A stretch of DNA of 64,000 bases from positions 29,822,001 to 29,886,000 of the forward strand of contig CM069155.1 in NCBI GenBank assembly GCA_035221665.1, read 5' to 3'. Both the position numbers and the translations under genes were made by a program. The stretch's first letter is position 1; each line of letters starts with the position of its first letter. This DNA comes from Okamejei kenojei (Eukaryota). Below are positions 1 through 64,000 of the stretch, piece by piece. Under the pieces are notes generated by a model. It saw nothing but the letters and a program-made list of their open reading frames with translations, did no database searches and was not told where the DNA came from.

Positions 1-649
1 TAACACATTTTATGGATATAGTAGACCTAGTCTAGATTGTGCGTAAAGGGGGGGGGGGGAGGAGACTCAGATACTTGGAAGTTATCCAAGGGTCTGAATC
101 TGGTTAACCTCTTGGAACCTGCTGTTGTCTGATACAAAAGTTTGAGACTTAATTGTAATAAATCTAGGCATATTGATAGATATGGATATATAATTAACAT
201 AATTACTGTTATATCTACGTATATACTTAATGTTGGAAACTACTTTTTATTTTGTTTTTCCTCTTTGAAGATACATTTCTAATCTAGCTATTGGAGTATG
301 TTTTATTTTATGTATATAATTTTGAACTTTGTATCGCTCTCTCTTCCAATTAATAATAATTGGTCAAGGGGGCAGAGCGAAACATATAAAAACATCTGTG
401 GAAAACATCAATAAGAATTTTTCTACCACCTGTTGGTGGTTTGTTTTTAATTATGATATCTTTATTTTTGGATATTATAATATCACCTTTTGTTCGTTAA
501 TTATCTTTTCACGACTCTACACTTTCTGGTCTTTTTCAAGGTTTATTCTGAAGGGGAGATGCCAACAAAACTTAACAGCTGGGGATGACCATCCTTTATC
601 TGGAGTTATAAGGTTCTTGGTTGCACCATATGAAGTAAAGGTATTAACA

Positions 650-3600
650 TGATTCATAATGCAAGACGATAAACAAAAGAAAACTGGAGGAATCACATTT
701 TGTAGTTGGAATATAAGGGGCGCTAATGAACCAATTAAAAGGGGTGCGATCTTTGCCTAATTAAAAAGCCTTAAACAGTGACATTATTTTCTTACAAGTG
801 ACGCATCTGAAATATCAAACACAGATAAGATTGAAGGCAAATTGAATTGGGCAAACATACTACTCTTCGTTTACTTCTAAATCTAGAGGCACGGCTATTA
901 TCATTCGTAAAGGTATACCATTTAAATTAAAGAATACCATAGCAGATGAAGAGGGGAGATATGTCATAGTCATGGCAGAAATTTATTCTACTCCACTTAC
1001 TTTGATAAATATTTATGCTCCTAATTTTGACAACCCCCAATTCTTTAGTAAAATTTTGGATATAATTTCAGAACTTAATCATCAAAATCTGATAATAGGG
1101 GGAGATTTGAATTGTGTTTTAGATCCATATTTGGATAAATCAGCAAAACAAAAAAAGGACAAATATAAAATCTAAAACGAGTGAACTCCTAAATACATAC
1201 ATGAAAAATACTAATATAACAGATTCGCTAACCCAGTAGGTAGGGAATGTTAATTTTATTCAACAGTACATAAAACATATTCACGTATTGATTATTTCTT
1301 AGTGGACACAAAACTAATTCCATATACATATAATTCTAAATATCATAATAGTATTATTTCTGATCATTCCCCGTTAACTTTTTCTTTAAAATTAGCAGGA
1401 ATGCCTGATAAAAATTCGTTTTGGAGGTTTAACCCCCAAATTTTAAATAACTCACAAGGTTGCACATATTTAAAAGAGCAGATGAGATTCTTCTTTGTGA
1501 CAAATGATACACCAGATATTTCAACCTCCTTATTATGGGAAACTTTTAAGACATTTATTAGAGGAACTATAATCTCATATCAAGCTTTCCAAAATAAAAA
1601 GAATAATACTGAACAATTGCAGTTAGAACAAGAAATTAGACAATTAGATTTAGAAAATGTCAAAGAACCAACTATAGATAAACATAATAAGATAATAATA
1701 CTAAAATATAAATTAAATAAAATTTTATCGGCCAGAATAATAAGATTATTTCAAATTACAAAACAAGAAAATTTCGAATTTGGTGATAAACCTCATAAAC
1801 TCCTAGCACGCCAACTGAAAAAACGGGAAACAGAAAATACAATTACTAAAATTAAATCAGGCAAAGGGAATTACTAACACTACCTAAAAATATTAATAAA
1901 AGATTTGCTCAAATTTATCAAAACTTATATACATCGAAAACCTCTGCAAATAATACTCAAATTACAAATTTCTTAGATAAGCGTAATCTTCCAAAATTAA
2001 ATATGGTGGAACAAGAGGGATTAGGAGCTCAGATTACACTACAGGAAATAGAAGAAACAATTAGTTCGTTGAAGAATGGCAAAACGCCAGGACCAGATGG
2101 CTTTAGTAATGAATTCTATAAAAGATTCTTCGAGATAATTTCTCCACGGTTGCATGATTTATATATATACGCTTTTAAAGAAAATAAACCAGAAACACGA
2201 ACTGAGTCAACTATTACACTTATACCAAAAAAGGATAAAGATCTAGAAGACCCAGGCTCATATAGAGCTATTGCACTCCTAAATACAGACCAAAAAATAT
2301 TAGCAAAGACCCTAGCGAGAAGATTGAGTAAATATGTTAGTAAACTAATAAATCCGGACCAAACAGGGTTCATACCAAAGAGAGGGTCACACAAAAAGCT
2401 GGAGAAACTCAGCGGGTGCAGCAGCATCTAAGGAGCGGAGGAGATAGGCGACCTTTCGGGTCGAGACCCTTCTTCAGACTGGTCAGGGATCAGGGAAACG
2501 AGAGATATAGACGGTGATGTGGAGAGATAAAGAACAAAGAATGAAAGATATGCAAAAAAGTATCGATGATAAAGGGAACAAGCCATTGTAAGCTGTTATT
2601 GGTGTGAAAATGCGAAGCTAGTGCGACTAGGGTGGGGGAGGAAGATAGAGATAGAGGGAATGCCAGGGCCCGAGGGCTGAGGGAGAGGTGGGAAGGGGAG
2701 GAGACAGCAAGGGTTAACAGAATTGAGAAAATTCAATTTTCAAGCCCAAAGGATGCAGACTCCCCAAGCGGAATATGAGGTGCTGTTCCTCCAACTTGCG
2801 GTGTTGCTCACTCTGGCCGTGGAGGAGGCTCAGGACCGAGCGGTCGATATGGAAAGGGAGGGGGAGTTGAGGTGCTGAGCCACCGGGAGGTTGGGTTGGT
2901 TTTTGCGGACCGAGTGGAGGTGTTCGGCGAAACGATCGCCAAGCCTCCGCTTGGTCTCACCGATATAGATCATCTGGCATCTGGAGCAGCGGATGCAGTA
3001 GATGAGGTTGGAGGAGGTGCAGGTGAACCTCTGTCGGACGTGGAAGGACTGCTTGGGTCCCTGAAAGGAGTGGAGGGGGGAGGTGAAGGGACAAGTGTTG
3101 CATTTCTTGCGGTTGCAAGGGAAAGTGCCCGGGGAAGGGGTAGAGCGGGAGGGGAGGGAAGAATTGACAAGGGAGTTGCGGAGGGAGCGGTCTTTGCGGA
3201 AGGCAGACAGGGGGGGAGATGGGAAGATGTGGCGGGTGGAGGGGTCACGTTGGAGGTGGCGAAACTGGCGGAGGACTATGTGTTGTATTTGCCGGCTGGT
3301 GGGGTGGAAGGTGAGGACCAGGGGGACTCTGCCCTGTTTGCGAGTGGGGGAATGGGGAGAGAGGGCAGTGTTGCGGGGTATGGAGGAGACCCTGGTGCGA
3401 GCCTCATCAATAGTGGGGGAGGGGAATCCCCGTTCTCTGAAGAATGAGGCAATTTGTGATGACCTGGTGTGGAACACCTCATCGTGGGAGCAGATGCGGC
3501 GTAGACGGAGGAATTGGGAATAGGGGATGGAGTCCTTACAGGAAGCAGGGTGGGAGGAAGAGTAGTCCAGGTAGCTGTGGGAGTCAGTTGGTTTGTAGTG

Positions 3601-4978
3601 GATGTCGGTCAGGAGTGTATCACCTGCAATAGAGATGGTGAGGTCAAGGAATGGTAGGGAAATGTCGGAAATGGTCCCAGTGTATACCAAAGAGATACTC
3701 ATTTAACAATTTCAGACGGCTGTCTAATATAATGTACTCACATAATACTGAAGAAGAACTAGCAATTATTTCATTGGATGCAGAAAAATCTTTCGATCAA
3801 GTAGTATGGCAATATTTATTCAAAGTATTGGAAAAATTTAACATGGGAGATAATTTTGTTTCATGGGTAAAATTATTATATGATAAGCCGACGGCTAGAA
3901 TATATTATCCCCGAAATTCCAATTAGCAAGGGGCAATAGGCAGGGGTGTGCGTTATCGCCCCTGCTATTTGCACTAGTGATAGAGCCTTTAGCTGAAAGT
4001 ATAAGAAGCCATCTGAATATTCATGGGTATAATACCAAACATTCAAATAATAAAATCTCATTATATGCAGACGACATATTATTATTTATTACAAATTCGC
4101 AAATTAGCATACCAAATATACTAAATTTAATAGAGGTTCTTTTTCAGGATATAGAATAAATTGGAACAAAAGCGAAATTATGACGATAAAACCTCAAGAA
4201 TCGACACATCTGTTGAAATTCCCTTTTAGAATTACAATAGAAAAATTTAAGTATTTGGGCATCCAAATTACTAGGAACTATAAATCATTACTCAACACAA
4301 ACTATATGCCTTTATTAACTAAATTAAATGGGTTGATTAAATTTTGGAAAACACTGCCGATGTCTTTAATAGGTAGAATAAATGCGATAAAAGTAATCTT
4401 CTTACCACAAATATTGTACCTATTTCAATCAATACCAATATACTTACCTAAAAAATTCTTTAAAAAACTAGATTCTGATAATATAAATTTCATATGGGAT
4501 TATAAATCACACAGAATTAAATAAAAACACTTGTGTAAATCTAAAGAATCAGGGGGACTGACACTCCCTAACTTATTGTATTATTATTGGGCAGTGAATA
4601 TTAAAAATATAATCTACTGGTTGGACAGTTCTGCCCAACAGGTAGATTGGATAAGAATGGAGAAAGAGGATTGTTCCCCTTATAATATAGGAGTGATCCT
4701 TCTTTCCCCTATAAAACTGAACAATATAATATACAAGAAGAATCCAATTATTCATAGTATAAAACGAATTTGGAAACAAATAAAATTAACTTTAAAATTA
4801 AGAAAATTATCGCTTCTTTCTCCAATAGCTAATAATCCCTCATTCAAACCATCCATTATTGATAAAGCGTTTATCCATTGGGAAAGAATAGGAATTAAAA
4901 CGAAGGGAGATATGCATGAAATGGGAAATTTTTTATCATTCCAACAACTACAACTAAAATATAATTTGAAGAGTTATT
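650..4978 (+). mobile_element. L1-clade LINE ORF2 (APE endonuclease + RT), decayed and 3'-truncated, interrupted by a Penelope insertion
   Basis: ORF fragments INIYAPN, IIGGDLN, ISDHSP, WRFN, KTPGPDGF, SYRAIALLNTD, QTGFI, SLDAEKSFDQV, SLYADDILL and FKYLGI lie in L1 ORF2 order, with several frameshifts and stops. Confidence 0.9.
2384..3683 (-). mobile_element. Penelope-like element, 5'-truncated (RT C-terminus + GIY-YIG endonuclease + pLTR)
   Basis: ORF 2830..3702(-) contains LPFLDL, DIHYKPTDSHSYL and IYCIRCSRC..IYIGETKR (GIY-YIG). A 12-bp TSD ATACCAAAGAGA is at 2372-2383 and 3684-3695; removing the insert restores L1 GFIPKRYS. Confidence 0.92.
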
Positions 4979-5557
4979 AACTGCTAGAGAAGGTGCAGAG
5001 AACTCTGTCATGGTTCCTGCAAACTCGTCTTTTGTGTCTCTCAATAATCAGTCCATTCATGCACACTGCCCCTCAAGACACCTAACACCTACTTCTTAAA
5101 CACACAACATATGAATATTCGCAACATTGATCTCACTCTCCTCTTTGTCCTTCACCTTGGTGAAAAGACATACAACGCACTCGTTTAATACCTGGCCTAT
5201 ATCCCTTGACTCAAAGCACAAATTCCTCCCTTTATCCTCGAGTTACCATCTTTCTGGTTACCCTCTTGCATTTAATTTAGGTATAAAAAGCCTTGCGATC
5301 TTCTTTAATCTAGCTCAGCAAACCCGTTTCATGCCCCCTTTTGGCTCTTCTAATCGACCGCTTAAGTTATTTCCAACTCGATTTTATATTTCTGCCTGAT
5401 TTCATCTTCAGATAATGGGTTGGGTAATCAGGATTAAAAAGAAAAGTATTCTTGGCTGGATGCGATTATAGTATCCCAGTATGGGATCCCTGGCAATATT
5501 CCTTAAATTGAGCAGGTTCAGGTAGACGTCAGATTTAGCTAGGTAAGAACGCTCCAT

Positions 5558-7706
5558 TCATTGTTTTACGCTTCGGACGGCCCGTTCAGTGAGTCCATTG
5601 GACTGAGGAAACTCAGGGCTGCTGGTGATCTGTCGAAAGTCCCATCGTTGAGCAAAGTTTTTTGAAAAGCTGGCTGGCGAACTGACTGCCGTTGTCGGAT
5701 AGAAGGCGTGCAGGGGAACCGTGCATGGAGAACTGGCATTGCAACTTCTGGTTAACTGCTTCAGATGTGATGGTTTAGAGTAGATCCATGTCAAAGCAGC
5801 ACGAATATGAGTTGACAAGAACCAGATGGTGTTTCCCATGCCATTCGAATATGTCGGTGGCTACCGTGGACCAGGAGGAACCGGGTGTGGCAGTAAGGGC
5901 TGCATCTGCTGGTGTGGCGTCAGGCTTTTGCAGATGGTGCAGACTTCAGTTTTGTCATGTATGTACTTGCTCATACCAGGCCAGTAAAACATGCTCTGTG
6001 CCCTTTGTAAGGTTGACTCCACACCAGGGTGTCCCCTGTGGATGGCATCGAAGTACTTGTCCCGGAGGATGGCTGGGACACTGTTTCCTGACCCTTCACT
6101 ATAATCCCGTCCTGTAACACCAGTTCATTGCGAACCAGGAAGTATGGGCGGATCGCAAGCGGGCTGCTGTGTTGTTTATCCGGCCAGCCACGCCGGATGA
6201 CTGCGGACAGCAATTGTAAAGTCTCCTGTCAAAGTCAGCAGCCTTGTGTTCTGCCAGGCTGCTTAGGCAATCAGTGGGAACATACGATACCTTCATTACT
6301 GAGAACTGCTCCTGTTCAGAGGGCTGTTGTTCGCTGGTTTTGCATGGGGCCCTTGATAGTGTGTCAGCTATGTGCATATCCATGCCTTTTTTGTAGACAA
6401 TGTTGAAATCAAAATGCTGCAGTTGCATCATCATCCATTGCAGGCGAGCCGGAGCGGCGTGAATGGGTTTATTCAAGATGGTGACCAGCAGCTGGTGGTC
6501 TGTTTCTGTAGTCAGGACCATCTTTGTGTGTCAGTTCCCGCACGGGGGCAGATATATCGCTGAGGTTGGGCATAAATTTCCCCAGGTAGTTGACCATTCC
6601 ATATGACCTTTGTAAACTCATAACGTCAGTAGGAACTGACATTTCGTTGATACCAAACGTTTTTGATGGTCTGGTCTGAGACCATCACTTGTGAAAACAT
6701 GGCCGACAGAGGTAACTTCCGGGACCGGAAACTTGCACTTCAGTGGATTGAGTTTGGGCTGAATGTCTTTGACATGGTCCAGCACTCTCTTCAGATGCTC
6801 AGCCAAGTCACGCCCATAAACGAGAATGTCGTCGACAATGATGGTGCATTGATACCCCGCAAACAGTTGTTCCATGGTGCACTGGAAAACCTCACTGGCA
6901 GAGTTGGTGCCAAAGGGCATTCTTAGGAATTTGTAACGGCCGAAGGGGGTGCCGAACATAGTAAGGTTGGAAGAGTATGGGTCCAGCGGAATCTGCCAAA
7001 ACGAGCTTTTGACATCCAGGAATGGAAAACAAGGATGCGTTGCCTATTTGAGCAGCAACTTCTTCTACCATTCGCATAGGGTAGTGTGGCCGTTTGATTG
7101 CTGTGTTGAGGTCCCCGGGTTGATGCAGATACAGATTTCTTCCTTGTTTTCCTTCGTTGCAACCACCATGGTGGAAACCCAGTTAGATGGGTCAGTAACT
7201 TCAAGCAATGACACCCAGGGAGACTATCCGCATTAGCTCATTGTGTGCTCTGTCGCGCATGGCATGTGGAACATGATGTTGTGCTCGAACCACAGGATTA
7301 ACTTTGGGATCAACGGTGATGTTGTACTTGAGGGGCAGCTCATCGTTAAACAGTTATCTATATTGAGAGAGTATTTGCTGAGTGGGGCCCCAGCGAGAAA
7401 GAGTTGATGGGCAGTGCGGCCAAAGTTGACTATGCCTAGATCGTGGCATGCATTGACCAAGCAGAGTTTCAGAATCCCCCCTTGATGATATAAAACTTCA
7501 GGGTATGAGACTGCGAGTCTATGATGCAGTTCAAATCAGTTTCTCCAAGCGAGTGTAGAACATCACCCCCGTAGGACCGTAGCGTGGCTGAGGCCTTTTC
7601 AACTTGTTCAGCATTACGTTTTTTTTTAACTCCAATAACAAGATGACATTACATTTCACTCCCATGCCAACTGGAGGCGTGGGTTCACATCCCACTTCTG
7701 ACACCA
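5558..7706 (-). mobile_element. Gypsy/Ty3 LTR retrotransposon internal region, decayed (protease remnant, RT, RNase H, integrase; gag absent)
   Basis: GVKCNVI (protease-like remnant), TPFGRYKFLRMPFG, IVDDILVYG, ETDHQLL, HIADTLSR and SSPEFPQSNGLTERAV, in RT-RH-IN order. Confidence 0.88.
7672..7706 (-). promoter_or_regulatory. Primer-binding site for tRNA-Leu(CAA), extended to about 35 nt
   Basis: The + strand reads TGGAGGCGTGGGTTCacATCCCACTTCTGACACCA, matching the 3' end of vertebrate tRNA-Leu(CAA) including CCA (recalled, not searched). It directly abuts the LTR end. Confidence 0.85.
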
Positions 7707-7881
7707 TGTAATGAGTCGAGTCATACACACATCAAGATACAACACATATTTATTAGTCCACTTACAGCATTGGTCTGCAGGACATTACAGTAACTAGCAG
7801 CTACTCAGACTGAATTATGTAAGCAAGTTCTTGGTAATATAAATCGCATAGTAAACGAAGCTACTACTAACAAGCACTACA
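7707..7881 (-). repeat. 5' LTR of the Gypsy element
   Basis: Adjacent to the PBS, bounded by TGTA...TACA, with AATAAA on the minus strand near 7750. The outer boundary is approximate because no second LTR is present. Confidence 0.6.
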
Positions 7882-8169
7882 ATTGGTTAGTAACCAATCT
7901 ACAATAGATACAGGAAAAAAAACATATAATAGTACTTAAGTCTGCATGGACTTCAATTCATAAAATGTCAACCTCTTCCAAACGTTAATGAGACTTACAC
8001 TGTAAGTTACTACCGTAAATAAGTTAGTTAAAGTTCAAGCTGACAAGCATTGATTGATTTCAACATAAACATCCACCATTTCTGAGCATTTCTCACTGCG
8101 ATGGAAGGCAATAAAGTGCAGTCAACCTTCCTCCATTGTTCTCCCATGGTCAAGGCCTTTTTATTTCTG

Positions 8170-8545
8170 TTTTATTTGTCATATGTAGGTTAACACAGGG
8201 TCAACGGTACAATAAAATGTGTTTGACAAGACAACGGGTCACCTCAGCAATAATATAACAAGGTTATATGCAAGATGCAAATGATATTGGTAAGGTAATA
8301 AGACAATAATAAGATAATCAACATATATGACATAAAATGTGTTTATGAGTTCAGAAGCCTGATGGCCTGATGGTAAAAACTGTTCTTAAGTCTGGTGGGA
8401 TGTGCAGCCATGTTCCTGTATCGTCAGCCTGACGGTAACAAGGAGAACCGTCTGCGTGCTGGGTGGCTGTGGTCCTTGATGATACTGTGTGCCTTCCGCA
8501 GGCACCGATGGTGTAAAATGTCCTGAATGTCGAGGAGACAGTTGC
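8170..8545 (-). mobile_element. Rex-Babar LINE 3' fragment
   Basis: RCLRKAHSIIKDHSHPARRRFSLLPSG C-terminal motif plus an AT-rich 3' UTR. Confidence 0.7.
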
Positions 8546-9234
8546 ACTTGATCCCTCCGCGGTTGCCGCTACGGACGACACTATGTACAGCCCCCCGCAG
8601 AGATGATCCAAACTCACACCCCGGCTCCCAGTTCCAGAATCGGCCGTTTCTTACTGGAGACCGTGGCTTCACTACGTTAAGTGCATAGGCCCCGCAGTCG
8701 GAGCACTTTTTCTAAGTAAATGATTGCAGGAAGCACCGAGATTAAATATTAAAGAAGACCTCTTTCACTTCAACGAGCTGGCATTAATTTTAATTTAATT
8801 TGTTATGGATAGACATAGTTTAGGTCATCAACTTCAGCCTCCAGATTTATTTTTTCACATTATAAGAGGTTGAAATTAAATTAATCAATGTCCATACAGA
8901 CTAATTTTCATAAATTCAGTCTTTATATCTTACCTATCTGTTCCAGTTGATTCACAACGTTTCACTGGTCCCACGAATTGATGTGGGCTCCCAGTCTAGC
9001 TAGCCTGAAACAAAGCGCGTGATTGGTCAATTGGCATCCGACTCAATGTAAAACGTGCTTTGATTGAACAATTACGACTTGGAAAATTGGAGGTTTTTCT
9101 CATATTTAAAAATATGTGCATGTTTTGTTCTTTACGAGTTTCAGGTATGATTTATATAATATTTTTACACAATATGTTGGAAATTCATGTAGTTACGTGA
9201 TTTGGGTCACGAACTTAAACGAAAAAGCACCTCG

Positions 9235-9925
9235 GTCCGATGGTATTGAGGAAGCAAAGGATCTTAATAAACAAGTCCACGCCTCCATGAAAGCAGCACA
9301 GCAGGTATAAAGTGGTTAAAATGGCTCATGGCCCTCCTCAGTCTGTGCATACACTATAAGAAAAGAGAGGTTTTGGTCCAACTTTATAAAATATCGATGA
9401 GGCTACATCTAGGCTCTAGGGTATTCTGTGCAGATCAGATCAGCGCACCATACCGTAACAAGAATGGAGAGTTTGTGCATTTGGATATTGCCTGTGATGG
9501 AAAGTGTCAGTTATGACGAAAACGTGGGTATGCCGGTGTAGTTTTCTTTGGAGTAGCTGAGGCTGTGTGCGAAAATGATTGTGATATAAGACATAATGGG
9601 GGCCATATACTGTGTAGATGACAAGACAATTTTCCTCATAGCAGAATTGTCCATGTACAAACTGAACAGCAAGAGTATAAAAGGATTCAGGAAAACATTC
9701 CTCATCCAATGAGCGATTGTCCTCTGGCATGCACTGTGCATGAAGGTGGTGAACGAAGATACTCTCAAAACATTTAGGAAGCTTCTGGCCGAGTGAATGA
9801 ATTGCGAAATCATGGTAGGTTATGGACCGCGTGCTAGTAAATTAGATTAATGTAAATAGGGTATTAATGGTCAGCAAGGACACGATAGGCTGCCACATTT
9901 ATTTCTGAATTATAAAGCTATGACT
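9235..9925 (+). mobile_element. Old CR1 LINE 3' fragment
   Basis: Degenerate EVLVQLYK..RLHL motif and CR1-type 3' UTR remnants. Confidence 0.6.
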
Positions 9926-10777
9926 GCATGACTTCCAACAACAGGTCAGTTCTGGTTACCACTGGAGAATTACTCCCCTGCTATCAGATAAATGGTTACA
10001 AACACCCAAAGACGCCCCTCCAATCATCTACCATTGCTAAATGGCAGCTTACCACCATTTCATCAATATTTCTGGCACTGCACCCTGGTACTTCGAATGG
10101 GTTTGGTGTTGTACCTCCACTCAGCAGTTCACAAAGGTGTTCATTACCATTCTCTTAAGGGCGGTGTGGTGAATGACTCGCAATGCCACTTATCCTGAAA
10201 AAAATAAACCAATGTCAATGAAGTTTTTTAAAATCAGTGTTTTAAAATCACAGCATCAGCTCCTCAGTCTATCTTTCCGGCTTTGCTTTCCTTTGACATG
10301 AAACACGGAAGCATTTCGTCACAACGGGTCAATTTAACGGTTAAGGATCCTGTACCCCGTCACTATTTTTCATCTCTTACGGGTCACCGTCCTTTGTCCC
10401 CTAAACGGGAGTTGCGTGGTGGCATAACCTACGGGGATTGAGAGCTTCTCGCTCAGGCTGTCCCAATCCCAGTTCCCAGTTTCCTGGAAACGTTACTGGA
10501 AATACTCCACACAGATTCAATCATTGACTTCCAGTTGCTCTTGACTTAGATGCGCTGCCCATCTACTCTGCAATAAAACGATAAAGCCGTATTTCAATAC
10601 CTAATCATATTTTGTTCGATTCCTTTAACACTTCACTTCCATTAAGGTGTTCCATTAATTTGATAAAGTTATAACCAATCTTTTGCGATGCATAATATAT
10701 GTCCTATCTAAGCAACTTTTCAACCGAACCTACCGCACCCTAAATGTGCGTCAGCGGGTCAGGCAGTATGTCTGGAG

Positions 10778-11660
10778 GAATTTTTTTAAGATGTAACTCG
10801 GAAAATGGACAAGAGAGAGCCAGTGGGTGTAGTGTACCTGGACTTTCAGAAAGCATTTGATCAGGTCCCACATCGGAGATTAGTGGGCAAAATTAGAGCA
10901 CGTGGTATTGGGGGTAGAGTGCTGACATGGATAGATAAGTTGTTGGAAGACAGGAAACAAAGAGTAGGGATTATCGGGTCCTTTTCAGAATGGCAGGCAG
11001 TAACTAGTGGGGTATCGCAAGGCTCGGTGCTGGGACTGCAGCTATTTACAATATACATCAATGATTTGGATGAAGGGATTCAAAGTAGCATTATCAAATT
11101 TGCAGATGTCACAAAGCTGGGTGGCAGTGTGAACTGTGAGGAGGATGCTATGAGAATGCAGGGTGACTTGGACAGGTTGGGGGAGTGGGCAGATGCATGG
11201 CAGATGAAGTTTAATGCGGATAAATGTGAGGTTATCCACTTTGGTAGCAAAAACAGGAAGGCAGATTACTATCTAAATGGCGGCAAGTTGGGAAAAGGGG
11301 AGGTACAACGGGATCTGGGGGTCCTTGTACATCAGTCTATGAAAGTAAGCATGCAGGTACAACAGGCAGTGAATAAAGCGAATGGCATATTGGCCTTTAT
11401 AAAAAGAGGAATCGAATATAGGAGCAAAGAGGTCCTTCTGCAGTTGTACAGAGCCCTAGTGAGACCACACCTGGAGTATTGTGTGCAGTTTCGGTCCCCT
11501 AATTTGAGGAAGGACATTCTTGCTATTGAGGGAGTGCAGCGTAGGTTTACAAGGTTAATTCCCGGGATGGCGGGGCTGTCTTATGCCCCGCCATCTCGAA
11601 TGGAGCATGGAGCAGCTGGGCTTGTACACTCTGGAGTTTAGGGTGAGAGGGGATCTCATA
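10778..11660 (+). mobile_element. CR1 LINE RT fragment
   Basis: ORF 10805..11641 contains VYLDFQKAFD, SGVSQGSVLG, KFAD, WQMKFNADKC and LVRPHLEYCVQF. Confidence 0.93.
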
Positions 11661-11661
<1 letters not shown>

Positions 11662-11692
<31 letters not shown>

Positions 11693-11708
11693 TCTCCCTC
11701 TCTCTCTC
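11662..11708 (+). repeat. (CT)n microsatellite
   Basis: Direct reading. Confidence 0.95.
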
Positions 11709-11904
11709 ATCTCCTGTTCTTCATACCTTAATAATGTTACAACGTAGAATTACATTAGAGCGAGGGCAAAAATAATAGTCTGCAAAAGTTTCGCGGGACT
11801 ATCAGAGCGCCTCTGCTTTTCTATAATTTATAATCATGCTGAGTGAATTCTCCAATTTGTCCAATCATGCGAGATCAGAAGAGAACTTAGCCATAACAAT
11901 GCCT

Positions 11905-12066
11905 TGTATTAAAGAAGGAACTGCAGATGCTGGAGAATCGACGGTACACAAAAGGCTGGAGAAACTCAGCGGGTGCAGCAGCATCTTGACGTTAGGAAAC
12001 GTCGCCTATCTCCTTCGCTCCTTAGATGCTGCTGCACCCGCTGAGTTTCTCCAGCCTTTTGTGTAC
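11905..12066. mobile_element. Short palindromic Penelope-pLTR-derived insertion
   Basis: Inverted arms of about 43 bp (11944-11986 / 12024-12066) and a 15-bp TSD GCCATAACAATGCCT at 11890-11904 and 12067-12081. The sequence matches the terminus of the Penelope at 2384. Confidence 0.85.
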
Positions 12067-12379
12067 GCCATAACAATGCCTGTTGGCAAGGCACGGGTTA
12101 AATTAGAAGTAAAACACAAAGTTCGAGCTATAACACGAGGATAAGCGCTCAACCAAGAAAATCAAGCCCAAAGTCAATACCAATGCACATTGATAATTGG
12201 CAAGGCACCGGTGTGATACCAGCGCCTTGAAAAGTATTCATGTGTAACCATTTCAACTAAAATATTGTTAACGTCCGTTAAATTGTGCATAATCACACCA
12301 TGGTAATTACAGGAATGTTTACCATGTTCCAACAGAAAAGCATTTCAGAAGTGCCGAAGAGTTTCAAACACAATATGCA

Positions 12380-12580
12380 AGTAAGAGTCAAGAGACAAGC
12401 GTGTTTTATTGTCATATGTCCCGGATAGGGAAATGAAATTCTTACTTACAGCAGAATACTACAGAATATGTATAGTACGTAACGGGAGGAAAAAAAGTTC
12501 ACTGTGTATATATACACATACACACATATATTCAATAAATAAAGAAATATAGTGCAATAATAATAATGGTCTGTTGTAAA
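12380..12580 (-). mobile_element. LINE 3' UTR remnant (Rex-Babar-like)
   Basis: TTTATTGTCATATGTCCC..AATGAAATTCTT is the reverse complement of the tail seen at 27685-27725. It is absent from the cluster-2 promoter flank. Confidence 0.55.
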
Positions 12581-12909
12581 TGGGAAAGCGAACAAATCGC
12601 GCGCACGATGGTGGCACCGTGATATCAGATTCTTCAGCATTTGAGCGGTGCCCCTTCATTTTCCCCGAATGAATAAACAGTTACCGGATATTAGAATGAG
12701 GTTATTCGATGAATAACGTTTGTCCTAATAACAAACGCTATGCACCCACAAAGAAAATAATTCAAAATAAATGACAATGGATAATTTAACGTCTCGTTTC
12801 AAAAAAACAGAATCTCTCAAATACTTGAAAACATATTCAATTGGACAGAAATACATAACTCGAAATAGAATCCTAATCGAGCGAACTATTTGGAATTAAT
12901 TTGCCGCAG

Positions 12910-13058
12910 GAAGAATCTGCCATCTTCTGATTGGTGCAACACGTACTCTAATTTGATTGATGGCTGCATAAATATGGGACGCGCCGTGACGCCTCGCTAC
13001 ACGGGTTACAACCGACCCGGAGAGAAAGTTGGGAACACGCTGCACTCAATTCATCACA
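12910..13058 (+). promoter_or_regulatory. IgL cluster 1 promoter (inverted CCAAT, CRE half-site)
   Basis: CTGATTGG (ATTGG 12930-12934), ATTTGATTG and GTGACGCCTCGC (TGACG 12987-12991) all recur in the same order upstream of the cluster-2 leader. Confidence 0.7.
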
Positions 13059-13107
13059 ATGTCCTGCTGGATCCGTGCAGTCTACGCATTGGCGTTTTCA
13101 GCAGTTT
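13059..13107 (+). CDS. Ig light chain type II (lambda) cluster 1, leader exon
   Basis: ATG at 13059 encodes MSCWIRAVYALAFSAV, followed by a phase-1 donor T|GTGAGT. A paralogous exon is at 46694. Confidence 0.92.
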
Positions 13108-13224
13108 GTGAGTATTATACTTCCACCGAGATGATATTTAATATCGAGTAGATCGAACGTTTTTTTTTTCCTGACACTTTTCCTGATTCTCAAATATTGT
13201 CAAATTTTCCAGATCTTTTTCCAG

Positions 13225-13566
13225 ATCTTAATGCGGAAGCTACAGTAAACCAGCCGCCTTCAACGTCTACGTCCACGGGGCAGAAAGTGGAAATATCCTG
13301 CATCATATCTGGCTACAGTTTAGGAAGTGACAATGTTTACTGGTACCAGCAGATTCTCGGAAAAGTGCCACGATATCTGCTCTACCATTACTCGAGCACC
13401 GTTTCCAGAGCCTCGGGGGTTCCTGAACGTTTCTCTGGATCAGTGTCGGGCAACACTGCCACATTGATAATATCGAACGTGCAATCGGAGGACGCCGCGG
13501 ACTACTACTGTGCTGTGTGGAAAGATTATTACATCTTCGGCAAAGGGACGAGGCTGGGTATTGGCA
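13225..13566 (+). CDS. IGLV: Ig light chain type II (lambda) cluster 1, germline-joined VJ exon
   Basis: Acceptor TTTTCCAG ends at 13224. Translation is (Y)LNA-EATVNQP..ISC..WYQQ..GVPERFSGS..EDAADYYC-AVWKDYYI-FGKGTRLGIG, then donor A|GTAAGT. V and J are contiguous and in frame with no RSS. Confidence 0.96.
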
Positions 13567-13775
13567 GTAAGTAAAATATCTCCAATCTATACGTTCTTGA
13601 TACTGCAGTAAAAATAGTTAGTGTTGTGTTAATGAATGGTTCAAACAAAAGGGTTTTAAAGATTATACTTTCTAAATCGCCGACCGCGATCGAATCTCCA
13701 TTGGGAAAATCGTTCACGTATCCTATCAAAGTGCCAAATACCTGTCCGCCTGTTGTGTTTTATTATTAATTAGAC

Positions 13776-14078
13776 CATAGAATCATAGAATCATAGAATC
13801 ATAGAAAATAGGTGCAGGAGTAAGCCATTCGGCCCTTCGAGCCTGCACCGCCATTCAATATCATCATGTCTGATCATCCAACTCAGTATCCTGTACCTGC
13901 CTTCTCTCCATACCCCCTGATCCCTTTAGCCACAAGGGCCACATCTAACTCCCTCTTAAATATAGCCAATGAACTGGCCTCAACTACCTTCTGTGGCAGA
14001 GAACTTCACAGACTCACCACTCTGTGTGAAAAAAGATCTTCTCATCTCGGTCCTAAAAGACTTCCCCCTTATCCTTAA
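13776..14078 (-). mobile_element. CR1 LINE 3' end
   Basis: (CATAGAAT)n tail and sequence nearly identical to the CR1 3' end at 18023-18330. Confidence 0.88.
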
Positions 14079-14652
14079 ATTGGGTCACGATCACACGGGA
14101 GGCCTGGTCCCCCAACGCAACCCGTTCCCCAACGCAATATTCCATCACTCACCCGTTACCCCAACGCAACCCGTTCCCCCAACGCACTAATCCACCTCTC
14201 ACCCGTTCCCCCATATTCCAGCACTGACGCATAGCCCCCAACTGCGGAGGGGCTGCCCATTTCGCCTCATTCAAAATTCAGTGTACTGTGACTTAAATTT
14301 CATTTTTTTAATGCACCCTCCCTCCATACTGCCAGGAACATACTTGCTGCCAGGAATATTTTTTAAAAGGGATAGCAACATTGCTGTGCTGGCAGCCTGG
14401 CATGACTGTGTGCCAACATTACAACATTGTAGCATTATGTAGTCATAGCTGCAGAAATAGCTACAGATTGAAGGTTTTTTTTCTCAAATCTTGACTTTTT
14501 AAATTAAAAAAATGTGAAATTACACTTATAACATCAATCTGAATTCAACTTGACGCAGACCACCACATGACAATGGTGAGTAAGGTAGTGCAAAAAAATT
14601 AGCGCTATTGTGTATCGTTTTGACGTAATTTCGGGATCACATGTAATCACAT

Positions 14653-14654
<2 letters not shown>

Positions 14655-14738
<84 letters not shown>
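14655..14738 (+). repeat. (GACA)n microsatellite
   Basis: About 21 perfect units. Confidence 0.95.
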
Positions 14739-14964
14739 GAGAGTTATAACATTGTTTTTTTACCGTTTTGGATGGCACCTATGCTTCTGTTGGAAGATGC
14801 ACCTTCCAATATAGCAATAATTTTGCGTTGATGCCCCCCACGAAATATGGGATATAGTTCTGAATATCAAGAAAATGCACATATTTTTAAAAAGTGCAAT
14901 CTACGATGTTATTGGTTGCAATCGAATAACCTGTATGGCATCTGCAGCTTCCAGATCTACCAGC

Positions 14965-15247
14965 GGTACAGTTGCGCAGCTGGTAGAGCTGCTGTCTCAC
15001 AGCACCAGAGACGTGGTTTCTATCCTGACTCCGGGTGCTGTCCGTGCGTGGAATTTGCACGTTCTCCCTGTGACCGCGTGGGTTTCCTCCAGGTGCTCCA
15101 TTTACGCCTCATATCCCAAAGACATGCTGGTTTGTCCGAAAATTAATCCTAGTGTGGATGAGGAAGTGGGATAACGTTGAATTAGTGTGAACTGGTGACA
15201 GATGGTCGGTGTGAACTCAATGGGCGGTAAGGCCGTTTCCATGCTTG
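14965..15247 (+). mobile_element. tRNA-derived SINE (V-SINE/HE1-like)
   Basis: A-box-like GCGCAGCTGGTAGAG, degenerate B-box, central GGAATTTGCACGTTCTCCCTGTGACCGCGTGGGTTTCCTCC and a CR1-like tail. Confidence 0.8.
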
Positions 15248-16621
15248 TAGATGGATTTTTGGTATCCAATGAAATAAAGAAAGGAACAAATAAACCGATG
15301 ATTTAGTCGATTAATTAGAACGGACCTCTTCAGATGTTCAAAGACTTTAAGTCATATTCCAAGAGGACCTACAACTAAATTTAGAATTGTCCTGTTTTTT
15401 GGGGGTTTTTTTAATGCTTACAAACTTATTTGAACGAGTGAACTGGTTTTTTTTGCTCCGCGAAAGAAAGTCATAGCGTTCCTATGGTGCTGAACTATCG
15501 GATTCAAAATGTAACCCGAATATCCTTCTGAAGCAACAATAACACGGAGCGAAAAGTAACGCCCGATATTAGAGTTCAAATCGCCGAGTATTATGAATGT
15601 TTCCTTTTTAAATCCTGTGCATTCAAATGTTTGATTATTTCACTTCTATAATTTCAATATCTCTGCACCCAAATATTGCCGCTAATCATTTGCTGTTAAA
15701 TCCGATATCGAATTCCTTTTCTCATTTTAAATTCCGATGTCTATGAGTTATGTGTGAAATGTAATTATCGTTCCACTTTCTGCGTGAAAAAATTGCAATC
15801 ACGAGTACAATCACGAATATAACGATTTTACCTGAAAATAACTTTTAAAAATGTGAAAGCAAATTACCATTTGAAGTTCTGAATCATATCAGTTGAACTC
15901 GTTTTTATTCCGCGAAACGTCTCGCAACTGATTTGTGTTTGCGCCATTGGGTGCAAGGAGTAAAATTCGCTGTTTCACTTAAGAAACTTGAGCTGAATTA
16001 TTAATTCAAAGATTAGAGGCAGACCAAGGAAAGAAAACATGTACATTTCAGCATTCAGTTAAAAAAATTCAAATGCGGAAAAACAGTAAATTTAACCTTG
16101 CCGCAAAATAAGTTCCGAGCGTCAATGGCCAAGGCAGTCAAATATTCTTAGTCGTGCATTTACGCCAGCCATTAATAACACTCTGGTGTTTGGTTTTCAG
16201 TAACAAACAGGTGAACAGGGTAAGTGTCTAAATGCGATCTAAGCTTTAAGAGAGGGCAGCGGGTGAAAATGTGAATCGCAGCTGGCAAACAGGTATAACG
16301 CCCGATTTTTTGTTAGACTGACGCCTATGCAAATAATGCTCTGGAGATCAATTATAGATTCTGCCCAAATAATGTATTTTAAATGATTGCACATACTCTG
16401 CCCCATTGCCACCGACACAAATTAAACTTTGGAGATTTCACCTGGAAAATTACTTCACGTGTTCAATTTTAATAGATCGAAATTAGTTGAGGAAAGGAAT
16501 ATCATTTCACTACAATGAATGGATACGTGCGATAAACAATTATTTCTTAAACTAAAAATGATACCTTTCATCCGAAGCAGTTCTTCAACCCGAATAATCT
16601 AATTATTTTTTGTTTAATCAG

Positions 16622-16944
16622 AACCTGTGCCCCCCGCGGTGTCCGTCCTTTCACCTTCAGGGGAAGAAATCACGGCCAAGGGCACCGCCACCCTGGTGTG
16701 TTTGGTGAGCGGGTTTAAGCCGGGAGCTGTGGACATTGAGTGGACAGTGGACGGCAGTGCGAGAAGTGATGGCGTTGAGACCAGCCGAATCCAGCAGGAG
16801 GCGGACAACACGTTCAGTGCGAGCAGTTACCTGACTCTGCCCGCCACAGTCTGGAACTCACACGAGCTTTACTCCTGTGTGGTTAAACACGAGACCCAGG
16901 CTAACCCGCTGCAGGGAAACATCGCCAGATCCGGCTGTGTGTAA
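16622..16944 (+). CDS. IGLC: Ig light chain type II (lambda) cluster 1, constant exon
   Basis: Acceptor TTTAATCAG ends at 16621, phase 1. Translation is (K)PVPPAVSVL..ATLVCLVSGF.PG..IEW..VETSRIQQEADNTFS..WNSHELYSCVVKH..RSGCV*, a C1-set domain with the penultimate Cys used for heavy-chain linkage. Confidence 0.96.
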
Positions 16945-17155
16945 AACATATAGATTCCAACTAACGAGCTGAAAAAATATTTTATTTCCGTCTTTCTTTC
17001 ACTTGTCAAAAATGGATATAAAAATATTATTTGTTATCGACTAGCATTTGCGTTTAAATCATCCATTGTCTTGCCATTTGTAAAGGTTAATTACATCAAA
17101 GCAATCCCATTGTTAATTGAAACCGTTCATCTGTTAAATGCATCCACAAATATTC

Positions 17156-17161
17156 ATTAAA
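17156..17161 (+). terminator. Probable polyadenylation signal ATTAAA, cluster 1
   Basis: CAAATATTCATTAAAA is conserved at 50168-50183 in the cluster-2 3' UTR and is followed by GT/T-rich sequence. Confidence 0.6.
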
Positions 17162-17544
17162 AGTCTGTAGTCTACATTCTGGTTTGTTTTGCTTCGTAAT
17201 AATATTTTCAAACACACTCTCGACTAAAATTAATGAACCAATCTCAAGAGCAATACATTTCTTTGACATTTATTTCTGATGCAGATAAAGTCACATGTAT
17301 TCAATCGACCTTCATGATTTTACCTAATGGAAGAACTGCGATAAAGGTTACCGAACGTTATTTAAAAACTGGTGTGACTATATGTTGGTTCGCATACCCG
17401 CGCGCGCAGACACGCACACACTCACACTAATACAAAGGCGCTTCTTGCACAATCCCATCAGAGAGTGACCACTAACCGTTGCATAAGATCCTACTAATCA
17501 CTTGGAAATTCCGATGAATTTCATCCTGGAGTGAAATGGATGGG

Positions 17545-17709
17545 GCTGGTATTGAGTGAGAGTAATGGAAGGCAACCGGGGAGCCCGGAGAAACCCACAT
17601 TATTACGTGGATAATGTGCAAACTCCCAGCCTTGGTCAGGATCGAACCCTGGTCTCTAGAGTTGAGAGGCAGCAGATCCACTCCACACAGATGCGCCGCT
17701 GTGCCGCCC
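17545..17709 (-). mobile_element. tRNA-derived SINE fragment
   Basis: Reverse complement of the SINE head and core (GGATCGAACCC B-box, GAAACCCAC). Confidence 0.7.
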
Positions 17710-18022
17710 TACAATATATAGTATATATGCATCTGTAACATTCTTAGTGGTATTAGCAGAACATTTGCAGACGGTATTTGACCTGATTAGTGTGTGCAAG
17801 ACTGAAGTTTGCAGTCTTCATAAAATGTAGAACAGTACAGCAAACGAACAAGCCCGTCGGCACACCATGTCTCTGCCGACATGAAGCCAAAACCAAAGCT
17901 TATTTGCATGCACTTGATCCGTATCCCTGCATTCATATATATACTCACCAGCCTCTGTGTATGAAAATTTCCCCGCGCCTCTCACATTAAAGCTGTGCCA
18001 TCCGGTCCTTGATATTTCCATT

Positions 18023-20545
18023 CATAGAAACATAGACATTGAAAAATAGGTGCAGGAGTAGGCCATTCGGCCCTTCGAGCCTGCACGGCCATTCAATATG
18101 ATCATGGCTGATCATCCAACTCAGTATCCCGTACCTGCCTTCTCTCCATACCCCCTGATCCATTTAGCCACAAGAGCCACATCCAACTCCCTTTTGAATA
18201 TAGCCAAAGAACTCGCCTCAACGACCTTCTGTGGCAGAGAATTCCAGAGACTCACCACTCTCTGTGTAAAGAATGTTTTCCTCATCTCGGTCCTAAATGA
18301 ATTCCCCCTTATCCTTAGACTGTGACCCCTTGTTTGGACTCCCCAACATCGGGAACACTCTTCCTGCATCTAGCTTGTCCAGCCCCTTAAGAATTTTGTA
18401 CTTCATCCATACAGTCTTTAAATACCTTCCATTGCACATCCACTGTCAACCCTTTAAGATTCACCTACCAGTCTATCTTGGCCAATTCACGGCTCAAACC
18501 TTCATAGTTACCTTTGTTTAAGTTCAGAACCCTTGTTTTTGACTTAATTATGTCACTCTCCATCCTAATGAAGAACTCAATCATATTATGGTCACTCTTG
18601 CCCAAGGTGCCACGCACAACAAGACTGCTAAGTAACCCTTCCTCTCTACTAATTCTAACTGCTCTCTCGTTGGTTTCCTCCACATGCTGGTTTAGAAAAC
18701 TATCCCGTATACATTCCAGGAAATCATCTTCCTCGGCACCCCTGCCAATTTGATTCACCCAATCTATATGCAGAATGAAGTTACCCATTATAACTGTGTT
18801 ACCCTTGTTGCACGCACTTCTAATTTCCTGTTTGATGCCTTCCCCAACTCCAATACTACTGTTAGGTGGCCTGTACACAACTCCCACTAGAGTTTTCTGC
18901 CCCTTAGTTTCGCAGCTCTACCCATATAGATCCCACATCCTCCAAGCTAATGTCCTTCCTTTCTATTGCATTAATCTCCTCTCTCACCAGCAATGCTACA
19001 CCACCTCCTTTTCCTTTCCGTCTATCCCTCCTGAATATTGTATATCCCTGGATGTCCAGCTCCCAGCCTTGATCACCCTGGAGCCATGTCTCCGTGATCC
19101 CAACTATAGCATAGTAATTAATAGCTATCTGCACCTTCAACTCATCCACCTTATTACGAATGCTACTCGCATTGAGACACAAAGCCTTCAGGCTTGTTTT
19201 TACAACACTTTTACCCTATATACAATTATGTTGGCAAGTGGCCCCTTTTGATTTTTTTCCTGGATTTGTCTGCCAGCCACTATTAATTTTCACCTTGCTA
19301 CCACTTGCTTCTATTGTCATTTTATACCCCTCTTTCTCTCTGCTCACACCTTTAAGACACCCACCACCTCATATTCTCTGTTTATTTTTTTTCTTCTTCC
19401 CCTGTACATGTTGGGTCTGAGTGCTTCCCTTCTCTGCCTCCTGCCTCAGACACCGTCTTCTAGCTATCTCTATTTGAGTCCCTCCCCCCCAACCTATCTA
19501 GTTTATAGTCCCCCCAGTAGCCTTTGCAAATATCCCCGCCAAGATACTGGTCCCCCTTGGGTTCAAGTGCAACCCGTCCTTTTTATACAGTTCACTCCTT
19601 CCCGAAAGAGATTCCAATGATCCAGAAACTTGAACCCCTGCCCTCCACACCAGTCCTTCAGCCACGCGTTTATCCTCCACCTTGCTCCACTCCTACTCTC
19701 ACTGTCGCGTGGCACAGGAAGTAGTCCTGAGATTGTTATCTTTGTGGTCCTTTTCCATACCTCTCTTCCTAACTCCCTAAATTCTCCTTTTAGGACCTCT
19801 TCTCTTTTTTTACCTATGTCGTTGGTACCAATACGTACCACGACCTCAGGCTCCTCTCCCTCCCTTTTCAGGATATCTTGGACACGTTCAGTCACATCCC
19901 GGACCCTGGCACCAGGGAGGCAAACTACCATCCAGGTCTCCGGACTGCGTCCACAGAATCGCCAATCTGACCCCCTAACTATGGAGTCCCCTATTACTAA
20001 TGCCCTCCTCTTTTTTTCCTTATGCTTCTGAGCATCAGGGTCGGTCTCTGTACCAGAGGCCTGGTCGCTGTTGCTACCCCCAGGTAGGCTGTCCACCCCA
20101 ACAGCACTCAAACTGGAGTACCTATTTTCAAGGTGTACAGTCACAGGGGTACTCTCTAGCCCCTGCCTCTGCCCCTTACCCTTCCTAACTGTGACCCACT
20201 TGTCTGCCTCCTGTGGTTTTGGAGTGACTACCTCCCTGTAGCTCCTCTCTATGATCTCCTCACTCTCCCTGACCAGACGAAGGTCATTGAGCTGCTGCTC
20301 CAGGTTCCTAACACAGGTCCTTTAGGAGCCCCATCTCGACACACCTGGTGCAGATGCGGATGTCTGGAGGGCTATCAGATTCCTTGACCTCCCACATCTG
20401 ACATCCACAACAGTACACTGCCCTGGCCTTTATACTCCCCCCCTTACACAGGATACAATATCAACACAATACAAAGTACACTACAAACTGCTGAAATCTG
20501 ACTGCCAATCAGCTGCTTACCCTAGTCCACGTCCCACCAATCAGC
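18023..20545 (-). mobile_element. CR1 LINE with ORF1 (SGNH esterase) and endonuclease, RT internally deleted
   Basis: ORF1 has ALVIGDSIVRG, GTNDI and DGLHLN; the endonuclease has NASSIRNK, GITETWL, VYRPP and GKSDHN. The sequence jumps directly to the 3' end near 18400. Confidence 0.9.
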
Positions 20546-20549
20546 GGGA

Positions 20550-21700
20550 TTCTGGGGAGAAAGGGTTATGACTCTCAGCCCTATCTATGACTCTCATAAT
20601 TATGTATACTTTTGGTAGGTCCCACCTCATCCTCGGGCGTTACAGGTAAATCAATCCAGATATGTCTCACCTCATCTTGTGTTTATTCTGGTTAAACTAC
20701 ATCTGCCATTTTGTCACCCATTTCTGCACCTGGTCTCTATCCTACTGAGCATCATTCTGCTAAACATCCTCTGCATCCTTTGTAAAGCCTCCACATCCAT
20801 CTAGTATTGGACCGCTCAGAAATGTAGACAGTAGCCACACTGAAGCATAGCAATGTCATAAAAGTAGCATCATGACTCTATGGCCGCTATCCTCAATGCC
20901 CTGACCAATTAAGGCAAGCATGCCGTATATCTTCTTAACACTATATCTAGTTGTATTGTTTATTTCAGAGAATTACGGACTTGGCTCCTATGCTCGCTCT
21001 GTACACCAATACTGTTGTAGTTAATTCTATATTTTCCCCTTGCAATCGACCTCCTAAAGTGCCGCACCTCACACTTATTCTGGTTAAACTACATCTGCCA
21101 TTTTGTTGACCATTTCTGTCCCTGGTCTCTTTCCTGCTGTATATGTTGACAGCCCGCAGTCCGCAACCCAAGCAATCTTGGTGTCATCTGCAAAATTACT
21201 ACCAACCCATCTACATTTACAACCAAGTAATTCATATATATCACACGCATCCGAGGAAGATGCACATGTTGCTGCAGACCTCCATATCTCATCGATTTCC
21301 TGCTTGAAAATAGTCCTTCCACCACAACACTCTAACTTCTATCCGTAAACTAGTTCCAAATCCACACGACCAAGTCACTGTTAATCCCGTGCATCTTAAT
21401 CTTCTGGATCAGCCTACCATGGGGGACTTTATCAAATGCCTTATAAAATCCACGTGCACAATGTCCACTGCCGGGTATTGATTACCTTGGTCACCTCCTC
21501 AAAAACTTCAATCGAGTTAGTAAGGCACCAACTTCCGCAGATAAAGCCATGCAAATTAATATGTCTAATTCAACCATTCTCTTCCAAATCCCAATCCAAA
21601 GAATCCTCTCCGTAGTTAATCTATCACTGATTAGTGGCGCACGGGCCCATACATTCCCGGATTCTCTCTACTTCCCCGGTTAAACAAAGGAACAACATTA
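20550..21700 (-). mobile_element. Ancient CR1 RT remnant
   Basis: KWQM and GTGTCATCTGCAAA (FADDT on the minus strand). A counterpart lies at about 50580-50970 downstream of cluster 2. Confidence 0.65.
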
Positions 21701-22364
21701 ATTTTACTTCGGAGTCACGTGAGTGACTATGTGAAGAAGCCCTGCCTGGCGCTTGCTCGGCATTAAGTCGACGCATGTGAAGCTCGGACAGGGTGGAGCT
21801 CCCACCAGCCTAAGTTTAACCCGCAGGTAAGTCGCTGTTGAACTTTCTTGCTAGTGGGCTTAAACTCTGTAAGTCTGCAGAGCCAGCTAGAGTGCTGATG
21901 TATTTTGAAAAATCTTTTAAAACTCTGTAACTCTGGCTCGAAATACGGAGCCAGCTAGAGTGAATGTATTTTTAAACTGCTGTAATTTAATAGAATCCGC
22001 TGGAACCGCAGTTTCCGATCTAGATCGGATCGGGAGATAAGGGCTGCTTTAAAAGCCGGCTCCCGCTATTTACCGCTATTTAGATCGGGTTTGGAGATAA
22101 CGGCTGCGCTAAATGCCGGTTCCAAATACCCAGTAATTGTTAAATAAAGTCTGCTCTGAGTATATATTACCAGATGCAGTTTCTTTATGGAAATGTATAT
22201 AACCCTGTGTGATACTGAGGTTAATACAGATATTTTGCAAGCAGAATGTGCCTGTCAGAATTACAATTTTATACATATATGGTTTATGCATAAATACAAG
22301 ATAGTAAAGAAGTAACTCTCCTCCAAGGGAGGACAAGAATGTGGGGAAGGCTGGAAATGGAGAA

Positions 22365-22850
22365 AATGCTCCACACTTGACTTAGTCAAGGGTTCTTGAC
22401 CTAGGTATGTCTTCCTGTAAGGCAGGCTCCAAAGGAGTTTCCATACGCTGAGTATGGTGCCTATGAAAATGGGATTCTGATTCTCCAGTACCTTGGTTAG
22501 GTCTGGATGAGATCCCTAGAGCAAGATAAAATGCTCCAAATTCTAATCAGTTAAGGGTTCTAAAGACCCATGAGACTCTAAGGCAGGCTCTGAAGGAGTT
22601 TCCATACACAGAGTATGGTGCCTATAAAGAATGAGAATCTCATTCTCCAGTGCCTTACATAGGTCTGGATGAAGTATTTAGAGCAAGATAAAATGCTCAA
22701 AATTCTAAACAATTAAGGGTTTTAAGACCCATGAGATTCTAAGACAGTCTCCGAAAGGAGTTTCCATACACTGAGTATGGTGCCTATGAAAAATGAGAAT
22801 CTCATTCACCAGTGTCTTGTTTAGGTCTGGATGAAGTCTCCTAGAGCAAA
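22365..22850 (+). repeat. Tandem repeat, about 162-bp unit x3, in DIRS gag
   Basis: GGAGTTTCCATAC recurs at 22434, 22595 and 22757. Confidence 0.9.
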
Positions 22851-24904
22851 GACTCGGGAGTACCAGGGCAGGATGAAACTGACCCTGAAGCTGGTGTCCC
22901 TACTTATGTGTATACACCAGAGCACAATAGAAACACTCCGGGTGTTCCCGATGTAGCACCAAGTTTTGCTATATCGGTATGGACTGGTGAGGCTATGGAT
23001 GAACCTGGCGGCCAACATTATTTGGTTTCTCACCTACTCCAAGAAACTGTTATGACTGAAACAGTAAAAAATATATAAAACACCCATCCATTGTGCCTCG
23101 CTCAGAGTGCCAACAGTAACTCAGTAATGGGGCACCCATGAGTGTAATGATGCGAGGACAGGAAATGTGTTCCAGCATGTCCTCTAGCTGATATTCAGTT
23201 GGCATCACTGCATTTGGGGTCGATAATGTCCAATACTTTTAAGACATGCTTGCGTTACTCTGCAATGCATATTTGAACCCAATTGTATGATGAAAATTGC
23301 CAATTGGCTAACATTATACCCAAAAAATGCAGGATTATGTGGGCAAGCTATAACCAGATTTATGATTGATGAAAAACTGCCCAAACAATTAAGGATATTT
23401 GCCTTATAAAACTTCTCATCCCTGCTTTGAGAAAACAAACAGGTTGAATACAAACTCCTATATTAAGAGAAGGAGATCTTCTGGTTCATTTACGGAAGTA
23501 CAGAAACGTCATTCCATCACACATGGAATTTCTGGGAAACAACCTCTGGTTGGTTGTAAGATTGCAATTGGTTTGTAATTCTGCATTAAATCTGATCAGC
23601 TTGGTGTTTGAATGTACCAGGAACTCGTCAGGTAGAGATAATATATCCCAGACACAAGTATGGGGGTTGCTGAGTCTTTCTGGGAATCACAAACTTAAAT
23701 TTATAGTTCAGTATAGGTAATTTTTAAAAAAGTACACTTCAACACTGTAACGAAGTTGTTATCACAAGGCTGCTATATGGCTATTATTAGACCTAAAAAA
23801 GATGCCTTATTATTCAGGTACTTAAATTAATTGGATGGGTCAGCTGAAGGAATTGCCTAATGGGTTAAATTCAGCCCTCAGATTGCTCACACAATTATTG
23901 AAACCAGCACTGGTGTTAATGAGGGCTCAGAATCACATTGTAATTACTTATCTAGAGGATATGTTAATTGTAAATGGGAGACAGCTGAAGAACTGGGTTC
24001 AGCGACCATAAGCCTATTGAAAGGCTAAGGTTCTGTACATCCAAACAACATGTAAGTTACAGGCATCCCAAACAATTGATTATTTGGGGTTTGTCATTAA
24101 TACAGTTGATATGTCAGTAACTTTACCAACAATTAAGGTTGGGGATGTTACAAATGCCTGTACTTGTCTTGGTAAAAAACATTATCCCACCATCCAAGAA
24201 GTAGCTACGGTTACTGGTAAAGTGATAGTGGTAAAGTAAAGTGATCTAAGTCTACAAAGACCAGAGAATAAGCGTAAAAAGCGTGCAGGTCATTGATTAG
24301 GTCCATGCAGTTACCAACTAAAAAGGTTGAGCTGAATTGCAATGATGGATTTTCAATGTTGCACAAGTTACTAGAAGTAAAAATGTGCTTGTTCAGTAGT
24401 CTTCAGTGGTATTACAGACTGATGGGAGTGCTCTCGGATGGGGAGCCAAGGACAGCGACACCAGTTGTGGTGGTCGATGGACTGTCCAAGACGATTTAAT
24501 TCTCCAAACACATGGTATGAATTATTTGGAGTTATTGGGAGTAGACAATACCACAGCTGTGGGAGAAGACAATATTTGGTAAGACAACAGATCACGAAAG
24601 TTCAATGACAATACAGAATGAATGTTAAAAATCAAAAAGTTTAAAAACATTAAAATAAAAAAAGATTGTCAGACAGTATGAGTACCAAATGTTGATCTGT
24701 TGTGTCTGGATTAAATCTCCAGTGGTCTAAATGTGTCTCATGGGAGCCAGACCCAGGAGCATTAGCAGTGGATGCATTTGCGCTACATTGGGGAAGTATA
24801 GTCTTTTATGTTTTTGCCATTTCGCCTGATTAAGCAATGTGTCACCGAAATAGAGCAAGTCTCCACCGCAGGCATTTGGTGTTTCCAAACTGGTATTGCT
24901 TCTC

Positions 24905-24999
24905 GGGGGTACACAAAAGGCTGGAGAAACTCAGTGGGTGCAGCAGCATCTAAGGAGCGAAGGAGATAGGCGACGTTTCGGGTCGAGACCCTTCTTCAG
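24905..24999 (-). mobile_element. Short Penelope-pLTR insertion carrying a minimal hammerhead motif
   Basis: TSD ACTGGTATTGCTTCTC at 24889-24904 and 25000-25015. The minus strand of 24972-24999 reads CTGAAGA-A-GGGTCTCGACCC-GAAACGTC. Confidence 0.85.
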
Positions 25000-25005
25000 A
25001 CTGGT

Positions 25006-25093
25006 ATTGCTTCTCAGCCTTTTGGCTAAGATCAAGTGTAGTATCTGTTCTTATCAGTTCAATATCTGATACGTCCCTTATCTAGGGATCATT
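25006..25093 (+). pseudogene. RNU2: 3'-truncated U2 snRNA retrocopy
   Basis: ATtGCTTCTCaGCCTTTTGGCTAAGATCAAGTGTAGTATCTGTTCTTATCAGTTcAATATCTGATACGTCC matches U2 nt 1-~88, including the GTAGTA branch-site sequence. It stops before the Sm site. Confidence 0.93.
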
Positions 25094-25257
25094 ACTACAC
25101 AGCCATTGTTCCCATTGGTGCTCAGAATGATGATTCAGACATTCATGACAAATCCCAGGTGCAGTAATTGTTGGTACATCCAGTAACAGCAGAAGTCATC
25201 CATTACATGACCGTATTAATTGTTAATCTGTAGGTTCTGATGGAATGTTGGTTTCTA

Positions 25258-25543
25258 GAACATGAGAATTAAGGGACAGAAGTTTAGGGGTAACGTGAGG
25301 GTGAACTTCTTTACTCAGAGGGTGGTGGCTGTGTGGAATGAGCTTCCAGCAGAAGTGGTGGAGGCAGGATCGATTTTAACATTTAAAAATAAAGTGGATA
25401 GGTATATAGACGGGAAGGGAATGGAGGGTATGTTCTGAGTGCAGGTAGATGGGACTAGGGGAAAACAAATGGTCGGCACGGACTGGAAGGGCTGAGAGGG
25501 CCTGTTTCTGTGCTGTAATTGTTATATGGTTATATGGTTATAT
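25258..25543 (+). mobile_element. CR1 LINE 3' end nested in DIRS copy A
   Basis: FFTQRVVAVWNELP motif and a (GTTATATG)n tail. Confidence 0.8.
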
Positions 25544-26984
25544 AAAAAAAGTGACAGTACAAACTATTTCTAGATGGATAAACAGGTTCTGGATCAACTG
25601 GAGTAGACACTGATGTGTTTAATATTATAGGCCTAAATATGTGTAAATATTCTGGCAAATACATTAATACATTTTGCAAATTATCACTCATTGTAGGTGT
25701 AGACTTTAACTCTAGTTGCTGATTTTAGTACAACAAATTGTGTATTATTATGAAGGATGTTAACAAAGGCACGAGTGCCGTGGCGTAAAGTGGGGATAGA
25801 TGCATTGTTGAATGATTGGGACATAATTCTATTAAAATAGTTTTAGTATCACTTTGTTAATCTCTAGTATTATATATTCTACCAAGTAGCGGCCACCAGA
25901 CGGTGGATAGACAACCTTTAGTATAGTTTTAGTTATCTTACTCTAAATTCTAGCCGTGTAGCATAAATGCTATAGATGACACATTCTCCCAGGTAATACG
26001 CAACAACATGAGGCCACCCATCCTCCTGGTGCTGTTTCCCAATCAACTCGCTAAAAAATCAACTCGCATTCAAGACCAACATTTTCAGTAATTACTTCTA
26101 TTTTACTACATCTAAGCTGTATTTGTGCTTCTAATTCGTTCAATTTATTTATTACACTCTGTGCATAAATACTTAAATGTATTATTTGGGAGATAATTTC
26201 TCACATTTTCTTCTTCCCTGACACCATCCATCTTGTCGCAGTAACAAACTTTGACTTGCGCTAACTGCAACGTTTTCTGCAACTTCGTCCACATGATTTA
26301 TTGTTTACTTAAACCTGGACTACAGATCACATTTATTACAACAATCTGGCCATCAGTTTGCACTTGTTACCCTTGGTGTCGCAGGATTTTATTCGAACAG
26401 AAAAAAGAGATTGGGAAAAAAAACTCTTTCGAATATTTAGTCATCGTTTAGAGGTCTGTTCTTCAACTCTGCAAGACATCTTAATTTATATTAGTAAGGA
26501 ATCCTATAGAGTCACTCGCCTTCACTCCCCACTCAGGGAGTGAAGGCGAGTGACTGCCAAGTTGTTAGGAACACATACACAAAATAATGTTAATGTTCAA
26601 TTGCATTTCCATTTTCAAATACCCTACCCTGAGCCTTCCTCGTGTTACAGTTGATCGTAAGCAGGCAAGTAGCTAATGCAATGCTTCCACAAAATATATC
26701 CCCAATATCCCATCTGTGTAGGGAATAATTGTGATGGAGAATTGTGTACTATGGAATGCATTTTGCGATACTGCCAGACCTAAAACCAACAAATCAAGCT
26801 AGGCAAGTCGATCAGTGCCAGCGGGTAAGCACTATACGGAGAGGGAGCATTGCTTCCGTAAACTTCACGGTAAGCATAAGAAGGTATATAGTACAGAATT
26901 TGAATTTCTGAATTGGCGCATTGGTCGATTAGAATGTAATTAGACGCAACTTGGCAAAAGATGCTTAAGTAATGACAATGATCC

Positions 26985-27755
26985 TCAACACAAGCAAAAC
27001 TAAGGAACTGATTCTGGACTTTGGAAGGAGTAGGATGGGGACCCATAGTCCCGTTTTGTATCAATGGGTCGATGGTTGAAAGGGTCAAGAGCTTCAAATT
27101 CCTGGGCGTGCACATGTCTGAAGATCTTTCCTGGTACGAGAACACTGATGCAATTGTTAAGAAAGCACAATAGCGCCTCTACTTCCTGAGAAGATTACGG
27201 AGAGTCGGTCTGTCAAGGAGGACTCTCTCTAACTTCTACAGGTGCACAATAGAGAGCATGCTGACCGGTTGCATCATGGCTTGGTTCGGCAACTTGGGCT
27301 CCCTGGAGAGGAAAAGACTACAAAAAGCAGTTAACACTGCCCATCATTGGCTCTGACCTCCCTTCCATCGAGGGGATCTATCGCAATTGCGCCTCAAAAA
27401 GGCTGGCAGTATCATCAAGGACCCACACCATCCTAGCCACACACTCATCTCCCTGCTACCTTCAGATATGACGTACAGGAGCCTGAAGACTGCAACGACC
27501 AGGTTCAGGAATAGCTACTTCCCCACAGCCATCAGGCTATTATACTTGTCAGACAAAACTCTGAAATTTAATAGCCCATTATCTGTTATTTATTCATGTG
27601 TGTATATATTTATATACTGGTATATGGATACACTGATCTGCTTGTAGTCAATGCCTACTATGTTATGTTGTGCTGAAGCAAAGCAAGAATTTCATTGTTC
27701 TATCAAGGACACATGACAATAAACTCACTTGAACTTAAACTCACTTGAACTTGAT
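26985..27755 (+). mobile_element. Rex-Babar LINE 3' portion
   Basis: VERVKSFKFLGVH, RLYFLRRL and KAGSIIKDPHHPSH..LLPS..RFRNSYFP motifs, then AATAAA and an (ACTTGA)n tail. Confidence 0.85.
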
Positions 27756-28458
27756 TGGTAAGTTTGTTGATGGCCCAAAAATTCGTGGCATTGTTAATAG
27801 TAAGATTAAACGAGAACTTACCAGTTCGAAGTTTGATCTTTATTTTATGAGGAGTAACGATGAGGGATTACGTGAAGAAGCCCCGCCTGGCGCTGGAACG
27901 GCATCCTTCAAAGCAGCGGCATGAAAAACACAGAACACAATAGCCGGAGTAAGATAGTAAGGCTCATCATAGATTTAGAACTACCAGATGATCATTTATT
28001 TTATGAGGGTGTGGAGTGGAGGGCACGTAATCCCTCATCGTTACTCCTCATAAAATAAAGATCAAACTTCGAACTGGTACGATCTCGTTTAATCTTACTA
28101 TTTTACTTCGGAGTCACGTGAGTGACTATGTGAAGATTTTGAAGCTTCTGTGTTTTTCATGTCGTAGAATTCTTCCATACGACAGTCCAGCTAGGTCAAC
28201 ACATACATGAGAAAAACCAGACTAGTTTTAGTTCTTTCCATAAATCTTTTAATGATAAAAGAACATATAATAACCCTCTTTTTACACCTGAGGGAACCAT
28301 TACAAAGTGATAAAAGATATAGGTGATAACATAATTGATAATATCAATCAATAGTGAAACAAAGCAGGTGATTATAGTGAACCCAACACCGCGTGTCCAA
28401 AGCCTGTCATTGTGTGAACAGGTTTATTGTAGAACTTTGAAAAAGTTTCTTCTTTACA

Positions 28459-29342
28459 TCACCCTGCGGTTTCTAAAATATGTTCGAGTGGTACGTCCTG
28501 TAACTTCGCCGCGGATGTAGCTGCTGCCCTGGTGGAGTGAGATTTGAACACATCAGTGTCTACTCCTGCTAAAAGTAACACCTGTTTTAACCACCTTGAG
28601 ATTGTTTGCACTGAAGCTTTTGTGTGTGGTTTCTTATGCGTAATCATTAATGTTTTTCATTTCCTCGAAGAGTTTTGGTAACTTTTACATAATGATTCAA
28701 ATGTTTAACTACACACAACGTTGGATTAATGGGATAAGCTTGAAACATTACCTTTGCTCCAGTTCTCCCTAGTCTGCTTTGTTTGATCAGATCGTAAACA
28801 TAGAACACAATGTTATCTGCAGTCACATGCATCCAGTCTAAACGTAACATTTGTAATGTTTGCACCCTTTGAGCTGAAACCAATGCCATTAACATTACTA
28901 ATTTAAATGTTAACCTTTCCAATGACAAAACTTTGAATGGAGTCCATTGCCTAAGTAAGGTAAGTACAATGCTAACATCCCAAATTTCTGTATATCTTGG
29001 TTTGGGTGGATTTTTGTTAAAGATTCCTTTCATAAATCTGGATATTAATGGATGTGATCCAATTGATTTCTGGTCAGAGATTTGTCCTAAATAAGATGAT
29101 AAGGCACTACGTGCACTATTAATGGCACTGTAACTTAAGTGTTGTTCAAAATGCAACTCGGTAAGGAAATCCAATATGTTTGCAATGTTCACAGTATGAT
29201 AGGATATATTTGACTGTCTGCAAAAATTTTCCCATTTCTTTATATGTGTCATATATTGTGTCTGAGTGCTATCTCGCCATGATGCGACTATAATATCCAT
29301 AGTTCTATCCGACAATCCAAGCTCCTGTAGTGGTCTGGTCAA
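28459..29342 (-). pseudogene. DIRS tyrosine recombinase (interrupted)
   Basis: SYSAINSARSALS, ALVSAQRVQ (catalytic R), LCVV and FKSHSTR (H-x-x-R). The frame breaks at about 28647. Confidence 0.88.
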
Positions 29343-31072
29343 AACCTGCAGATTAACAAATTCATATAAGCATGTAATGGATGAATTTCTTTGGTTACTG
29401 GTTTTATCAATAAATCACTGCTGCTAGGAATTGACATATATGGTTCTTTAATCATGTTTAACATCAAATGATAACAACAATCATTGGCCATGGTTGTGTC
29501 GGCCAATTTGGAATTACCAATAATCCTGTGGCAGAATCTTGTTCTATTTTCTTCAGACATTGCTGAACCAGAGCAAATGGCGGAAAAGCATAAAATAACA
29601 TATTCCCCCAGTTTAGTGAAAAAGCATCTACTGCTACTGCTTGATTCTGTCTGGTATATTGAGCGGTTCAACATCCAAAACATCCTTGATCTATTGTCAG
29701 CCTGTCTTGATGCAAACAGATCAATGTCTGGTAACCCATATTGAGTCACAATTTTACTGAAAATTACTGGGTTCAACATCCATTCTGTGTTGTCTTTAAA
29801 CATCCTTGATCTATTGTCTGCCACCACATTGTCTTTACCTGGGATGTAATTTGCCGAAATCCAAATTTGGTGGTTAATACACCATTGCCATATCTGATTG
29901 ACCAAACAATCACATGATACCGATCTGACTCCACCCATGTGATTAATATATGCAACAGCTGTTTTATTGTCTAATTGTATCAGTACATGCAGATTCTTTT
30001 TTGTAGAACAATATGCCTTCAACCCATAAAATGCACCCAATAATTCTAAATAGTTAATACCATATGTTTAGAGAAACATTTCCTCTTGGACAGTCCATCT
30101 GCCCCCACAGCTGGTGAATGAATCTGTCGCCCCCCATCCGAGAGCACTAGCATCTGTTTGTAAAATTACTTCAGGCTGTTGTATCAGAATGTTTTTAGCA
30201 GCTTGTGGGACATTTTCAATCCACCATTGTACTTCCAATAAAGCTTCTTTTGTTAATTGCATAGGCCTATCAAAATGGCCTGCTCTCTTTTTTAGAGCTC
30301 TTATTTTGTCCCTTTGAAGGTTTTGGTAATGTAATGGACCAAATTCTACTGCAGGAAATGCTGCTACTAATTTACCAATAACCTTTGCTACTTCTCGGAT
30401 GGAGGGATAAGGTTTGTGAATGAGACCCCTACAGGTCACTAAAATATCATCAACCTTATCTGTTGGCAAAGTTACTAACATAGTAACTGAGTTAATTACA
30501 AACTCCAAATAGTTAATTGACTGTGCTGGCTGCAGCTGGGACTTAATTGGATGAATCAAGAAACCTAACTTCTCAAATAAAGTTTTAGTTGCTGAAACTG
30601 ATTTTTCAGCTGATTCCTGATTACTATTGATGATTAAAATGTCATCCAGATAAGCCATAATGATGTGCTTTTGTGCTCTTAATTGTGCTAAAGCTGGTTT
30701 CAACAGCTTTGTAAAGAGCCTGGGAGCTGAACTTAACCCATTTGGTAAAGCTTTGAATTGCCACAGCTGTCCCAGCCAATTAAATTTTAAATACCTTCGA
30801 AAGAACTGATGTATTGGTACTGAATAGTACGCATCCTTTAAATCAATTGTAGCCATATAACAACCTGCTGATATCAAATGTCTTGCAGTGTTAAATGTTT
30901 CCATTTTAAAATGTTTATATTCGACAAATTTATTAAGATTTGTAAGGTCCAGAATAATTCTGCAACCACCATCTTTTTTATTTCTTGGAAATATATTTGA
31001 CACAAATTGATGCTCATGTTCAACAGTTTTTTCAATAACACCTTTTTTAAACCAATTTGTCAATTTCCACAT
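29339..31072 (-). pseudogene. DIRS pol: reverse transcriptase, RNase H and methyltransferase-like domain (frameshifted)
   Basis: IDLKDAY, LPNGLSSAPR, AYLDDIL, QTDASALGWG, DNKTAVAYINHMGG and IDLFASR. Confidence 0.92.
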
Positions 31073-31299
31073 TCATTTCTGCCTCTTCAATTGCAGAAAA
31101 CATGAAACCATAAGCAGGTTTATTTTGTACCGGAGAATTAACACCTTCTTTAAATGTAATAGTAGCTCCTGAAACTGTTTGTAAAATAAACCGATCAGAT
31201 GTGATGGCAAGCCATTCATCATAAAACATTTGTAATCTCCCTCCAACTGGAGATTTGTCCACAGTTTCTTTAAGCATAGAATAGATTTTTTGTACCACT

Positions 31300-32512
31300 C
31301 TCCATATGAACGTGGTAGTCTCCTTCTCCCCGTATACGGGTGAACATTAGGCTGTGTCGGATGATAATATTTTCTTATCATACTCCTGCCTCTGTTTCCA
31401 AAATCAAATCCCCTTCTTGACGAAAAAATACCTTTTTTGTCCAAGACGAAAGGTCTCATGTGGCTAATAGATTTAGCCTCTTCATCCATTTCTCTTATTT
31501 ATTTTAGGCAGGTTTTCTCCAAATAGATAACCAGGAGTTTGAACACCACTTGATCGACACAGACCTGCAAACCTTGGATGAAATATGGGCCGAATCGCAA
31601 TTTTCCTCATACAATTAATTTCATAGAAGGAATTGCATAATAAGCCCAAAGTATCTTTTTGGATTTTATCCATCTCCAACCCCTCCATTTGCCTTCCAAA
31701 AGCAGTAATGGCAGCAGAAATCAATTTGAGGATTCTTTGAAATCATTATTTCTTGTCCTCTCATGCCTGGAGTCATAGGCGTCCATATAGACGGATTAAC
31801 CGTAGGTACCTTCAATGAGGTGCAATTTTCCAGGTGTTTTTATATAATTCTGCTGTTTCAATCATCACAGAATCTTGAAGTTGGTGAGATACCATATAAT
31901 TAATACTGGCAGCTAGGTTTTCTTCCATAGCCTCACCACTTCCTTCAGGTATAGTTAAATCTTTTGCCATCTCAGGCACATCTGGCCTCTCTTTTTTATT
32001 CGTGGTGTGCACTCATAATCCACATCACCACTTGCAGGGTCTGTCTTTTGCAGCCCTGATACACTTGGAATTATATCGAATGAGACTTCCTCCGCCCTTA
32101 ATCCTGGGTCCGGAGTTTCAAATTCCCAATTTGGCACATAGCCATATTCTGTATATTCAAACCCCTCAGGGTCATTTTGGGAAACGTCTGGGTACTGTGA
32201 CCCTTGTCTCATTATATTTTGGAGCACTTTCTCCATATGTTCCATTTTTAGCCATATAGCTTTATTATCCGGAGGACTTTCATTATCAGAGTCATTATCA
32301 GAAACCACGGGCCTCACGGATTTCTTTTTACTTTTTCTAGGAACATTTTCCTCCGTGGTTTGTATTTCTGGAGAAATTATGGTCTCACTAACGGGTGAAT
32401 CAGCGGCCACCGGTATCGGAACCGGATCCGCACTAAACTCTTGTCCCGATTCTTTAGCTTCACCCCGGGACGATCTTTTTACCCGCGAAATTTTCCTTTG
32501 AGACTTCTCCAT
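31300..32512 (-). pseudogene. DIRS gag-like ORF (frameshifted)
   Basis: ORF fragments 31955..32512, 31812..32012 and 31482..31724 lie between the 5' terminus and RT. Confidence 0.65.
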
Positions 32513-32852
32513 TTTCCTTTTCCATTTATCTGGCTAAATCAGTACGCCAGCGTGACTCTGATTTTAACTTTTAATTTCTCTTTTTCTGGTTTTACCAGCG
32601 TAACGTCTTTTTTAGAACGTCCCCTTTTTTCCTTACACTTACCTGCGGGTCCGTTCCGGCCGCTGCGAGGAGCTGCGCTCTGCAACTCTTGCTTCTGCCG
32701 TCAGCGTCGACGTAATGCCGTTCCAGCGCCAGGCGGGGCTTCTTCACGTAGTCACTCACGTGACTCCGAAGTAAAATGTTAAGATTGCAGTCAGTTTGCA
32801 GATTAATGTTGATCATCTGGTCAAATGTGCAAGATAATGACAAGTAGACTTT

Positions 32853-35800
32853 AATAGTAAGATTAAATGAGAACTTACTAGTTTGAAGTTTGATCTTGAT
32901 TTTATGAGGAGTTACGTTGGTGATTATGTGAAGAAGCCCGCCAGGCCGCATGCGCACCAAACTTCAAATCAGCAGTATGAAATCACAAATAAACAACACC
33001 GAAGTACATAGTAAGATCAGTGACTCGCGAACTACCATATGATCCTTTATGAGAGAGGGTTGGGCATGGCGGGCACGTAATCACCAACGTAATTCCTCAG
33101 AAAATCAAGATCAAACTTCAAACTGGTAAGTTCTCGTTTAATCTTACTATATTACTTTGGAGTCACGTGAGTGATTCCGTGAAGAGTTCAAAGCTTTGTG
33201 ATTTCATGCCGCAGATTACAAATCTCGGCATCCCACTGCATTGATTAACTGGAAAGAGAAATAAATGCATTAGCAGTAACATTGCAATCAATGTTAAAAT
33301 AGGGTTAATTTAACAATGTAAACAAACAACAGTACCCCTTAAATTTAGGTACTTAAAATGACATAGGCAAACAGTCCTGGATTGACAATCGGCCGATGAT
33401 AAAAATTCTGATACATCAGCTCATTTGCCCATCTGGCAGCCACCAAATTATTGTCAAAGGGCACGTCCCTCGCCTTGGCCGCCGACGTAGCTGCTGCCCT
33501 AGTGGAATGAGATGTAAACACACTATCTAAATGAAAGGCTGACGTTGATACTGACCTGGTGGAATGAGATATACAATCTTCAGTGTTAATATCTGTAAAA
33601 CCCAGAACCTGCAGCAGCCACCATGAAAAAAGTCTGAACCGACCTTCCTTTTTGTAGTTGTTTGTTAACTAATAAACAATGCTGATTCCATACTTCTTAG
33701 GATTCTGGTGGCCTAGATAACATTGAAGTGAGACCGTGGGGTGTTCAAATGTTCTTCAATCATGCTATCCCTAGTCTACTCTGGTTGTGTAGACCTGAAT
33801 GTAAATGTAATGGCACCTGCAGCCAATTCCATCCTATCTAGCCACAATGTTTGCAATGTTTCCCGTCGTTGTGCTGATATAAGTGTCATAACTAAGGATG
33901 TAGCTGGAACCTCTTGGTGAAGTAATGTTCACACATTTTCAATAACTAACTGCATAATATTGTAGTGGGAGAACTTGTGTCAAGAACTTTTAACAACTCG
34001 ATATCCGGGTTGGACATGAGAGCGTAGTTCCCTTATGTTGCAGCTGTAGTGTCTCTATAACTGAACTATTGTCAATACCATTTAAAATGAGCTGGAAATG
34101 TCAGTAATCTCTACCGTATTAAATGTAATGTTAACATTTAATGAAACACTTCTGATCCCCTCAATAGGAATGTACTGCTTTTTTGGGTGCTATCCCTGCA
34201 CACTGCTGTGAGCACCTTCATAGCTTGGTGTGACAACCTGAGGAAAAAGTCAATCCATTCAAAATGTGTAGGTCAATAATTGTTTTACTGTGCAAAAGCC
34301 AATCTCTTGAACCACAGTTTGAAACAGCAAGTTCTTGTTTATTGGCATAACCGTCTACCGTTGTGCCATAATGCCTGATGAAGCAGGCAACATGGACGCT
34401 TGGCCAGTCCGACAGTACGAACCCAAGTGAGGTCTTGCTGACTGTTTTAAGACCCGGCTAATGAGGTAAAAAATGAGGAAGACATAAAGACCATTCCTCC
34501 TATTGAAGCGAGAAAGTATTTCTCCGCACTGATGTTTGCAATGAATGAAAAACATGCATTAACATGATGAATATTCGATGAAGTATTGAACCATGCTTTC
34601 ATCATACTTCGAGATCCAACACTTATTCTGTGTTATCATCGATCTGAACTGGATGATACCAGTGGCAAGGAGATTAATTACAGGATATTTTTCCCTTAAT
34701 TATCATGTGACTAACATATGTCACCATCGTAGAGTAGCAACTTGAATTGGAGCATGTAGAATATGTATATTCGCTCAAAACCACTTACTCATGGGTGCAT
34801 TTAGTGTATATATTTAGTTGATACCAACAACTGAAGAATTGATAACTCATGCAATCTCCACTACCTTTGAGTAGGTGATGGTATTTGGAACTTCTCATCT
34901 TAGAGTTCTAAACATCAGTTCATAATAACTGAATTCAACCGACCACACTACTGTAGTCGTTTTCAAGTTCAAGTTCAATGAGTTATTGTCATGTTCAGCA
35001 ATGCTGAATACTGTTACTTCATCATTGTGGCTGAAGTAGCCTCAGCTGACAATTGCACAAGGTTGTTAGCAACGATCTAATTGCTACTTACACAATATCA
35101 GTTCCTTGATTTGCTCAGCTGCATCACAGCTGATATATTGCCAATTACTCTTAATGAAAATAACTCAGTTTTGTAACAGATTGCTATAACCCCAATCTCT
35201 TGCCACAAGGCGGAGACAAGGCTAATAATAATTAAAGGTAAATCCCAATGACCAACAAACAGTTTATCCCATACTGCAAAGCTTTACTGTTTATAGTACA
35301 GTTATATTGGCTTTGATAACCTTTGTAATGGGATTTGTATAACATGTATCTCTTACCTTATGAATCTGTTGTAGTCAGGAATACGTTTTTACATTCGGAT
35401 AGTTCATATGCCCGATACTCTCCATTTTTCATAATAACATGCCAATCCTGCCTTATTGCATGGGTGGTTTGCATGAGAACTTTTGCCCACTTTTCAAACC
35501 CTGACCTTAATCCAAACTTACTTGGAATGCTCCGGCTGTGCCTCAACCAAATATTTTTATCCTTTGTGTGTTGTACAAACAAACGTAAATATTACAACTT
35601 GTGAACGGTGCACTACCCAAATTTTGGAAGTGCTAGACCCATTTAGTTGAGCATGATTGGAAGGGGCATGGAATTTCTGAGCTATCATGCTGCCCCCAGC
35701 TCCAGTGAACTGCTACTGCTGATGAGCGCCTGGGGTGCATTCTGAACGTCGTTGGCCAAATTAATTCATCTGCTAGGCTTCTTCCCCTGTAGAATAGACC

Positions 35801-36305
35801 TAACTGAATAACCGATGCAGTGGCTGGCTCTCACATCCCCCTGTTGGCGTTGTTCACTGCCAGCACATATGTGCTTGAGTATGTTTTATTGACATTTTTA
35901 GAGCCCAGTCATCTTGACCTTTTCCTCTTCCCTCCTCAGAGAGGGTGATTCGTAGGCAACCCTAACAGGTGCTGCCACAGGCCGCAGGATACAAATACTG
36001 ATATGAACCCATTGACCTTAAATTTCTTGCCGTTTTTACAGCATCCCTGCAGGCTGGGAGCCGCTGACCCCCCTGTCAGCAACTCTGCTTAAATTTCTTG
36101 CCGTTTTTAGGCATTCCTGCAAGCTGGGGAGCCGCTAACTGCACGGTTAGTGGCTCCTTATCTCGCAACCCCATCAATTTTTCCGGTTTATCTGCATTTG
36201 CAATCGGACTGGAATTTCCCCACAGTCCATAACCGGCAACTTGTCGGGCTGCGAAACTGGCAGGAAAAACCTCTACAAAAAAACTCACGTGACTCCGAAG
36301 TAAAA
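32853..36305 (-). mobile_element. DIRS1-type retrotransposon, heavily decayed (copy C)
   Basis: Same right end as copy B (AATAGTAAGATTAAA...), an ICR at about 33074-33187, a recombinase SHSTRAA remnant near 33490-33515, and the left end ACTCACGTGACTCCGAAGTAAAA at 36283-36305. Confidence 0.88.
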
Positions 36306-36544
36306 TCCTGATAATTATGTTCTGTTGTACATTGTGGTATTAAATAAATGTAAGTTACAAATCCTGCATTGAGCAACAACATTCGTTAATCTGCAAGTCT
36401 AAAGTTCCATGCAAATGGCAGGGCAGGAATAAGCGGTAAGCTTAAAACCTGAGCGTGGGGCTTTGTTTTTACAGAGGCCCAGGAGCCGTTGGTGAGGGAG
36501 GAACCAAAATCGTAACATTCCATGCAATTAACTGGGCTTGAGGA

Positions 36545-39090
36545 AGCCGCTGATTGGTGGACTTGAGTATGCAGCTGATTGGCAGTCAGATTCTGGCAGT
36601 TTGTAGTGTACTGTACTTTGTATTTTGTATCGTATTTTTGTATTGTATATTGCATTTTATGTAGTATCTAGGGTAAGGGAAGTATGAGTGCCAGGGTAGC
36701 TTACTGTTCTGGATGTCAGATGTGGGAGGTCATGGAGTCGGGTAGCCCTCCAGAAGTCCACATCTGCACCAGGTGTGTCGAGATGGGGCTCCTAAAGGAG
36801 TGTGTTAGGAACCTGGAGCAGCAGCTCGATGACCTCCGTCTGGTCAGGGAGAGTGAGGACGTCATAGAGAGGAGTTACAGGGAGGTAGTCTCTCCAAAAC
36901 CACAGGAGGCAGACAAGTGGGTCACGGTTAGGAGAGGCAAGGGGCAGAGGCAGGCGCTAGAGAGTACACCAGTGGCTGTACACCTTGGAAATAAGTACTC
37001 CTGTTTGAGTGCTGTTCGGGGGGACAGCCTACCTGGGGGTAGGAACAGCGACCTGACCTGCGGTACAGACACTGGCCCTGTTGCACAGAAGGGTAAGGAA
37101 AAGAAGAGGAGGTCATTAGTAATAGGGAACTCTATAGTTAGGGGTCAAATTGGCGATTCTGTGGACTCAGTCCAGAGACCCGGATGGTAGTTTGCCTCCC
37201 TGGTGCCAGGGTCTGGGATGTGTCTGAACATGTCCAAGATATCCTGAAAAGGGAGGGAGAGGAGCCTGAGGTCGTGGTACATATAGTTAAAAAAAGAGTA
37301 GAGATCCTGAAAGGAGAATTTAGGGAGTTAGGAAGAGAGTTAAGGAAAAGAACCGCAAACAGAACAATTTCAGGATTACTTCCTGTGCCACACAACAGTG
37401 AGAGTAGGAATGGAGCAAGGTGGAGGATAAATGCCTGGCTGAAGGACTGGTGCAGAGGGCAGGGATTCAAGTTTCTCAATCAATGGAACCTCTTTTGGAG
37501 AAGGAATGACCTGTATAAAAAGGACGGGTTGCACTTGAACCTGAGGGGGACCAGTATCCTGGCAGGAAAATTTCCAAAGGCTACCGGGGGGACTTTAAAC
37601 TAGAACGGTTGTGGGGAGGGACACAAATAGAGAAAGCTAGTAGACAGGGTCTGAGGCAGGAGGCAAAGAAGGGAAGCACTCAGGTTCCAGGGCAAAAATC
37701 AAAAGGGACCATTTGTCAACATAATTGTATAAGGAGGAAGAGTGTTGTAAAAACAAGCCTGAAGGCTTTGTGTCTCAATGCAAGGAGCATTCGTAATAAG
37801 GCGGAAGAGTTGAATTTGCAGATAGCTATTAATTACTATGCTATAGTTGGGATCATAGACATGGCTCCGGGGGGACCAAGGCTGGGAGTTGAACATCCAG
37901 GGATATTCAATATTCAGGAGGGGTAGACAGAAAGGAAAGGGAGGTGGGGTAGCGTTGCTGGTGAGAGAGGAGATTAATGCAATAGAAAGGAAGGACATTA
38001 GCTTGGAGGATGTGGAATCGATATGGGTAGAGGTGCAGAATTCTAAGGGGCAGAAAACGCTACTGGGAGATGTGTGCAGGCCACCTGACAGTCGTAGTGG
38101 AGTTGGGGATGGCATCAAACAGGAAATTAGAAATGCGTTCAACAAGGGTTAAACGGTTATAATGGGTGACTTCAATACATATAGATTGGGTGAATCAAAT
38201 GGGCAGGGGTGCTGAGGAAGAGGATTTCTTGGAATGTATGCAGGATAGTTTTCTAATCCGACATGTAGAGGAACCAATGAGAGAGCAGGCTATTCTAGAC
38301 TGGGTATTGAGTAATGAGGAAGGGTTAGTTAGCAGTCTTGTTGTGCGGGGCCCCTTGGGCAAGAGTGACCATAATATGGTTGAGTTCTTCATTGGGATGG
38401 AGAGTGACATAATTAAGTCAGAAACAAGGGTTCTGAACTTAAACAAAGGTAATTTCGAAGGTATGAGAAGTGAATTGACCAAGATAGACTGGCAAGTGAT
38501 TCTTAAAGGGTTGACAGTGGATATGCAATGGAAGGTATTTAAAGACTGCATGGATGAACTGCAACAATTGTTCATTCCAGTTTGGCAAAAGAATAAATCA
38601 GGGCAGGTAGTACATCCATGGATAACAAGGGAAATCAGGGATAGTATCAAAACAAAAGACAAAGCATACAATTTAGCCAGAAAAAGCAGCCTACCAGAGG
38701 ACTGGGAGAAATTCAGAGTTCAGCAGAGGAGGACAAAGGACTTAATTAAGAAAGGGAAAATAGATTATGAAAGAAAACTGGCAGGGTACATAAAAACTGA
38801 CTGCAAAGGTTTTTATAGATATGTGAAGAGAAAGAGATTAGTTAAAACAAATGTAGGTCCCTTGCAGTCAGAAACAGGTGAATTGATCATGGGGAACAAG
38901 GACATGACAGACCAATTGAATAACTACTTTGGTTCTGTCTTCACTAATGAAAACATAAATAATCTGCCGGAAATAGCAGGGGACCGGGGGTCAAATGAGG
39001 TGGAGGAACTGAGTGAAATCCAGGTTAGCCAAGAAGTGGTGTTGGTTAAATTGAAAGGATTAAAGGCCGATAAATCCCCAGGGCCAGATA
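36545..39090 (+). mobile_element. CR1 LINE: 5' UTR, ORF1 (Cys/coiled-coil + esterase) and ORF2 endonuclease, 3'-truncated
   Basis: CSGCQMW..CTRC, VIGNSIVRG, DGLHLN, NARSIRNK and GKSDHN; ends at KSPGPD. Same family as 18023-20545. Confidence 0.92.
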
Positions 39091-39769
39091 GTGGAAAGAC
39101 AGTTGAAGGACAGTTTATTAATTTCAATGATTAACAGTTGATAGACATGGTGAGCCGCCGGGATTTCAGTATTTCTGTGCTATGGGAATCTACAACGCCC
39201 TATCTTTCTGACCTCTAATAGCATTCAGCGTCTGGGTACATTTCGTGAGTTACTACCCTACTGTCAAAGAAAAGGTTACCAGCACCCAATGCTTCCTCTC
39301 TAATCATATACCATTCTTATATGTCAGTGTACCACCTTTTCTTCTTTACTGTTGCAAGTAAATCCAAGAACGGTATTTATGGTGGGTTTAGGGATGTACC
39401 GTCACCAAAACGTGTGCAGCAATTCGAGAAGGTGCTAATCACGACGGTGTAAATCATGACGCTAACAGCGTGCCTTTCCTGAAAAAATAAACCACGTGCA
39501 AACTGCATTTGACAATCACGATGCCTCGGACAGGTCATCAATCCATCTTTCTGTCTTAGTTTTCCTTTGAAATGGACAGTTTAACGATTAAGGATTATGC
39601 ATCACATCCGAGCTTTGGCGTATTCGGGATTTCAGCGCCGTGTCTTTTGGTCTTTAACTGAAATTACACAAATACAAAATCAATGTGGACTGACTGCTTC
39701 CTCTTAGGTTGTCCTAGTAATACTACCCCACATTGACTCATCACGCCTAATAACTGCAACTATAAAAAA

Positions 39770-42360
39770 TACCCTGATTGAAGTTATGTACGGACCTCCA
39801 AACAGTAGCCAGAATGTAGCGTACAAATTACACCAGGAGATGCACAGGTCATGTGGATTTCAATATGCAGGTTGACTGTGATATTTAAGGTTGGTACTGG
39901 ATCCCAGGAGAAGGAATTTGTAGAGTGCCTCCAAAATTTCGTTCTTAGAGCACTTTATGTCGAGCCTACTAGGGAAAAGCAATTCTTTATTTGGCATTGT
40001 GTAATGAACTGGATTTGACTAGGAACCTTAAGTTTAAAATATCCCCCAGGAGGTGGTGACCATAATATGATGAAATTGAACCTGCAGTTTGAGAGGGAGA
40101 AGAATAAATCAGATGTGTCGGTAATACTGTTAGATAAAGGTAACTACAGCGACATGAGAGAGAAGCTGGCTAAAGTTGAATGGAAAGGGATCCAAGCAGG
40201 AACGACGGAGGAGCTGCAATAGGAGGAGTTTCCATGAATAATTCGTAAGATGCATGATTTTTCATTCCAAAGAGGAAGAGAGATTCTAAGGAGAGAGGGA
40301 TTGACACAAAGTTACTAAAAAAGCAATATGGAAAGAAAAAATGAAAAGTTAAGCTAGCCACTAATGTAAAAGGATAGCAAAAGTTTCTTCAGCTATATAA
40401 CGAATAAGAGAGAGGGAAGAGTAGACATTGGACCACTAGATAATGACGCTGGAGAAGGGATAATGTGGAATAAATAAATGTCAGATTAATTTAATACGTT
40501 TTTTCATCGAACATCACAGAGGTGTCTTCAAGAGAGTTGGGGCAGAAACTAGTGGAGTTGATATTACTAAGTAGGTGCTTGGGTCTGAAGTTGAATAAAT
40601 CACCTGGACCAGATGTGCTGCACCCCAGTGTTCTGAAGAGGTAGTTTTAGAGATTGTGGTCGTGTTTGTGTGGGATGTTTCAAAAATCACTGGGGTCAGA
40701 CGTGGTCACAGTGGACTAGCAAATTACAAATGTTACTCTGCTTCTCAAGATGGGAGCAAAGCAAAAAAAGGGGAAACTATTTGCCACTTTGCTTCACTTC
40801 AGTGATTGGTAAGATTTTAAAGTCCATTAAAAATGGTGAGGTTTCTGAGTACTTAGAAGCACATGATACATTTGGCAGAAGTCAGTGTCGTTTTGTGAAT
40901 GGGAAATGTTGCCTGTTGGAATTATTTGAGGAAGTAAATAGCAGGATGAACACTGGATGTTGTTGACGGGTTTTCAGAAGGCATTTGATAAGCTGCTGCA
41001 TGTGAGGCTGCTGAAGAAGATTAGAGCCCGCGGTATTAGAGGGAAGATAATATCACCGATAGAAGGTTAGCTGTATGGCAGAAGGCAAAGAGTGGGAATA
41101 AAAAGGAATTTTATTCTGCTCGGCTGCCAGTGACTAGTGTTCCACATAGATCGCGGATCCTCACGATATATATTAATGGTTTGGATGAGGTAAGTGATGG
41201 CTTTGTGGCCACATTTGTGGATGATACAGACATAGGTGGAGGGCCAGGCAGCGTAGAGAAAGCAGGGATTTTGCAGAAAGTATTGGACAGTTCGGGAGAG
41301 TGGGCAAAGAAATGGCAAATGGAATATAGTGTAACACAATGAGCAGTCATTCATTTCGATGGTAGGAATAAAGACGTAGTCTGTTTTCTAAATGGGGAAA
41401 TTATTCAGAAATTAGAGGTGCAAAAGAACCAAGGAGTGCTGGTGCAGGATTCCTAAAATAATAATTTGCAAGGTGAAACAGTAGGAAGGAAGGCAAATGC
41501 AATGTTTGCAAATATTTCCAGAGGACTATAATATAAAAACAGGAATGTAATGTTAAGGCTTTATAAGGTACTGGTCAGACTGCATTTGGAGAATAGTGTA
41601 GGAAAGAACTGCAGATGCTGGTTTAAGTCGAAGGTGGACACAAAATGCTGGAGTAACTCAGCGGGACAGGCATCATCTCTGGAGAGAAGGAATGGGTGAC
41701 ATTTCGTCGAGACTGAAGTCTCAAGAAGGGTCTCTACTCGAAACATCACCCATTCCTTCTCTCCAGAGATGTTGCCTGTCCCGATGAGTAACTCCAGCAT
41801 TTCGTGTCTACCTTTGGAGTATAGTAAGCAGCAAACTGCTTACTATACTGGTCCCCAAATCTGAGGAAGGATTTTCTGGCGTTGGAGAGGGTCCAGAGGA
41901 GGTTTATGAGAATAATACGGGGGATTATTAGTTAATGTATAATTAATGTTTGACGGCACTGTTTTTTTATTCACTTGAATTTAGGTTGGGGATGGGGGGG
42001 GGTCTTAATTGAAACTTGCTGAATAGTGAAAATCCTCGATAGAGTGGATGTGGAGAGCATGCGTACACAAGTGGGAGAGTCTACGACCAGAGGACACAGC
42101 CTCAGAATAAAAGGACAGACATTTGGAGATGAGAAGAAGGTTTTTTTTAATTTAAAGGCTAGTGAATCTATAAAATCCTTACACAGACAGATGTGGTGGC
42201 CGAATTAGGCATTCTAAGATGGGAATTGGCACATTATTTATTAGTAAGGATGTCAAAGGTTATGGGCAGAAGGCAGGAGATTGAGAGTGAAAGATAGATC
42301 AGACTTGAATGAATGGCATATGAGGCCCGATGGACCGAATGGTCCAATTCTACACCTATG
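39770..42360 (+). mobile_element. Older CR1 LINE ORF2, decayed
   Basis: YGPPNSS, GGDHN, KSPGPD, FQKAFDK, FVDDT and WQMEY remnants plus a 3' tail. Confidence 0.85.
41597..41813. mobile_element. Palindromic Penelope-pLTR-derived insertion
   Basis: Long inverted arms (about 41632-41706 / 41739-41813) flanked by the near-TSD TTGGAGAATAGT / TTGGAGTATAGT inside CR1. Confidence 0.8.
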
Positions 42361-42804
42361 CATTGTCGACTCTGTGTACAGTGTCCCCCAACTCAGCCAT
42401 TTGGAAGCAACATTTTCATAACTGAAAAGATTCTGCACAGATGTAATAGTTTGGGGGTACAGTGATCCCGTTACTCATGAGTTACAGCTTCTATGCACTG
42501 CCCTTCTACTCCGATATAAAACTATAAAGCCATATTTAAATCCTTATTCCTATTTATTTTACAGGTTTTTTTTTAATTGCTTTAATACTTTATTAAGTTG
42601 TCAACGATACAAGTTATAGAAATCTGTATTCCCACTGAATACGAATATTCTTTGAGCCTGATCTCCCTCATTCTCCGAATAACTCAGACTGAAGAAGAGT
42701 CCTGACCCGAAACAAGCCTATCTATGTCCTCCCAATATGTGGCCTAACCCACTGAGCAACTGCAGAGCTGTTTCACTGAATATTCCATCATGAAGAATTG
42801 ATCA

Positions 42805-43900
42805 AAAAAGATTGACGAATGCAAAGGCGTAGATGTTGTTTATATGGACTTCAGGAAAACATTTACTAGAGTTTGGCATGGTCGGCTACTCTGGACTGTT
42901 AGCTCGTAAGAGACCCGAAGAGCACTAGCCGACTGGATAGAGAATTTGCTTCATGGAAGGAAGCAGACGGTGATGGTGGAAGATTGTTATTCTGACTGCA
43001 GGGTTATGACCATCGGTGTGCCTCGGGGATCACTACTGGGCCCATTGTTGATTTTGGTTTACATAAACGATTTGGATGAGAATGTAGAAGGCATGATTGG
43101 TAAATTTGAAGATTACAAGAAAGTGGCTGGTATAATAGATGGCAAAGATAATTATCAACAATTATAGCATAAACTTGATCAGTTGGATAAGTAGGCTGAA
43201 GAATGATTAATGGCTTTAATGCAAATAATTGCGACGTGATGCATTTTGGGAAGTCAATCCAGGGCAGGATCTTCTCTGTGAATAGCTGGTCCTGTGGAGG
43301 TGGGGGGGGGGGGGGGTGTTTTTGTTTAGAGGTTGGGTTGTTATGTTACAGTTGTAAAATATGTAACCGAGACTGCAGTTGGACTATTGTACTTACGTTT
43401 TGTCACACTGAGATAAGAAGGGTATTATTAATCTGGAAAGAGTGCGGAGAAGATTTATTAGGATATTGCCATGACATGAAGCCCTGAACTATTGGGGGGT
43501 GTTGGCAGGCTCGGATTTGGAGTGTAGGAGGAGGATGAGTCATGTTATCGAGGTGTTTAAGATCATGAGGGGAACAGAAAAGCTAAATGCACAGAGTCTT
43601 TTACCCAGAGTAGGGGAATCAAAAACGGAGGATTTAAGTTTAAGGTGAGAGTAGAATAATTCAATGGAAACCTGGGGCGAAACGTTTTCACACAGACGAT
43701 GCTGAGATATGGACCGAACAACCAGAGCAAGTAGTTGAGACAGGCACAACATTTAAAAGACGCTTCGACATGTATATAGCCAGTAAAAGTTTAGCGGGAC
43801 ACGGGCCAAACGCGGGCTAGTGCGATTAGTGTAGTCAGGCCACCTTGGTCGACATGGGCAAGTTGGCCGAAGGAACCTTTTCCTTGCTGTTCGACTCTTA
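42805..43900 (+). mobile_element. Old CR1 RT fragment
   Basis: VYMDFRK, GVPRGSLLGPLL, YINDLDE and CDVMHFGK. Confidence 0.8.
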
Positions 43901-43931
43901 TGATATTGTGACTTATGATATTATGAAGCTA

Positions 43932-44237
43932 TTAGTTTAGTTTCGTTTAGTTTAGTTTAGAGATACAGCGTGGACACAGGCCCTTCGACCCACTGAGTCC
44001 GCATCGACCAGCGATCCCATCACATCAGCACTACCCTACACACAAGGGACAATTTACACTTATACCAAGCCAATTAACCAACAACCCTGGAAATCGAAGA
44101 TCTCGGAGAAAACCCACGCTGTCGCTGGGAGAACGGACAAACTCCGTACAAACAGCACCCGTAGTCGGTATCGAACCCTGATCTCCAGCGCTGCATCGCT
44201 GTAAGGCAGCAAATCCACAGCTGCGCTACCGTGCCGC
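43932..44237 (-). mobile_element. tRNA-derived SINE (HE1-like) with (CTAAA)n tail
   Basis: Reverse-complement head GCGGCACGGTAGCGCAGC, B-box GGTTCGATACC and a (TTTAG)n tail on the + strand. Confidence 0.82.
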
Positions 44238-46539
44238 TATCTGCAGTTCATTGTGCATCTATTCCACTTTCACCTTCCTTGAAAGTCTCAACCCTCTCTC
44301 TTCAACGCGTTATTTCAAAATGTATCCTTTGAGTATCTCCACTTGTTGCTAGTCTCTCTTTGTGGCGCTCACTCTCTCTCTCACTCTGCCCTTCATAATG
44401 TTAGCACGTAGAGTTACATTATAGCTACAGCAGAAATACTTTGCTGCAAAGCTTTAGCAAGACTTGTACGACAGCTGTACTTTTCTGTCCTCCGCTTCTG
44501 TTTCCAAAACAAACAGATTATTTTTACGTCTTCCAAAGCCTGTGTGTTCCTGCAATTTTCACAACGCGCATTGTTCCTGAAACGCATTACAACTGAAATA
44601 TATGTGCTTGTATCGCGTTATGTTTTATGACAGTTGGCAGTCCAGTTCCCCTCCTGGGTTAAATGAATGCTATCGTATCGGATCGGATCGCCCTTGGGAA
44701 ATATGCCAAGCAAAACGAATCACTTCATCCATCAATACATCCAATTTTCATCACCATTGCTTGTAAGGTGAGTACTTGCGACACATCTCTAATTATTCCT
44801 CAGAATGTGCTCATGTGCGTCCTTCTGGGATCACAATAATATTCTGTCGATTGAACCCCCACCGTATTATTGGAAAGGGTTTTCCAAGACAGACCCAGCA
44901 ATCGGAAGCTGAAGAAGGATCTCGAACCGAAACGTCACCTATTCCTTCTCTCCAGGGATGCTGCCTGTTCTGCTGAGTTACTCCAGCTTGTTGTGTCTAT
45001 CTCCAGCAATCGGAAAGCTGGGCAAAACATTTCCCAATTCAACGTGGTCTGTGACTTGTATCGCAACAGTGTAGCTCCCATGCCCACCCTTTACTTCTAA
45101 CCTGGTTGGCATGGGAGTGTTGGCCGCGGATTCTAGTGAAGTAATTCCAATACATTTTGTATATGGTAAAGATAGACATAAAAAGCTAGAGTAACTGCGG
45201 GTCAAAAAGCAAATTACTGCTTGGAGTGAGTAAACACTGGTGCGGAGAATGGGGGTGTCAATCAATCGGATTATATTGCTCTGGTTGAAGTTTGCCCACG
45301 TGATTGCTGTTGGAGCTGCCTCGTCTGCGCAAGCTGAGAAAATTCTCCAATTTGTCCAGTTTATGATGGGAAACGTAGGAAGTGAGGAAATGAGAGGAGA
45401 ACTTAGCAGTGGCAAGCACATTGGTAATTGGCAAAACAGGGGTGTGATAGTCGCGCCCTTGAAACGCATTCTTCCGTCATAATTTCAAGTAATATTTTGT
45501 TAACATCCATTTAAGTATGCGTAACCATCCCAAGTTATGACAGGAATATTTTCCACGCTGCAACAGCGAAAGCATTTCAGATGTACTGAGGAGTCGAAGA
45601 ATTTCGGAAGCAAGTCTTTAGTGTTGATTCACATGCTGTTAATACAATAGCAAGGGTAATCCATGAAATTCAATGAACGTTATCGTTATAATTAGAGCCA
45701 CTGGTTTGCTATATAAAATCTAGTATGATGCAACGCTGGTTCCGTATAAATATAATTTCCCACGTCGAATTAAGGTTGATGGAATTCATCCAGAACCGCC
45801 GACACATTTGACTCTTTTTAACATATAAAACTCGCCATAAGCCCTGAGGTCGATTAAACATATTTGTCATTTTTCCAACTCATTAAGTCAATTTTACGAA
45901 CAAAGTCAGCGGACGATTCAAATGTGGGTGCTGCACGGAATCATGCTTTCCAAATTTACAGCAAAACCATTACATTAAATTTGACAGTGATTTCTAATAA
46001 ATATACAGTGACACCTTCAAATTTGCCAAATTTACAAATTCAAACTTAATTTGCAATCAGTTGTTTATTCCCTTGTGCTTTTAGAAAATATTCGATAAAC
46101 CATCGTCACCAAAGTGCTCACCAGTTTCAAAAATCAATATGCAACTAAAGTGCGGCCACACCGTGAGATCAGGACTTCAGCAGTTCTAAAACACTCCAAA
46201 TTCATTTTTTATGAATGAATGAACAGTCGGCGGATATTATCATGGGTTTATTCGATAGGTACAGTTTGTTTTAATATACGCATTGTGCAACCGCACCGAA
46301 AAGGGTTCATAATAAATGAAAAAATATAATGAAAATAGACACACAAATCTGAAGCAACTCAGTGGGACAGGCAGCATCTTTGTATATAACGAATGGGTGA
46401 CGTTTCGGACATAATGAATGTCTCATTTCAAACAAAATGAAATCTCTGATGTGTTTGAAAATATATTAAATCGTACAGGAACACGCAATTAGAATTCGGA
46501 TATTTACCTAGCTAAATGTTTGGGAACAATTTGACACAA

Positions 46540-46693
46540 GAAGAATCTGGCAACGTCTGATTGGCGCAACGTTCGTCGTGATTTGATTGTTTTGCATATG
46601 AACACCCAGTGACGCCTCGCAACACGGTTCATAAGAGACCCCGAGAGAAACGTGTGTACCACTTCACCAGGCGCCCCCACTCAGTTATTTACA
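46540..46693 (+). promoter_or_regulatory. IgL cluster 2 promoter (inverted CCAAT, octamer-like, CRE half-site)
   Basis: ATTGG at 46560-46564, TTTTGCAT at 46590-46597 (7/8 octamer) and TGACGCCTCGC from 46610. Confidence 0.7.
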
Positions 46694-46742
46694 ATGTCTT
46701 GCTGGGTCCGTGTTGTCTATGCATTAGCGTTTTCCGCAGTTT
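46694..46742 (+). CDS. Ig light chain type II (lambda) cluster 2, leader exon
   Basis: MSCWVRVVYALAFSAV followed by a phase-1 donor T|GTGAGT. Confidence 0.92.
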
Positions 46743-46865
46743 GTGAGTATTCTACTTACACCCACACGATGTTTAATTTCGAGTACAATTATAACTTTAT
46801 TTTACTGGCGCACGTTGTTTAGCTAATGTAAATGAATAGTCCACTTTTTCTAATTTTTCTTCCAG

Positions 46866-47210
46866 GTATAAACGCGGAGGTTACACTAAATCAACCGTCT
46901 TCACAGTCCGTGTCTCCGGGACAGAAGGGGCAAATACCCTGTACCATGTCTGGCGACAGTTTAGGTACTACCACCGTTTCCTGGTACCAACAGATTTTTG
47001 GAAGAGCGCCGAGGTTTCTGTTCTACTATTGGTCGGGCAGCAGCATTACTAGAGGCTCGGGAGTTTCTGAACGTTTCTCCGGATCAGTGTCAGGCAACAC
47101 TGCGACATTGACAATATCGAACGTGCAGTCGGAGGACGCAGCGGATTACTACTGTGCTGTGTGGAAAGATGCTGTAATCTTCGGCAAAGGAACGAGGCTG
47201 GGTATTGGCA
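46866..47210 (+). CDS. IGLV: Ig light chain type II (lambda) cluster 2, germline-joined VJ exon
   Basis: Acceptor TTCTTCCAG ends at 46865. Translation is (C)INA-EVTLNQP..C..WYQQ..ERFSGS..EDAADYYC-AVWKDAVI-FGKGTRLGIG, then donor A|GTAAGT. No RSS. Confidence 0.96.
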
Positions 47211-47238
47211 GTAAGTAAAATATCTTCACTCTTTGGGT

Positions 47239-47354
47239 AGACAAAAGTACTGGAGAAACACAGCGGGTGAGGCAGGTGACCCGCTGAGTTTCTCCAGCAC
47301 TTTTGTCTACCTTCGATTTTCCAGCATCTGCAGTTCCTTCTTGAATAACTTGTC
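47239..47354. mobile_element. Palindromic Penelope-pLTR-derived insertion just inside the J-C intron
   Basis: TSD CACTCTTTGGGT at 47227-47238 and 47355-47366, with inverted arms of about 32 bp. Confidence 0.82.
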
Positions 47355-47644
47355 CACTCTTTGGGTGCTTGATACTGCAGTGAAAGGTAATTAGTTTTGT
47401 GTCGCTTAATTAATGGTTCAAAGAAAAGTGTTTTGAAGCATATATTTTCTAAATACACGGCTAAAATCAAGTATTTTTTTGGAAAATTAATAGAAGTAAC
47501 GATATGGGAGAGGCAAATGCCTTTTCGGCTGTTGACATTTTTCATTTTTAATTACTTTTCAAACGATGAATTAACAATTGTCAACCAGGATAGGAAATAG
47601 GCCGGCGGTAAAGAAGCTTGTCTTCCTTCTTTTCCTGTTTCGAC

Positions 47645-47739
47645 GAATGCAATCAACCTGCCGTGCACCATGAAGTGAGATCAAATAGAACAAGTTGCCC
47701 TACAACTTTAGGCTGTGCACGCCATACGCAAGAAGAAGA
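47645..47739 (+). mobile_element. RTE-type LINE 3' tail
   Basis: Ends CACGCCATACGC(AAG)n and is absent from the cluster-1 intron. Confidence 0.45.
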
Positions 47740-48473
47740 TGGCACGAATGATTCTATTAGAAGACGCACCTTCAATAATAGCACCTACTTTGGGTGATGC
47801 CCCATCGCGAACTGCGCATCACTCGACCCTCGTGGGGTTTTCCTAAAATTATGAACATGTATAGATAAAGAAAGTGCATTTCTCAGAATTATTGGTTCAA
47901 ACCAATAACCTGTCAGATACCTGGGATATCGCTTTGAATTGTTTGTATATGAATTGGTAAGCTTGTATTAGGCATGAGCACAAGATTGGAACTGTTACAA
48001 CAATTCACGAGAGTGTATTTAATTTTCCCTGACATGGGTTTCCGTATCGAGAGTAGAAGTGCAAATTTATAAGATAATAATAATGTCAATTCCTGCCGGC
48101 TACGCATTAGTCGCCTTGAGCCATTTTTCTGTCCTTACGTTTCCCGCTGGAGGAGCAGTTTAGCAGCGCTTCCGGTATATGGAATCTGACTGTAGTTAGA
48201 GGATTTTTTTTCTTAGGCGCACAATGAAATAGAAGCAACGTGAAAACAAACAAATTATTTAGTCAGTCAATTAGAACAGGCTTCTTCAGATGTTCAAATA
48301 ATTTAGCCATATCCCGAGAAGACTATAATCACATTTATCCTGGATTTATTTCATATATTTTTTTAACTGTTTAAACGCTAGTTTGAATGGTTTAATGTGT
48401 ATTTAATTAGCCGCTGAAGGGAGGCGGGGCATTCCAACAGTGTTTGCTCTTCTATTGGAATCAAAATTTAACC

Positions 48474-48590
48474 CGAGGGTACACAAAATGCCGCAGAAAC
48501 GCCTATCTCCTTCGCTCCATAGATGCTGCTGCACCCGCTGAGTTTCTCCAGCATTTTGTGTACCCTCGATTTTCCAGCATCTGCAGTTCT
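48474..48590. mobile_element. Penelope-pLTR-derived insertion with inverted arms
   Basis: CGAGGGTACACAAAATGC...GCATTTTGTGTACCCTCG. Confidence 0.75.
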
Positions 48591-48739
48591 GATTTTATCT
48601 GAGATGGTTCAGCAATTGAAGGTGCAATGTAAATTCACATTTTTCAAGTTATTTTTCAAGTTAAAATATTCGCTATCTTCATGATTCCAGAATGCCCAGA
48701 AACTATCACGGTCACTCCAAACGAATATGACTGTCCTCT

Positions 48740-49095
48740 CCTGAGCGTGACTTTATTTAACGTGGGAAGACAGGTGCACAGATAGCCACCACATGGTCCT
48801 TGACAAATCTGGGTCAGAATCCAGTGGCATGGAATCCAAGACAACCAGGGACCCTTTTTCTGCTGCAGCCCTCATCCGCCTTCACAGCCGTTGTGATGCT
48901 CCACTAAAGTCAGCCATCATCCTCTGCCTGTTCCACCGTTGAGGTCTTGGTTGAATTGATGTTTGTCCGAGACCTCTCCCTCGACCTTACCGCAGGGGCG
49001 ACCCTACCAGGAGCATAACTCCAGACGGCATCGCTCCAGACGGCATCGATCTCAGGACCACACAAGTTTCTCCACCACGACAGGATGACAATCCA
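48740..49095 (-). mobile_element. RTE-clade LINE 5' region fragment
   Basis: GACCCTACCAGGAGCAT..CTCCACCACGACA resembles RTE 5' UTRs (from memory). It is absent from the cluster-1 intron. Confidence 0.45.
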
Positions 49096-49632
49096 CGATT
49101 ACATTTCACAACATAACACATTGATCGCAGAATTTATAATGTCGCAAGGAATTCAACATCACATTTAACTGAAAATGATTGACCGCAGTATTTGAATAAC
49201 ATTGAGAATCTATAGGAGGAATAATTAAGCAAGCATTTGAAAGCATGAACTAAAGTGTTTAAAATAATAATTGACGATGTCAGGACGTTCGCTTTGGTCC
49301 TACGTTTTTGTTTGTTTCCGGCGCAATATCTAGAGCATTTTGTTTTTGTTGGCGCCGCTGAGTGAAGTGAGCAAGACTCATTGTCCTATTTGGGAAATCT
49401 GAGCTAAATTATAACTTCAAAAAAATATAACTTTCGATAAAAGGCATATAAACTTCAAGGTTAATGTGGAACAGTTCAAGAATAATAGTGTGGAATATTT
49501 CTAAAACAATTTAGAAGGCGATAAATAGTATGTTTGACATTGTTGCAAAATTAGATTTATGTGTCATGCAAATATTATTATTTCTATTCTTACGTAACTA
49601 TTAATAATACTGCAAAACCTTGTTTCAAACAG

Positions 49633-49955
49633 ACCCACGCGCCCCCACAGTGTCCGTTCTCCGACCATCAGCGGATGAAATCATGGGAAAGAACACCGCC
49701 ACCCTGGTGTGTTTGGTGAGCGGGTTTAATCCGGGCGCTGTGAACATTGAGTGGACTGTGGACGGCAATCCAAGAAGTGACGGTGTTGAGACCAGCCGAA
49801 TCCAACAGGAGACGGACAACACGTTCAGTGCGAGCAGTTACCTAACTCTGCCAGACACAGTCTGGAACTCCCACGAGCTTTACTCTTGTGTGGTTAAACA
49901 CGAGGCTCAGGCTAACCCGCTGAAGACACACATCGCCAAATCCACCTGTATGTAA
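49633..49955 (+). CDS. IGLC: Ig light chain type II (lambda) cluster 2, constant exon
   Basis: Acceptor TTTCAAACAG ends at 49632, phase 1. Translation is (N)PRAPTVSVL..KNTATLVCLVSGFNPG..WNSHELYSCVVKH..KSTCM*. Confidence 0.96.
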
Positions 49956-50176
49956 AATGCCTAAATTCCACCTAATCGAGTTGAGGAAATATTTGTTGAT
50001 ACCTCTTTCAATTGTCAAAAATAATTCGAGGAATATTCATTGTTGTCGACTAGCCTTTGCGTTTAAAATTGTCGTTTGTCTTATCATTAGTAAATGCCAT
50101 TCAATCAAAGCAATCCTAGTATTAATTGATAGTCAAATGTTATTGGAATTCTAATTAAATACATCTTCAAATATTC

Positions 50177-50182
50177 ATTAAA
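50177..50182 (+). terminator. Probable polyadenylation signal ATTAAA, cluster 2
   Basis: Positionally conserved with 17156-17161. Confidence 0.6.
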
Positions 50183-51209
50183 ACTCAGTGGTTTTTGCAT
50201 CCTATATTTTTGCTTTAACAAAAAAACAACTATCGAATACAATACAATCTTAATCTCTCTGTCTCTCTCTCTATTATCTGAATAGTGGACGAGGTGTGCG
50301 TACATATGCGTTATATCGGGCCTATTTTCAAAGGTGTGGAGAAAATAAAGGAACTGATATCACAATAATATCTAAAATTCTCTGTAGTTCGGCGGAATAG
50401 ATGCCGTTATTTCTGCTAATTGGTTGGACCAGTGGTGAAGTTTGCAATCTTTATTGAACATAGAACGTGGAATAGCACAAGAACTGACCTTTCCTACATA
50501 TAATTAATATCCCCAAATTCCTTCATATCCATGTGCCTATCCTAAATTCTGAATATTCTCCTTCCACCACAACCTATCATACCACAACGGTCTTTTATCC
50601 GTAGGTCAGCTGTGAATCCAAAGGCCCAAATCACCCAGAATCCTACTCAAGGTAATTTTCTAGATCAATTTACCATGAGTCTTCATCAAATGCCTTACAA
50701 AATCCATGTAGACAACATCCACCGCCCTACCTTCATCGATCACCTTCCTCATCTCGATAAAAACATGATCAAATTAGTAAAATATGAGCCATTTACAAAG
50801 TCATTCAAATTAACGCCCCTAATTAATCCATTCTCTTTCAAAGGGGAGTAAATCCTATCTGGGAGAATCCTCTACAATAGCTTCTCTACCACAGATGAGA
50901 GGATCGCTGGCCTATATATTTTTTTGGATTCTCTCTACCTCCCTTCTCAAATAAAGGAACACAATTAACTACTTCCCAGCGCTAATCACATCGCGTGTGA
51001 TTAGAGAACATCAAGGATCTCCGTCAAGGCTTCTGCTATCTGCCTGTCTCAATACTCTGGGACTTCCTGGGGATTTATATGCTGCAATGCTTTTCAAGGG
51101 CCCCAACACTTCATCTTAATCCCAATTGTTCATGCCATAATAGCATTCTCCACACTGAACTCACAATCCACCATGTCCTTGTCCTTTGCCTCTGTAATCC
51201 AACACAACA

Positions 51210-51340
51210 AAAGGGTCTGAAAAAGGGTCTCGACCCGAAACATCACCCATTCCTTCTCTCCAGAGATGCTGCCTGTCCCGCTGAGAGTCCAGCCTTTGAT
51301 GTCTATCTTCGGTTCAAACCAGCATCTGCAGTTTCTTCCT
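51210..51340 (+). mobile_element. Penelope pLTR fragment
   Basis: CTGAAAAAGGGTCTCGACCCGAAACATC..AGATGCTGCCTGTCCCGCTGAG..CCAGCATCTGCAGTT. Confidence 0.75.
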
Positions 51341-53144
51341 ATGCAACAAAGAGCTTTATCACTTACCCCTTGGCCATTCTAATCGCCCACGTGAATTCTT
51401 TGCCCATTGCTTTATTTTCATCAAAAGCCCTAGCTGACTTCATCTTCAGGAATGGGTTGGGTAATCAGGACTAAAACGGAAAGCATTCTTCGCTGAGTTT
51501 GGGATTCTTTACTGCAGCTGATCGCCAACACACAAGCAGATTGATATCTAAATGGTTCCCAATTGGGAATATTGGGATTGTTCAGTATGACACTGGAGCT
51601 AGTCTAAACGCTCAACCATGCATCCGGATGGAGGCATGCACAACCTACTTCTGCAGTTCTTATTTCTTCTTATGTTTCCAACTTGCATTTGCTCAAACTG
51701 AAAAATTGATGATGGTCAATTTTACATTGTAGCTTTCTAAATTTAATCTAAATTATTAATTTGGCCCTCTAAGTCAACCAACTGAGGGCAAATTCGAAGG
51801 ATAGCTGCTAGCATTTAGTTGCATCCAAATGTGCATTTTTATTGGTTTATTATTATCATCTACACCGTGGATACAGTGAAAAAACTTTCTGCGTGCGATC
51901 TCGTGAAATTATTCCATCTATGAGTGTCATTAAGCCATTTACAGGTGCAGCAGGTGGTACAAAAAGGAAAATACAGAGCAGAGATATAGTGCAGGGAAGT
52001 TATAACAATACAGTTGCAGCGAACGTGTATTTTTTTTTACATGTAAGTTCCTCAAAGAGCTAGGCTTGAAGCTGATGAGAGAATAGTTCAATAGTCTGAA
52101 AACAAGCTTTTAAATAGTCTGTCCGCAGGAAGAACAACGAACAGTAAATGACTGGAGTAAAACGGTGCTTGTTTACGTGGCCACTTCATGAGGCAGATGG
52201 AGTCTAAGGGGGGGGTGGTTGATTTAGTTATAGGCTGAGCTACATGCACAACTCTCTGCAGTACTGAGAGTTAACAATAATGCGAATAATTGCAGACCTA
52301 TCAAGAGAATCAAGATGTCACACGGGAATCATGGATTGAAACCACGTAGTACACATATAGTTGTTTCGATTTTTATCCTCAAATAATTCTGGCGACCTAC
52401 TGACAATGTTTGCTGTTTGATTTGTAATCGCTCCACCTTAATTGGCTGAGAATTACCTCCTATAATGCATCCACATGCAGGTAAATACAGGGGAGAAATT
52501 GTTGCATCTGTATTAGGAGATTATGGCGGGCGAATAAGCAGGCCACGCGTGGTGAATCAAAGGGAACAACACACAGGCGGATGGGGAGAGGTTGACAAGG
52601 GGTTCATTATATATACTAGGGCATACCCCTATACCTCGTGACAACTCCATCCCGCCATTACACAGTCACGTAACCCTACCCCCCGACTGCCGAGGGTTCG
52701 ATTAGTAAATGGCCTAACCACCGGGTGACGCCACTTGGTGCTTGAATTGGCCAAAAGTGGCAGAGTTGTGATCAGCATTAACTCGAGTTGGGGGAAGAAC
52801 TCATGCTTCATAAAATCAGCGAAACATTAGCATCACCAACAAGGGGGCATTCAAACCATCATGACTGCATGTCGAGATAGAACTACCCAGTCTAATTACA
52901 CATACCAACATTATCACTGCAGCACTGCAAATATTGGCTCTTTGCATGCAAAACCATCTACTTTTTGCTGTGACGTTATATTCCGGTTCCGGCGACTTTT
53001 ACTTAAAAATTACCTTCGGTCGCATGGCACAAGGTTATCACAAATCAGGTGTAAATTATAATAAATACGCGCCTCACTCATCTGGATTAAAACTTCCGTG
53101 TTGGAGGGAACTGGTTTACACGGAAGATAACCGCAAACGCACGA

Positions 53145-53547
53145 CAGGGAACATCTATAGAGAAGGAACTGGTGACCTTTCGGGTCGAGACCCTTCTTCA
53201 GATTGAGAGTAAAGGGAGAGGGAGACAAAGAGATAAAGAAGGGTAAGGTGTGAAACGAGAGATTAGAGGGGACGTGGATTAAGGAAAATGTAGAATAGAT
53301 CATTGTTTGCTGAGGGGAAGGTGGCAACGAGGCACACAAAGTTATTTGAATCAGGACAGGGGGACTAGTCGGTGAGCTAGGATGGGTGAGGGGATGGAGA
53401 GAGAGAGAAAGCAAGGGATACTTGGTTAGAAAAGTCAATATTCATAACGCTGAGTTATAAGCTGCCCAAGCGAAATATGGGGTGCTGTTCCACCAGTTTG
53501 CGTTGGGCCTCACTCTCACAGTGGAAGAGGCCCAGGACACAAAGGTC
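53145..53547 (-). mobile_element. Penelope 3' fragment, split by a CR1 insertion (resumes at about 58352-58385)
   Basis: Similar to 2425-2890. The sequence ...AAAGGTCA|GTATGGGAATGAGAG rejoins across the CR1. Confidence 0.75.
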
Positions 53548-56077
53548 AATAGACAATAGCTGCAGGAGTAGGCCATTTGGCCCTTCGAGCTGCCTTTCAA
53601 TGTGATCATGGCTGATCATCCCCAATCAGTACCCCGTTCCTGCCTTCTCCCCATACCCCCTGACTCTGCTATCTTTAAGAGCCCTATCTAGCTCTCTCTT
53701 GAAAGCATCCAGAGAACCTGCCTCCACCGCCCTCTGAGGCAGAGAATTCCACAGACTCACCACTCTCTGTGAGAAAAAGTGTTTCCTCGTCTCTGTTCTA
53801 AACGGCTTACTTCTTATTCTTAAACTGTGGCCCCTGGTTCAGGACTCCCCCAACATCGGGAACATGTTTCCTGCCTCTAGCATGTCCAAGATTTATCAAT
53901 CTTATATGTTTCAATGAGATCTCCTCTCACTCTTCTAAACTCCAGAGTGTAGAAGCCCAGCTGCTCCATTCTCTCGGCATATGACAGTCCCGCCATGCCA
54001 GGAATTAACCCTGTAAACCTACACTGCACGCCCTCAATAGCAAGAATGTCCTTCCTCAAATTAGGGGACCAAAACTGCACACAATACTCCAGATGTGGTC
54101 TCACTAGGGCTCTGTACAACTGCAGAAGGACCTCTTTGCTCCTATAATCGATTCATCTTGTTATAAAGGCCAACATGCCATTCACTTTCTTCACTGCATG
54201 CTGCACCCACATGCTTACTTTCATAGACTGATGTACAAGGACCCCCACTTCCCCTATTCCCAACGATGCCATTTAGATAGTAATCTGCCTTCCTGTTTTT
54301 GCTACCAAAGTGGATAACCTCACATTTATCCACATTAAACTTCATCTGCCATGCATTTGCCCACTCCCCCAACCTGTCCAAGTCACCCTGCATTCTCATA
54401 GCATCTTCCACACAGCTCATACTGCCACCTAGCTTTGTGTCATCTGCAAATTTGCTAATGTTACTTTGAATCCCTTCATCCAAATCATTGATGTATATTG
54501 TAAATAGCTGCGGTCCCAGCACCGAGCCTTGCGGTACCCCACTGGTCACTGCCTGATATTCTGAAATGGACCCGTTAATCCCTACTTTTTGTTTACTGTC
54601 TGCCAACCACTTCTCTATCCATGTCAGCATTCTACCCCCAATACCATGTGCCCTAATTTTGCCCACTAATCTCCTATGTGGGACCTTATCAAATGCTTTC
54701 TGAAAGTCCAGGTACACTGCATCCACTGGCTCTCCCTCGTCCATTTTCCTAGTTACATCTTCAAAAAATTCCAGAAGATTAGTCAAGCATGATTTCCCCT
54801 TCGTAAATCTATGCTGACTTGGACCGATCCTGTTACTGCTATCCAAATGTGCGGCTATCTCATCTTTTATAATTGACTCCAGCATCTTCCCCACCACCAA
54901 TGTCAGGCTAAGTGGTCTATAATTCCCCGTTTTCTCTCTCCCGCTTTTCTTAAAAAGTGGGTTAACATTAGCTACCCTCCAATCCACAGGAACTGATCCC
55001 CAGTCTATAGAACATTGGAAAATTATCACCAATGCATCCACGATTTCTAGAGCCACTTCCTTATGTACCCTGGGATGCAGACCGTCAGGTCCTGTGGATT
55101 TATCAGCCTTCAGTCCCATCAGTCTATCCAACACCATTTCCTGCCTAATGTGGATTTCCTTCAGTTCCTCTGTCACCCCAGATCCTCTGGCCACTACTAT
55201 ATCAGGATGATTGTTTGTGTCCTCCTTAGTGAAGACAGATCCAAAGTACCTGTTCAACTCATCTGCCATTTCCTTGTTCCCCATAATAAATTCAGCTTTT
55301 TCGGTCTTCAAGGGTCCAACTTTGGTCTTAACTATTGTTTTCCTCTTCACATACCTAAATAAGCTTTTACTATCCTGCTTTATATTCTTGGCTAGCTTAC
55401 CTTCGTACCTCATCTTTTCTTCCCGTATTATCTTTTTGGTTATCTTCTGATGTTCTTTAAACATTACCCAATCCTCTTGCTTTCCGCTCATCTTGGCTAC
55501 GTTGTACTTCTTCACTTTAATTTTTATACTGTGCCTGACGTCCCTTGTCAGCCATGGTCGTCCCTTTCTCCGCTTGAAATCTTTCTTCCTCCTAGGAATC
55601 AACTGATCCTGCACCTTCTGCATTATTCCTAGAAACACCTGCCATTCTTGTTCCACTGTCATCCCTGCTAGTGTATCTTTCCAGTCAATTTTGGCCAGCT
55701 CCTCCCTCATGGCCCCATGGTCCCCTTTATTCAACTGCCACACTGACACCTCTGATCTACTCTTCTCCCTCTCCAATTGTAGATTAAACCTGACCATGTT
55801 ATTGTCACTGCCTCCTAATGGCTCATTAACCTCGAGGCCCTTTATCAAGTCCTGTTCATTGCATAACACTAAATCCAGAATTGCCTTCACCCTGGTAGGC
55901 TCCAATACAAGCTATTCAAACAATCCATCATGAAGGCACTCTACAAAGTCCCTTTCTTGGGGTCCAGTACCAACCAGATTTTCCCAGTCTACCTGCATGT
56001 TGAAATCTCCCATAACGACCACAGCATTACTTTTGCTACATGCCAATTTTAAATCCTGATTCAACTTGCGCCCTATG

Positions 56078-56495
56078 TCTGGATAGACTTGGCTTGTACT
56101 CCCTAGAAATTCGAAGACTGAGGGGGGATCTTATAGAAACGTACAAAATTCTTAAGGGGTTGGAGAGGCTAGATACAGGAAAATTGTTCCCGATGTTGGG
56201 GAGGTCCAGAACAAGGAGTCACCGTCTAAGGATAAGGGGGAATTCCTTTAGGACCGAGATTCCTTTAGCACAGAGAGTGGTGAGTCTCTGGAATTCTCTG
56301 CCACAGAAGGTAGTTGAGGCCAGTTCATTGGCTATATTTAAGAGGGAGTTAGATGTGGCCTTGTGTCTAAATGGAACAGGGGGTATGGAGAGAAGGCAGG
56401 TACAGGATACTGAGTTGGATGATCAGCCATGCAGGCGGTGCAGGCTCAAAGGGCCAAGTGGCCTACTCCTGCACCTATTTTCTATGTTTCTATGT
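56078..56495 (+). mobile_element. CR1 3' fragment nested antisense in the CR1 endonuclease
   Basis: LDRLGLYSLE..QRVVSLWNSLP, a (TTCTATGT) tail, and CTATGTC at both junctions. Confidence 0.88.
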
Positions 56496-58094
56496 CCAGG
56501 CTACTGTTTGGGGGTCTGTAGTTTCTTTTTACCCTTACAATTCCTTAGTTCTATCCATACTGACTCCACATCTCCTGTTTCAATATTACCCTTAGCAAGG
56601 GAATGAATTTCATTCCTCACCAACAGGGCAACCCCACCCCCTCTGCCCACCCTTTTCGATAGGAGGAATATCCTTGAATATTCAGTTCCCAGTCCTGGCC
56701 CTCTTGCAGCCATGACTCAGTAATTCCCACAACATCATACTTGCCAGTTTCTAACTAAGCTTCAAGCTTGTCCACTTTATTCCTCATACTTCGCGCATTC
56801 ATATACAGTACTTTGACCTCCGTATTCACTTTCCTTCTCGCAATTGGCCCTGACCTTACTCTGTTGTCGATTCTCAAGCTTTCCTTCCCATTAATACAAG
56901 AATCTTTTGTAATTTTTCCTGTAGCCACTTCCCCTTCAACTCCATCATTATACTCCCAATTTGCCATTCTCTCCCTCCCACTATTTAGTTTAAACCCACA
57001 CGTGTAGCCCTAGCAAACCTGCCTTGCAGAATATCAGTCCCCCTCCAGTTAAGGTGTAACCCGTCCCTTTTGTACAGGTCACCCATACCCCAGAAGAGAT
57101 CCTAGTGGTCTATAAATCTAAATCCTTGCTCCCTGCACCAGCCCCTCAGCCACACATTCAGATCCCCTATCTCCCTGTTCCTGTCCTCACTAGCACGTGG
57201 TACTGGAAGCAATCCAGAGAATAACCACCCTAGAAGTCCGGCTTTTCAGTCTTCTTCCCAACTCTCTGAAGTCATGTTGGAGAACCTCCTTCCTCTTCTT
57301 CCCGATGTTGTTTGTGCCTGTGTGCACAACTACTGCCGGCTGTTCACCTTCTCTCTCGAGGACGTTCAGAATTCGGCTCATGACATCCTGAACCCTGGCA
57401 CCAGGGAATCACCAGACCATCCTCGCATCTCGTCTGCCGCCACAGAATCTCCGGTCCGCTCCTCGGACAATGGAGTCACCCACCACTAGGGCTCTGCCCA
57501 ATGTTGGTCTCGCCCCATCTCCAGGATTGGAGCCACCGACGTGTCCGCGCTCGGACTGGAAACATAGTCTCCCCGGACAGTTCCCAAAAGGGCGTACCTG
57601 TTTTCATTTGGCACAGCCACCTGGGTCTTCCGCACTCCGCAATTTCCACCCTTTCTCTCCATCACACACCTTGGTCCTTCCCGTAACCTCGGCGTGACTA
57701 CCTCACTATAGTTCCTGTCCAGGAAACTCTCATTTTCCCGGATGGCCCCGAGGTCATCCAGCCGCTTCTCCAGTGCCCCAACACGGTCGTTTAGGAGCTG
57801 AAGCTGGACGCACTTGCCACTGTTGTAGCAGCCAGAGGCTCCATCCGTGTCCCTGGGCTCCCACATTCCACAAGTCTCACACTGTCTCATCTGCCCTGAC
57901 ATGTGTTCACCGTGTTCCGTCGTCTCGCACTTTATGTGTATCCTCCTCTCCTCAGCCTCCTCGCCGAAGACTCTCGAGCCAAAGACTCACTCTTTACTCA
58001 CAAGGGCGCACCCTCACTGCCGCTCCCTAAGGGACGCCTTGCTTATATTGACTGATAAATTGCCTAATTTACAAACCAAATTCCTCAGTTTTAA

Positions 58095-58352
58095 ACTGTT
58101 TTCCCCCTCTGACTCACTCTCCTCCCACTCAGGCTAGAGCCAATCAGTGCTTTCTCCTGCTTCTCTTTGTTGCTGTTGCTTCAAAACCCACGGGAGCTCT
58201 GAGTTAAGTCTGCCTGTGCTTTGTATCTCCTTTTCAACTGTTTTCCCCCTCTGACTCACTTCTAAATCTCCTCCCACTCGGGCTAGAGCCAATCAGTGCT
58301 TTCTCCTGCTTCTCTTTGTTGTTGTTGCTTCAAAATCCACGGGAGCTCTGAG
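58095..58352. repeat. Tandem duplication (about 110-120 bp) in the CR1 5' UTR
   Basis: AACTGTTTTCCCCCTCTGACTCACT...GGGAGCTCTGAGT occurs twice. Confidence 0.85.
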
Positions 58353-60696
58353 TATGGGAATGAGAGTGGTAGTTAAAGTGTTAAACATAGGAATGGGCAC
58401 TTCTCAGTCGTTGTGACAAAGATGAAACAAGGGCATTATTAATACCTAAATCGCAGTTATGGCGATGCTCGAAATGCCTGACTGGAATATTTGCTCCAGT
58501 TCCGATAAATTGCTGAAATTGCAGAATGTCAGTTCAAATTTAAAAAGGAGTGAAGCGGAATCAACTTGTGATATACAGAGTTTGAGATGCACCAACTGGT
58601 CTTCTGACGGCTGAAGAGGAAACAAAATGGATTACCACTCCTTAATTGGATAGGTATGGAACAATGCAGAGCTCAATTAACCACATATGTGCACATCTGG
58701 ACACATATTTAAGTATTGAGGTATTCGTGTCAAATGTAGCACCTAGCTACGAACTAGAAAGTCTCAGTGTTCCTGGAGAGCCACCAACGTGATGTAATAT
58801 CAGAAAGGGAATTAATTGCTGCAATGTTATTCCATGTAGTTGGAGAGTAGAGGAGAGGACATGTCGAATGGATAAACTCCACTGAGAGGAAGTAATTATG
58901 AGCCATGATCCTGGCCACAAATAATGACATTTCTGAGTTTTGTTATAGTGATTTCACCGTTGTTACCAGTTGAAGCTTCGATGCAGAAAGTCGAAAGCAT
59001 GAATAGCGACAATGCATTCAAAATGTTTGTAAAGTGGCGGAGATTAAAATTGTCTCAGTGGGCCGAAGAGCATGTTTCCGCGCTGTATTTCTAAACTAAA
59101 CTAAATAAACAAAACAAAAGATCAAAATCACACAACACAGACGAAAAATGGAACGCCGTGTGAAGTGCTTCAGTCGAAAAGAAAAGATTAAATTACTAAA
59201 GTTATGTTTGCTTAAGACACACACATCAGATTTTTTTTAATATGCCACTGCAGGACTTGGACATATTCTGCAATCGCGGTGAACTTTCCAATACGGTAAT
59301 AAGCAAGACGGGCAATCTTCAAGCAGTTGTGGTTCATATAAAACGTTGAATCAAGGCCCAATCTTCTTTCTCTGGAGGAGATAAAGATGCCACGCCGCTA
59401 CTGGTGGAGCAGTGATACTCTGACGAAAGCTAATCAACAAATAACACAATTGCAACATGTGGTCCATACATTTTTCATTGCTTTTTCAATCAATCATCAT
59501 CAAAGACTTTATTGTTATTCAAAAATACACAACAAATGCAAGTTGCGTCTGGCTTACCGTGCAACATAAAATAACAAAAGGATAAAATAGATAAAAAGAT
59601 AAAATAGATAATAGTGGCAGCACATTATATGGAATTCAAGAGTCGCAGCAAATCAACCACAGAATTGTTTCACGTTAGCTGCAACGTTCCTGCATCGCAT
59701 CAAGGGACAGAACCGATCGATACAGTGAAATATAACATTGAGATACATTTTGCTTATGTCTTAATAATTAAGTTTCATTGTATTGAATCGCACTCGTGTC
59801 ATGACTGATGTTAGATAAATGGAGACGATGTCCTTTTTTCAAAATAAGAAATAAAAGATGCCTTGGAGTTACACGGGATAAATAATTAGTGAAAAGACAG
59901 ATACAAAGCAGAACAAGAAACACCAGTAGCGTGGAGCAGTCCCAAGTGTACCTGGAATCTGATACGAGAGTAATTGACATTAAGGTTGCAGATCAAACTA
60001 CTATCACTTCCTCACAATGGTCTCTCAGCCTCTCAACATCACTGCTTTTCAATGAAACCAGTGCTACAATCAATCGACAATTCTAGACACATTTCCCATT
60101 CTCAATCGTGACCTTCATTTTATCTAAAAATGTTCGCGATGGTGTTGAACATTTCCAGCCTACATTTCTTTGCTAGAGCATCTTCCGTATTTTCCCTTAT
60201 GTTTTAATTCTCATCCCCGGAGAGCTATTTATTTCACCGCCATTTCTTCTCTGGCAACTTCCAACTTAAAGAAGTGCCGTCCCTCCCTTCGACAGGATAT
60301 CCGTTTCCCTCCTTGACCTTATTGAATGAATGAATTAATGGTTTATTTCGGTCATACATTAAAAAGAACAAAACTTTAACAATCTGTGTGAATATGAACC
60401 AACACTGTATCCATTTCACACAATGTTCACATAATCAACGACCAAAAAAGGAATAGACTGCAGCCACAAAGCTTATTTTTGCCTATCCTATACAATCCAT
60501 AAGATAACCCAGAATATCATCAGCATTACAAAGGAAAGAAAAAAAATAAAATGTACTCTAAATTGTAATCCTTATCTATTTGATATTTTAATCATTTTAC
60601 ATTATAATCCTTAATTATTTTACATTTTAAGGCTTTTTTGAAACTCGACAGGGAGAATCAAAATTTCAACTCATCACTAAGCCCGCTCTATAATTT

Positions 60697-62932
60697 TTTT
60701 CACGTTAGTCTTTATTGCTTTTATGTATACACAAATAAAACACAAACATAACAATGAAACATACAACAATGCAGTGAAACGTACAACAGTGTAGCGGGGG
60801 GTTCAGTTTACAATTAATGATGCAGTACACAGAATCATTTGTCTTATTAAAACATTTTCCAATAACTTACATTTTTGTCAATAAAATTATACAGTGTTGA
60901 TGTCTTTATTTCTATACCTAATCCATTTTCCCCCATTTTCTGTTAAACTCGTCTTCTTTCACTCTTAGAGAATATGTCATTTTCTCCAGGACAAATATTT
61001 CCTGTACTATGTCTAATCATTGTCTAAGTCTGGGTGTGTCCGCTGCAAGCCAGTTTATTGTAATGGCCTTTCTGCCAGCTGTGAGTAGGATTTTAACCAA
61101 GTAATGATCTTTCTTCAGCACCACTGTAGTTATATTACCCAGGTATAAAATGGAACACTTCTTGGAGACTATATACCCTAACTAGACTAATTGGGACCCG
61201 TTGGCCCAAGCATGACATGGGAGGGCTGGTCACCAACGCAATATTCGAGCTCCCCACCAATTCCAATATTGTTCACCAGTGGGGGGTGGGGGCTTTCTGT
61301 TGCGCTGGTATGGGTGTTGTGGGCAGAAGGTACTGGTTTCCAGAGGGCTAGCATAGACATTGAGGGCCAAATGGATTCTTGGGCTGACAACTTACTGTTG
61401 CAATGATTTTAAAAGCCAAGAGAAGGCAAACAATTTTGGCCACTAGACAACCAAAATCCATTTTGTGAACACAAACTTTTTTAAAAGGCGAGGCAAACAA
61501 TTGGGCTGCAGCCACCCCACAACCAAAATTCATTTTGTGAACACAAACTTTAAAAAAAAAAAGGCGAGGCAAACAATTTGGCAGCAGCCACATCGAGGGA
61601 ACTCACCTTGGAGCAGACGTGCATTCAGTGTAATTCACAGCTCAGAGACGCGTGACCCTCTTGCTTCCTGGGTCTGGCAGAGACTGTGAGGCACAACACT
61701 TCCGGGTTTTATAGTCCCTGCCCCCTTCCCCCTGCCGCCAGCGGGGGCAGCAGAGAGAACAGAGAGAATGAGGGAATTTTTTTTAAATATTAATTTCTCC
61801 CTCATTTCTCATCGAAAGGGAAAAATCCTCTGGTCCCGGAAGGCGGAGGGGGGCTCTGAGCGAGGTGGCCAAATATGACGCCCATAGGTGGCGGCATTCC
61901 CTTGGAAATTGCAACGCAGTGGGCCAAAAGTGGTCAAGATCAGACTTTAAGTATTATAGATACCTCCTTTAATTCTGAATTCACTCCGTCCCAAAATGGT
62001 TCTATTTTTGGGCAACTCCAGAAAATATGTGCATGATTTGCGTCTGTTTGCCCACATTGCCTCCAGCATGTTTGCTGCCTTAGAATTTGCTTGCTTTTTA
62101 TGTTAGGCCTAATAAATAAATGTTTCCAATTAAATTCGCTCCATTTTTGTGAATTAGTGGATGTCTGTAGTGTTACCCACATATGATGCCATTCTTCTTC
62201 TGAGATTATGATGTTCAATTTCCTTTACCCACTTAAAGTTTGCATAAAATGTAGTTTTAGCTTGACATTCCATTAAACTATGATAAAGTTTAGAATTAAC
62301 CCTTAATGTTTTTTGATGATATGCATTAACTATCACTTCTATCACTGGATTTGTTTCTTCTAGTGCCTCCCCTTTTACTTTTTTTGTAATAATCTCTCAG
62401 TTGGAGGTATCTAAACAAATCTTGGTTCCGATGTGCAAATCTATCCTTCAAATCTTGAAAACTTCCTAGGTCTCCATTTTCAATAACAGTACAAAATGCA
62501 GTCATTCCTTTCTTCACCCACTCTTTAAATGTTGAGTCATACATCCCTACTTAAAATTCATTATCCAAAGCTATCCATCTTAAAACTTTTTTTCGTTTAT
62601 TCAGTTTAAGTTGTCTGGTAAGAGTGAACCAGGTTTCTAAAGTAAATATCGTTATTGGATCGATTATACTCCTGATATGTCCAGGAAGCGCTTTTTTTCC
62701 CCCAAGAGTGTTTGGATGTGGAAGTCAGGGATATATGTCTCAATCTTTTTCCACCTAGCTATACAGCTGTCCTCACACCAATTAATTAGTGGTCGAAGTT
62801 GGGCTGCATAGAAATATATCCTAAAATTTGGAAGTGCCATTCCACCTTTGTTCTTTGGCAACTGGAGTGTAGTGTATCGAATTCTGGCCTTCTTTCCTCC
62901 CCAAATAAATCTAGATATTAATTTATCCTATT
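60697..62932 (-). mobile_element. 5'-truncated L1 LINE
   Basis: FIWGG, GGMALPNF.IY, CWRQCG..HIFWSCP, AATAAA and poly(A). TSD CCGCTCYATAATTT at 60683-60696 and 62933-62946. Confidence 0.88.
61182..61960 (-). mobile_element. Non-autonomous Helitron
   Basis: The minus strand begins TC and ends CTAG, with a subterminal GC-rich hairpin remnant. It is inserted between A and T with no TSD; removal restores the L1 frame SELKEVLGY. Confidence 0.82.
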
Positions 62933-64000
62933 CCGCTCCATAATTTGACTCCCAAAACTGGGACACATCTATATTCTTCTTCATTGTTCTCACTTTACAT
63001 GTTTCAAAAATACACAACCCTCTTAAATTATAATGTCCTTCCCTTAATTTTTTTTTAATACTAACAGGAAGGCTTTTATTCCTAACTCGGAAAAGTATTT
63101 CTAATGTCTTTACATGCACAGTATCCAAAAATGTTAAGGTACCGGACTTTATGAAAAATAGATTTGTAATTTCACGGTAAGAAACTTTATGTATTATTCT
63201 AATAGCTCTTTTCTGGAGTTTAATTATAGGTTCTACATTTGTTTTTTATACATTTCCCCAAACTTCAACACAATACGACATATATGGCATTATAAGCGAG
63301 CAATACAATATACACAAACACTTCTTATTCAACAGATCCTTTGTTTTAGTAAAGATTTGGATTTATGGATTAAATCAATGGATTTAAGATAATTTCCATT
63401 GGATGTATTCTATATGTGGCTTCCAACAAAGTTTATGATCTATAATCACTCCCAGGAATATTGTTTGATATACTCTTTCAATTTCAACTCCATTTAAATT
63501 CGATTTTATTTCACAATTAACCCTGTCACCACCAAACACCATCAATTTTGTTTTATTTTAATTTTGGGATAATTTATTAATATCAAACCATTTTTTTAGC
63601 ACTATCAATTCTCTTTCTGTTGTTTTCAATAGTTCTTTTATATCATTCCATTAATAAAATACATTTGTATCATCCGCAAATGTAACAAACTTCAACGTAT
63701 TGGATACTTTACAAATATCATTTAAATAAAGTATAAATAACTTTATACTTTATTCACCTGCATTGCTTTGTTTCTCTTCATGTTTTTTAGCAAGTATATA
63801 CCGTAACTCACTCCCATAGCCGCATATCTGAACAGATTTGAGAAATTTCTCGTCCTTTCCATATGGACTTTTCTCCCCCACATTGCCGTTCTGTCCAGAT
63901 ATATTTTAAATAGTCAGCAATTTGAATGAGGTTTTTCCTGCATCTGATATTAATGGCATGCATCAGTAAGTTCATCTCCTGACCTCCCTCCAGTACCACC

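Follow-up and report, generated by a model that had tools for sequence, protein, structure and literature searches.

The question raised by this locus is how a retrotransposon's primer-binding site (PBS) came to continue into the sequence of its own primer tRNA and then to run straight into pol. The window, that is, the whole stretch of 64,000 nucleotides that was analysed, carries on its minus strand a decayed Ty3/gypsy element of Mag-like type. In the sense of the element, a long terminal repeat (LTR, 7903-7707) is followed by the PBS (7706-7689), by an extension of tRNA sequence reaching 7672, and then by pol.

The 5′ LTR (7707-7903, minus strand) is 197 nt long, has TG...CA ends and a poly(A) signal at 7754, and is delimited by contig boundaries in sequencing runs of related species. 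At its inner edge, 7707, between 57 and 69 contigs per run depart into unrelated flanks in the four runs, a pattern that would be expected of solo or 3′ LTR ends. The outer edge is marked by loose contig ends near 7892 in three of the four runs, and one listed alignment (record 24) extends to 7903. The LTR adjoins the CCA of the PBS with zero spacer. Its reading as a 3′ LTR with a retained primer is ruled out, as neither a polypurine tract nor pol lies upstream. No second LTR was found within the 64-kb window; the 3′ LTR is absent, and the element is severed inside integrase.

The coding remnants follow in the order protease, reverse transcriptase (RT), RNase H and integrase, collinear with the relatives of the element, which encode a single gag-pol protein of about 1350 residues. 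The near relatives, whose names read only K02A2.6-like, Ty3 or Gypsy, include skate proteins, which makes a cartilaginous fish the likely host. The protease remnant (7481-7671, minus strand) begins at the active-site motif and is frameshifted; residues 329-413 of the relative P0006 match Asp_protease_2 weakly, under the curated cut-off. The RT remnant (6520-7480, minus strand), identified by tblastn and by RVT_1 (E 1.3e-14 on 6618-7043), contains stops and frameshifts. Most of RNase H is missing through a second internal deletion at 6515-6520, where residue 734 of P0006 aligns at 6520 and residue 831 already at 6515, so that about 96 codons are gone. The connection and integrase remnant (5474-6515, minus strand), with Integrase_H2C2 and rve matches, aligns until about residue 1175 and is cut at 5474 by a different repeat, of which 5401-5458 matches 51439-51495. 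The CpG observed/expected ratio of the element is 0.57, a depleted value. After becoming fixed in the germline the copy decayed; it is dead and without evident function.

The element resembles the Mag lineage as described in the available part of PMC3286476, in its short LTR (119-304 nt in Culex, 197 nt here), its tRNA-Leu PBS and the single gag-pol ORF of its relatives with the order PR-RT-RH-INT. Mag elements are recognised by a short LTR together with a Leu or Ser PBS, and both the length and the Leu primer of the window copy fall within the range of Table 1 of that source. Unlike Mag elements, the window copy lacks gag, part of RNase H and the 3′ end, and the likeness is one of LTR length, PBS and ORF order, not of a tree.

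The canonical 18-nt PBS (7689-7706, minus strand) is the complement of the 3′ end of tRNA-Leu including CCA. The next 17 nt (7672-7688, minus strand) are the complement of the T-arm and of the 3′ side of the variable arm, and 15 of these 17 are identical to human tRNA-Leu-CAA-2-1. Taken together, 33 of the 35 bases at 7672-7706 (plus strand) equal the 3′ end of that tRNA including CCA, in a comparison by eye against a human and not a host reference (PMC10359600, excerpt). The sole mismatches are neighbours, at 7687 (G57 in the tRNA, A in the window) and at 7688 (A58 in the tRNA, C in the window). The 35 nt also fit the tRNA copy of an outside locus (L035, described below); its spliced sequence and the metazoan tRNA-Leu gene in L049 likewise have G57 and A58, so the same two differences appear against them. 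For the 15 bases 7672-7686, the chance of matching at a fixed site is 3e-10. The CCA is present in the window copy, as in any PBS, and the copy stops short of the intron site. The isoacceptor may be CAA or CAG, the 35 nt being too short to tell the two apart. Neither ARAGORN on the window nor Rfam on 7000-8500 detects a tRNA gene, and the LTR-PBS-junction RNA folds no better than its shuffles (z 1.17).

When 19 relatives were aligned to the window by tblastn, the earliest credible alignments (P0017 and P0043) began at residue 336, in the protease active-site motif, at window position 7671. The gag residues of full-length relatives gave no credible tblastn alignment, a single match to earlier residues (E 0.40) being taken as noise. 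Therefore about 335 codons and the leader have been lost, and pol adjoins the tRNA copy. The junction can be placed only within 7667-7672, a zone that both sources fit in part: tRNA-like contigs of the related species, 23-34 per run, align down to 7667, and one pol-side record (record 15) aligns up to 7670, the other pol records stopping at 7657-7662 (four runs). The three observations of the original prediction, namely a tRNA match running past 18 nt through the T-arm into the variable arm, mismatches limited to G57>A and A58>C, and a protease remnant directly after the tRNA copy without gag, were thus all recovered.

Retroviral reverse transcription supplies a framework for these observations. 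In HIV-1 and MLV, the plus-strand stop before m1A58 is established, as are minor read-through products that reach positions 55, 54 or 37 (PMC8599865, excerpt; PMC13191261, section 10). Products that extend beyond U54 are said not to transfer properly and, in HIV-1, are stated to be unable to integrate (PMC8599865, excerpt). Applied to the window copy, RT would have copied the primer tRNA-Leu past the usual stop at A58 during plus-strand synthesis, adding 17 nt. The over-long plus-strand end would then have been unable to pair or to extend at the PBS and would have resumed at protease on the unfinished minus strand, the leader and gag being skipped in one event. Only the plus strand copies the tRNA, and because of this the extra 17 nt very probably derive from plus-strand read-through. 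A misplaced transfer to protease that dropped leader and gag in one event can be proposed with good confidence, and the partial fit of both sources at 7667-7672 allows a short microhomology at the transfer point. The presence of the second large deletion of about 96 codons speaks against a single event, as losses evidently do occur in this copy.

Copies of the family in related species were compared over 7250-8050 in four of 24 listed runs, and the statements that follow concern the matches listed, 32 of 6210 pieces. None of the listed runs contains half of the words of the window, and therefore none can be said to hold an orthologous copy. The LTR family is abundant in these four runs. In one family copy (record 5) the alignment begins exactly at 7689 and is preceded by 102 unlike letters, which is the layout of a plain 18-nt PBS. 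Four pol-side pieces (records 14, 15, 26 and 29) end at 7657-7670, and no piece among the 32 listed reaches across the junction. A further relative, the outside locus L031, has a gag 70% identical to P0019, a pol relative of the window, together with an 18-nt PBS and gag 91 nt further on. In this small sample the tRNA-extended PBS is accordingly not universal in the family.

The contigs aligning from 7667 (23-34 per run) run on for 8-9 letters like the anticodon stem of tRNA-Leu(CAA) and then become heterogeneous. They are read as intron-bearing tRNA genes because the heterogeneity begins about at the intron position of Leu(CAA); elements with read-through to position 38 would look alike. Leu-CAA tRNA genes do contain introns (PMC4536317, excerpt), as does the gene in L049. 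The summed depth of the T-arm bin lies 8 to 11 times below that of the PBS bin in all four runs, depth not being equal to copy number. One contig (X23) joins 7550 to 7680 with one letter between, that is, part of the tRNA T-arm to a point 129 nt deeper in protease. It may record a separate overrun that came down further into protease, or else a sister copy that shares the extension and has one more deletion. In one run (X1), the match of 12 contigs is confined to the final 10 bases of the PBS, from 7697, beyond which they have another sequence in common (agreement 0.73); their probable source is a related family whose PBS is shorter or altered.

Public contigs were also scanned for exact matches to the 18-mer PBS, a procedure that favours young copies. 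With six of 64 parts scanned, three viral and 117 metagenome loci were obtained, 120 in all. L049 was dropped as a read-through copy, being an intron-bearing tRNA gene inside a tRNA cluster. Over the 119 Leu-PBS loci the length of the tRNA match is bimodal: it is 23 nt or less in 114 and 40-60 nt in five, an overrun rate of about 4% (95% interval 1.4-9.5%). The five long copies belong to four of 99 LTR-end groups. Only some of the 114 short loci are demonstrably LTR elements: downstream gag matches occur in about 17 and pol matches in five. A match of 19 nt occurs in 26 loci, as chance predicts (about one in four). A scan of viral contigs for the extended tRNA pattern gave no loci, and a protein scan with P0006 gave no matches.

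The five long copies end and land differently. In L035 a spliced tRNA copy of 60 nt ends at position 27, and gag is retained, starting about 20 nt later; read-through therefore does not entail the loss of gag. L052 carries 57 nt of spliced tRNA followed by unrelated DNA, and its LTR is common to L094, which has a plain PBS and gag. Both L035 and L052 cross the intron site in spliced form, so the template was the mature tRNA. L041 (around 702) consists of a 99-nt LTR, the PBS, a 45-nt tRNA copy with changes at 58 and 57, and then 22 nt from the end of the element's LTR. Identical 4-bp flanks enclose the whole, as would be expected if a single read-through product had integrated; the flank resembles a kinase exon by its motif. 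In L119, the least sure of the five given its atypical LTR end, 42 nt of tRNA are followed by pol from residue 864 (E 9e-5). L077 has 40 nt of tRNA and then unrelated DNA, with an LTR common to L035. The LTRs of L035 and L077 (PBS at 1501 and 386, element sense) are 95% alike, and these two long copies are the only sampled members of a family that may either pass on a long PBS or tend towards read-through.

Misplaced transfers are also found at plain primer sites. In L007, L036, L072 and L109 an 18-nt PBS is fused at or near its boundary to the interior of pol (RT, connection or integrase sequence), and in L047 a plain PBS is joined to LTR sequence. Misdirected plus-strand transfer without read-through may thus be as common as with it; overrun and misdirected transfer both recur, separately and together. 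Because overruns rejoin gag, pol, LTR or unrelated DNA, and because four loci fuse a plain PBS to pol, plus-strand read-through past A58 followed by misdirected strand transfer is probably the best reading of the window copy. The jump into pol after reading past position 58, as first proposed, is well supported by the 18-nt family copy, by the varied ends and landings of the five overruns among 119 loci and by the four PBS-pol fusions. The case was also presented as a rarity; given the overruns at outside loci, it looks like a member of a recurring class.

The main competing account divides the history into two steps, a read-through copy with a long tRNA insert and gag, like L035, from which a later genomic deletion took gag and clipped the tRNA copy. 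The retention of gag after 60 nt of tRNA in L035 and the second deletion of about 96 codons both lend it some plausibility, and the join of 7550 to 7680 in X23 might reflect one more deletion, in a related copy. Nevertheless, the deletion would need a start point inside a short tRNA insert or exactly at it, gag does not follow the tRNA in four of the five read-through copies from outside, and four plain PBSs are fused to pol at or near the PBS boundary, so that such a sequence of events is improbable. No better are the prospects of an inherited long PBS, a large primer over-extension sequence belonging to the family or to a non-autonomous subfamily of which the window copy would be an ordinary descendant. 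Record 5 stops at exactly 18 nt, as does L031; the T-arm bin lies 8 to 11 times below the PBS bin in four of four runs (a matter of depth, not copy number); and the contigs from 7667 turn heterogeneous about at the Leu(CAA) intron site. This account can nonetheless appeal to L035 and L077, both long and with a common LTR, to the possibility that the 23-34 contigs per run from 7667 are elements instead of tRNA genes, and to lentiviruses and spumaviruses, which keep a short over-extension sequence (PMC13191261, section 10). A chance match, or a tRNA retrocopy or SINE fragment inserted beside the PBS, is close to refuted: tRNA copies inside an LTR are known from cqgypsy_1 (PMC3286476, section 13), yet here the added tRNA sequence carries straight on from the PBS, in exact register, in the same orientation and free of any duplication, against a chance of 3e-10, and ARAGORN and Rfam place no tRNA gene at the site.

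The two mismatches pose a separate question, since read-through could have been faithful, on an under-methylated A58 or by correct pairing, and both differences could have arisen later, the one at 57 by CpG decay and the one at 58 by a chance transversion. The odds of this are a little short of even. Over the 31 listed pieces inside the element (one piece outside was set aside), the divergence from the window is 12.8%, or about 6.4% per lineage, although long pieces may lean toward divergent copies. Age alone thus predicts 2.2 mismatches in 35 nt, equal to the number seen; the count is therefore uninformative, and only the position is telling. CpG decay is a plausible origin for G57>A, in keeping with the CpG observed/expected ratio of 0.57. 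A neutral A-to-C change at one pre-named site, by contrast, has a rough chance of only 0.8-3.3%, and the other 33 positions are unaltered. Four of the five outside read-through copies retain both A58 and G57, as later mutation would predict, but L041 is altered at the same two positions (T58 and A57); the coupling of 57 and 58 over the six copies gives a Fisher p of 0.067. The signature expected of m1A is present as a mismatch at the modified A (C at 7688), yet the base C is atypical: in an m1A-A context the C signal is low, though not zero, in vitro with a laboratory RT, an enzyme that differs from that of the element (PMC4787781, section 27). PMC3401476 (excerpt) lists small-RNA primers whose base at the position-58 site of the 18-mer is C or G; they may be tRNA cDNA errors or genomic matches and are not used here. 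That C58, perhaps together with A57, is an RT error opposite m1A58 instead of later decay has a chance only slightly above one half. The part of the original prediction that named m1A misincorporation therefore stands at somewhat better than even, strengthened by the double change in L041 and weakened by A58 in four of five copies, the low C signal and the 2.2 mismatches expected.

The points at which the tRNA copies end may also carry information. Counted from the tRNA 3′ end, the last base of the window copy is the 35th (e3 in the numbering used here); the base that follows it, C at 7671, agrees with e2 of human Leu-CAG-1-1. In mammalian tRNA-Leu(CAG) e2 (47d) is m3C (PMC8373065, excerpt). 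It is possible, if doubtful, that the stop at 35-36 nt marks a second block, m3C at e2, provided that the primer was Leu(CAG). Inside the PBS, human Leu-CAG-1-1 departs from the window at one base, and the m3C reading therefore needs another isodecoder; a Leu-CAG isodecoder fitting the window PBS presumably exists. The L035 copy ends next to position 26, which presumably carries dimethyl-G, a known RT block. Both end points are leads only. In a wider but rather unlikely view, integrated read-through products would be common but overlooked, making up a few percent of Leu primer sites, and as a class they would record the state of tRNA modification in the germline, with ends at blocking bases, a coupled error at 58 and 57 (the window copy and L041), and some families (L035/L077) in which a long primer site with gag may have become fixed. 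As separate observations on L119, three tandem tRNA-sense copies of a stretch of the Leu variable arm lie upstream of its PBS (about 490-545 and 265-300), and its tRNA copy after the PBS finishes in a fold-back hairpin.

Vector work on retroviruses offers a likeness. Pulsinelli and Temin reportedly described in 1991 retroviral vector deletions, arising from strand-transfer errors, that start at the PBS and resume inside the genome, some of them with extra tRNA sequence. Unlike those single-cycle vector products, the window copy is endogenous. In HIV-1 and MLV read-through, as probably here, the primer tRNA is copied beyond 18 nt, and the retroviral products show further stops at later modified bases (PMC8599865, excerpt; PMC13191261, section 10); those products come from in vitro and cell work, whereas the 35-nt product of the window was integrated in a germline, in a retrotransposon. 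The over-extension sequence of lentiviruses and spumaviruses is likewise tRNA complement beyond the 18-nt PBS (PMC13191261, section 10), but it is inherited and conserved and extends by just a few bases (to positions 55/54), whereas that of the window measures 17 nt, is missing from at least one family copy and is followed by a deletion. The cqgypsy_1 element of Culex (PMC3286476, section 13) is again a gypsy element whose LTR-PBS border holds a long stretch of tRNA sequence with CCA; there, two whole tRNAs (Lys and Glu) occur with a flanking 26-nt LTR duplication and were likened by the authors to Twin SINEs, in contrast to the partial primer continuation of the window. A literature search for integrated or genomic tRNA read-through at the PBS, mostly in open-access texts without supplements, returned only papers on the mechanism in HIV, MLV and Ty1 or on tRNA modification in general, and no report of a gypsy fossil. 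The available portions of PMC12789967, PMC6088434, PMC7449687 and a bioRxiv tRF paper contain nothing on integrated read-through.

The window copy is best seen as the fossil, now dead, of a kind of RT error already known, met here in a new context, and its chief value is that of a member of a countable class. Evidence for m1A58 as the plus-strand stop comes from work in vitro and in cell culture, which holds that longer products do not integrate. The window copy and the outside copies indicate that longer products do integrate, by misdirected transfer, often enough to be counted. Mining genomes for such copies could yield in vivo read-through rates, landing sites and error spectra for the RTs of retrotransposons. 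For species without tRNA sequencing, it might also provide a fossil map of tRNA modifications.

Other features of the window were recorded in passing. Next to the LTR, a separate high-copy repeat occupies 7917-8039; contigs in two runs return from 8038/8039 to 7917, which suggests a tandem unit of about 155 nt. On the minus strand, 2830-3702 is a 290-codon open frame with a GIY-YIG-like motif, which we take to be a likely Penelope-type element nested in a LINE. Finally, 27796-28102 and 32854-33150 are MITE-like units of about 300 nt with terminal inverted repeats of 77-79 nt, and related pieces occur near 21701.
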